Shown here one piece after another: positions 1 through 64,000 of a stretch of 64,000 nucleotides of DNA (positions are counted from its first letter, which is position 1; the number at the start of each line of letters is the position of its first letter). The stretch comes from Bugula neritina (taxonomy: Eukaryota > Animalia > Bryozoa). The notes under the pieces were generated by a model, which saw nothing but the letters and a program-made list of their open reading frames with translations, ran no database searches and was not told the origin of the DNA. Location of the stretch: contig OZ037766.1 of assembly GCA_964035545.1 (NCBI GenBank), positions 310,001 to 374,000 of the forward strand, given 5' to 3'. The position numbers and the translations under genes are program-made.

Positions 1-103
1 ATTACACTGTAAGTAGAACACAATATATTATATTTGACATGTACTATGTGTGTGTATTGATGACCTCACTGAGCTGATTATTAGTAAACTGTAGCTGATA
101 AGT

Positions 104-3100
104 TTAGTATTTTATTGTGTATCTCCTCAGTCCATCATCTCTACATGCTAGAAACACCTTGTCTCTGTACACAGCAATGTCCCACACCCAGCTACTCACA
201 CCAAGACTTTCTCTGGGAATTCTTACCATCAGTTCACCTGTAAATAGAATAACACCAGATTGTATCAGTTTGAGACAAATAGACAGACTACAGTGACATC
301 ACAACAGCTGACACAACTACATACAGTTTCTACTTTCTAGTATAATATAGTAACTGAAATATGTTCAATAATATACCTGCAGCTGCACTTCTACCAGTCA
401 GTATTGAATAATTCACTGAGCTGCTCTACTCCTTACTTCATAATAAATGACAACATGGAGAGAAGAAACTCAACATACAAGCTTAGTGCTCAGCTAATAT
501 AATTATAAATAATTACATAATATAAGATGTACTCCAACATTATCACATATTAAATACTTGACAAGAAACAACCACAGCCACCTGAGTCCCACCAGCAAAC
601 ACTGCTCTACCAGCCATCATCAAATTACAATAGTCTCAGTAATGGCAGTCAAAAAGTATCAAATTATTTATCTTTAAATTATCTGATGACCAAAACAATA
701 GCAGCACTAGACTGAAGTCAAACTACAACTCATAACTCATGTGTAGCTGGCAGTCTGTACAGTTGTTAGACTGAGCACCTCTGAAATTACTGTAAAACAC
801 TTCCATGAAATACTAACTATTGCCAGTACTAATTAGACATATAATATAGCCTATGAGTGGAAGTTGTTTACAGATAATAATCATTTATCACAATATTGTA
901 TTAGAGCGGGGGGGGGGGGGGGGGGGGTGTCTAACCATTTCAGAGCAAAGGCCACTGAAATGGAATATTCCAGTAGGAAGGGCCACACTGTAAACTTTAG
1001 TGTAAGCTGCAGGTCACAGTATCAGTACTTCTCAAATAACTTTATTCCAAATTCCTATGACTCATTACATAATGAAGTCCTAATAGTTACTGCAGGCTGA
1101 ATGTATGTAGTATGTGTATAAATATGGCATTTAAAAAGTTGCTTCTCTACTCTAATTCATATACATGTGTAAAATAATTTTGCGTTATATCTTTGAGGGT
1201 CACATAAATGTAGGCTGGGGGTCACAACCAGCCCTGGGGCCGCCTATTGAACAGCCCTGTATTAGAGTAACTAAACTTACTATAATAAACAGAGTATTTA
1301 CCTTCAAGTGAGAGGATGAGGAGAGGTCCTTCCCTTGTACAGATGTGAATCAGTTCAGATGTTGGATCAAAGGAAATACCAGTTGGTAGTGAGATGTGAG
1401 GGAATTCCCACATCAGAGTGAGAGTTGTGTTCTCCACTTTATATCTTCTCACTTTACCATCTTCAGTGAAGTCTCCTATGAGGAGAGTTGAGTCTGGGAG
1501 GATGCATACAGGGTCAGGGTACTTCATCTCAGGAAGTGGGAACTTCTGTATTTTATTGTCAACTAGATTACACACTACCAGCTGTTTCTCTCTCCTGTCT
1601 ACAATGTACACTAGAGAGAGGTACTGAGCTATTCTATAGTAAGAGGGTTCATCTACTGAATGTTTGTAGAGAGAGCGAGTCTTTTTAAAGGAGTTCGGAT
1701 CAAGAAGTGCGACTTCAGCTGATTTCCCCTTTCTGTTATACCGGCTGCCAACCACCACGCCTTCAGGTTGGATTATCTCCCCCCACTCTGTAGTGTTGGT
1801 GTCCTCCACTGAGAACATAGTAACCAGAGTGTGTCTATTTATTACTTCTACACCTTGTGTCCAACACATGAGATGTCCATCAGCTGAGATTTTTACTCTC
1901 CAACACTTTCCATGTACAGGAAGTCCATCAGACTGTAGAGAAGCTGGTGGCTGCAGCAGCTTCATTCCCAGACTGTCTTCACTGTCTGCAACAACAAAAT
2001 AACAATTCTATAACTTGAGAATCTCATCACCTGCACAGGTAGAGAGTGTTTTGTTAATACTGACAGCAGGTAGTCAGCATAACACAGTTTAGCAGCTCAC
2101 TTATACATCATAAACTCTGAAACACTGCAGAAATGTCTCATAATGTGAGAGTAGAAATAACACAAGTCAATATTCTAATCACTAATGAACATCGACATAA
2201 AATATATGAACTTAATTTTTTACTTGTCAGCTTCCAAAGCTGAACTATTTGAGAAAAAAGCTCATCAAAATCTGCAAGTAGAAAGCTGTGAATAAATTCT
2301 GAATTTGTGGTGATGAATTCTGTTTAATAAGTCTACATACTTGCAGATGCCAGGAGTTTGCGAGGAACAGAACATTTCTCTATCATGCTGATGTCTAAAG
2401 CCTTTTCTATCTTCTCACTCATCTCTTTGTAGTCTCTCACAATGCCTGCATCATTGAACTTATCAACTGCATGTTGTACTCTGTCCACCAGAGACAACTT
2501 ATCAACACCATGTTTCACTGCCAGGTCATATCTATAATTAACCACCATCTCTGTGCTGCTTCTCAGATATTCTGATAATTCATCCTTCAGTTCCTCACCT
2601 CTCTTTCTAATCTCTTCTATCTAATAAATAGTAACACATTATAACCACATCTGCACCTCACAACCTCTACACTTGACATGAGAGTGACAGCTGACAGACC
2701 ACCCACTGAATAGACACACAGTGACTCAGTCATGTGACACTCTATACACAGTAGACTGCTAGTACATCATGTGACTAGTCTCCTCCTCCTTCCTGTCAAT
2801 CACTCACACAGCCAACCTCCCTGTGTGAGTGATTGACAGTTGCAGAAGGATGAGTGAGTCATCTGTATTGACAGGTTCACCTGCACTGAGTGTCACGTGA
2901 TGAATGACTACTGCTACTTGCACACAAAATGGTGATGGTTTAATGGCTGCCGATTTCTGAGTACATATGAAGTTTTGTACTGCAGCATAACATTAGAGAA
3001 TTAGACTACACAGTTTTACTCTAAACAGTAGTTATCTATATTCTCTACAAACATGTCTGCCAACCTTTGCATTAACTGTAGCATATACTCTGGCAAACAT

Positions 3101-4509
3101 CTTCTTCACATCATCTTCTATTTCACTCAGTTGTCTCCAAGCATCCTTTGATATGTCATTCAACTCTGAAATCTTCTCAGACAGAATCTTCATTTCCTCA
3201 GTCAGTTTGTCTCTCAGCTCACGGGATAAATCATTCAACGATGTTACGTTGTGAGAAGCTGCTTTTCTCCCTGAAATAATATTCAAGTATTTACCTCAAC
3301 ACATTCAGTGTATCGTTACCTTAGACTGAGTTCTATTCGTGTGGCCACACAGGAACACATGCTATATTCTCATTTAAACTATGATATGCTTTCTCAAACT
3401 TGGTGGATGTTATAAACAGCCAAAGTTAGAAAATTGAAAGAATGAAATCACCTGCCACTTTTCCACATCCACTCTTAGAGTCACACCGAATACAGAATCT
3501 CTGGTGACACTGAGAACACGCCTCTATCAGCTGATGGTGTTCATGATGTTCACATTTAGTAACGGAGTAACGCTGTGGAGATGCTGTGTAGGGGTCAATG
3601 GGAACAAACTGGTGTGTAGTGTTCATGTAAGTCTTCAAGTGTGCTTCATGGTTCTGACAACAGAAAACATGGTTGAATCATGAATCACAGCTAGTAGGTT
3701 GGTGCTTGCATATAAGATACTGATAGTCAGGTTGACAGTACTAGATGGTATATAATGTAAGGTGATAACAGCAGCACAGAGGACTGTGTGCTGTACTATA
3801 CACACCGACAGACACACAGACATACAGCCATGACATATCTCTGTCTTTCCTGAGACTAGAAGAGAATTCTACAGTATAACTCATCAGTATGTCCTGTACT
3901 AGTAGCTACAGTCAACACACAACTCACCTGCTGATGCTGTTCACACAACTTCTTCTCACTCTCTACACAGAAGACTACAGCCTCTGTTCCATCCTCACAC
4001 ACATCACAGAGAATGGGTGGAGGTTTGGGAGGAGTTTTGTATTCTAGAACATCACCCAGCTTAGCCACTGGTAGAGTTGTGGGATCAGTGATGTCATAGA
4101 ACCCCTTTCTAAAATATAATATTATTCAGTAAGATACAAATAATGAGATAATCAGTAACCTTGAACTTTCATTATGAGAGATTATCCTGATGACTAGACA
4201 GCTAGTAACCAGAGTGTGCATGAAGATACAGAACTGACAGTTTTAAGATAAATACAGTCACCATGAGTGTTAGAGAATAATAATATGCACTCACATGAAA
4301 TATATCATGTTCATTAGTGCAACTTACCTGCAGTACGCACAGTCGATGTGGGTTTTCTTGTAGCCAATGTCTGTTTTAAGACAATTTATACAATAGACGT
4401 GTAAACAGGGCAGAGTTCTGGGATCTTCCAGTTTATCAAAATGGTGTAGACAATACCCGCATCTATAGGAGTTATTGAGTCTCTTCTTTACTACCCTGGA
4501 GTCTGCCAT
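104..4509 (-). CDS. TRIM-NHL-like E3 ligase (RING, 2 B-boxes, coiled coil, C-terminal beta-propeller), paralogue A, about 622 aa
   Basis: Seven phase-compatible GT-AG exons: 4328-4509 (RING CGYC..LPCLHVYCINC..CAYC), 3928-4108 (B-box1 CDVCED..FCVESEKKLCEQH), 3452-3653 (B-box2 CEHHEHH..CSQCHQRFCIRC), 3065-3270 and 2341-2620 (coiled coil), 1302-1985 (propeller-like, YIVD, PTGISFD) and 104-237 (ends YTIKY, TAA). Total 1869 nt, open frame. Confidence 0.85.
2787..2850. other. Perfect intronic hairpin (19-bp stem, 9-nt loop) in TRIM paralogue A
   Basis: CTGTCAATCACTCACACAG (2793-2811) is the exact reverse complement of CTGTGTGAGTGATTGACAG (2821-2839). Flanking TCCTTC/GAAGGA extends the stem across a bulge. 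Confidence 0.75.
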
Positions 4510-4899
4510 TTTGATTTTGAATTCTAAAAATAAACAGATGATAATCTAATCATTTGATAAGTGAGAAATAAACACCCAACTCCATTACCACAGTGATAGT
4601 AATCTAAGTCCAAGACCTAATAGTCCTTATAATTTTAATTTAATCTAAACCTCTGCTTTTTCACTTCAGTTAGCTTCATGCTAAATTATTATCAGAAAAC
4701 TGTAGAGTAACTATATTATATATATATTTCACGGTTGAATTTTCAGACAACTCAAATTAATCTTACAAATCAGAAATATTCAATGTAAACATAAAATAAA
4801 CTACTAACCTGATAGTTTCACCTTCAGTTCTCACGCGCTGCTAACTGTAGAATGTAGAGAGTAGGAACTGAGAAGATGATGTTGAAATGCGAGTTAGCA

Positions 4900-4990
4900 G
4901 ACTCACGTGACATTCTATAATCATTATTTTGATTGGGTGAATTGACCAATCATTATCAAGAGAGTAGTTAATCAACTGCCCAATCACAGC
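4900..4990 (-). promoter_or_regulatory. Putative promoter of TRIM paralogue A (E-box plus CCAAT boxes)
   Basis: TCACGTGAC at about 4903-4911, GATTGG at 4931-4936, CCAAT at about 4946 and 4980. It lies just upstream of a probable 5' UTR exon (donor near 4808). Confidence 0.5.
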
Positions 4991-7900
4991 GTCCACATGA
5001 ATCCAGCTTCGAGATAATTTGCCAAGTTTATGGTTACCTGGTTACCTTCTCCCCAGTTATGAAGCTCTCGGTTGCTTTCACCTAGTATTATATAAACAGG
5101 TTATTTGACAGTATATTGTGCATCTTATTAAAGTGTAACTTTTGGTGGTATTTACGTTCAATTTGTGCATTATTTAATTTTGAATCAATAAGCTATTAAA
5201 ATAAGCTACATTATGAACACAGGGTTATAAGTATTATAGAAATAGTCAATATAACTCTAGACTACATTATATCACATGAGAATGTTTATCTCAAGTATTA
5301 TATATTTATTTGAAAAGTACTATATATTTATATGAAAAGTATTATATACAAATACATATACAAATAACATCATCTCAACTGTTCTGTATAATTCACATTC
5401 CTCAGTGAGAAGATCCGACAAGCATAACTCTAATGAATTCTCTACACTGTAGAAATATTGTTGTAGTTTTATACACTACTATTTGGGGTGGTATTGTATG
5501 CTCTAGTAATTACTGCATGTCCACTAGGAGGTTATGTGAAGAAATAGTTGATGCTTAAAGAAAGAACTGCATTGAGATTTTAATTACATATAATCTAGGT
5601 CATAGAGAAACTCAATGAACTCAATAATATTCAACTAGACTAAAGCTAAACTATTTGGCCATGCTAAAACGTCCTTGGTCTCTTCGGGTCTATTCCAGCT
5701 CAGTGGAGAAACTAATGAAAGAGAGTACAAGATAGGAACTATTACACAAGGCTAGCCTATATCCCTGATAGTTATCGTCTGACTGACACTAGGCGCCTGA
5801 AGGTGCTGTTTATATCCAAGAGATTGGTCCTGGTTGGTTAGTATATGGTATTGCCGATGCGATGTCACACGGAGCTGCGGCATCGCTAACGGAGTTGTAG
5901 TCCCTTGGAACATTTAATGCCTCATAATATAATAATACAAGTACTTAGGTAGGGGGTACAGGGGGGTATACTTGCCGCAGCCACTACAATATTCTTTCAC
6001 TTTATTTCATATGAAATTAGCATATTATATTACTGGAGGGAGACAATCCCAAGATGAGATTATCTATATGATAGATACTTAGTCAAGTTCTGTTTGATAA
6101 TGTATTGTATAGTTTCTAATTAGTCCACTCTACAAAGACACAGAGCCATTTGAGGAGTTGAATATTTATCAAATTGAATATATAATGATACTTGTCATGA
6201 ACTATCATTGTACCAGTATTCTATTATTAGGAGATATTACTCCAGCATCTATATAATATCACTGTATCTTCACAACTTGGCACAGTTACACATCAGTGTG
6301 TTGTTAGCCTCAGTTCTACAACTTAGTGGAAAGGATTTGCTCAGTTCTGATGGCTAGAAGTACCTACATGATGTTTATTGATACGAACACATACTACTAG
6401 TATATTATAATACTACTACTTGACTGTAGAGGAAGTTGGAGAGATGCCAAAATAATGACACAATAACTCTGTTTCCAATATTCTGTGGAATTTTTTAATC
6501 ATGCATCAGAGGCGTGTCAGGGGGAAGTATGTTGGTCACTGAACTAACTGTAGATACCAACACATACAGTTTACAAATATACCTCTATATTATATACTAT
6601 GAGTCATGTAATATAAATAAATACTAATAGATAGTAAATGTATGAAAATATAACATATTAACATCGTATGTTTATACAAACTAAAATGTTTGCTATTAAT
6701 TGGCCAATATCCATTAAAGTTATTTAACGATTGACCTCTAAGTAGTAAATTCCTGTTACTATATTGTCTATAATCCAGTTGATGTACAGAGATACTTTAG
6801 CAAGTGATGATAACTCCAACATACTCTTTCTCAGTAGGTACATTCCATCTATAATAAACACACAAGTATTATCTACTGACACACTGGTGGCATACAGGTG
6901 GGCGGAGCTTATAGAATCCCTGACAGCCACATTTATATAGTATTAATATCTACAGCAGGTAGTTTCATTTGTTTTCTCATTTAGCAGCATGCATAGCCTG
7001 TGCTCTGAACATTTAAGTCAGCTTAGTGATTATTCTGCAGCAGCAAAGAATAGCAAGCAATAAAAACCAGCAACCAGCAACCTTGCCTTCGTAAGGGCTC
7101 GAAGGGCTAGAAGTACACGCCCATTACTATATCCGTTTCCGCTCTTTAATGTTTACGCGTGCATTATCAGTTGGAATTACTTTTTAAAAGGTGACTATGA
7201 GTATGAAACATTCTTTTTTTAACTTTTTATAGTTATACTATTTGTCGTCGAATAATAATAAAACTGAAGATTAACTTGTATATTAGGAACTAGCGCTTTC
7301 TGATTTTTCAATGTTATAATTATAGAGTTATAGGTATACTTTCAAGTTTCACTAACTAATAACTTAGTCTTAGTCTTAAACTTATACTTGTAACTTAATT
7401 ACTTATAAGTTATACTAATACTTACCGACTTATAGTTATACTAATTTAGACTTACTCTTAATCTTAGAGTTAGTAGTGGTACTTTGCTATTTAGGGTTAC
7501 TTTTCAATCCTGCATTCATGACCAGAGACTTAAATCAGTTACCATTCGTTATGCTTATGCCTTATGCCGGCTTAATAAATCTTATGGCTTATAGTTATGG
7601 TTACTGTTGTTGTGATGGAATTATTCAAATTCACATTCTTAATCTTATCTCTTTGAAAGTTTTTGATCCCACCTTCCATTCTATTAATGTTCTATTTTGG
7701 TGCAGACTGAAGATAATTAATATCATGGGGGCATATACGCTAAATTCCATTGTCTGTAGCAATTACTAGGTTTGCCATAATATTAATTACATTTTGATTT
7801 TCGTCTACCAGACACTGTTACAGTTTCCATTAATATTAACTTCATAGCTGACTTGCAGCTACGTGGCTTTATCTTTATACGGAGATGCAGCTATCCTTGT

Positions 7901-8750
7901 AACTACAGCAACCTATCCTGAGCTAGCTGACGTGGACCTAACCAGCAGGAAGTCTTGCTGCACCCAACAGCTATCTGAAGTCACTCCTCTGTAAGACCCA
8001 GCTTCAGGTAGACGTACCAGAACGAGAGGAGTCATCTACAAGGTAATTACCATAAGTTATATGCATATAATACTGTTATAGTAAACCACTAAGTGCTTAG
8101 CTATATTATTATACACTATACAGTCAGTTGTAACAGTGATACCTCAGTTTCACGTTACAATACTGTCAGTGTCATGGTATCATATTTATGATTATCATAA
8201 TATTAATACTAATAGGATCATGTTATAACTTAGAGGCTTTCTCTAATAGTTAGAATAAAAAAAATTATCAACCTTCCATACTGTTCTTTGGTTCTTCTTA
8301 ATCTTTGCCCATAGCTAAATTATATATTCAAATTAACATAGCAGTCTATATACATTGACTTTGAGAATGAGACCCAATGATTACATTTAATGTCTTCACG
8401 AATTTTAAACACCCCAGTTCCGTACCATTTCAACAACTACATAAGCCCTGAAAGTAAGTGTGAATATTTTGAGGCAATTCCCAGCTTTAAAATAGAAACT
8501 AGCAGGCACAGCTACAAATACACAGAGGTACAACCCACCCTTTCTATTCAATAGTAACTGATTAGAGACTTACCTTATTGTTTCTTGTCTAGGGGTGTAT
8601 ATCTACAGTGGTGAGGAGAGGGGAGTTGAGTCATAGCAGTAAAACAGTGAAGTCAAACTCTGCAGACAGACACTAAGAGTACCTGCAATTTCTAGTCACC
8701 ATAGACAAGGAGAAGACAACTTGTGACTCATCGGCATGCGTCTGTCAAAC

Positions 8751-8943
8751 ATGATAATGTAAGTTACTGAATTATATGTACTCTTAGTATGATACTGTAA
8801 GTTACTGAATTATATATACTCTTAGTATGATAATGTAAGTTACTGAATTATATGTACTCTTAGTATGATACTGTAAGTTACTGAATTATATATACTCTTA
8901 GTATGATAATGTAAGTTACTGAATTATATATACTCTTAGTATG
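8751..8943. repeat. 38-bp minisatellite, about 5 copies, each containing GTAAGT
   Basis: Unit TGTAAGTTACTGAATTATATRTACTCTTAGTATGATAM. Confidence 0.9.
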
Positions 8944-9025
8944 ACATCACAATATAGACAGCATTAGTCTTTTCCTATACTAACTCAGTGTTATTGTTGA
9001 GGTATAATAAGACATGAATTTGTAG

Positions 9026-11325
<2,300 letters not shown>

Positions 11326-12713
11326 AGTCTACTTTGTTTGAAATATTGTTGCTATGGAAACACTGACATTGCTAGAGAAATAAATTATCAGTATGTGACA
11401 TTGTGGATGTAGTTCTCAGCTTAGAATGTTTACATTGTGGAGTAATCATTAAATATTCTCTCTATTTACAATTAGCATAGTGAGTATCAAGATCTGAAAT
11501 GTATAATATTCTTATGTCATATTATTCACCTGTACTTTTAGCAGGTAAATATATTGAAACAGTATCCATGTTTGTATATAGTTAATAGTACATATCTAGT
11601 GACTAGCATATCTCGTAACATTTATATTGACTATAGAATATATATTTTTATTATTTCTATTTCATGTTGAGCTATGAACAATGTTTTAGGGTTTTATATA
11701 TAAAATATTTTATGCAAGTTTTGGGATCATATTTCTATGCGATAATATGCTACAATTGATTATTTGTATTTGATGTTTTAATTTTATTAAAAATGCACTA
11801 ATTTAGTTATTCACGATATTGGTATTTGATACAATGTTCTTAATGCCTCTCATGTTCTACCTTTTGAATGGGAATGAAATATAGAAATATTGCTGGTAAT
11901 AGCTAGACATGTTCTTCAGTTTTCAAATATAAATATAAATGCTAGTGAATTAGATACAGAGAAGAGGAAGGGCACACAGAGGAGTTAGTAAAGTCAAGTT
12001 GAGGTTACACTGGTTATTTGCATAATAAAACAAAATTATTTGTAAGCCACTTGTGTAGTGCTTTTCCTGACCAGAAAAACTGGAAGCTATACTTATTCTG
12101 TTTTCCACAGTGAAATAACAACCAGTATTTAGTTTAACCTCCATGACAGCTATTTATAACCTTATGATGGTACAGGAAGTTATTCAACTTAAATGTAACT
12201 CCTTCACAATTCTAGCAACAACACAGCAATTTCACTTGTTGCTCAACTAACAGATAGTAATACTAGTTTGCTTTATGTAATCAGCTTATGAAAGTACATT
12301 ATTACATCATTATTAGAGGAACTTAGTAGGGAGGAACATGTACATCAAGTTTAACAATGCAATCCTACAGCCATAATGCAAGTCACGTGACAGGCTTGGA
12401 CAATAATATAATATTAGTTGTGAAGCATTGCAGAGCACACACTGCATGGTGCATATACAAGAATATAGTCTTTCTATAAGCAGCTCCGAGTTGGGGGTGA
12501 TCAAGTGCAGCAAGTTTGTGGTTCTCAAGTGTAGAGTTAAGGACTTAGACTGGAAACTTAAACCCCCAACTCCAAACTCAATATCCCAGACTACTGCACT
12601 CGGGTTGCTTATACATGATATAAATACTGAAACAAGATAAATTTAATTTAAATTACTGGAGTTGTCTTACATTGGTACTGAGTTCAGTATGACAGTTAGA
12701 CTATCCCCCTAGA

Positions 12714-12980
12714 CACACTCTGCCACACCGTAAGTCGTAACGTAAAATGTCAGCCATTTTTAATATGTCCGACTGAAGTTCTCAAAGTGCGCTACTAGGT
12801 ACGATCTATGACACTTCATTTATATCCAATGAAGTGAGGGGAATGTCTGCCTGTCCAATAGGAGCCGGCCACAACTTTTTTGAATCAAACAGTGCTAGAT
12901 CCTAACGTACCACAACGCCGTACAAGAAACTCGAACACTTGTAAAAGTATGGCTGACATTTTATGTTACGGCAAAGTGTG
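12714..12980. mobile_element. Non-autonomous DNA transposon (MITE-like), about 270 bp
   Basis: Terminal inverted repeats CACACTCTGCC..CGTAACGTAAAATGTCAGCCAT (left) and ATGGCTGACATTTTATGTTACGGCAAAGTGTG (right). No coding capacity; superfamily not assignable. Confidence 0.6.
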
Positions 12981-13653
12981 GTATTCCCTAAACATGGATA
13001 ATTGGTGAGATTGGAGTTGTCTTTTACCAGCAAACAGCAATTCCCACATACTGGGACATATTCACACACAAACTACATAATATAGTTTCTGAGGCTATTA
13101 TTAAACTATTGAAAGAAAAACTTGCTAGGAATAGCTGCATTCCTACAATTTATTGCAGTAACTCTTTTTATATACAATACTTATAAAACACATGATATCT
13201 GCAGGATTGTTTGTTCTACTCTGTACCAGCCATTTAAACTCACAAGTTATATACAGCTATTACTTGATGAGGAAGTAAATAGACTCATGTTGTGCAGAAA
13301 CAAATGCATTATTTACCTCTCAAATAAAATAGTTATTGTTGTGAAGAGAAATATTTAAATTATTATGACTAAGTAGGTAGATGAGTCATAAACCAGTCAG
13401 AAACAAGTAAACTTTATTGAGTAAATATGACTACAGAGTAGTGACAGCATAGCATAGTGAATATGTTACATAATAATTACTAATCAACATCAAATACTAC
13501 ATATAAGCAGTGTAAGTCCTGTGGAATATATAATATTATACTAAAGTATTATTACACTGTGTGTAGAACACAATATATTATATTTGACATGTACTATGGG
13601 TGTGTATTGATGACCTCACTGAGCTGATTATTAGTAAACTGTAGCTGATAAGT

Positions 13654-16600
13654 TTAGTATTTTATTGTGTATCTCCTCAGTCCATCATCTCCACATGCTA
13701 GAAACACCTTGTCTCCGTTATACACAGCAATGTCCCACACCCAGTTACTCACACCAAGACTTTCTCTGGGAATTCTTACCATCAGTTTCCCTGTAAATAG
13801 AATAACACCAGATTGTATCAGTTTGAGACAAACAGACAGACTACAGTGACATCACAACAGCTGACACAACTACATACAGTTTCTACTTTCTAGTATAATA
13901 TAGTAACTGAAATATGTTCAATAATATACCTGCAGCTGCACTTCTACCAGTCAGTATTGAATAATTCACTGAGCTGCTCTACTCTTTACTTCATAATAAA
14001 TGACAACATGGAGAGAAGAAACTCAACATACAAGCTTAGTGCTCAGCTAATATAATTATAAATAATTACATAATATAAGATATACTCCAACATTATCACA
14101 TATTAAATACTTGACAAGAACCAACCACAGCCACCTGAGTCCCACCAGCAAACACTGCTCTACCAGCCATCATCAAATTACAATAGTCTCAGTAATGGCA
14201 GTCAAAAAGTATCAAAATATTTATCTTTAAATTATCTGATGACCAAAACAATAGCAGCACTAGACTGAAGTCAAACTACAACTCATAACTCATGTGTAGC
14301 TGGCAGTCTGTACAGTTGTTAGACTGAGCACCTCTAAAATTACTGTAAAACACTTCCATGAAATACTATTTATTATAAATTAGCCTCAGAGCCAAGTACT
14401 TACTAACAATATCATGATACAGCCTGTGATATTACTAGAATAAAATATCACAAAATTGCAATAAAGCAGGGGTGTCTAACCATTTCAGAGAGAGGACCAC
14501 TGAAATGGAATATTCCAGTAGGGGGAGCCATTGTAAACTTTAACTTTATATTCCAAATTCCTATGACTCATTGCACAATGAAGTCCTAATAGTTACTGCA
14601 GGCTGCATGTATGTAGTATGTGTATAAATAAGGCATTTAAAAGCGATGTTTTCACTTTAATTCATATACATGTGCAAAACAATGTTATGTGTTGTGCCTT
14701 AGAGGTCACATAAATGTATACTGGGGGTCACAATCAGCCCTGGGGCTGCCTGTTGAACAGCCCTGTATTAGAGTAACTAAACTTACTATAATAAACAGAG
14801 TATTTACCTTCAAGTGAGAGGATGAGGAGAGGTCCTTTCCTTGTACAGATGTGAATCAGTTCAGATGTTGGAACAAAGGAAATACCAGTTGGTCGTGAGA
14901 TGTGAGGGAATTCCCACATCAGAGTGAGAGTTGTGTTCTCCACTTTATATCTTCTCACTTTACCATCTTCAGTGCAGTCTCCTATGAGGAGAGTTGAGTC
15001 TGGGAGGATGCATACAGGATGAGGGTTCTTCATCTCAGGAAGTGGGAACTTCTGTATTTTATTGTCAACTAGATTACAGACTACCAGCTGCTTCTCTCTC
15101 CAGTCTACAATATACACTAGAGAGAGGTACTGAGCTATTCTATAGGCTGTGAGTCCATCTACTGAATGTTTGTAGAGAGAGCGAGACTTCTTAAAGGAGT
15201 TCGGATCAAGAAGTGAGACTTCAGCTGATTTCTCCTTCTTGTTATACCAGCTGGCAACCATCACCCCTTCAGGTTGGATTATCTCCCACCACAGTGTAGT
15301 GTTGGTGTCCTTCACTGAGCTGATAATATCCAGAGTGTGTCTATTTATTACTTCTACACCTTCTAGTGTCCAACACATGAGATGTCCATCAGCTGAAATG
15401 TTTACTCTCCAATACTTTCCACGTACAGGAAGTCCATCAGACTGTAGAGAAGATGGTGGCTGCAGCAGCTTCAGTCCCAGACTGTCTTCACTGTCTGCAA
15501 CAACAAAATAACAATTCTACTTGAGAATCTCATCACCTGCACAGGTAGAGAGTGTCTTGTTAATACTGACAGCAGGTAGTCAGCATAACACAGTTTAGCA
15601 GCTCACTTATACATCATAAACTCTGAAACACTGCAGAAATGTCTCATAATGTGAGAGTAGAAATAACACAAGTTAATATTCTAATCACTAATGAATGTCG
15701 ACATAAAATACACAAACTTAATTTTTTACTTGTCAGCTTCCAAAGCTGAACTATTTGAGAAAAAAAGCTCATCAAAGTTTGCAAGTGGAAAGCTGTGAAT
15801 AAATTCTGAATTTGTTGTGATGAATTCTGTTTAATAATTCTACATACTTGCAGGTGCCAGGAACTTGCGAGGAACAGAACATTTCTCTACCATACTGATG
15901 TCTAAAGCCTTTTCTATCTTCTCACTCATCTCTTTGTAGTCTCTCACAATCCCTGCATCATTGAACTTATCAACTGCATGTTGTACTCTGTCCACCAGAG
16001 ACAACTTATCTACACCGTGTTTCACTGCCAGGTCATATCTATAATTAACCACCATCTCTGTGCTGCTTCTCAGATATTCTGATAATTCATCCTTCAGTTC
16101 CTCACCTCTCTGTCTAATCTCTTCTATCTAATAAATAGTAACACATTATAACCACATCTGCACCTCACAACCTCTACACTTGACATGAGAGTGACAGCTG
16201 ACAGACCACCCACTGAGTAGACACACAGTGACTCAGTCATGTGACACTCTATACACAGTAGACTGCTGGTACATCATGTGACTAGTCTCCTCCTTCCTGT
16301 CAATCACTCACACAGCCAACCTCCCTGTGTGAGTGATTGACAGTTGCAGAAGGATGAGTGAGTCACCTGTATTGACAGGTTCCTCTGCACTGAGTGTCAC
16401 GTGATGAATGACTACTGCTACTTGTACACAGAATGGTGATGGTTTAATGGCTGCCGATTTCTGAGTACAAATGAAGTTTTATACTGCAGCATAACATTAG
16501 AGAATTAGACTACACAGTTTTACTCTAAATAGTAGTTATCTATATTCTCTACAAACATGTCTGCCAACCTTTGCATTAACTGTAGCATATACTCTGGCAA

Positions 16601-18010
16601 ACATCTTCTTCACATCATCTTCTATTTCACTCAGCTGTCTCCAGGCATCCTTTGATATGTCATCCAACTCTGAAATCTTCTCAGACAGGATCTTCATTTC
16701 CTCAGTCAGTTTGTCTCTCAGCTCACGGGATAAATCATTCAATGAGGTTACGTTGTGAGAAGCTGCTTTTCTCCCTGAAATAATATTCAAGTATTTACCT
16801 CAACACATTCAGTGTATCGTTACCTTAGACTGAGTTCTATTCATGTGGCCACACAGGAACACATGCTATTCTCATTTAAACTACGATATGCTTTCTCAAA
16901 CTTGGTGGATGTTATAAACAGCCAAAGTTAGAAAATAGAAAGAAAGAAATCACCTGCCACTTTTCCACATCCACTCTTAGAGTCACACCGAATACAGAAT
17001 CTCTGGTGACACTGAGAACACGCCTCCATCAGCTGATGGTGTTCATGATGTTCACATTTAGTAACGGAGTAACGCTGTGGAGATGCTGTGTAGAGGTCAA
17101 TGGGAACAAACTGGTGTGTAGTGTTCATGTAAGTCTTCAAGTGTGCTTCATGGTTCTGACAACAGAAAACATAGTTGAATCATGAATCACAGCTAGTAAG
17201 TTGGTGCTCGCATATAAGTTACTGATAGTCAGGTTGACAGTACTAGATGGTATATAATGTAAGGTGATAACAGCAGCACAGAGGACTGTGTGCTGTACTA
17301 TACACACCGACAGACACACAGACATACAGCCATGACATATCTCTGTCTTTCCCGAGACTAGAAGAGAATTCTACAGTATAACTCATCAGTATGTCCTGTA
17401 CTAGTAGCTACAGTCAACACACAACTCACCTGCTGATGCTGTTCACACAACTTCTTCTCACTCTCCACACAGAAGACTACAGCCTCTGTTCCATCCTCAC
17501 ACACATCACAGAGAATGGGTGGAGGTTTGGGAGGAGTTTTGTATTCTAGAACATCACCCAGCTTAGCCACTGGTAGAGTTGTGGGATCCGTGATGTCATA
17601 GAATTCCTTACTGCAAACAAAATTTAATAGAAGTTGTATTCAATAAATGACTCACAAAAAGGTTTTTTACTTCAGCGTACCTTAATTTTGACATAGTTTG
17701 TCCAACCATTCAATACAGCAATTAGTAATAGACAAATCTAATCACTTGTTCAGAGGATTGATTACAGTGTTACATATTGGAAATTATAAACAGTAAGTCA
17801 TATTGTTTGTGGGCTGACAGTAACTCACCCACAATATGCACACTTGATGTGATCTTTCCTGTAGCCAATATCCGTCTGCAAACACCTCATACAGTAGACA
17901 TGTAGACAGGGCAGGGTTCTGGGATCTCCTAAATTGTTGAACTGCTGGTTGCAGTATCCACATCTGTATGAGTCATTGAGCTTTCTCTTGATTATTCTAG
18001 AATCTGCCAT
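13654..18010 (-). CDS. TRIM-NHL-like E3 ligase, paralogue B, about 624 aa
   Basis: Same 7-exon structure as paralogue A: 17829-18010, 17430-17610, 16954-17155, 16569-16774, 15848-16127, 14808-15494, 13654-13790. Frame open, splice sites intact, one extra codon in each of the last two exons. Confidence 0.85.
16297..16343. other. Same perfect 19-bp-stem hairpin in TRIM paralogue B
   Basis: Identical to 2793-2839. Confidence 0.75.
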
Positions 18011-18371
18011 TCTGAGTTGGAAAAAAAACCTAAAATATTGTATAAAATACTAGCATTCATTTTGATTACTAGAAAATTGTTGGTTATCTACTTTTCAACT
18101 CAAGAATTACACTTTGCAAATGCAAAAGTTATAAAATATCAATTACAATTTTAATGTATTTTAATATTAATGGCATCTGCGTGCTACATAATAATATGGG
18201 AATAGCAGTCTATTATGATATTATTTGAAATGATAGTAGAATAAAAGTAACTTACAATAATAAAATATAATTTACAAACTTACTAGTTTCGGCTCTGATA
18301 TAGAAGATGTTGGTTGAAAGATGATCTCTGTGCGAGTGTAGGTAGTGCAGCAGTATTGAAACAGACTGCTA

Positions 18372-18413
18372 AGTCACGTGACAACTTTAACCAAGAATCA
18401 ACATTTGATTGGA
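18372..18413 (-). promoter_or_regulatory. Putative promoter of TRIM paralogue B (palindromic GTCACGTGAC E-box plus CCAAT)
   Basis: GTCACGTGAC at 18373-18382 and GATTGG at about 18407. Same order and similar spacing as in paralogue A, although the flanks do not align. Confidence 0.5.
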
Positions 18414-20404
18414 TAAACTAAATAACGACCAAGTAAGTAAGTAGTTAAAAGACCACAATTCTCAGTCCCCCATTAATAAACATGCATTATTTGATTAGTC
18501 AATGTGACAACACTCTTCGATTATGAAAGGACACGCCTACCAAATAATTCCCTAAGAACACTCATCTATCAAATATTATATCTACTGAACTAGAATAATA
18601 TGATATCTAATCAGATGTAATGAGGTTTTTAAACTGGAAATTCACAAAAGAAGTTTTGTATTGAAGCTTGCTCTTCAGGCTTTTACAAAAGATCACACCT
18701 GGTATCTATTATGACAGGAAGTCCATTTTCTATGATATTTCAAGTTCCCTGCAGTATTAGATATAAACTGTATGATTGAGTGCCGTGACATGGAAAGAAT
18801 CTGTGGTACTGAGACTGAGTTCTAGAGAGAATCTCTGTGGTACTACAGACACATGACTGTATATATAATACTAGAATGAAGGCAGCTCATCTCTATACTA
18901 CATCTTCAACTGAGGGGAAGTACCTACACGTGTTGTAGTGTGTAGATACATGTGGGCTGTCAGGTGACCCACCCTTAGTATTGTAGAAATAGTCAATATA
19001 ACTCTAGACTACATTATATCACATGAGAATGTTTATCTCAAGTATTATATTTATATTTAACAAGTGACAAATATTAAGATAACAGCACAGAAATATTCCT
19101 CCCCTATTTACTTAATCTAAAACTTAGTAACACAGTTTATAAAACACACCCCTTCACCTTGGGACTTTAACCTTCATCTAGCACATTTATCAGCTAAATA
19201 GTGTTTGTATAATACTTCATAATGCAGTTTTAGATAACAATATTTCCCATCAGTTTTGTTTTACAGATAAAAATTTTCCATCACACCCGCTGCCCATGTC
19301 TTTGAGCTGACTTACAGTCACAGTAACTATTGCTGACTATTCACTATGATTGACTCACTCAGTAATATTTCACAGTCAAGTCCCCACTATATCAATGTTG
19401 GTGTAGCTAATGTACACATCTTAGAGTGTCAACTAACTCACTACTCTATCAAATGTTACTCCATCTAACAGTTGATGTTGTCTCCCCCTTCAGCATTCTC
19501 ACTGCATGTTGAGACCCTGTAGCCTCTGTCCCATCTCTTCTCACAACTTCTCACTCATATCTGTTTGTTGACAGTCTGAGTCTACTCATGTTTATATGTT
19601 ACATTACATAATATAAGACTATGAGATAGTATGAGTCATGGGGTAATATGGACACTGCTTTACCAGATTGACACAAACACTACATAAATGAGCTTAGAGC
19701 TCAGAGCAAGGCAGAAAATACTTTACTGCTGTCTTATTGGTTAGAATATTTCACTTCCTACCAGCAGCTGGGTAGAATAATAGGCAGCAGGTAAGATAGC
19801 TGACTTTAACCTCTAGTCTGAAAGGGAGAGTAAAGTGGTACATGATTATATACAAGAGTTGGACTGTGTGAGACATCATTAAGTATAGAGTAATACTTGA
19901 GTGACCAAACTACCCTGAAATATGTCAAACTGTATTATATTTATAGCTATGCTAATAAAAGTGTGTAAATATTTAAGTTACATGCAAGTAATGAGATATT
20001 TTATCTACAAAACAAGTTCTTATTTCTCTAAAATGTTGTCAACCAGAAAAGGTTGGCACTAAAATATGTTAAGTTGTCACTTTAAAGTAATCAACATTAT
20101 CTTTATAATATTTATAATTATACCAATAAATCTCTTGGAATATTTAATCTGCACTCAAGTGTTTGGGATATTTTATCACAAAACAAACAAGTTTCTTTCT
20201 CTAAAGTGTTAGCAGCCATTAAAGGGTTGACACTAAAATATGTTAAGTAGCTGCTACCCCAGAGTGAATATATTATGTATTATCTTTATTATATTTATAT
20301 TACTTATTAGACATTGCTCAATAACAAGGAGTCATGTGGTACTAGTATCAGAGTGAGGTTTAGCTATTTCCTGTCTCTGTTATTAGTTGTCATGGAGACA
20401 AACT

Positions 20405-20522
20405 TACTTAGTGGGTGGTCACATGATTACTTAGTGGGTGGTCACATGATTACTTAGTGGGTGGTCACATGGTTACTTAGTGGGTGGTCACATGATTACT
20501 TAGTGGGTGGTCACATGATTAT
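20405..20522. repeat. 23-bp minisatellite, about 5 copies
   Basis: Unit TTAGTGGGTGGTCACATGATTAC. Confidence 0.9.
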
Positions 20523-22547
20523 TCCTCAGAGTAACAGTTTCTTGCACTCACTTTAGACACAGTAAATAAAGGAGACAACTCCTAGCTTTTAATGTACATT
20601 GGAATACTTTTACAGCAGTTAATGGATCCCACATTATAGTTGGTAATAGTTAGCAGACCAAGTGTTGGATATTTGCACTGTCTGTCACTATCAAGACATG
20701 AGAACCACCTGCTGTATACATGTCAACAAAGTGACACATGTCAACTGGTGTGACAGGTACAGCAACTGTCATTAATATAATAATTTTATAACAATATATT
20801 GAAAAAAGAATAAATTATACAGTGCAACAAAACTTATTAGTGGTTATCTCCACTTTGACTATCATAACTCTGATAATACTATACAAATAGATTTCAGTTC
20901 ATTTTGAATAAATAGTTACCTTCTGGTGTAATACACAATACGTAATGTCACGCTTACACTAACAAGTTTGAAAACGTAGGAAAAGTCTCCAACTTTAGAT
21001 TGCATACTACCTCCTTTATGCTGCATATTTTAAATTAGCAATACTAGCTATTGGGGCCATGATCATTATTGGCAAAAGCTTTACAAGATAGGATAACTCC
21101 TAATGGAAATGAATGTAATATCATGTGACGGAGTATTTTTAGTAATTGACCAATCACATTTATTGTTTTTCAAAGCTCGCATTTTCAAGTGAGACTAGCA
21201 TGCTAAAAAGAGAAATAACAGCTTTTACATAGGCTTGAGAAAGTAATTATTAATAATATTATTATCATAATCTTGAGCCAAAACCGACTATTGTAAATGT
21301 GATTATTATAAAAAACTGTAAACATAAGTTTTTAGCGATTTTCACTAGTCAGTGCTGTATTAGTATATAAATTATGTAATCACTGTAGAATCAATTAATG
21401 AATTAAACTTCTAGTTCTAGAGTTCTAGTTGTAGTTCTACTTCTAGTTTTTTTATTTTCCTTAGTTTTAGCCTTTTGCCTTTGGCTACAAGTTCCAATTT
21501 ATTAATTGTTGAAATTAAATTTATTATTTTAATTTATATTTTTATTATTTATTATGAATACTAATTTAATATAACCTTTGAGTTTGAGTCTTTAGTTATT
21601 ATTTATTATTACTAAAACTAAAAGTAAAACTCACTCGAAGTGATTATGATCATCACACTGGACGGGGACCGCCCTAAAGAGAAGGGGTTTGCTGCATATG
21701 GGTCATATGTTAAACAGTCATTGGTCAATAGTCATACAGCTAGTATTGGTTAGGCTGTATTGACTGAACAGAAACTTAAACCTGTCTTAACTCTTATGGC
21801 GCTCTCTGAAATATTGCCTTGGAGTTGATTGTGGCGAATTTTCAGATCCTGGATAGTCCTGATAGAATTATATTTATTATACTTATAGATTTGGATGATG
21901 CAAATAATTTTAATAATTTTAAAATTAAATGCTGATAGTAGTATTTTTACAAAACTTGAAGTTGTAAATAGCTTGAAATTGGATTAATATACTGCAAAGT
22001 TTGAAAACATGAGGTTGCAATGTCTTAGTTTAAATTTTAGTTTTTGCATTAAGCTTTCCATAAATTTAATAACTTGTAATAATTTAATTTTTTTTATTAA
22101 GACTTGTTTGAAGTTCTTTAAATAGTTCACTACAGTTCCAATGTTTTCAAAGAACTTGATGGCTGTTGCATCTGGCATTGGCTTTGATGTTGGTTTTACT
22201 CTGTCTGTAGTATTAGGATTTTGGCATACTCAAATTTAGTTTCCTGTATTACTATAACTTTCAGGTATTGTCACTCAAGTCATTAGTATTTCTAGTATCA
22301 GTGTTTTCTCCTATTTTTGGTATTGTGCCTCATAACCTTGAATTACCATCTTTTGGTGTTGAGGGAATACTCTAGAATCTAAGAGAATAACAGTTTCTCT
22401 GCAAATACCATAAACACAATACTTGAACACTTGTGGTCATGGCAGAGTTTCACTTTGATTACATGTTGAAGTGCATTCATCAGTTGCTTATATAATTGTT
22501 CACATTGATAAGGTTTAGCCTAATTTCTTGACTTATCATGATTCCAG

Positions 22548-25500
22548 ATGGAAGATGAGGGAAACACTGGCACCCCTCAAAAGCAGATGTTTGTTGAAGA
22601 GACATTACTGTCTACTCCAATACCTCTAGTAGAGTCAACACGTTTGTAAGTTCAGCTTTCATGTCTAGTCTCATCATCAGTCTGTCACATCTCATATTCA
22701 ATCTGTCACATCACATATTCAGTCTGTCACATCTCATATTCAGTCTGTCACATCACATATTCAGTCTGTCACATCACATATTCAGTCTGTCACATCTCAT
22801 ATTCAGTCTGTCACATCTCATATTCAGTCTGTCACATCACATTCTCTCAACAGACCAGCTAACATGCTGTCCCGTATAACAACGTTCATTCCATGCTAAC
22901 AACACTCCCGCCGGGGGCCAAATATACATTGCTGCGTTACACGTATCCTAGGATTTTTAACTCTTAGTTAAAACTAAGAGGCACAATTCTTGCACCTCTG
23001 AGACTTGGAAGTAATACATTACAGTTGGCAATTTTATAACCTTGACCTTTAGCATGGTGTCTGTAATGTTTCTTGTTTGTTGTACGTTTGCGTGGGTAAT
23101 AATTAAGATGAGACCATTGGAATAATGTATCGTGACGTTTATTATTGTAAGGTATAAAGTATGCAGCTTGACAGCATAGAAAGAACTGCTGGTGATCATA
23201 AGTGTAAGGTATATATATATCACATAGGAATGAATCACAAATCTACGACATCATATGTATTAATAGCATATTACTGTTAAGTATATAAATAACTCAGCAA
23301 TTGTAAACAACATTATACTACATCTCCCCTTTCTAAATGTTTTATAATAGAAAAGCATAAAACAACAGTATAAGCATGATGAAAAGTTGGCATGCAACTA
23401 AACTAATTCTCACTAATGATTATAATGACATAATAAATGAATACAAACTCTGCATGCTATTAATTGCTAGGTGCTGGTGCAAACCTCAACTACTACCCAT
23501 GGCATGTTATTGTTAATTCTACATGTCATAACCTAATCTCTCTGGTTTTCTAACTAACCTTCCTCTCTGAGTTCTATATGCACCTGGAGGATTTACATTC
23601 GAACTATTTTCAGATTGTGAACTGTTTGAATCATCAGCTTGATCTATAGGAGGGCCAGGTACGGCAGGGATAGATCTGTGCATAGGGGGCAATACAGGAG
23701 TAGATATTTGTTGAGGCTCATTTGTTAAAGTTATATCCCCTCTAGTTCTACGGTACAATTTATTCTCGTTGGTTACTACCCAGTATGACCTTGGACCAGT
23801 CAGGTCTTGTTTTTGAATTTTTCCCAAAATCCACTTATCATTAATTTTTGCACGAACTCTCTGACCAGGTTTTAAAACTGAAAGTTCAGATTTAGCATGT
23901 CTGTCATAATTTAATTTCTGCGTAGATTTGACAATCTCAAATTCATTTTGAATTATCTGTTTGTCATAGCTATTTGGAAAAAGCGTTTTCAAATCTCTAG
24001 GAAGAGTGTCTGGCAGCACTCTACCTTGTAGTAGTACAGCTGGCGATGGTATTTTATCACTTATTGGAGTGTTTCTCAAATTTCTCAAACCACCATAAAA
24101 TGTTTTGCCTTCAGCTTTGCATTTTTTTAGTAAAGCTTTTGCAGTCCTAACGTACCTTTCTGCACACCCATTACTTTGTGGATACCCTGGTGAAGATGTC
24201 AAATGCTCAATGCCTTGTTCATTCAAAAATATTTTGAATTGTTGACTAGTAAACTGGGGCCCATTATCACTTCTAAGTACACATGCAACCCCAAAATCAG
24301 CAAATGTTTTCTCAAAACACTGAATCACTGATGAGCTTGTTGTCGTCTTTAATGGCTCAATAATTAACCACTTGATAAAGTAATCAACAATTAACATGAA
24401 ATCATTTCCGTCCAAAGAAAACAAGTCAGCTGCTACTGTATGAAAAGGATATTTAGGTATCTCACTAGCCATCATTGGCTGCCTACATTGCTGCTCAATG
24501 TTTTCCCTACATTGCACGCATGACTGAATCATTTCCTCAATTTGATTGTTTATTCCAGGCCAAAACACCGCTGTTTTTGCCAATGCCTTTGTTTTCACAA
24601 TGCCTTGATGTGACTTATGTAATTTTTGCAAAATTTCTGTTTGTTTTGACATTGGTACTATCAGCTTTGAACCAACAAACAGAAATTCATCACAAATTCC
24701 AATTTCATTACGCCATAGCCAATATTTTCTTCCAACAAAGCTGCACGATTTCCTATATGGCGGCCATCCATTAATTACCAATAGTTTGAGTGCCTGTAGC
24801 TCTCTGTCGCTCAAAACTGCTTGTTTGTATTCTGCTTTAGCTTGGTCAGAACAAAATATCATTTCAGGCAACTTGTTCATAGGATCAAATTCAGCAACAT
24901 TTACAGATGTATCTATGTCAGGGTATGATGCTCTACTCAGCATATCAGCTATGTACATTTCATTACCTTTCTTGTACACTAATTTGAAATCGTAGGACAT
25001 TAACTCAAGCAGCATTCTCCTAATTCTAGGATTTGTGTCCTCTATGTTTTTCTCCACTATGCCTAGTAAAGGCTTGTGGTCAGTTTGCACAAAAAATTTG
25101 CTACCTCCATAGACATAATAATGAAACTTCCTACAGCCAAACAACACTGCTAACAATTCCTTTTCTATTTGTGCATAGCGCTTCTGAGTGTCAGTTAATG
25201 ACTTGGCTGCAAATTCCACTGGTTGGCCTTTTTGCATTAAAACTGCCCCCAAGCTAAATGAACTAGCATCCACTTGCAGTGTTATTTCTTCATCAGAATT
25301 AAAATGCATCAAAAGTGGTGCATTTGAGACAAGTTGCTTAATTTTAACAAATGCATTATTGTGTGCCTTTTCCCAAATAAAAGTTGTATTCTTTTTCAAC
25401 AGCTGTCGCAATGGTTGTGTTTCATTTGCCAAATCAGGGCAGAATTTTCCCATATAATTAACAAACCCAAGAAATCGTTGAACATCATTTTTGCATGTGG

Positions 25501-28500
25501 GAGTCAGCATTTCCTGAATTGCTTTAGCCCTATTTCTTTTTGGCAAAATTCCATCACCTGAAATTTCATGGCCTAGAAAGTTAACTACTTGTCTACCTAT
25601 AGCACACTTCTCAGGGTTTAATTTCAGATTTATCTCACGGCATCTCAACAAAACTTCCCTAAGCCTTCGGTCATGAATCTCTTTAGTAGGTGCATGGATT
25701 AGCAAATCATCAATATAGATTTCAATTCCCTCTATATCACCTAGTTTTTGACACATTGTTTTATGAAAAACCTCAGCACTTGAATTTAACCCGAACGGCA
25801 GTCGTTTGTAGTTGTAACGCCCATAGGGTGTAATAAATGTTGTCAATTTACAACTTTCTACATCAAGTGGTATCTGGTGAAAACCATTTGTAGCATCTAG
25901 AGTACTAAAGAATTTTGACTGGCCTATCCTGCTGTATATCTCTGTAGTTGTAGGCAACTTATAGTACTCTCTCATGATCTCTTTGTTCAACAGCCTAGGA
26001 TCTAAGCAAAGCCTTATTTGGTTGTTAGGCTTTTCCGCTACTACAATGGGTGAAACCCAATCTGAAGGCTCATTGCATTTTTGAATAATTTCTAATTTCT
26101 CAAGCCTATCAAGCTCTGCTTTTAGCTTTGGTTTTACATTTATGGGAACAGGTCTAACATTACATACTACTGGCTTAGCCTCAGGTCTTAGTGTAATGTG
26201 GTGTTCTATGTCTAATTTTCCAAACCCCTTAAAAACATCCTTGAATTCTTCAACTATCAACTTACTGCTATCAGTATCTACTTGCTCTACCTGATCTATT
26301 CCTATTAGACCAAGCTCCTTGATGGTGGGCAAGCCCAAAAGAGGTGTGTTTTTAGCAGTGGTTACATAGAACTCAGATTTGTAGGTTTTACCCCTAAAAC
26401 TGAATGGCAGTTCTACGACTCCATCTACTGGAATAACATGTCCAGTGTAGCCTGTGAGCCTTGTACCAGCTTTTCTAAGTTCCCTACTTACATCAAGATT
26501 TTCAAAAATATCTCTTGTCAAAACATTAACTTGTGCACCTGTATCAACTTTCATGGCAACCTTAGTTTTACCAAAAACAAAATTTTCAAACCAAACTGAA
26601 GAATTGCATGCATTAAGCTTAACATTGCTACATAATTCTACATTAAACATGCATGGTTCCTCATTGACATCTGTAGTAGCATCTGGTACTTGTACAGCAT
26701 TAGTCGTAGATTTCGTTATAGCCTTAGATCTACATACCTTAGCAAAGTGATTAAATTTACCGCATTTGTTACAGGATTTTCCATACGCTGGGCAGTGTCT
26801 CCTTCTGTGACTAGATCCGCAGCTATGGCAGTTGTTAATAATATCCATTGTATGTTTTTTTGGCTGAAAATTGTTTGAGTAATCTTTTTTCCTTATTGCA
26901 TCTACATCTGCTGGTTGCTCTGGTGCAGCACTCGCAAGGTTTCTCTGTATTATCTCCTTGGCTCTCATGCGTTGTGATACGTTTTCTAGCGTTAACTGAT
27001 CTTCTGTCAGTTGCTGTAGCTCAATTGACAGAGCCTTGTCTTTCATCCCTGTCAGCAATCTATATTTAATGTTATCATTTACCGCATTGCCAAATTCGCA
27101 ATGTTGTGCTAAAGAGTATAGTGCCCTGATATACTCCTCATTGTTTTCATTAGGTTCCTGAGTTCTTCCATTGAACTGCACAATGTGATGTGCCTTGTTT
27201 GTCCTAGGTTTGAAATATGTGTCAAATGCTTCCTTTACCTTATCATATTTCTTTCTGTCATCATTTGTGAGTGGTAGCTGTATAAAAATGTCCTCGGCTG
27301 CTTCTCCCATCGTATATAATAGACTGTCTATTTGTAAGTCGTCAGCTTCTTTTGACATTTTTGTTACATTGTGATATCTGCCATATCTTCGTATCCACTC
27401 ACCCCATCCACTTGGGTTAGTGAAGTCAAATGATGAAGGTGCTCTGGTAGCCATTATTCTTCTTTCAGGTCACACACTTCTGACACCATGTAATGTTTCT
27501 TGTTTGTTGTACGTTTGCGTGGGTAATAATTAAGATGAGACCATTGGAATAATGTATCGTGACGTTTATTATTGTAAGGTATAAAGTATGCAGCTTGACA
27601 GCATAGAAAGAACTGCTGGTGATCATAAGTGTAAGGTATATATATATCACATAGGAATGAATCACAAATCTACGACATCATATGTATTAATAGCATATTA
27701 CTGTTAAGTATATAAATAACTCAGCAATTGTAAACAACATTATACTACAGTGTCACTCCACTTTCCTAGCTGTCTCGCATCAGCACGCTGACTTAGCATC
27801 TGCATTTCAGTTTCATTTATCTCTGCTTTGTTTTAGTGAAGGGAGGGACTCGGCGTCCAGCATATTGGATCTCAATGGTGAGTATTCATTGGTTCTCGGA
27901 TGTGCAACAACATCTCATTGGTTTATCTGATGATATCTATTATCTGATTGGTTTATCTAATGCTGTGCTATGTCACACTCTCACAGTGTCACACAATGTC
28001 ACACTCTCGTTACAGATCTGAGTACCCTGTCAGTGAAGGACAATGTGAGACCCAAACCACCAACAGCTCTGTTCCCTGGTAAGAGAACTAAACCTCACAG
28101 GCTGCTGTTTAGAGTTTACAGCTAATATCTCTGTTGTTCATGTAGTTTAGGGTGGTCAGCTGTTAGCCCTACTACTACAGTTACAGCCTCTCCTGGTACT
28201 CTGTCTATCAGCTACGGAGTAGACAGTTGGGGTACAATGTTGTTAGAAGATGAAATATTGGGCTTTTGAAGGCTTTGCATTTGATAGTTGTGTTGTTGTT
28301 ATGGTACAATGTGTTGGCTGCCAATGTGTTTGAAATGTACTCTCTGTGCTGTGAATAGAACTTAAAATAATGTGTATGAATAAACAGTAACCAACTGGTA
28401 GTTGAACCAAATAATTGAAAGGATATAAATACTGTGATTAATATTTGTTTTATACAACTTTTATTATTATCCTAATAATATAATAATATATTAATAGTAA

Positions 28501-31500
28501 TATATATCTGGTAATATATCTATAGTAATATATCTATAGTAATATATCTATGGTAATATATCTATGGTAATATATCTATGGTAATATATCTATGGTAATA
28601 TATCTATGGTAATATATCTATAGTAATATATATATGGTAATATATTTATGGTAATATATCTATAGTAATATATCTATGGTAATATATCTATGGTAATATA
28701 TCTATGGTAATATATCTATGGTAATATATCTATGGTAATATATCTATAGTAATATATCTATGGTAATATATCTATAGTAATATAGCTATAGTAATATATC
28801 TATGGTAATATATCTATGGTAATATATCTATGGTAATATATCTATGGTAATATATCTATGGTAATATATCTATAGTAATATATCTATGGTAATATATCTA
28901 TAGTAATATATCTATAGTAATATATCTATGGTAATATATCTATAGTAATATAGCTATAGTAATACGTGTAGTAAGTAGATAACAAAGTTGCTGAAGAAGT
29001 CAATGCTGTTTCAGATAACTCGAGTCAGAAGAGCAAATCATCGAGTGAGTCAGGCTCAAAGAGTAGAATTCCTCGACTTTCTACGAAACCTTCCCCCGCA
29101 GTGACTGAGCAAACAGGAAACAGTAATTCCCCCGCAGTGACTGAGCAAACAAGAAACAGCACCTACGTAGTGGGTGTGTCAGAGAAGAACGAGTCATCAT
29201 TGGACAAGACAGTCAGCACTGGTCAGCCGAGCCGAGCAATATCCTCGTCTACAGAGGAAGTAGAGGGAGTGGATGCAGTTACCCCCTCCCAGTCACTCAA
29301 TCTCATTCAACTTGACACTCCTGAATCACTTCCTGTTAGCTCACTTCCTGTCCACTCACTTCCTGTCAGCTCACTTCCTGTCAGCTCACCTTCTGTTAGC
29401 TCACTTCCTGTTAGCTCACTTCCTGTTAGCTCACTTCCTGTTAGCTCACTTCCTGTTAGCTCAGAGGAAGTTGGCGAGTCCCTGGAACCTCCCGATGGAG
29501 ACTCGACTCTGAAGCTGGAGACTGCCGACCTGATGACATCACCAGATGCACAGGAAACAGGAAGTGTGGACAGAGAAAGAGCAGAACGAGATCTCCCGGC
29601 AGTCGGTTGTCTCTCTCAGAGTCAGCAGAGGACAGCCGACTCTGTTCCCGGAGAAAGTATTCCCATAGACCATGAGCTGACTCTCCACTCAGTTTCTGCT
29701 GCCGTGCATGCTGCCGAACCAACCAATCAGAGTGGAGTATTGAATACAGAAGACCTGTCTGCAACAGCTGACAATACGGGCTCACAGTCTCTCGGCCTCT
29801 CACTCTACCTCTGCCCTGTAGAGATCTCTGCTATCACTGACTCCTCCCACTCAGGTATTTCCTGTTAGACAATAATATTATATAGTATATCAGCTAGTAG
29901 AGTATAATACTGTATTATATAGTATATCAGTTAGTAGAGTATAATACTGTATTATATAGTATATCAGCTAGTAGAGTATAATACTGTATTATATAGTATG
30001 TCAGCTAGTAGAGTATAATACTGTATTATATAGTATATCAGTTAGTAGAGTATAATACTGTATTATATAGTATATCAGTTAGTAGAGTATAATACTGTAT
30101 TATATAGTATATCAGCTAGTAGAGTATAATACTGTATTATATAGTATGTCAGCTAGTAGAGTATAATACTGTATTATATAGTATATCAGCTAGTAGAGTA
30201 TAATACTGTATTATATAATATATCAGTTAGTAGAGTATAATACTGTATTATATAGTATATCAGCTAGTAGAGTATAATACTGTATTATATAGTATATCAG
30301 CTAGTAGAGTATAATACTGTATTATATACACACAAACATACTACATTAACAGGTAAACATGGACACACAATAGGACACACTCTATCTAGTAGCTATTCCT
30401 TTCTTGTTTGTAGTTTAATGTTTACCGCCATTCATAGTTGTGTTGACAATGCACGCTATAAATAGGTTTTAAATAGGTGTTTAGTAACTAATTAGTTACT
30501 CTTGTTTAGTTTACTAAAATGACAAGCTTTGCCTGTTTGACAGAGTCAGTTTGTTGTTTGCTGCCACTGGTTCATGCTGCCGCCAGAGCTGCCTTGTTAG
30601 CTTCTCATTGGCAGCAACTGATTTAGTGGTTAGCTGTCTCAATCACTCTCAGTCACTGACACTCACTGATACTCACTGACACTCAGTCACTGACACTGAG
30701 TCACTGACTCACTATGACTCTGCACTTCCTGTCTATGATCACAGAGGAACTGGACAGCACGTCCTCTGTCAGCATGGTGAGTGATGCCAATGACTCAGTC
30801 AAGCCGTGCTACTCTGAAGAGGTCATCCAAGCACTGATGTCTAAAGACGGGAAGACGGTCCTCAAGGCCATTTCACAGTGAGTTCTAAACTTGCGAGCAG
30901 CTCATTGAGCTCTATACTTGCGAGCAGTTCATTGAGCTCTATACTTGCGAGCAGTTCATTGAGTTCTATACTTGCGAGCAGTTCATTGAGCTCTATACTT
31001 GCGAGCAGTTCATTGAGTTCTAGGAAACGGTTTATTATCTTCGGCTGCACTTATTGTAGGATTTCTCAGACTACAAGGAGCACGTCTGCTGCTATCAACA
31101 CGTCTGCTGCTCTCAACACGTCTGCTGCTCTCAACACGTCTGCTACCGAAGCTGCACTTTGCTCATCCCCAAGTAACGGTATGTTCTGCTGAAGCTCTAT
31201 CTATGTAATCAAGTGCTAATTTACTGCCTAATATCAGTTTGCCATTTGAGTGTGTATAGTTTATATTTCCTCAGCAGCTTCTCTCTCTCAGACTAGCCCT
31301 GCGACTCAGCCCACTTCTCAGACTAGAGTTGTGGATTCCTTCTTTGGCTCAGAGCTAAATGAACTGTCACACCTCTCTAGCAGCAGGAGAACGGCTAATC
31401 AGGTACTTTACATGTGTTACTACACTACACCACATGTGTTACTACACTACACCACATGTGTTACTACAGTACACCACATGTGTTACTACACTACACCACA

Positions 31501-34500
31501 TGTGTTACTACTCTACACCACATGTGTTACTACAGTACACCACATGTGTTACTACAGTACACTACATGTATTACTACACTACACTACATGTGTTACTACA
31601 CTACACTACATGTGTTACTACACTACACCACATGTGTTACTACAGTACACTACATGTATTACTACACTACACTACATGTGTTACTACACTACACTACATG
31701 TGTTACTACACTACACCACATGTGTTACTACATTACACCACATGTGTTACTACACTAGCTACAGACAGTCTACACATGCTCAGTGTGACACTAATGTGAC
31801 TGCAGGAGCTGAGTGACCCCGCTGGAGTCACGACAACCAGTCACACCCTCCTCTGTGACCAGACAGGACTCTCTATCAGCTCGCTGAGGTCGAGTCCTGA
31901 GAGACGCCCTTCCCCGCTGGCTGCCGGCAGCTACTCTCAGGCTATCAGCTCCGCCGTCTGTCAGCACCTGTTTGCTGAGCTCACCGAAGGCCAGACCTCA
32001 CTGACCAATCAGAGAGAGGAGTCACTGGAGAAGACGCTGGTGGTGGAGGAACCCCTTCCGGAACCTTCCCCGTCAGTCTGCAAGTCTGTCGCGGAGGAGA
32101 TTGTCCAATCAGAAGGAGGCATGCAGGTGGTCAGTCCGATACTGGAGTCACAGGCTATGAGCCCTCCAGGAGGGGCTTTACCTGCCCACCCTCTGGACAA
32201 GACGGAGATAGCGGCGGTTGGCAGAGACCTGAGTTGTGTGACGACCCCCGGTGTACCGGCGTGCGAGAGCTCCCAGATAGAGAAGTTCACATCTCCCACT
32301 GACTTCAACTGTCGGTACTTGAAATCTGTAGATATCAGTGATGGTTCGGTTGAGCTGGCAGCGACATCTACTAACTACAGGTGGGAAAACTCCTCAATAT
32401 TAGTGCAGCTCTGCTTACAGTAGAGTATACAGTGTAATATACTACTCACAGTATACAGTATAATATACTACTCACAGTACACAGTATAATATACTACTCA
32501 CAGTATACAGTATAATATACTACTCACAGTATACAGTATAATATACTACTCACAGTACACAGTATAATATACTACTCACAGTATACAGTATAATATACTA
32601 CTCACAGTATACAGTATAATATACTACTCACAGTATACAGTATAATATACTACTCACAGTATACAGTATAATATACTACTCACAGTATACAGTATAATAT
32701 ACTACTCACAGTACACAGTATAATATACTACTCACAGTATACAGTATAATATACTACTCACAGTATACAGTATAATATACTACTCACAGTATACAGTATA
32801 ATATACTACTCACAGTATACAGTATAATATACTACTCACAGTATACAGTATAATATACTACTCACAGTATACAGTATAATATACTACTCACAGTATACAG
32901 TATAATATACTACTCACAGTACACAGTATAATATACTACTCACAGTACACAGTATAATATACTACTCACAGTACACAGTATAATATACTACTCACAGTAT
33001 ACAGTATAATATACTACTCACAGTATACAGTATAATATACTACTCACAGTATACAGTATAATATACTACTCACAGTATACAGTATAATATACTACTCACA
33101 GTATACAGTATAATATACTACTCACAGTATACAGTATAATATACTACTCACAGTATACAGTATAATATACTACTCACAGTATACAGTATAATATACTACT
33201 CACAGTATACAGTATAATATACTACTCACAGTACACAGTATAATATACTACTCACAGTATACAGTATAATATACTACTCACAGTATACAGTATAATATAC
33301 TACTCACAGTATACAGTATAATATACTACTCACAGTATACAGTATAATATACTACTCACAGTATACAGTATAATATATATTTATTCAGGTCAAGGACAAA
33401 TCTGTGTAAGCCTGTGCTCTCTGACTTGACAGAAGTTGAGGAAGGGGGCGGGTTTAAACATACTCAAGTTCGAAATTGGCTGACTTCACAGTGTTCAGGA
33501 TGTAAGTACATCACCTGGTACAGTGTAAGTATATCACCTGGTACAGTGTAAATATATCACCTGGTACAGTGTAAGTATATCACCTGGTACAGTGTAAGTA
33601 CATCACCTGGTACAGTGTAAGTATATCACCTGGTACAGTGTAAGTATATCACCTGGTACAGTGTAAATATATCACCTGGTACAGTGTAAGTATATCACCT
33701 GGTATAGTGTAAGTACATCACCTGGTACAGTGTAAGTATACCATGTTGCAGCTGTCACGCAGTCCGAGGCCGTCACCATGTACAACCAGGTCACGCTGGA
33801 CTCAATGCATGCTCATACTCAGTGTAGATCTAACTCAATGACCACCACCTTTCATACTGTCCACAATGCCTTGTCTGATGACGTCACACTTCCTCCGGCT
33901 GACAAGTTGCTGCAAGTACCTGACAAGTTGCTGCAAGTACCTGGCAAGCTGAAGGTGCCTGGTGCACACTGCACTCTCACCAATACTAACGTCATTATAC
34001 CAGTTACCAACCTATCTAACAGGTTAGACTGTGTTTGTATTCTGTATACACGCTAATGTAGTCAGTAACTCTATGTTGTGTCTGTTAGTATGCTGTACTT
34101 ACTGACAGGTGGTGTCAGGTGCTTGTTATATTACTCTGTCAACTCTGAGACTATACTATGCTTGCTGACAGGTGGTGTCAGGTGCTTGTTATATTACTCT
34201 GTCACCTCTGAGACTACACTATGCTTGCTGACAGGTGGTGTCAGGTGCTTGTTATATTACTCTGTCACCTCGGAGACTACACTATGCTTGCTGACAGGTG
34301 GTGTCAGGTGCTTGTTATATTACTCTGTCACCTCTGAGACTATACTATGCTTGCTGACAGGTGGTGTCAGGTGCTTGTTATATTACTCTGTCACCTCTGA
34401 GACTACACTATGCTTGCTGACAGGTGGTGTCAGGTGCTTGTTATATTACTCTGTCACCTCTGAGACTATACTATGCTTGCTGACAGGTGGTGTCAGGTGG

Positions 34501-37500
34501 CTGTCTCCCTAAAGAATCACCAGATAGATGGAATCTCACCTGCTACAAGCTGTCTCTTCATCAGAACGTCTGACTCACTCATAAGACCGTCGGCCACCTC
34601 ATCCTTATCTGTGAGTTGGCAGCTGCCGTGTGTCTATTACTCGTATGTCTTATTCTACTCTCTAGTCAGTAGTCAGTAGAGAGTGTTCACTGTGTACTAC
34701 TCTGTAGGTGTGGTGGTAGTCAGTAGAGAGAGTGTACTACTCTGTAGGTGTGGTGGTAGTCAGTAGAGAGTTCACTGTGTACTACTCTGTAGGTGTGGTG
34801 GTAGTCAGTAGAGAGTGTGTACTACTCTGTAGGTGTGGTGGTAGTCAGTAGAGAGTTCACTGTGTACTACTCTGTAGGTGTGGTGGTAGTCAGTAGAGAG
34901 TGTGTACTACTCTGTAGGTGTGGTGGTAGTCAGTAGAGAGTTCACTGTGTACTACTCTGTAGGTGTGGTGGTAGTCAGTAGAGAGAGAGTTCACTGTGTA
35001 CTACTCTGTAGGTGTGGTGGTAGTCAGTAGAGAGTTCACTGTGTACTACTCTGTAGGTGTGGTGGTAGTCAGTAGAGAGTTCACTGTGTACTACTCTGTA
35101 GGTGTGGTGGTAGTCAGTAGAGAGTGTTCACTGTGTACTACTCTGTAGGTGTGGTGGTAGTCAGTAGAGAGAGAGTTCACTGTGTACTACTCTGTAGGTG
35201 TGGTGGTAGTCAGTAGAGAGTTCACTGTGTACTACTCTGTAGGTGTGGTGGTAGTCAGTAGAGAGTGTGTACTACTCTGTAGGTGTGGTGGTAGTCAGTA
35301 GAGAGTTCACTGTGTACTACTCTGTAGGTGTGGTGGTAGTCAGTAGAGAGTGTTCACTGTGTACTACTCTGTAGGTGTGGTGGTAGTCAGTAGAGAGTGT
35401 TCACTGTGTACTACTCTGTAGGTGTGGTGGTAGTCAGTAGAGAGTGTGTACTACTCTGTAGGTGTGGTGGTAGTCAGTAGAGAGAGTGTACTACTCTGTA
35501 GGTGTGGTGGTAGTCAGTAGAGAGTTCACTGTGTACTACTCTGTAGGTGTGGTGGTAGTCAGTAGAGAGAGTGTACTACTCTGTAGGTGTGGTGGTAGTC
35601 AGTAGAGAGTGTGTACTACTCTGTAGGTGTGGTAGTAGTCAGTAGAGAGTTCACTGTGTACTACTCTGTAGGTGTGGTGGTAGTCAGTAGAGAGTTCACT
35701 GTGTACTACTCTGTAGGTGTGGTGGTAGTCAGTAGAGAGAGTGTACTACTCTGTAGGTGTGGTGGTAGTCAGTAGAGAGAGTTCACTGTGTACTACTCTG
35801 TAGGTGTGGTGGTAGTCAGTAGAGAGTGTGTACTACTCTGTAGGTGTGGTGGTAGTCAGTAGAGTGTTCACTGTGTACTACTCTGTAGGTGTGGTGGTAG
35901 TCAGTAGAGAGAGTGTACTACTCTGTAGGTGTGGTGGTAGTCAGTAGAGAGAGTTCACTGTGTACTACTCTGTAGGTGTGGTGGTAGTCAGTAGAGAGAG
36001 TTCACTGTGTACTACTCTGTAGGTGTGGTGGTAGTCAGTAGAGAGTTCACTGTGTACTACTCTGTAGGTGTGGTGGTAGTCAGTAGAGAGTGTGTACTAC
36101 TCTGTAGGTGTGGTGGTAGTCAGTAGAGAGTGTTCACTGTGTACTACTCTGTAGGTGTGGTGGTAGTCAGTAGAGAGAGTGTACTACTCTGTAGGTGTGG
36201 TGGTAGTCAGTAGAGAGAGTGTACTACTCTGTAGGTGTGGTGGTAGTCAGTAGAGAGAGTTCACTGTGTACTACTCTGTAGGTGTGGTGGTAGTCAGTAG
36301 AGAGTGTTCACTGTGTACTACTCTGTAGGTGTGGTGGTAGTCAGTAGAGAGTGTTCACTGTGTACTACTCTGTAGGTGTGGTGGTAGTCAGTAGAGAGTT
36401 CACTGTGTACTACTCTGTAGGTGTGGTGGTAGTCAGTAGAGAGTGTGTACTACTCTGTAGGTGTGGTGGTAGTCAGTAGAGAGTGTTCACTGTGTACTAC
36501 TCTGTAGGTGTGGTGGTAGTCAGTAGAGAGTTCACTGTGTACTACTCTGTAGGTGTGGTGGTAGTCAGTAGAGAGTGTGTACTACTCTGTAGGTGTGGTG
36601 GTAGTCAGTAGAGAGTTCACTGTGTACTACTCTGTAGGTGTGGTGGTAGTCAGTAGAGAGTGTTCACTGTGTACTACTCTGTAGGTGTGGTGGTAGTCAG
36701 TAGAGAGTTCACTGTGTACTACTCTGTAGGTGTGGTGGTAGTCAGTAGAGAGTGTTCACTGTGTACTACTCTGTAGGTGTGGTGGTAGTCAGTAGAGAGT
36801 GTTCACTGTGTACTACTCTGTAGGTGTGGTGGTAGTCAGTAGAGAGTGTGTACTACTCTGTAGGTGTGGTGGTAGTCAGTAGAGAGAGTGTACTACTCTG
36901 TAGGTGTGGTGGTAGTCAGTAGAGAGTTCACTGTGTACTACTCTGTAGGTGTGGTGGTAGTCAGTAGAGAGAGTGTACTACTCTGTAGGTGTGGTGGTAG
37001 TCAGTAGAGAGTGTGTACTACTCTGTAGGTGTGGTAGTAGTCAGTAGAGAGTTCACTGTGTACTACTCTGTAGGTGTGGTGGTAGTCAGTAGAGAGTTCA
37101 CTGTGTACTACTCTGTAGGTGTGGTGGTAGTCAGTAGAGAGAGTGTACTACTCTGTAGGTGTGGTGGTAGTCAGTAGAGAGAGTTCACTGTGTACTACTC
37201 TGTAGGTGTGGTGGTAGTCAGTAGAGAGTGTGTACTACTCTGTAGGTGTGGTGGTAGTCAGTAGAGTGTTCACTGTGTACTACTCTGTAGGTGTGGTGGT
37301 AGTCAGTAGAGAGAGTGTACTACTCTGTAGGTGTGGTGGTAGTCAGTAGAGAGTGTGTACTGTGTACTACTCTGTAGGTGTGGTGGTAGTCAGTAGAGAG
37401 AGTTCACTGTGTACTACTCTGTAGGTGTGGTGGTAGTCAGTAGAGAGAGTTCACTGTGTACTACTCTGTAGGTGTGGTGGTAGTCAGTAGAGAGTTCACT

Positions 37501-40500
37501 GTGTACTACTCTGTAGGTGTGGTGGTAGTCAGTAGAGAGTGTGTACTACTCTGTAGGTGTGGTGGTAGTCAGTAGAGAGTGTTCACTGTGTACTACTCTG
37601 TAGGTGTGGTGGTAGTCAGTAGAGAGAGTGTACTACTCTGTAGGTGTGGTGGTAGTCAGTAGAGAGAGTGTACTACTCTGTAGGTGTGGTGGTAGTCAGT
37701 AGAGAGAGTTCACTGTGTACTACTCTGTAGGTGTGGTGGTAGTCAGTAGAGAGTGTTCACTGTGTACTACTCTGTAGGTGTGGTGGTAGTCAGTAGAGAG
37801 TGTTCACTGTGTACTACTCTGTAGGTGTGGTGGTAGTCAGTAGAGAGTTCACTGTGTACTACTCTGTAGGTGTGGTGGTAGTCAGTAGAGAGTGTGTACT
37901 ACTCTGTAGGTGTGGTGGTAGTCAGTAGAGAGTGTTCACTGTGTACTACTCTGTAGGTGTGGTGGTAGTCAGTAGAGAGTTCACTGTGTACTACTCTGTA
38001 GGTGTGGTGGTAGTCAGTAGAGAGAGTTCACTGTGTACTACTCTGTAGGTGTGGTGGTAGTCAGTAGAGAGAGTGTACTACTCTGTAGGTGTGGTGGTAG
38101 TCAGTAGAGAGTGTGTGTACTGTGTACTACTCTGTAGGTGTGGTGGTAGTCAGTAGAGAGAGTGTACTACTCTGTAGGTGTGGTGGTAGTCAGTAGAGAG
38201 TGTGTACTACTCTGTAGGTGTGGTGGTAGTCAGTAGAGAGTGTTCACTGTGTACTACTCTGTAGGTGTGGTGGTAGTCAGTAGAGAGTTCACTGTGTACT
38301 ACTCTGTAGGTGTGGTGGTAGTCAGTAGAGAGAGTTCACTGTGTACTACTCTGTAGGTGTGGTGGTAGTCAGTAGAGAGAGTGTACTACTCTGTAGGTGT
38401 GGTGGTAGTCAGTAGAGAGTGTGTGTACTGTGTACTACTCTGTAGGTGTGGTGGTAGTCAGTAGAGAGAGTGTACTACTCTGTAGGTGTGGTGGTAGTCA
38501 GTAGAGAGTGTACTACTCTGTAGGTGTGGTGGTAGTCAGTAGAGAGAGTGTACTGTGTACTACTCTGTAGGTGTGGTGGTAGTCAGTAGAGAGTGTGTAC
38601 TACTCTGTAGGTGTGGCTAAACACGGCCTTAGCTGGGCTCCATGAGGTCGACATACAGATCAGTGTGGAGGGGGAGGTGTGTGACCCAGCCGTATGTGCT
38701 CTGTCCATCAACATGGAGGTCCCAAGACTGGAGGTTTGTGACTTATTATACTATACTGTATACTATGTATTACTATACTATATACTTTGTGTTACTATAC
38801 TGTATACTATGTATTACTATACTGTATACTCTGTACTACTATACCATATACTCTGTACAATTATACCGTATACTCTGCACTACTATACTGTATACTATGT
38901 ATTACTATACCGTATACTGTGTATTACTATACTGTATACTGTGTATTACTATACTGTATACTCTGTATTACTATACTGTATACTCTGTACTACTACACCG
39001 TATACTGTGTATTACTATACCGTATTACTTTAGCTGGTAGACAACCAGGACAATATCCTCGACTTTGGACCTCTCGGATTCGGACAGACTAAAACCGTAC
39101 CGCTGACTATAAAGAACACCTCAAATATCCACCTTGCTGCTCTACTCAAAGTTGTTCAGGTATTTCTCACTCTCCTACTAGGTTTTCTAGAGGTCATGAC
39201 CTCTGTGACCTCTAGCAGCGTGCTGCGGATTGATTGAGGTCAGTGAGATGTTATGTCATGAGTATACGTTATATATCAGTTAGTAGTGTAGACACCTGCC
39301 AGCTGACACCTGCTGACACCATGTCTCCATGTTGCAGGACACCCACAGCAGGTGTAAGTTGAGTCTAGACTCCAAGACCGACACTCACAGCACTAGGGGA
39401 GACGACTCCTCTCACAACCTCAGTCTGGAAACACAACTCCAAGCGAATGAAACTCAAACAGTATTGGTGACTCTCAGGGCCCCCGACACTCGTGGTCCAG
39501 GTGCGTGTCTTGTATGTAGTGGGCTGCTGTCGACTGCTGAGCAGGTCAAAGGTCATCGGAGTCATCGTTGGAAGATGTAATAGTCAAACTGATACTAAAC
39601 TATAACACACACTCGGCATACTGTTTACCTTGAACTTCTGTATTATCTTATCTGTGGACTCTGAGGTCACATGACTTGTATAAGTTGTGACATGACTCCG
39701 TCTCTGTAGATGGTTCACCGGAGCTTCTCGGCAGCAGGATTGACATCTGTCAGGTCAGCGCTGTCAGTCGTGACCCTCTGCTCACAGTCAACGCAACATG
39801 TCTGTGCGGGTACGCTAGCATACAGTTCCCTACCCAGTACCACGTGAGTATCTCGGGCTATTTTACTCATTCAGGTGTATGACAACTCCCTGTTTACTCA
39901 TTCATATGTATGACAACTCCTTGTTTACTCATTCAGATGTACGACATGTGGTGTGAGGCCAACAGCCAGGCTGAAGAGGAAGTGCCGCTGAGGAATTGTG
40001 GGGACATCCCCGTTACTGTAAGTTTTTCTGTCAGCAACTCAATGTTCTTTGTGAGTCCCGACTACATAGACCTGGAACCCGGGGAGAAGAGCTCATTACT
40101 GTTGACCTTCACCCCTGAGAGTACTGAGTACGAGTGTTCGCATACTACGCATACCTGGTGAGTTTAGTGCAAGGAGGAATTCCACCAGTTAGTATTGCTA
40201 GTTGTCTGTCCTTGAATCAGATGTGATGGAGAGGCTGGTATGCGGAGGAGGGCTAGTCTAGGGCATCACCTTCCTTCAGCTAACTAACGGAACTTGCTTT
40301 ATTATTGTGTTCTTTTAGAGATGAAGTTGATGCCTGTTTTAGTATTACAATGCGGTATTATTCCATGTCTTCTTTCTCAGTGTGACTGATTATCTCTACC
40401 TGCAGTAGTGTCATGGCCGTCATAGAGCCCGAGGGTCCCGTCTCCACCATCAACATACGGTGCGTAGTCGAGACCCCTCCCCCTGTTGTCTCCCGGAGTA

Positions 40501-40647
40501 AGGAACTCCAGCTAGCTAAGTCACTCGCTGTCGCTGCCTCTTCCAACAAACTAAAACTCAAGTGTGCGCCTGACATCATCAGATTTGGGGGAGCAGATTT
40601 GAATACAAAGAAGTAAGGGTTACTCTGTACTACTCACTATTACTCAG

Positions 40648-40706
<59 letters not shown>

Positions 40707-43700
40707 ATACTACTACTACTACTACTAGCACTACTACTACTACTCACTACTACTACTACTACTACTAGTACTAGTACTACTACTCACTACTACTGCTACT
40801 ACTACTACTACTGCTACTACTACTACTACTACTACTAGTACTACTACTACCGCTACTACTACTACTACTACTACTACTCACTACTACTCACTACTACTAC
40901 TACTACTAGTACTACTGCTACTACTACTAGTACTACTCACTACTACTCACTACTACTACTACTAGTACTACTGCTACTACTACTAGTACTACTCACTACT
41001 ACTCACTACTACTACTACTAGTACTACTACTACTACTAATACTTACTACTAGTACTACTACTACTACTATCATCTGCTACTTCTACTACTATCATCTGCT
41101 ACTACTACTACTATCATCTGCTACAGATACCTGACAGTGAAGTTTCTCAACCTGTACGAGCAGCCAGTACATCTGGTGTGTGACGTGGACCAGCCAGAGT
41201 ACAGCATGATCAGCACCAGTGTGGACGGCAAAGAGAGCTACGTCTCTAGGAAAGAGATTGTGGTGCCTGTGTGCGCCTCTTCGGCTGACATGTGGTCCCT
41301 AAGGCTAGTGTATGAGCCAACTAGCACCGGCCTTGTCAGGTCACGTCTCAAGTGTACCTCCGTGAACGGCACCATCCGGTTCAGGGTAAGTTATTCCCTC
41401 TACCCTATCTATATAACCTCAACTACTCTACATTCTACTCTCCTATCTATATAACCTCAGCTACTCTACATTCTACTCTCCTATCTATATAACTTCAACT
41501 ACTCTACATTCTACTCTCCTATCTATATAACCTCAACTACTCTACATTCTATTCTTCTATCTATATAACCTCAACTACTCTACATTCTACTCTCCTATCT
41601 ATATAACCTCTACTACTCTACATTCTACTCTCCTATCTATATAACCTCAACTACTCTACATTCTACTCTCCTATCTATATAACCTCTACTACTCTACATT
41701 CTACTCTCCTATCTATATAACCTCAACTACTCTACATTCTACTCTCCTATCTATATAACCTCAGCTACTCTACATTCTACTCTCCTATCTATATAACCTC
41801 AGCTACTCTACATTCTACTCTCCTATCTATATAACCTCTACTACTCTACATTCTACTCTCCTATCTATATAACCTCAGCTACTCTACATTCTACTCTCCT
41901 ATCTATATAACCTCAGCTACTCTACATTCTACTCTCCTATCTATATAACCTCAGCTACTCTACATTCTACTCTCCTTTAACTACTTATAATTCTAGTAGA
42001 ACTCTTCAAGTTTATTCATCAGACCACCCAATAGTTGGTAAGACATCTTCTTCTAAACTGTGCAGAGTATCTGACCAGTTTCCGTGTTTCAGCTGCCGAT
42101 ATACGGCTATGGGGGTGTGGCACTGGTTGAACCATCTTTACCGCCTACTCCGAATTCTCCCGCTGTATATGAACTATCAGGTGGGGAGATGAAAGCTGGG
42201 TCGTACCACTACGACATGTACCTGAGGAATGTGGGCTACCAAAAGGCCTTCATCATGGCTCAGTGTTTTTCTGGTAGGATCCCTGGCTATTCCTGTATAA
42301 ATCTCACGCTAAGTCAGTTCTTTAAACATTCTGTATTGGAACGCATTGAGTAGGGCTTGTACTCTCAGTCTATTGTGTTCACTGCAGGGCCGTCTTGCAC
42401 TTACTCCCTGGAACCTTCCAGAATACAGCTCAGTGCACCGTCTATGATAATATCACCTGCAGACGCACGGGTTAGTCTCAGTCTTTCCTCTATCAGTGTG
42501 TCAACATGTCGTTCAGATTTGTTATTCTCAAGTTATTGATGCTATTTATAGAAAGTGTCGGTTCACATGAACATCACAGAACGTGAGAAAGTTCTCTGTG
42601 AGCAGAGACCAGAAATTATTGCCACTATCAGGTTTTATTACGTTGACAATGTGATGAGACAACTCCTACAGAGGAAAGTGGCTGTACGACCAGAACTGTG
42701 TGACCCTGACCTCCGGCCTCTGCTAGCTCATTGCGCTGACGACTGCCATGACCTCGGTATGTATTGAGTATTCTCTTAATGTTGTGGGTAGACGTTGGAG
42801 TTATCTTCTCTCTCTATTAGTATGCAGATACGTGCTCCTTAGTCTACTCAGTATACTTACGTGTTCCATCCTGTGTCACATGTTCAGAGTTGTCTCTACC
42901 TGACGAGGCCTGTCACTCCAGACTCTTTAGAAACAGCGTCAAGTCATTTACCATCAACATCCGCGGTCAGCCTGCCAGACCCTCCGTCCTGTCGCTGCCC
43001 AACAATCCACTCATCACTCACTCGTCAGCGCCTCTCTCGCTGGCATCTAACCTACCCCCCGCGTCCCTCTCTGTGTCGGCCAAGTCTCTCACGTTCATAA
43101 CTGGCGCTGTCGGAGAAGTGCGGGAGTTGTCTGTCCTTATTAGGAACAGGTCATCTGAAAATGTGCAGGTATTTCCCAGCTTATCGTCTCGTATTATGTT
43201 TCACTGATGGTATTTTCCAACTTATTGTGTTTTAGTGATTCTCGTTTTAGTTGAGGTTAATTATAAAGATAGGGTGGGTCACAAAGGCACCCTGTAATCA
43301 AGTGTGTTTATCTCTCTTTTTCTAGATTCAGTTCTCAAAGCTGGCTCCTCCTTTTTCCTGTAAAGTTAGAAAATCGACTTTGAAGTAAGTCTTTGGGCTA
43401 CAAATATAAGTCTTTTGATTTATTATTGCTTACCTGTTTATTACCTGTATAACACCTACCTGTATAACACCTTACCTGTATTTTACCTATAGAACACTAC
43501 TCACCTGTATACTACTCACCTGTACACTACTTACCTGTATACTACTCACCTGTACACTACTCACCTGTATACTACTCACCTGTACACTACTCACCTGTAC
43601 ACTACTCACCTGTACACTACTCACCTGTACACTACTCACCTGTACACTACTCACCTGTACACTACTCACCTGTACACTACTCACCTGTACACTACTCACC

Positions 43701-44147
43701 TGTACACTACTCACCTGTACACTACTCACCTGTACACTACTCACCTGTACACTACTCACCTGTACACTACTCACCTGTACACTACTCACCTGTACACTAC
43801 TCACCTGTACACTACTCACCTGTACACTACTCACCTGTACACTACTCACCTGTACACTACTCACCTGTACACTACTCACCTGTACACTACTCACCTGTAC
43901 ACTACTCACCTGTACACTACTCACCTGTACACTACTCACCTGTACACTACTCACCTGTACACTACTCACCTGTATACTACTCACCTGTTAATATTTCAGA
44001 CACGGCAACAGAGGATCCATTAAGATCAACTTCTCAGCAGACAGCCCGGGCACCTGGGAGGAAATGTTAACCATCAGTAGTCCAGTCACCTCTTTCCACG
44101 TCACTCTGATCGGCAAATGTCTCGCCCAATCACCTCTCAAACTCTAA
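22548..44147 (+). CDS. CEP192: Centrosomal protein 192 / Spd-2 orthologue, 24 coding exons, about 1564 aa
   Basis: Phase-consistent exons: 22548-22645, 27837-27877, 28016-28078, 29015-29854, 30745-30877, 31060-31178, 31275-31402, 31806-32380, 33389-33501, 33752-34022, 34487-34610, 38611-38733, 39034-39159, 39338-39500, 39710-39843, 39937-40157, 40406-40612, 41127-41385, 42093-42273, 42388-42470, 42552-42756, 42888-43168, 43326-43384, 44000-44147 (4695 nt). A Ser/Thr-rich low-complexity N-terminal half is followed by tandem ASH/PapD-like domains (NLSNRWCQV, LDFGPL..LTIKNTS, VPLRNCGDIPV), the Spd2-domain signature LPIYGYGG..LRNVGYQKAFI and a CEP192-like C-terminus (LAPPF..VTLIGKCL). The ATG directly follows an acceptor, so upstream exon(s) may exist. 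Confidence 0.85.
22677..22842. repeat. 21-bp minisatellite, about 8 copies
   Basis: Unit TCAGTCTGTCACATCWCATAT. Confidence 0.9.
23062..27749 (-). mobile_element. Full-length Ty3/Gypsy LTR retrotransposon (Mag-like, single gag-pol ORF), antisense within a CEP192 intron
   Basis: 261-bp TG..CA LTRs at 23062-23322 and 27489-27749, identical by eye. 5-bp TSD GTGTC at 23057-23061 and 27750-27754. PBS TGGTGTCAGAAGTG at 27475-27488 (matches a tRNA-Leu 3' end). PPT AGAAAGGGGAGA at 23323-23334. Confidence 0.97.
23519..27454 (-). CDS. Gag-Pol polyprotein, 1311 aa
   Basis: Two Zn knuckles (CHSCGSSH..C, CNKCGKFNHFAKVC), protease VDTGA, RT LPFGL..YIDD, RNase H VDASS, integrase HHCC and D..SDNG..E. The order PR-RT-RH-IN is Gypsy-type. 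Confidence 0.97.
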   Translation of the reverse strand: MATRAPSSFDFTNPSGWGEWIRRYGRYHNVTKMSKEADDLQIDSLLYTMGEAAEDIFIQLPLTNDDRKKYDKVKEAFDTYFKPRTNKAHHIVQFNGRTQEPNENNEEYIRALYSLAQHCEFGNAVNDNIKYRLLTGMKDKALSIELQQLTEDQLTLENVSQRMRAKEIIQRNLASAAPEQPADVDAIRKKDYSNNFQPKKHTMDIINNCHSCGSSHRRRHCPAYGKSCNKCGKFNHFAKVCRSKAITKSTTNAVQVPDATTDVNEEPCMFNVELCSNVKLNACNSSVWFENFVFGKTKVAMKVDTGAQVNVLTRDIFENLDVSRELRKAGTRLTGYTGHVIPVDGVVELPFSFRGKTYKSEFYVTTAKNTPLLGLPTIKELGLIGIDQVEQVDTDSSKLIVEEFKDVFKGFGKLDIEHHITLRPEAKPVVCNVRPVPINVKPKLKAELDRLEKLEIIQKCNEPSDWVSPIVVAEKPNNQIRLCLDPRLLNKEIMREYYKLPTTTEIYSRIGQSKFFSTLDATNGFHQIPLDVESCKLTTFITPYGRYNYKRLPFGLNSSAEVFHKTMCQKLGDIEGIEIYIDDLLIHAPTKEIHDRRLREVLLRCREINLKLNPEKCAIGRQVVNFLGHEISGDGILPKRNRAKAIQEMLTPTCKNDVQRFLGFVNYMGKFCPDLANETQPLRQLLKKNTTFIWEKAHNNAFVKIKQLVSNAPLLMHFNSDEEITLQVDASSFSLGAVLMQKGQPVEFAAKSLTDTQKRYAQIEKELLAVLFGCRKFHYYVYGGSKFFVQTDHKPLLGIVEKNIEDTNPRIRRMLLELMSYDFKLVYKKGNEMYIADMLSRASYPDIDTSVNVAEFDPMNKLPEMIFCSDQAKAEYKQAVLSDRELQALKLLVINGWPPYRKSCSFVGRKYWLWRNEIGICDEFLFVGSKLIVPMSKQTEILQKLHKSHQGIVKTKALAKTAVFWPGINNQIEEMIQSCVQCRENIEQQCRQPMMASEIPKYPFHTVAADLFSLDGNDFMLIVDYFIKWLIIEPLKTTTSSSVIQCFEKTFADFGVACVLRSDNGPQFTSQQFKIFLNEQGIEHLTSSPGYPQSNGCAERYVRTAKALLKKCKAEGKTFYGGLRNLRNTPISDKIPSPAVLLQGRVLPDTLPRDLKTLFPNSYDKQIIQNEFEIVKSTQKLNYDRHAKSELSVLKPGQRVRAKINDKWILGKIQKQDLTGPRSYWVVTNENKLYRRTRGDITLTNEPQQISTPVLPPMHRSIPAVPGPPIDQADDSNSSQSENSSNVNPPGAYRTQRGRLVRKPERLGYDM
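28495..28964. repeat. 14-bp minisatellite (GTAATATATCTATR)n
   Basis: About 33 copies in a CEP192 intron. Confidence 0.95.
29326..29463 (+). repeat. Exonic 15-bp repeat encoding (SLPVS)n
   Basis: TCACTTCCTGTYAGC, about 9 copies inside CEP192 exon 29015-29854. Confidence 0.9.
29875..30328. repeat. 37-bp minisatellite, about 12 copies
   Basis: Unit TATTATATAGTATATCAGYTAGTAGAGTATAATACTG. Confidence 0.95.
30879..31022. repeat. 27-bp minisatellite, about 5 copies
   Basis: Unit GAGYTCTATACTTGCGAGCAGTTCATT. It starts at the intron donor. Confidence 0.9.
31410..31757. repeat. 22-bp minisatellite, about 16 copies
   Basis: Unit ACATGTGTTACTACACTACACY. Confidence 0.95.
32425..33377. repeat. 26-bp minisatellite, about 36 copies
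   Basis: Unit GTAYACAGTATAATATACTACTCACA. Confidence 0.95.
33501..33740. repeat. 23-bp minisatellite made of copies of the splice donor, about 10 copies
   Basis: Unit T|GTAAGTAYATCACCTGGTACAG. The first copy is the donor of exon 33389-33501. Confidence 0.93.
34090..34499. repeat. 63-bp minisatellite containing the acceptor junction, 7 junction copies
   Basis: Unit CTGACAG|GTGGTGTCAGGTGCTTGTTATATTACTCTGTCACCTCTGAGACTAYACTATGCTTG. The last copy supplies the in-frame acceptor at 34487. Confidence 0.93.
34670..38616. repeat. About 3.9-kb variant-unit minisatellite (about 38-47 bp, roughly 90 copies) containing the acceptor junction
   Basis: Constant core GTACTACTCTGTAG|GTGTGGTGGTAGTCAGTAGAG plus a variable linker (AGTGT, AGAGT, AGTTCACTGT and others). 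The last copy reads into exon 38611 (GTGTGGCTAAAC). Confidence 0.97.
38745..39030. repeat. 22-bp minisatellite, about 13 copies
   Basis: Unit TATTACTATACYGTATACTDTG. Confidence 0.9.
40620..41122. repeat. Degenerate (TAC)n microsatellite
   Basis: About 500 bp of TAC/CTA repeats filling the intron. Confidence 0.95.
41402..41976. repeat. 38-bp minisatellite, about 15 copies
   Basis: Unit CCTATCTATATAACCTCARCTACTCTACATTCTACTCT. Confidence 0.95.
43494..43988. repeat. 15-bp minisatellite (CACTACTCACCTGTA)n, about 33 copies
   Basis: Near-perfect array ending about 12 nt before the last CEP192 acceptor. Confidence 0.97.
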
Positions 44148-44446
44148 TGACACAAAATATTAACTCATCATGTGAATTCTTAGTATTTTCTTAGAATTGA
44201 TTGTCACTGAATCTTCTAACTCTGTTTTATATTCCCTTCTGTCCTCAAACCTTCCCATGACATGTTAGTTCTTTACATACAGTTGCTATTTATTGTTCAT
44301 AATTATTATCTTTTTAGTAAAGGAATTTAGCTAATAAATGCAGTTGCAATGCACAGGTAAACTTTTGCACTTATTTTAAATTGTGATTTCCCTCATTATT
44401 CTAACACTTCCAGTGAAATCTCATTTATCAGTCAAACAACATTATA

Positions 44447-44826
44447 TTATTATAGTGTAGGTATATATTATTATATTGTAGGTATATATTATTATAGTGT
44501 AGGTATATATTATTATAGTGTAGGTATATGTTATTATAGTGTAGGTATATATTATTATAGTGTAGGTATATGTTATAGTGTAGGTATATGTTATTATAGT
44601 ATAGGTATATATTATTCTAGTGTAGGTATATATTATTATAGTGTAGGTATATATTGTTATAGTGTAGGTATATATTATTATAGTGTAGGTATATATTATA
44701 GTGTAGGTATATGTTATTATAGTATAGGTATATATTATTCTAGTGTAGGTATATATTATTATAGTGTAGGTATATGTTATTATAGTGTAGGTATATATTA
44801 TTACAGTGTAGGTATATATTATTATA
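44447..44826. repeat. About 22-bp AT-rich minisatellite
   Basis: Unit ATTATTATAGTGTAGGTATATR. Confidence 0.9.
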
Positions 44827-44849
44827 ATAGAAGTATTTCATGTTTTAGC

Positions 44850-45255
44850 CTGTTACCTTCTTTACCTGCTATCTATATCATATGTTACTTTCTCTACCTG
44901 CTATCTATATCATATGTTACCTTCTTTACCTGCTATCTATATCATATGTTACTTTCTCTACCTGCTATCTATATCATATGTTACTTTCTCTACCTGCTAT
45001 CTATATCATATGTTACCTTCTTTACCTGCTATCTATATCATATGTTACCTTCTTTACCTGCTATCTATATCATATGTTACCTTCTTTACCTGCTATCTAT
45101 ATCATATGTTGCCTTCTTTGCCTGCTATCTATATCATATGTTACCTTCTTAACCTGCTATCTAATTCATATGTTACTTTCTTGACCTGCTATCTATATCA
45201 TATGTCACTTTCTTTACCTGCTATCTATATCATATGTTACTTTCTTTACCTGCTA
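44850..45255. repeat. 32-bp minisatellite, about 12 copies
   Basis: Unit TGTTACYTTCTYTACCTGCTATCTATATCATA. Confidence 0.93.
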
Positions 45256-46964
45256 ATTGATACTTTGGTCTGCATTTGACAAGCTTGTGCATCTTGAGAA
45301 CTGAATATCCATAAGCTGTGGTTATTCCTACAAATATATTTTATATTAAGTTTAAAATTGGTAAATTCAATTTGGCAAGTTAAGACAGCACACACATTAC
45401 AATATAAATACTGGTAAACTTATCTACTAAATGTGTTCACAGCTCAGTTTGCTGTCCACAACAGTTATGCAATGCTTGTCAGTTTATCATAATATATTTT
45501 CTTTCATGGCATCCAGTTTATTGACTGGCGAAATTTTCTAGAATAAATTTGCATAATAATTACTGGATCGCATCTTTGATTACTAATGTTGGTTTATTGC
45601 ATAAGTGATGGCTTTTAGGTCCACTTAATTCAATTCCAATTGAGACTAATTTATTGAGATTTATAACTGTGTTTACAGGATGCACTGAATAACTAGCCTA
45701 CCTCAGTTTATTTATAGATGTCTGGAATTTATTATTAGTTTGCAATATAAATAACATTATACTTTACATGACCTGTCACCTCTTACACAGGAAGTGTAGC
45801 TATGAGCTGCTCAAATATGAGCTTTTAATATCGAATTTTATAATTCAGACCTTCACAAGCACTTGGCACTTCAATAAACATTTACAGTTCAAATAGAGCT
45901 CAAGATATTAATATTTAAAAACTTGAGCTGATTGAAAACGTTCATTCTACTATACTTGAAACATTTTTCTTTGAAATTAACAAGTATAGAAAAATTCAAG
46001 GTTATCTGTTTACACTGTTCAGCAAAAAGCTCTGTATAATTTAGGAATATTTACCAGTTTGGTATTAAAGTACCTTGAAATACAAACTTTCTTTTTCTCA
46101 AGTTGTTTTCAGGTTTTTACACCAAAGTTTATGTCAAACCAAATCTTTTTCTAAATCTATTTGTTCAATATGGCATTTTCATTTTGTCCATTTTAGCTGA
46201 AAATCTGGCAACTCTTAGGGAAATAAATTGTTTCATATTTGTGTGTTGAATAGGGTGTCACATGAACAGGAAGTCACACAAAACAAAATGGCAGCTATTT
46301 CCTGCTTTATGCTGACTATCTTCCACTCCCGTTGATAGATATAGTCAAACTGCAGCTATATTCAGCTTTATAGTAATCTATTTTAACTAATACTGTATAT
46401 ATGCATATATAAGACTTTTAGTTAACATGTTGCTGTTAGATGTATCAGGTGAGGTTGAGTAAACAAACAGCACTCTACTCCAGTATAATAAGAAGGCAGT
46501 CTCAATGGTCTGCAATATGAAAACATTTTTTTAAATTATATATTCTACATCTCAAGTTTAAAGAGCATTACCACACAATGTCACATGCACTACAAGGGCT
46601 TCACCATTGGCAGCAAGAGATAATCCTGTAATAAACAAAGATGCTGCCATCTGACACTGGAATACTGAAACAGCGGCTGTGAAAATGTTTATTTACATTT
46701 TGTAAACAGAAACTATATTAGACTTGAAAAAAGTTTTCTTTAATAGGGCAAAATATTTAGCCTACAATTTACACCAACTTACAATATATTTAATATTTAT
46801 AGCTAATATATTCTCACCTTTTCTCACCTATAATATAGCTAAAATATCGTATATTATATATTCTGATCATTATTATATCAGATAATGCACATCCTATTTC
46901 AGTATAAAATATATTATAGATATGCTATTACAGTTTGTATTATATAAATATACCATAACAGTGC

Positions 46965-47152
46965 TTGTTATAATATAAATATACTATAATACAGTATTTG
47001 CTATAATATAGATATACTATAATACAGTATTTGTTATAATATAGATATACTATAATACAGTATTTCTTATAATATAGATATACTATAATACAGTATTTGT
47101 TATAATATAGATATACTATAATACAGTATTTGTTATAATATATATATACTAT
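46965..47152. repeat. About 33-bp AT-rich minisatellite
   Basis: Unit TATAATATAGATATACTATAATACAGTATTTGT. Confidence 0.85.
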
Positions 47153-47458
47153 ACAGTCTATACTACAGTATTACACAATGAAATTTCAACAAAGTCAAAT
47201 AGACAATAGACAATGCTGATCATGTCAAACTGGCTGAACAGACACTAATTTGATCAAAACATTCAAGGTAATTACATTTACATAAGATTACACGTGGAAT
47301 TGACACACAAATCATTCATCATTTCAGTTGATCAGAAGATTTATCATGTTTTGGTTGTTTCCTGATTAGTTTTCGTATTAATTGTTTCTATATATAATTA
47401 AGCTCCTGTGACCTGCTGTTACTTGTTTGTTTGCTTTCTGAATTGAAAAATATATCAG

Positions 47459-47594
<136 letters not shown>

Positions 47595-48879
47595 TGTATA
47601 TTTATTGCTTTAAAAAAAATTATTTTACTAATTTATGCCATTTATTATGCATCGAAGCATATATCTTTTTAGCTGATAGTATTTATATAGATTGTAGAAA
47701 CTGATCAAAATATTGTACACACTGCTACATATTGGGCTATTTATGCAACTCTCAACCTGAGAAAAGAAACTCTAAAATCAGTAGAAAAGTAATTTATTAT
47801 TGAGCAGAGGAAATGATATGCAACAGAAAAATGAGTTCCCGAAAGAAAATAATAAACCAAGTTGAGGTGAGTTTGTCTCTCAAAACCGGACCCGAAGCAC
47901 GCCAGAAGAGGTCCTGCATAGATTAAGCACTTCCCAAAACACTGCCAGTGATTTATTGATGGAAGATGGAGGGCAGAAGGTCTCGTAGTAAATTTTGTTT
48001 GGCTAACTCAATCAATCATCTGTGGAAATAGCTCGTAAAACAATAAATTAATTTGAGAGTTTCTATAACAGCAAGAGAATAGAATTGACGATGTCCATGT
48101 AATCTGTTGGTGTGATTAAAGAAAGCCGTGGAGAAAAAACAGATTTAAGCTCCAAAAAAAGTGAATTGAGTCATTTTAGCAAAATGAGACAATCTTAAGG
48201 TATTATCTACTATTAATACATTAAAAATAGCATTGGACCACAGATGCTAACCAATTATAAGTGTTTTTCTTTCCGATATTTTGACAAAGGTGTATGTTAA
48301 CTGTAAAGTTTTCTCATTGATTAAAGTTAATCAGGTTCACATTAAGCAAGTTGCTTATTTATAATAATTCTTCTATAAAGTTTAATAAAATTATGAATAA
48401 TTCACCCTTAAAAACAAATATCTTTGCATATACTATTATGTTTGGCTAATCACATTAAACACTCAGACTACGAGAAAAGGGTTATAAAGATCGTACAGTC
48501 TAAGGATGTGTGCAGTGCATTGTTATAGAAATGAGGTACGTTATTTGCTATTTCTCAGCACTTTGTATTATGGCTGTAATAAATTCCTAGTTTTATAAAT
48601 TTGCTCAAATCTCTCACTTCTTTAAGAGATTTACATTTTCATAGCTTGTATTTGTAAGCTAGACTTCTTTGTAACGTACAGATAAATTTAGAAGAAATAA
48701 TCCACTGCTATTTAAGTTAGCCACAAGGCTTTCTGAAATCAACAATTATTTTCAGCAATTTTTTACTAAAGCAAAGTGCAACAATTATATTGAAAAATGT
48801 ATAAACTAGCTCTTTTTAATTCTTTCTTCGCCAGCTGTCAAGAATTAGTTTACAAATTGTAATGTTGAGTTTACCCAGT

Positions 48880-49140
48880 GGTCCAGTAGTGTAATGGTTA
48901 GCACACTTGCTTGCAAGCCAGAGGTCTCTGGTTCGATTCCCGGTGAGGGCAAAATTATTTTTCACAAACTTACTTGGAGTTACAGATATTATTTAAGGCT
49001 AACAAATCATATTTAAAAAACATCTGCCTCTATTTCTGTGAGTGAGTTTTTCAAGCAGATCAGCACATGCTGGACTAAAGATGGCCGCAACAACAGATTG
49101 AATGGCGTAAGTAGTTACTTAAAGCAGTTAATAATAATAT
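48880..49140 (+). mobile_element. tRNA-derived SINE (or tRNA pseudogene head) with an AT-rich tail
   Basis: A-box TAGTGTAATGG (48887-48897), B-box GGTTCGATTCC (48930-48940) and a TGC anticodon-like loop, but the acceptor and anticodon stems do not pair. The 3' boundary near (AAT)n at about 49130 is approximate. Confidence 0.6.
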
Positions 49141-49555
49141 TACTTGAACTGCTTTTATAGCACTATATTTGAATATTCTTCTCAGAGGGAATTAAAGTTA
49201 CCATTAACTAATATGGAGATATTGCTTACATATTTCTGATGGTTTTGTTGGTGTCCTAAAGATTGCTACTTCGCACATGTGACTTGACATGTGCGACTTA
49301 AAATGTGACTTGACACGTGACTCATCACTATTCAAGGAATGTTCTAAACCTAATCCACTAATAACCATTCCCCAGGTAAAGTAGAGGAGATGTAAGTGTG
49401 TGAAGCATGAGCTGTAAAGAGGGGTATAACATACCTACATTTCTAATGTTTATTCAGAAGCAAAACAAAGCTTTAACTTGAGTTGGCAGGCGGCAAGCAT
49501 TGTGGTTTATAGTGGAAACGTATTGATTATAGGTTATTGATTATAGTTTATTGAT

Positions 49556-49772
49556 GAGCCAATATCCAATCAATCAGTGTCACCTGGTAAACTCCTTACT
49601 TGGCAGTTTTCCTAATGACTTCCTATACTACGATGGAATGGCAAGTATTCTGCTAATTTACTGGCCTTTATGTAAGTTAATTACCTCAAGAAAGGTATAA
49701 AAGCAAGAGCTGGCCGTTAAGCTGATCAGAGTCACTCTGAAGTCCAGTAAAGCAACTCTTCAACCACTCAAA
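49556..49772 (+). promoter_or_regulatory. Core promoter and non-coding first exon of the peptide gene
   Basis: CCAAT twice (about 49559 and 49566), TATAAAA at 49696-49702, initiator-like TCAGA about 25 nt downstream, donor AAA|GTAAGT at 49773. Confidence 0.6.
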
Positions 49773-50048
49773 GTAAGTTGATATTATACCTATACCTGTA
49801 TATACCTGTACACTCAAAGTAAGTTGATATTATACCTACAGGTTCTACCTTGCAACTAATAATAAAATTCAACTTTGTTTTAGGTGAAAAAGTTGCTATC
49901 TCAATCTCGGCATGTCTTTGTGACTTTTAGAGCACAAAAACCATTTAATATTTTCACCTCATTAAATGAAGTTGTATATCCTAACTAATTTTTAATGTTG
50001 GAGATATTTTTTGAAGATATTATTTTTATTCTAGACTCCAAAAACAAC

Positions 50049-51777
50049 ATGAAGGTTCTTTTCTTTCTGCTGATTGCCCTTGTTGCCATGACAACAGCGC
50101 TGATATTTCCTCGTTATGGCCATGGTTATGGTCACAGATTTGGTTTTGGACTCAGGAGAAGTTTTATTAGACGAAGAGTTCATTTTGGATATGGCGGTGG
50201 CCTGTTCAGGTACTCTCAGTTTAACACAACTCAGTTGGTGTGTGCTCAATGTGAAGAGGGAAACTAGATTTACTCAGTATTTGAATTTTCCTCATCAAAT
50301 GTAGTTTTTCATTTGATTTATTTAGTGCTTCTCTCTTCTTGTCAAAATATTTACAAAACAATTTAAAAATTACAAGATAAGATAAAATATTTTATGTTTT
50401 CACAAGTTACACCAACACATGCAGGCAATGTGTAGCCTGTGAACCTTGCTTTAATATCTTCAATCCTGCGCTTAGTTCTCATAATATAAAATCTTATTCT
50501 TTCTTGTAGAGGTGGATTTGGCTTCCGAAAATATGGTGAGTTGAATTATTTGAAGATAAACTTTTTGTTTTCTTTAATAATAAAATAAATTGTTCATCAA
50601 TAAAACTAAATTGAAACAAATGTTAATAGTTTTCTTTTAACTAAAAAGACAGCTATTAATTTTCTATATTAAATCTATTGATGAATTTTCTTTGAAGTAC
50701 AAATTATTTGCTAGAATCTAGATGATATAATATGAACAGAGCATATTATATGTCTCATATGGTAGTAAACTACAGCATATTATATGTCTCATGTGGTAGT
50801 AAACTACAGTATATTATATGTCTCATATGGTAATAAACTATAGCATATTATATGTCTCATGTGGTAGTAAACTACAGCATATTATATGTCTCATATGGTA
50901 GTAAACTACAGCATATTATATGTCTCATGTTGTAGTAAACTATAGCATATTATATGTCTCATATGGTAGTAAACTACAGCATATTATATGTCTCATATGG
51001 TAGTAAACTACAGCATATTATATGTCTCATATGGTAGTAAACTACAGCATATTATATGTCTCATGTTGTAGTAAACTATAGCATATTATATGTCTCATAT
51101 GGTAGTAAACTACAGCATATTATATGTCTCATATGGTAGTAAACTACAGCATATTATATGTCTCATGTTGTAGTAAACTATAGCATATTATATGTCTCAT
51201 ATGGTAGTAAACTACAGCATATTATATGTCTCATATGGTAGTAAACTACAGCATATTATATGTCTCATGTGGTAGTAAACTACAGTATATTATATGTCTC
51301 ATATGGTAATAAACTATAGCATATTATATGTCTCATGTGGTAGTAAACTACAGCATATTATATGTCTCATATGGTAGTAAACTACAGCATATTATATGTC
51401 TCATGTTGTAGTAAACTATAGCATATTATATGTCTCATATGGTAGTAAACTACAGCATATTATATGTCTCATATGGTAGTAAACTACAGCATATTATATG
51501 TCTCATATGGTAGACAACTTGAGTTTGTGATGTTGCAGTTGGACATTAACTTTAATTAAACTTTCAGTTAAATTAGACAGATTAAATTTTCTTTATTTCA
51601 ATAACTTTACAATAATTGTATGAAGCTACTTACATGAACTATTTTGCATTAAACTTCAAATTCTCAACTAAAAACTGCAATCTGAACAAGAAGTTGAGTT
51701 AGGCTGGAGTTTGACAACAGCTAAGTCAGTAAGTGTGTGTTGAACATATTATTCTCTTTGCAGGTTCTTATTATTAA
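50049..51777 (+). CDS. Secreted Gly/Arg/Phe/Tyr-rich cationic peptide, 66 aa
   Basis: Exons 50049-50209, 50510-50535 and 51764-51777 join in frame: MKVLFFLLIALVAMTTA-LIFPRYGHGYGHRFGFGLRRSFIRRRVHFGYGGGLFRGGFGFRKYGSYY*. Start context AACAACATG, signal-peptide-like N-terminus, AATAAA at 51942. Confidence 0.8.
50740..51512. repeat. 34-bp minisatellite, about 22 copies
   Basis: Unit GCATATTATATGTCTCATRTKGTAGTAAACTAYA in the last intron of the peptide gene. Confidence 0.95.
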
Positions 51778-52349
51778 ACTGGACTGATATAGGATTGATA
51801 TTGGACTGATACTGGACTGATACTGGACTGAGAGACAAATGGAATTTTGGGATACATTTCACCATATCTAAAGCTAGCTAATTACTAGTAATTGTTAATT
51901 TTTGTTGTTAATTTTTACCAGCTGTTTTGTTACAAAAGTTGAATAAAATATTGTTACAAATTAACACAATCATCTCATTTAAATTTAAATTCTTTTTGAT
52001 AAGCAGCTAGAAGTAGTTCTATAAAACAATAATTCAGCTGCGTCATTCTATCTACTCAGACGGAGCTATTTAAGCATTCTAACTAAATTATTTAAATAAC
52101 CAGTTGAGAGTGAAAGTTACTTAATGATAATCATCACATGCACATTTATTGTATTCATAAAACATAAAATCATGAATAAAATCTCTGATATATAAATACA
52201 AAATATGAAATAATTATTTTATGATCATAAGTCACTCAAATCAAAGTCAAAATTTGATAAAGATATAAAAATGTTTGTAAATAATAGAAACTACACATAG
52301 AAGCATCAACATTGCAATGTAAATATCATCTTATATGATTAGACATACG

Positions 52350-52668
52350 AGTCAGCATGTGAGTGAAGGTACGTACAAGTCAGCAGGTGAGTGAAGGTAT
52401 GAGTCAGCAGGTGAGTGAAGGTACGTACAAGTCAGCAGGTGAGTGAAGGTATAAGTCAGCAGGTGAGTGAAGGTATAAGTCAGCAGGTGAGTGAAGGTAC
52501 GAGTTAGCAGGTGAGTGAAGGTACGAGTTAGCATGTGAGTGAAGGTATAAGTCAGCAGGTGAGTGAAGGTGTAAGTCAGCAGGTGAGTGAAGGTACAAGT
52601 CAGCAGGTGAGTGAAGGTACAAGTCAGCAGGTGAGTGAAGGTACAAGTCAGCAGGTGAGTGAAGGTAC
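52350..52668. repeat. 24-bp minisatellite, about 13 copies
   Basis: Unit GTCAGCAGGTGAGTGAAGGTAYRA, immediately 3' (minus strand) of the exon at 52675-52831. Confidence 0.93.
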
Positions 52669-52674
52669 ACATCA

Positions 52675-52831
52675 TCACTGGCAGCCGGTGTACTTCCTCC
52701 AGATACTGATCCACGTCCTGGCAGCATGTTTTACCTGTAGTCTCTGTAGAACTGAATGCTGGTTTATAACCTGATCTGATAGGTCCTTATTGTGTATGCT
52801 CATAAAATACTCCTTAAGGCCATCTGGTAAT
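52675..52831 (-). CDS. Orphan terminal coding exon; either an alternative last exon of the 54805-58379 gene or the end of another gene
   Basis: Acceptor TCTCTACAG, phase 2, reads LPDGLKEYFMSIHNKDLSDQVINQHSVLQRLQVKHAARTWISIWRKYTGCQ*. Minus-strand AATAAA at 52145-52150. Confidence 0.45.
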
Positions 52832-53154
52832 CTGTAGAGAATAAATCAGTTTTTAAAAGAACCTGTAATGACTTTATAATTAGAGAGTATGGCATAAAGT
52901 TACCACTATTTCACAGAGTACTTTCTAATATTAAACTTTATATAAGTTCTTTGTAACCAAAAAGCTCTTTCAGCTATCCTTAGAAAGTGTTAAAACTGTA
53001 TGTCAAACTTATTGAATAAAACCTTTTATTAACATTTAAAAACTATGATACAATATTGAAACAATTATTTGCTAATATTTTATATTCACTTTTTGTGCCA
53101 CTCATAGCAGAGCTAAGAGAATAATAGTCAAAGAACTAAGACGTGTACAATCTA

Positions 53155-53330
53155 GTAATATGGCAGGCTGTACTATTATATATTATAGTGTATATTATAA
53201 TAGTATGGCAGGCTGTACTATTTTATATTATAGTGTATATTATAATAGTATGACAGGCTGTACTATTATATATTATAGTGTATATTATAGTAGTATGGCA
53301 GGCTGTACTATTATATACTATAGTGTATAT
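53155..53330. repeat. 45-bp minisatellite, about 4 copies
   Basis: Unit AGTATGGCAGGCTGTACTATTATATATTATAGTGTATATTATAAT. Confidence 0.9.
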
Positions 53331-54804
53331 ATTTTATATAGTATATATAGTGTATATATATAGTGTAGACAGTGTATATAGTATATATATAGTAGTATAG
53401 TAGTATATATTGTATACACTATATATAGTATATATAGTGTATGCTATAAAACAAATGTGAGGCTTTATAGAGTTTTCCCCCTGCATTTACTTATCAAGCT
53501 ACACTGTCTCAGGTCCCCCATTAAATTGGTAGCTGATGTGAAGAAAGGTAAATATTAGAGACTTATATATGATGGCTCGTTGTCACCTTTCTAAACATTT
53601 ATGTCCTACTGTACATTGTTAGCAGGGTATATAACTAGTTGATGTTAAAGACTCTAAAAGTTTCCAATTGGAAGTAAAGCAGTGCCTGGTTAGAGGACAA
53701 ATTGCTGTCAGTTTTGACTAAACCAATAATTGCAGGCTTTGACAAATCAGATTAAAATAAATATATTTTCGTTATTCATTTATCCTGTATTCATGAAATG
53801 TTTGCCTCTCTGTAATAGAGGACTGTCCTGGTTATGCACTATACTGTTTCTTTTACATAACAAAAAAAATTTAGCCTAAAAAGTTTAATGCATGGACATC
53901 CTGAACTATACGACCTTCAAAAGATTAGTTGATGATACAGAAACTTGTGTAGTGAGCTCAAAGAGTAGAATAATAAATGGTAATATTATATTGAAGGCTT
54001 TGTAAGTTGCAACACTCACTGCTTTATAGCACGTTACAACGCTCTACACATACCTGGAGAGTGTAGGTGATAGTGGATAATAATGAATAATAGTAGCTGT
54101 TTGAGTTATACATGACAACAGTAAGGACTAGTCTAAGGAATGTCAACGTACTTTACCTGATGGTATTAACAAATTACAGCGTTTTAGTTTTTGACTAAAT
54201 TCAAACTGTTTAAAACAGGTACTGTAGAGAATTAAACAAAGAGTTAACATGGCATTTCTACACATACCATTGGATCGTTACACTTTTATTTTTATCTAAA
54301 GAAGATATTTGTTGTTTTATTGGATAGTTTAGTTTCCTATGCAGCAGTCAGCTGCCTAATAATATATTTATTAGTTTTTACCATTTAGAAGATGCAATAA
54401 ATGTGAGAGAATGATTAAACCATCTCTTCTGAGTCTATACCAAAACAGTTTTTGTAACGAGACCTTGCTCAGCAAGTACAATATTCCCACTGCGAGTAAC
54501 TTTCAAAAGTTACGGATAAAAACTGAGCGATTCAATCCCTTAACTTCCAGTAGCATATGTTACTTATCTTCCTCTGATACTAAAAACTAAACAACCATGC
54601 AGCATATTTTTTGAAGTGTAATTTATTTATTTGATGCTATCAAAATCATAAAACACTCTTAAGCGTTATTTTAACTTATGTTAAGCAAATTCCAATGCAT
54701 TAGCAAAAAATATTTTGCATAGTTTCTTGGCTATATAAGATTTAATTTCCGGTAGGTACTGAATTGATAAAAAAATTTTTGAAACTTCAAAACTTATTAT
54801 ACTG

Positions 54805-57800
54805 CTACTGAAATCTGAACCTCCTGATATTGCTGACTTTGTGAGGATACTCTTGCTCCATGTCTCGGAATGCCTGATGCAAGAGGACAGCTTCATATAT
54901 CGGTTTAGTAAAGCCACGTGTTGTCGTGCCCAGCTCCATCCTACTGACAAACATTGCCAGTGGTTGCCATTTGTTGGAATTTCGCTTCTTGATGTGCACA
55001 ATTGAGCCACAATCACCGTCCTCCAGTGTGCTATTAACAAAGCATTCAGTTTGACTTCTAATAACAATGAATTAACAAACTTTCTATAAGTTACACTAGC
55101 TAAATAAAAATTCATTAAAGATGGCAAATAACAAGCTTTTTAAATACAGACTACACACTATCTTTGACGAAAAATATATTTTCATGGCAGTTAGCTTTTT
55201 TAAATTATACTAACTTACACCAGATTTAATTTTTCCACATTTACCTAAATTATTATTCAAAAATATTTTTTATTAAAAATTCCATTTCACACTATTATAA
55301 TTAAAACTTGGTGAATAAAGTGGACTCACCGATTTGGTAGTACAAAAGTCACTCTCTTTGCAAGTGTCTTATTGTCCTGCAGCAATACATAAGATTCTAA
55401 CATCTGTCCTTCAGCATCTCCCACACGAATTGTCCGCTCTTGGGCATGAAGGCTCTCTAACTTTGTAATAGTGCTAATTGTTTTTTCTCCTCCATGAACA
55501 GCATTTTCTTCAGCCTCCAGAGCTTTTTGAAGACGTGTGGCATCATCATAGTTCATTGGAATGAGAGCAAGGTCATTCATGAACATGTGGCAGCAGCTAG
55601 TATTCTGGTCTAAAGAGCAGTTGCGGATGGGGCAGTGAGGGACATGAAATGATGAGTCGAGGATGATTTGTCGGAAGCAAATCAACATTGGATGATTCAT
55701 GTCCACTGGCTGTGGCATCCTTTTCTGGTCTCTTGTCTCTCTTGTCTCTAAAGCAGCAGAATATCTTCGATTTGATATTGTGGACTCACACATCTTCCGA
55801 GCTCTAGCAATCTCACGAGTGTCTTCGTTTTCATTTTCAATGTCATACACCACTTCATTGGCTCCGGCATTTAGCTGACGATCTCGGAGATGATAGAATG
55901 CCATGACGCTTTGGTGATGATCACAGTCCCTGCTGTCTACCTGCTCAACCTCTCTGTTTTCAGCCATATTATGGTCTCTAGACAACCTCAAAGCTTCATT
56001 GGCAGATCTGGTTTGACTCTCACTCAACACAAAATGTGCTGGTACTACGGCAAAAACAGCTCCATGGAGATGACAGTTGCCAGGATATTTATCTCGCTCT
56101 TTAGCTAAGACAAGAAATTCACATTTTGCTTTTCTAATTTTTTGCCAATCTCCATTCGCACCCCTCAACTTTTCTACAACCAGGCTTGAAGTGACACGTC
56201 TAACTGGACTTTCTTTGTCTTCTACAATGACATTAAATTTCTGTGATAAAAATTTGTTTTCGATAGCCTTTATCTCCTTCTGGATAGACGAAACATTAGG
56301 CCCGATCACCAAGACATCCCTTGGGTTCTCAGTGGACCTTGTGATGACAGCATGCTTTACATCTCTTTCTTGACACAACCTGAAGAAAAAATATGAACGA
56401 AATTACTTTTAACAACATGTTAACAATACTGCATACTGAACATAACACAACCAATGGAAAAACTTTTGGAGAGATAAAGCTAATTAGAATAAGTGTTATA
56501 ATTTCCAGAATTATAATAGTAAAGGGAATTCGTCTATATTGCACTTATTTAACTTGCATTACTCAACACAGGACGAGTAGTGAAAAAAGAAGAGAATTTA
56601 TTTATCACAATAGTGTTATGTTTTCCAGATTTAGGGTTGATGTGCCACCAAGAGAGTCTATTTATCACTAGAGAAACTTCACCGAGTTAAGTTGAGTAGA
56701 TATCGTTATATTTTAATACAAGAATACATAATAAAATCTAATGTACAACAGTAATGATACGCACGTCTATTTAATTTACAGCACTATCCTCAACTGAGCT
56801 AGTAGCGCGAAGCTGCTACTATTACTCATAAAACAGCCTAGCTAATTGGCTAATACATTGTTCCGGGTCAATACGCAACCTTGCGTATTGTGTTGCTGGT
56901 AGCTCCACGGGCCACCACAATAGTTACACGAGTAAAACTGGTACAATATTAGATTAACACATAAAATAAACATCTATCTTTTCGTATTCAATATTAGGCT
57001 CTAACTAACTATCTAAGTAAAAACTGTCCGGAAGCATTCTGCTTCGCGGGGGGGGGGGGGGGGGGGGAGGGGGGGTAATCGCGTGCTTAGCCGTAATTGG
57101 CTCGTAAGCACGTGGCGTTTATGCTTCACTGGCCACTACATAAGGCAATTTTAACAAAATACAATTTTTTAAAAATAACGTCATTTAACCTCAAAAAGGA
57201 TTTAAATTAAAATATAGATGATATTGCTTATGGGCTGGCCACTTGACTCTATTTTTGACAAACACTTTTTGAAAGTCTTCTTGCTGGTAATGCCCATCAT
57301 TAAAATTGATAAACTATATTTTTCAAAAAAGTATTGCAAATAATCTCGGAAAGTAAAACTATTGTAAGAGAAGTAAATGACAGAATGACATATCATATTA
57401 TATGTAACATGTACCGTAACAATAACTTGAATTCATACCTGTGAAGTGAGTTGAGCAGCTCATGTACTGGTGGTTTTCTACTTCTTTCTGTGTGAGACAA
57501 AACTTCTTCTTCTCCACTTTCTTCTGAACTGTCATCACTACTAGTGTGCGGTGCTTTAGGTCGTTCTGTGTTAGTCTCTTTTGTCTCAGTTATGAGCTCT
57601 GTGTTAGTCCCAGCCTCTCTAGTCTTAGCAAGAAGCTCTGGATTGGTCCTGTTCGCTGTGACCATAGCAATGAACCTATTTTTGGTTCTAGTCTTTTGCC
57701 TCTTAACAGTGACAATACTATTGTTGGACTTTTTAACTATACCTGTAATTTTATAGCAACAAATGTAATGTTACAGGCAAGCTAAGATGCTTAGAGTTGT

Positions 57801-58379
57801 ATATCATACAGATTGCCACTTGTACTATTTTTAACTCAATGATTTCAATATTTTGTGTCCAACTATAGTTAATTTTTACTACTGTGTCAATGTTTCATTT
57901 TATTGTAGCGAGTTATTTGAGAGTTGAATTATATGTTAAATACCTAATTCATGTAGATCCTGCAACACCAATTCCCAAATCACATGCATTGCTGAAGGTG
58001 ATACCAGTGGAAAAGCTGCTAAACTTGCAGCTACTACACCTGCAGCAGCTGCACCTACAGCAGCTACACCTACAACTACTTCACCTACAACTACTGCACC
58101 TGCAACTACTAATGCAGCTGGAACTGATACACTTGCAGATGTTCCAGCTGTTTGTTTGTTTGTTTGTTTTATTTTGTCGCAGACGAAAGAAATACATACA
58201 GTTGAGGAAAATAAACAAATTGACAAGACCCATGGCACAATAGCACTGTAGCTAGTTGAGGCACAGACTAGCTGCAGTGCTATTGCAACTACGGAGAGGT
58301 TTTTCCTTTTGGCACTTGCTACTGCACAAGTGTATCCTGCCAGGCTAGCTTCTGCGGTATTTCCTGAAAGTTCAGCCAT
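54805..58379 (-). CDS. Membrane-anchored chymotrypsin-fold (PA clan) peptidase-like protein with a putative His-Asp-Cys triad, about 680 aa
   Basis: Exons 57944-58379 (hydrophobic segments), 57439-57742 (charged linker), 55330-56379 (FAVVPAHFVL; MNDLALIPM) and 54805-55057 (LEDGDCGSIV..PLAMFVS..YEAVLL). Intron phases 1, 2, 2; total 2043 nt open. Minus-strand AATAAA at about 54622-54627. The gene model is well supported; the fold call rests on motif recognition only. Confidence 0.7.
56614..56919 (-). mobile_element. Solo LTR (306 bp), related to the LTR at 60283-60588
   Basis: TG..CA ends and 4-bp TSD ATAG on both sides. The reverse complement starts TGTGGTGGCCCGTGGAGCTACCAGCA and ends TCAACCCTAAATCTGGAAAACATAACA, matching the 60283 LTR. 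Confidence 0.9.
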
Positions 58380-58493
58380 TCATTGTATCTTTAATTACAT
58401 TTCCTGTAATAATAACAAGTTTGTCAGGTATATCACATTAAAGATTAAAAATGATTGCGATTTTCTATCACCTGATGATTGACACAAAATATT

Positions 58494-58496
<3 letters not shown>

Positions 58497-58578
<82 letters not shown>
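58497..58578. repeat. (GA)n microsatellite
   Basis: Seen directly. Confidence 0.97.
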
Positions 58579-58589
<11 letters not shown>

Positions 58590-59396
58590 ACAGAAAGAGC
58601 AGAAGAAGAATTGACTAAACACAATACAATATAATACTCATACTTAAACTTACTTACTTACTTACTTACTTAAACTCCCAAACAGTGCAAGCAAAACATA
58701 TAAAACATAAACAGAGATATAATAACTGTATCACTATGACTTACCATAAAAAATTTTGCTGGCGTGGTAACGAATTGTAGGTATCAGTGTGGGTGCTATT
58801 TTATCAAGCATAGATTTATTTATATAGCTTCCAACTAAAGTGTCAAGAATTAGGTCAGCTGTAATGTATCTACGTTTGTACTGCACGTCCACAAAAGTTA
58901 ATTGTAGCAGTTTAAAGTGTTATCTAATCATTATCAGAATTGATTTATAGATTTATACTTTAATCACAGTGTAAATAAGGATGCGAATTATCTAAAAGAC
59001 AACTACTTGAAAAGTGCTCTAAAAATTTCAACCCCATGTATCCTTTGTAAATATGTAGCATTCAGAACAAATCATGTTTGTGCTATTTAGATGCTAGTCA
59101 CAAAATTGGTCCATATATTTGCTTTTCTATTTAAATTCATATTTACCTACATAAACAAGTTAACTATATTATTATACTGTTTACAAGCAATATTCTGTAT
59201 GATTACTAGCAGCTGGTGGAGAAATACAAGCATTAGGTAGTCCATATTTTACATACTTGATAAACAACTATATAATATAATATAATATAATATTATAGTG
59301 ACAAACAGTCTAGCATATAACATGTGCTTTATTTCTGATGTCACACTTGGCTCTTTTAATTTTAGGTTCAGGTTACAAACACAATTACCAATGTTT

Positions 59397-59989
59397 TGTA
59401 ATGGATTTTAGATTATGTTATTATCGAAAGGATAACTCTTCGTGGCTTGCTCTCTATACGCTTGGCATAATGGCTATAAGTATTAAAGATCAATTATCAT
59501 AATAGCTGACAATTGGAATGCGTACAATCTCTCTTGTACTTTGCTGGACAAGTATTGCTAGCTACTAATGCACTGGCAGTTAGCTGCTTAGTAGCAGATG
59601 CTAGTGTTATGCTTATGGTGATGGAGTTAATTAGTATCGACAGAGACGACTCGGCGTAGACTGTTATCCGACAATATCTTACAGTCGACAGTGGCACCAC
59701 TAACGCTAGCCAATCAGGACAGGCACACTAATTGATAGCAGGTGGAGCTAGCTACTCGTAGTTGCAGTGCGTTGAATAGCTAGCCGGCAGAGCAGCTTGG
59801 GACTTCATCTAGAGTAGTTGTGTATTAAAGCTCACTAATTATGTAATCTTTTTCTATTCATGTTAGCAGTAAATACCCTTCTTGTATTTGTGTAAATAAT
59901 AAAGTTATCTTAGCGTAAATAACCTGGTGTAGTGGCTTTGATTAAGTCGACCCACACATAATAATAGTGAACTGGCAAAATTCACTACA
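59397..59989 (+). mobile_element. Solo LTR (593 bp)
   Basis: Inverted termini TGTAATGGATTTT and AAAATTCACTACA, 4-bp TSD GTTT (59393-59396 and 59990-59993). An internal AATAAA is followed by AACCTGGTGTAGT, which also occurs in the 60283 LTR. Confidence 0.8.
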
Positions 59990-60619
59990 GTTTGCATCAG
60001 TGTAAAACATTCAATTGTAGTGACTTTGTGCAGGATCTTTTATCCAAATAACAAAACTGACCTGAAGTGTTGTTATGCATTATAAAGTATTCTACATTAA
60101 CACTATTTAGCTGATAAATGAACTTAAAGAAGATTACAAACCAAAGGTGAAGAGGGGGTGTTTTATAAAAAAGATGTGGCAATGTGCCAGCAATAAACAT
60201 GCAGTGAAAATACCTAAACAAAACACTCTTTGGTGCTCGTCGCTGTGTATATTCTTCACTTTCGATTGACTCATAGTGGTATTGTGGTGGCTCGTGGAGC
60301 TACCAGCAGCACAACATGTGGGGTCGCGTAATTGACCCGGAACAATTGATAGCCAATTAGCGTGTTTAATAGTTAGCAGCAAGTATAGTTGCCCGCTGCT
60401 AACTCAGTCGAAGTTAGAGTGCTGAATAGACTAGATGTGTAACTTGTCAGATGTATTTGTATCGTTTTTGTAATGTATTGTTGTGTGTAAAATATATACT
60501 CGTTCACTCGACTTAACCTGGTGTAGTTCTATCGAAGTAATTAGACTCTCTGGATAGCATATCAACCCTAAATCTGAAAATCATAACAGTGGTGGCAGCG
60601 GTGGGATAGTGCATCCAAG

Positions 60620-61573
60620 ATGGAGACTGAAAATGCTGGAACTCAACCACCGGCAGTAGAAGGTGAGCGTAAAGACAATGCTGTAGAGACAATGCCTGTT
60701 AACCATGTAGTAGAGGAGCGAAGGGTTCCGCGAGAACTAACTGAAGACCGCTACCGGTTAGAGGCGCCCACCTTCACGGGTGAAGAGGAGGTGGAACAAT
60801 TTATTCAAGAGTTTAGCGACGTAATGGACGTCGCCCAGTGGCCCCCTAGGGTGGCATTGCTGAAGCTTAGAATGGCATTGATGGACAAAGCCAAGCCTTA
60901 TGGGCTGGGCGTAGACATTGATAATATCTTTGCTTCTCTGCGGGCCCGCTTCGGCCTCTCTGCTACAGATGCCAGGGCCCGATTGCAGAGGTTGCGGCGT
61001 GATCCCCGCACTCCGCTGCGGGAGCACGCCGCCGCGGTCATGAAGCTGGCACAGATCACGTACAGCGACTTGCCCCCAGTCAACTGCGAGAGGTATACCC
61101 TCGACGCTTTCATAGCATCTGTCGACGATTTGGGTCTCCACCACCAGTTTCTAGCTAGGGGAGTCACCACCGTCGAAGATGCTCTGACTGAGGGGGAAGC
61201 TTACCTCCTAGCTAATCAAATGCATAAAAGTCGCGGGAGCTCCCGTCAAATGGAGGTAGACCGCGCGGACACGGCCGCGGGACAAGGGGAGGAAACCCCC
61301 GCCGCGGCTGCCGTGTCCCAGTTGGCGACGGCATCGAAAGTCACTCAACTGACAGACATGCTGGCCAAACTGATAGCAACACTGACACCCCAAACCCCAG
61401 TGAGTACCGCCACTGAGCCCGTGCGGCCACCGGCGCCGCCACCGGGAGAAACAGTCAGTTTTTGCTGGGAGTGCGGAAATCAAGGACATTTCCGCCGGTA
61501 CTGTCCCTTCCTAAATCAGGGGTTAAACTACCGCGGCCCGCAGATGTTCCCACCTCCTGCGGGCCGACGATGA
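60620..61573 (+). CDS. Gag, 317 aa
   Basis: APTFTGEEEVEQFIQEF capsid-like start and a CCHC knuckle CWECGNQGHFRRYC. Confidence 0.9.
   Translation: METENAGTQPPAVEGERKDNAVETMPVNHVVEERRVPRELTEDRYRLEAPTFTGEEEVEQFIQEFSDVMDVAQWPPRVALLKLRMALMDKAKPYGLGVDIDNIFASLRARFGLSATDARARLQRLRRDPRTPLREHAAAVMKLAQITYSDLPPVNCERYTLDAFIASVDDLGLHHQFLARGVTTVEDALTEGEAYLLANQMHKSRGSSRQMEVDRADTAAGQGEETPAAAAVSQLATASKVTQLTDMLAKLIATLTPQTPVSTATEPVRPPAPPPGETVSFCWECGNQGHFRRYCPFLNQGLNYRGPQMFPPPAGRR
61522..61566 (+). promoter_or_regulatory. Putative -1 ribosomal frameshift signal
   Basis: G_TTA_AAC in the gag frame (61522-61528), a 5-nt spacer, then a perfect 10-bp stem CGGCCCGCAG/CTGCGGGCCG with a 13-nt loop. Confidence 0.75.
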
Positions 61574-64000
61574 AACCTCCAGGAAAGAAGAAACGCGGGT
61601 CACCCAGACGGGTACCGCGTACTGGTAACCAACCGTGGCAACAGCCACGACGGACCAGCAAGGGGCTCCGCCCCGCCGCTACCTTTTCCATGCCCCTTCA
61701 CAACAGATTCACAGGGCTACAAGCTCAAGAATCTGGATGGGAGCCCACAAAGGTAGCCGGAAATCTAGCCTCGGCACCTCCGAGGCCTGCTTACCACCGC
61801 CCCAAGAGACCTCCTTCGCGACCCAAAGCGAGGGAGGTACTCCCTGCGAGAGTAAGGCCTGAAGGGAGAGTTCAGGTGCAGCCCCATGGGAACAGCTATT
61901 TCTTGCCCGGTAAACTGGAAGGCAAAGCTGTTACTTTCCTCATTGATTCGGGCTGCACCACGAACCTCTTGAGCCGCCGACTCTTCGACACCCTCAGTGC
62001 TAGGGTCAGGGGCGAGATGGAATCATACGAAGGGGAATACGGCACCCTAGCTGACGGGTCGTGCCTTCCCTTCTATGGTATAATTGAGCTGACGGGGCGA
62101 GTCCGTGATCAAACGATCCAAGAGACGTTCATCGTCAGTCAGCTCAAGGAGGACGCCATCCTCGGGATGCCATTCCTAAAACGGCACGGATGTCACATGG
62201 ATTTTAGCAAATCTGCGATGATGATGTCCGGGCGAGAACTCGCCTGCGTCGACAAGTTCGGCCGCCCTTTAGTGGGAGGTGTGCAAGTGGTACGCAACCG
62301 TACCATACCAGGCCGCTCCCGGGCTACCATTCACTGCAGGGTGAACAATAGCCGGATCTCTGGACTCGGGGTAGTTGAAGGCGCGCACGAAAAGATCCAA
62401 CTTGCCAGCAGTCTGAATCAGCTGACTGAGCAAGGGGAGATCTTAGTGCAGTGCGTCAACCCCTTTACCGAGTCTGTCAAGCTTCCGGCTGGGTCGATGC
62501 TGGGCCGTTTTCACTCTGTTCAGGAGGAAGACATAGGCCCGTCGCTGGGTAATGCGACAGAGGCACGTCCTCAGTGCCCTACTCAAGGGCGAGGGGCAGT
62601 CCCAGCACATCTCCGGGAGTTGTATGACACAGCCTGTAGCGGCTGCGCGAGTAACAAAGAATGCCAAGTTATGGCGAAGTCACTACGCAACTACGGTGAT
62701 GTGTTCAGCAGCGGAGAGCATGACATGGGACTGACTGGAATTGTCAGACACGAAATACCGCTGACTGCAGGGACAGTCCCTGTCCGGCAGCCCACACGCA
62801 GGCTGGGGCCGGAGAAAGAGAAGGAGGTTAGCCGACAAGTACGGGATCTTCTGGACCGGGGACTGATAGAGCCCGCCCATAGTGCGTGGAGCTCGCCAGT
62901 CGTACTGGTCCGGAAGAAAGACGGCAGTTGGCGGTTCTGTGTGGATTACCGCAAGCTCAATAGCGTAACCATACAGGACGCCTACCCTCTACCTCGTATT
63001 GACGAGTCATTGGACGCCCTAGCTGGCAGCAAGTACTTCAGTACGTTAGACTTGCTAAGCGGCTATTGGCAAGTTCCTCTGAGTCCCGACGCCCAGGAGA
63101 AAGCGGCGTTTATCACACGGGACGGTTTGTGGAAGTGGAAGGTGCTGCCTTTCGGGTTGACCTCCGCCCCAGCCACCTTCCAGAGGCTGATGGAGCAAGT
63201 CCTCAGCGGGCTCTATTGGAAGACACTGCTGATCTACCTCGATGATGTCATCGTGATCTCCCCAGACTTCGAGGCGCATGTCAGTCGTCTGCAGGAGGTC
63301 TTTGAGAGACTCCGAGGTGCCGGTCTTAAGCTCAAACCTTCTAAGTGCGCTCTATTGCAGCCAGAGGTTAAGTACCTGGGGCACGTTGTCGGTCGAAACG
63401 GCGTGGCAACGGATCCCGAGAAGGTACGGGCAATAGAAGACTGGGTCACCCCCCAAGATTTGACTGGACTCCGGGCTTTCTTGGGGCTGGTAGGGTATTA
63501 CAGGCAATACATACCAGACTTTGCGGGCATAGCACAGCCGTTAAACCGGCTCACCGCAAAGGGAGTGACGTGGCAGTGGACCCCAGTCGAACAAGGAGCG
63601 TTCGACCGCCTCAAGGGCTGCCTACTAACGGCGCCCATCTTGGCCTACCCAGACCCCACTCTGGAGTACATCCTCGACACTGACGCCAGTGACCAAAATG
63701 TTGGCGCTGTGCTTTCACAAGTGCAGGAAGGCCGAGAGGTAGTAGTAGCCTACTACAGCAAGTCTCTCTCACCCACTGAACGGAACTACTGCACTACCCG
63801 CAAGGAGCTGCTGGCAGTAATCAAGTCAGTGAAGCACTTCAGACCATACCTATATGGCAGGAAGTTCCGGCTGCGTACGGATCATGCCTCGCTGATCTGG
63901 TTGTGCAAGAGAGCAGAGCCCTCTAGTCAGGTCGCCCGGTGGCTCGAAATCCTAGCTGAATTCTCATACCGGATCGAACATCGACCGGGCAAGAGACACA
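61522..64000 (+). CDS. Pol (protease, RT, RNase H; incomplete), in the -1 frame relative to gag
   Basis: Open frame with FLIDSGCT (protease), WRFCVDYRKLN, LPFGL, YLDDVI (RT) and DTDASD..ELLAV (RNase H). It is missing from the ORF track because no stop occurs before the window end. Confidence 0.92.

Follow-up and report, generated by a model that had tools for sequence, protein, structure and literature searches.

The 64,000-nucleotide stretch of Bugula neritina DNA analyzed in this work (the window) carries on its minus strand a gene that is probably functional and belongs to an expanded, bryozoan-restricted family of intracellular PA-clan endopeptidases. The family comprises about 20 unannotated, presumably cytosolic proteases of the trypsin/chymotrypsin fold. 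It is best regarded as a new cellular PA-clan family in which the nucleophile would be interchangeably Ser or Cys and the predicted fold resembles that of the rice protease NAL1, while the likeness to viral 3C enzymes would lie in chemistry alone.

Gene structure and splicing

The locus is a real spliced bryozoan gene with introns and is host-encoded. Evidence on splicing came from contigs of run X1, which are presumed to represent RNA and originate from a relative about 90% identical. Spliced X1 contigs show the joints 56379/57439 and 55330/55030, with zero depth across both introns. Exons 2, 3 and 4 of the initial annotation have compatible phases and are separated by canonical GT..AG introns, as had been proposed. 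Two of its three splice junctions were confirmed by the relative's RNA contigs, the last one with a shift of 27 nt, while the junction of exon 1 was not. The following features were distinguished:

54626..54631, minus strand: AATAAA, a putative polyadenylation signal (pattern match), 174 nt past the stop codon
54805..55030, minus strand: last coding exon, predicted second half of beta-barrel 2 with the putative nucleophile Cys in G-D-C-G-S
55031..55057, minus strand: extra 27 nt of the initially annotated last exon; an upstream AG acceptor is present and is used by no RNA contig
55330..56379, minus strand: main exon of 350 codons, based on RNA joints at both ends, homologue models and column conservation
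56380..57438, minus strand: intron 2, based on the RNA joint 56379/57439
57439..57742, minus strand: exon 2, encoding a disordered linker with a high content of Ser, Asp and Glu; an ATG in the reading frame occurs at 57663-57665
57944..58379, minus strand: exon 1 of the initial annotation, an ATG and two hydrophobic stretches, unsupported as coding sequence

The codons of the three proposed catalytic residues were found exactly where they had first been placed, all on the minus strand: His (CAT, 56034-56036) within FAVVPAHFVL, Asp (GAC, 55572-55574) within NDLALIPM and Cys (TGT, 55009-55011) within EDGDCGSIV. The junction 55330/55057, originally proposed to assemble the Cys motif, had to be corrected: the acceptor in RNA lies at 55030, 27 nt inside 55057, Bugula neritina gene models are spliced there too, and the last exon of homologue gene models begins with the same residue. 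The reading frame, and with it the G-D-C-G-S motif, is kept with either acceptor. The nine residues encoded by 55031..55057 are missing from homologues; the nine codons are nonetheless conserved in the relative L032, and the upstream acceptor at 55057 may be used alternatively. The last exon also encodes conserved Y-x-A-V-L-L and Y-P-H motifs and ends with a TAG stop codon at 54805-54807.

The main exon encodes, in order, a predicted N-terminal alpha/beta subdomain, beta-barrel 1 with the His, a long helical and disordered insert, a Cys3-His cluster (about 55587-55634), the Asp and the first strands of barrel 2. Exon 2, spanned by an RNA contig at 57440-57743, has its homologue in the linker of P0031 and L032. 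Intron 2 contains an insertion (56491-57144) with a solo LTR of about 310 bp at about 56610-56922, copies of which occur elsewhere in the genome; the insertion is absent from L032 and from some contigs of the DNA run X2.

According to the initial annotation, the gene encodes a 680-aa membrane-anchored protease that starts at the ATG at 58379 and bears two N-terminal transmembrane segments. We consider this complete model very unlikely. An open frame does extend from 58379 as far as a GT donor at 57943, in a phase that fits exon 2, and the relative's contig has 421 nt 5' of exon 2, parts of which align near 58010-58071 and from 58279 on. However, one hydrophobic stretch comes from a roughly 120-bp dispersed repeat bearing inverted arms (58149-58267; 40 copies scored out of 152 candidates), which falls within the segment 58072-58278 omitted by the relative's transcript contig, and the other comes from a low-complexity tract (58010-58125). 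The contig's own joint, 57743/58010, is non-canonical and differs from the proposed donor at 57944. No counterpart of exon 1 was found, as protein or as DNA, upstream of the orthologous genes in three related loci (L030, L031, L032), and the N-termini of RefSeq and GenBank homologues are hydrophilic. Exon 1 is an open reading frame running through repeats, and the membrane anchor is their artefact. With exon 1 unsupported the length of 680 aa is not established; exons 2-4 read from the in-frame ATG at 57665 would encode 500 aa. The accompanying statement that there is no obvious cleavable signal peptide agrees with the well-annotated homologues, none of which has one. Neither the N-terminal exon of P0031 nor ankyrin repeats were found when sought within the window.

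Predicted fold, conservation and family range

The fold of the protein was deduced from homologues whose identity to the window is 64-87% for the main exon and 76-89% for the last one. AF2 models were obtained for P0031 (residues 125-537; 64% identical to the main exon and 76% to the last one by tblastn) and P0019 (residues 80-470), with pLDDT of 79 and 87.7 (88 when rounded) and pTM of 0.76 and 0.86, respectively. Both models support a double beta-barrel PA-clan (chymotrypsin) fold for the C-terminal ~400 aa, in agreement with the original proposal; members of this clan have their active site between two six-stranded beta-barrels. In comparisons made with VIA-align, PA-clan structures matched the two models with Z of 11-15.4, and the top 50 rows were all PA-clan proteases; in the exhaustive structural search, Z of at least 8 was reached by 110 of 48,161 chains. 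The best match for both models was rice NARROW LEAF 1 (NAL1; PDB 8PMG, 7Y77 and 8PN2; Pfam Nal1_C PF25819 and NAL1_N PF25608), with Z of 15.4 over 225 aligned residues for P0031 and 269-273 for P0019. Further scores were 13.6 for HtrA1, 12.4-13.2 for FAM111A and 13.1 for DegS.

In the P0031 model, the His is located at the start of a short helix following a strand, the Asp opens a strand, and two strands of barrel 2 flank G-D-C-G. The predicted His-Asp-Cys triad has the canonical order, as had been suggested, and occupies the canonical secondary-structure elements; the order of His, Asp and a nucleophile in G-x-S/C-G is that of the PA clan. By analogy with the mechanism of this clan, the His would act as the general base, the Asp would orient it, and the Cys in G-D-C-G-S would attack the peptide bond to give a thioester acyl-enzyme, with backbone NH groups of the same motif forming the oxyanion hole. 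On the homologue models, the protein would be composed of a variable disordered N-terminus, an acidic linker, a small alpha/beta subdomain and the protease domain; in the latter, a helical insert separates His from Asp, and the Cys3-His cluster directly precedes Asp. What the analysis demonstrates is the gene structure, splicing in a relative, the modelled fold of homologues, the conservation of residues and purifying selection; the catalytic activity of this candidate enzyme, its binding of zinc, its cytosolic location and its biological role are inferred.

Of 48 aligned rows, all 48 have the His and 47 the Asp, and the Gly after the nucleophile occurs in 38 of 40. The Cys3-His cluster, C-x4-C-x7-C-x-H, is located just before the Asp; its four residues are kept in 43-47 of 46-47 rows, and it probably binds zinc. 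The gene is under purifying selection (dN/dS 0.12-0.45). The last exon is its most constrained part (0.12-0.18), while the values are 0.21 for exon 2 and 0.26-0.45 for the main exon. Two family members, L025 and P0042, lack the nucleophile motif, so that some copies may be non-catalytic.

The genome contains at least 20 paralogous loci with the same two-exon layout, some of them in tandem arrays. In some paralogues the variable and disordered N-terminus bears ankyrin repeats or a coiled coil. Ankyrin fusions and tandem arrays are a pattern common in lineage-specific regulatory or defence systems, and from these features and the copy number one may guess at such a role here.

Named homologues were found in Bugula neritina and Watersipora subatra only: the large HMMER search of 1.84 billion representatives gave 30 hits, of which one, the bacterial repeat protein P0029, was discarded as spurious. 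Word-indexed searches that started from a five-member alignment or from the Ser-type P0019 gave bryozoan or unnamed sequences only and no outgroup; in the sequences searched, the family is known from bryozoans alone (Bugula, Watersipora). No Pfam match was obtained with each window exon (E up to 10) or with seven homologues (E up to 1), and HMM searches did not match Trypsin_2 (PF13365) or Trypsin (PF00089); nor did hmmscan match Nal1_C (PF25819). A genome search with Nal1_C was also negative, but its controls were silent too, which gives this result little weight. PDB searches yielded nothing usable with the sequence of each window exon and nothing with the family profile, and nothing was found in Rfam over 54500-58700. 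Alignment of the family with a Trypsin_2 protein of the same genome by hhalign was not significant (probability 0.24%) and placed G-D-C-G on G-S-S-G. In ESM feature searches, the main exon by itself was uninformative, with no score above 0.78, while the ten best named hits of P0019 all belonged to PA-clan families (score 0.93). Nal1_C clusters of plants, bacteria and molluscs are among the ESM Atlas neighbours.

Nucleophile type and origin of the family

Nineteen paralogues in the genome could be typed by their nucleophile: 14 have Cys, in all cases encoded by TGY, and five have Ser, the nucleophile usual in cellular enzymes of this fold, in all cases encoded by AGY. Both types also occur in Watersipora, therefore the Cys form is old and is not a private variant. 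The earlier suggestion of a recent Ser-to-Cys variant does not fit these counts, and Bugula neritina and Watersipora homologues have Cys as well. Judging by the codons, the nucleophile appears to have switched between Ser (AGY) and Cys (TGY) inside the family via a single first-position change. In the midpoint-rooted tree, the deepest split sets apart a clade of Ser forms, a Watersipora member among them. It should be mentioned that this tree was built from the main exon only, that L023, L024 and L025 were excluded because their fetched stretches contained no long main-exon match, and that the midpoint root leaves the direction of change unsettled.

To our knowledge, every curated protease that combines the chymotrypsin fold with a cysteine-type mechanism is viral, and we know of NAL1-like proteases studied in plants only. 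We therefore put forward, with some reserve, the idea that this is the first cellular, non-viral chymotrypsin-fold family with Cys as the usual catalytic nucleophile, that its active Ser and Cys paralogues are one base change apart, and that it places NAL1-like proteases in animals. If so, it would provide a natural test of the 'two serines' argument of Brenner, according to which Ser and Cys proteases of the chymotrypsin fold reportedly can interconvert, in a cellular setting with both nucleophiles under purifying selection. Matched natural pairs would indicate what else must change along with the nucleophile and would allow a check on the evolution of catalytic type within one family. A possible animal branch of NAL1-like proteases would also be recognized, and about 20 'hypothetical' genes per bryozoan genome would receive names.

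Two other explanations of the Cys forms have to be weighed. They might be pseudoproteases or non-proteolytic scaffolds that kept the fold and bind instead of cleaving. There are precedents for inactive PA-fold proteins, such as haptoglobin and the inactive paralogues of scabies mites, and inactive PA-fold proteins occur among the structural matches; the two members devoid of the nucleophile motif point in the same direction, and Ser-to-Cys swaps engineered into trypsin-type enzymes usually cripple their activity. Nevertheless, we find this explanation unlikely: the His, the Asp and the glycines of G-x-C/S-G are nearly invariant across 40-48 rows, the exon encoding the nucleophile is under the strongest constraint, and 19 of 19 typed paralogues have Cys or Ser at this position, each a competent nucleophile.

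It may also be supposed that a picorna-like 3C protease was captured by a bryozoan ancestor, gained introns and was amplified, the Ser forms being secondary. Such domestication would be consistent with the Cys in G-x-C-G, as in 3C enzymes, with the presence of Peptidase_C3 and Peptidase_C30 clusters among the ESM feature hits, and with Foldseek searches against viral models, where picorna-like polyproteins gave E of 3e-5 to 1e-3, similar to the E-value of NAL1. However, TM-scores to the viral models were 0.17-0.32, below those to NAL1, which were 0.35-0.41 except in two partial alignments, and cellular serine proteases are clearly closer by Z. The NAL1 match covers as many as 273 residues and takes in the N-terminal subdomain, and no viral 3C was among the 50 best matches by Z in the exhaustive search. 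HMM searches with the window exons (E up to 10) and seven homologues (E up to 1) gave no match to Peptidase_C3. The 3C enzymes, which are domains of viral polyproteins, are characterized by a G-x-H motif that follows the nucleophile, in the strand of the S1 pocket. This motif was not found at the corresponding place, where the strand reads A-M-F-V-S in the window and G-M-x-V-G in paralogues. No other viral domain adjoins any copy, introns are conserved, some copies carry ankyrin fusions, and the deepest split of the midpoint-rooted tree separates a Ser clade. Taken together, these data make a viral origin quite unlikely. The description of the protein as 3C-like can be kept for a Cys nucleophile in the order His-Asp-Cys and not for kinship, since the nearest folds are those of the cellular proteases NAL1, FAM111A and HtrA/DegS.

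Comparison with known proteases

The overall predicted architecture of the family, a cellular PA-clan endopeptidase in our preferred reading, is closest to that of rice NAL1. In the exhaustive search NAL1 exceeded the next family by about 3 Z units, and the match extends to the subdomain N-terminal of the protease domain (model residues 5-386 on NAL1 99-455), so that the arrangement of an N-terminal subdomain plus a protease domain is common to both. NAL1 is an intracellular PA-fold protease with the triad H234/D291/S385 (PMC12012508). Its nucleophile is thus Ser, while that of the window is Cys; the spacing between His and Asp is 57 residues in NAL1 and about 150 in the bryozoan protein; and identity in the structural alignment is 11-16%. 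Moreover, NAL1 forms a hexameric cage.

FAM111A and the HtrA/DegS/Deg proteases share with the models a double beta-barrel protease domain (Z 11.5-13.6 over 160-200 residues); they carry accessory domains and act as regulatory proteases inside cells or in the periplasm. They differ in having a Ser nucleophile and PDZ or UBL accessory domains where the bryozoan family has the alpha/beta subdomain.

Enterovirus 2A and hepacivirus NS3, which also belong to the PA clan, bind a structural zinc by three Cys and one His. The nearly invariant C-x4-C-x7-C-x-H of the bryozoan family is reminiscent of this arrangement, if it binds zinc as we infer. The bryozoan cluster would be a local knuckle before the Asp and would not bridge distant loops.

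Finally, picornain 3C and the calicivirus 3C-like proteases (MEROPS C3 and C37) resemble the bryozoan protein in the chymotrypsin fold, the His, the acidic residue and the Cys in G-x-C-G, and norovirus and senecavirus 3C were retrieved by Foldseek with E of about 1e-3 over 140-220 columns. This structural match is weaker and partial, and the viral enzymes are polyprotein domains of about 180 aa, while the bryozoan genes are cellular, spliced and multi-copy.

Gene model and the proposed hydrophobic first exon

The initial annotation had placed the predicted catalytic His, Asp and Cys codons exactly, all three within its quoted motifs on the minus strand. The elements of the gene are as follows.

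57742–57439, minus strand: exon 2
56379–55330, minus strand: main exon, an open frame of 350 codons
56034–56036, minus strand: catalytic His codon (CAT)
55572–55574, minus strand: catalytic Asp codon (GAC)
55030–54805, minus strand: last exon, ending at the stop codon
55009–55011, minus strand: nucleophile Cys codon (TGT)

Exon 2 and the last exon fit the main exon in phase, and both introns (exon 2/main and main/last) have canonical GT..AG ends. Contigs from X1, a public metatranscriptome-type run, presumed RNA, whose source organism shares about 90% identity with this one, contained splice joints from 56379 to 57439 and from 55330 to 55030, with no depth over either intron; in X2, a DNA run, the introns were covered and neither joint was present. 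The last exon therefore starts at 55030, 27 nt inside the 55057 of the 55330/55057 junction proposed earlier, and it opens at the same residue in the Bugula neritina gene models of the closest homologues. Since 55030 and 55057 share the reading frame, the nucleophile motif is kept with either acceptor. Position 55057 may be used occasionally, since the nine extra codons (55031–55057) are conserved in one relative. An in-frame ATG at 57665 gives a predicted product of 500 aa; this Met is absent from the nearest relative, and a coding exon upstream of exon 2 therefore probably exists.

It had been suggested that the gene starts at 58379 and encodes a membrane-anchored protein of about 680 aa. 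The exon concerned (58379–57944) does encode two hydrophobic stretches. The first comes from a dispersed repeat some 120 bp long (58149–58267) with 19-nt inverted arms (58238–58256 and 58267–58285), for which we found 152 candidates and scored 40 copies; the second comes from a low-complexity tract. The X1 transcript contig of the relative jumps over 58072–58278, its joint with exon 2 being non-canonical. DNA and protein searches upstream of the orthologues at three related loci gave no trace of this exon, and the N-termini of annotated homologues are hydrophilic. Thus, the anchor is most likely an open reading frame running through repeats, and a membrane-anchored product of 680 aa is very improbable.

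The repeat itself looks MITE-like and is the source of the false "transmembrane" frame. A long (CT)n microsatellite (58480–58590) lies just upstream of the proposed ATG, and a retroelement is present upstream of the protease gene, represented by a gag-like ORF whose product has a CCHC zinc knuckle (60620–61573, plus strand), within sequence of 52–56% GC that continues to 64000. Intron 2 carries an insertion (56491–57144) with a solo LTR of about 310 bp (about 56610–56922) from a young and very abundant LTR retroelement, whose LTR copies in the genome are 98–99% identical and in many cases paired, 7.14 kb apart. The insertion is missing from the related locus L032 and from some X2 contigs, and so may be polymorphic. 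The same intron contains roughly 25 nt of poly-C (57050–57075).

A bryozoan family with predicted Cys and Ser nucleophiles

The genome (216 Mb, 321 contigs) contains no fewer than 20 paralogous loci, built alike from one large and one small exon. Some copies stand in tandem: contig 8 has four of them inside 55 kb, and contig 6 has two. The contig 8 array (8.80–8.86 Mb) comprises L010, L025, L006 and L022 on one strand; that on contig 6 (8.740–8.746 Mb) comprises L024 and L009, also on one strand and both Ser-type. Among 1.84 billion representative proteins the main exon had 30 matches, one of them spurious, and all named matches were "hypothetical" or "uncharacterized" proteins from two bryozoans, Bugula neritina and Watersipora subatra. 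Some family members have N-terminal ankyrin repeats (many) or a coiled coil. No Pfam match was found in the protease region of any member searched, and no PDB sequence match to the family.

In the family alignment the catalytic His was present in 48/48 rows, the Asp in 47/48 and the Gly following the nucleophile in 38/40. The Asp is closely preceded by a C-x4-C-x7-C-x-H cluster (43–47 of 46–47 rows), a probable zinc site. Against a close relative (dS 0.16–0.26), dN/dS was 0.45 for the main exon and 0.18 for the last exon; against Bugula neritina co-orthologues (dS 0.7–1.1) it was 0.26–0.28 and 0.12–0.16, the strongest constraint in the gene falling on the nucleophile-bearing last exon. Alongside these values we consider it improbable that the protein is a pseudoprotease. 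Two family members, L025 (contig 8, 8811144–8811329) and the Bugula neritina protein P0042, are without the G-D-C/S-G motif and keep the strand after it, which would fit either pseudoproteases or mis-splicing of the models.

Of the 19 paralogues that were typed, 14 carry Cys, encoded in every case by TGT or TGC, and five carry Ser, encoded in every case by AGT or AGC; a single first-position change separates the two states. Both types occur in Watersipora. In a midpoint-rooted tree of the main exon alone (L023–L025 left out), two loci and Watersipora P0019 formed a Ser clade (support 99/96), while the rest was mostly Cys, Watersipora P0014 included; at least two state changes are needed, only one of them forced by well-supported branches. 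Judging from these comparisons, the Cys nucleophile is old and conserved, and not the recent private Ser-to-Cys variant that had been envisaged.

Predicted fold and relation to known proteases

The fold was deduced from two database homologues modelled with family alignments, not from the window's own spliced protein: the Cys-type P0031 (residues 125–537; pLDDT 79, pTM 0.76), which in tblastn is 64% identical to the gene in the main exon and 76% in the last, and the Ser-type P0019 of Watersipora (residues 80–470; pLDDT 87.7, pTM 0.86). Both fell among chymotrypsin-fold proteases (Foldseek, VIA-align), in agreement with the fold first assigned. In the P0031 model the triad residues occupy canonical places: His opens a short helix that follows a strand, Asp is at the opening of a strand, and two strands of barrel 2 flank G-D-C-G. 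The top structural match was rice NAL1 (Z 15.4), whose alignment to the P0019 model spans 269–273 residues and takes in the subdomain that precedes the protease domain; next came HtrA1 (13.6), DegS (13.1), FAM111A (12.4–13.2) and classical trypsins (about 11–12). ESM Atlas neighbours were Nal1_C clusters of plants, bacteria and molluscs, and unnamed molluscan clusters. A separate intronless gene of 484 aa (L013:1312–2766, minus strand; contig 1, about 9.8816–9.8831 Mb) encodes a complete Trypsin_2 domain whose triad is the classical His/Asp/G-S-S-G-G, has another protease-like half ahead of that domain, and looks like a TYSND1-type peroxisomal protease.

Capture of a viral 3C protease would account for the Cys nucleophile, and picorna-like viral polyproteins gave similar Foldseek E-values, with lower TM-scores. 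When 48,161 chains were searched exhaustively, the 50 best-scoring rows were all PA-clan and included no viral 3C, so that the description "3C-like" gives way to likeness with NAL1; we regard such a capture as improbable. No cellular chymotrypsin-fold cysteine protease was found in the literature searched, the incomplete coverage of which makes this no proof of absence. The best reading is that the gene product is an intracellular PA-clan endopeptidase with a His-Asp-Cys triad, from a bryozoan family nearest NAL1; we infer its catalytic activity and zinc binding as well as its location and role.

The NAL1 triad is H234/D291/S385 (PMC12012508), and the aligned-range offsets put these residues in fit with the His, Asp and Cys described here. 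NAL1 is the closest system to the bryozoan family in fold and architecture, whereas viral 3C enzymes resemble the bryozoan protease in chemistry only.
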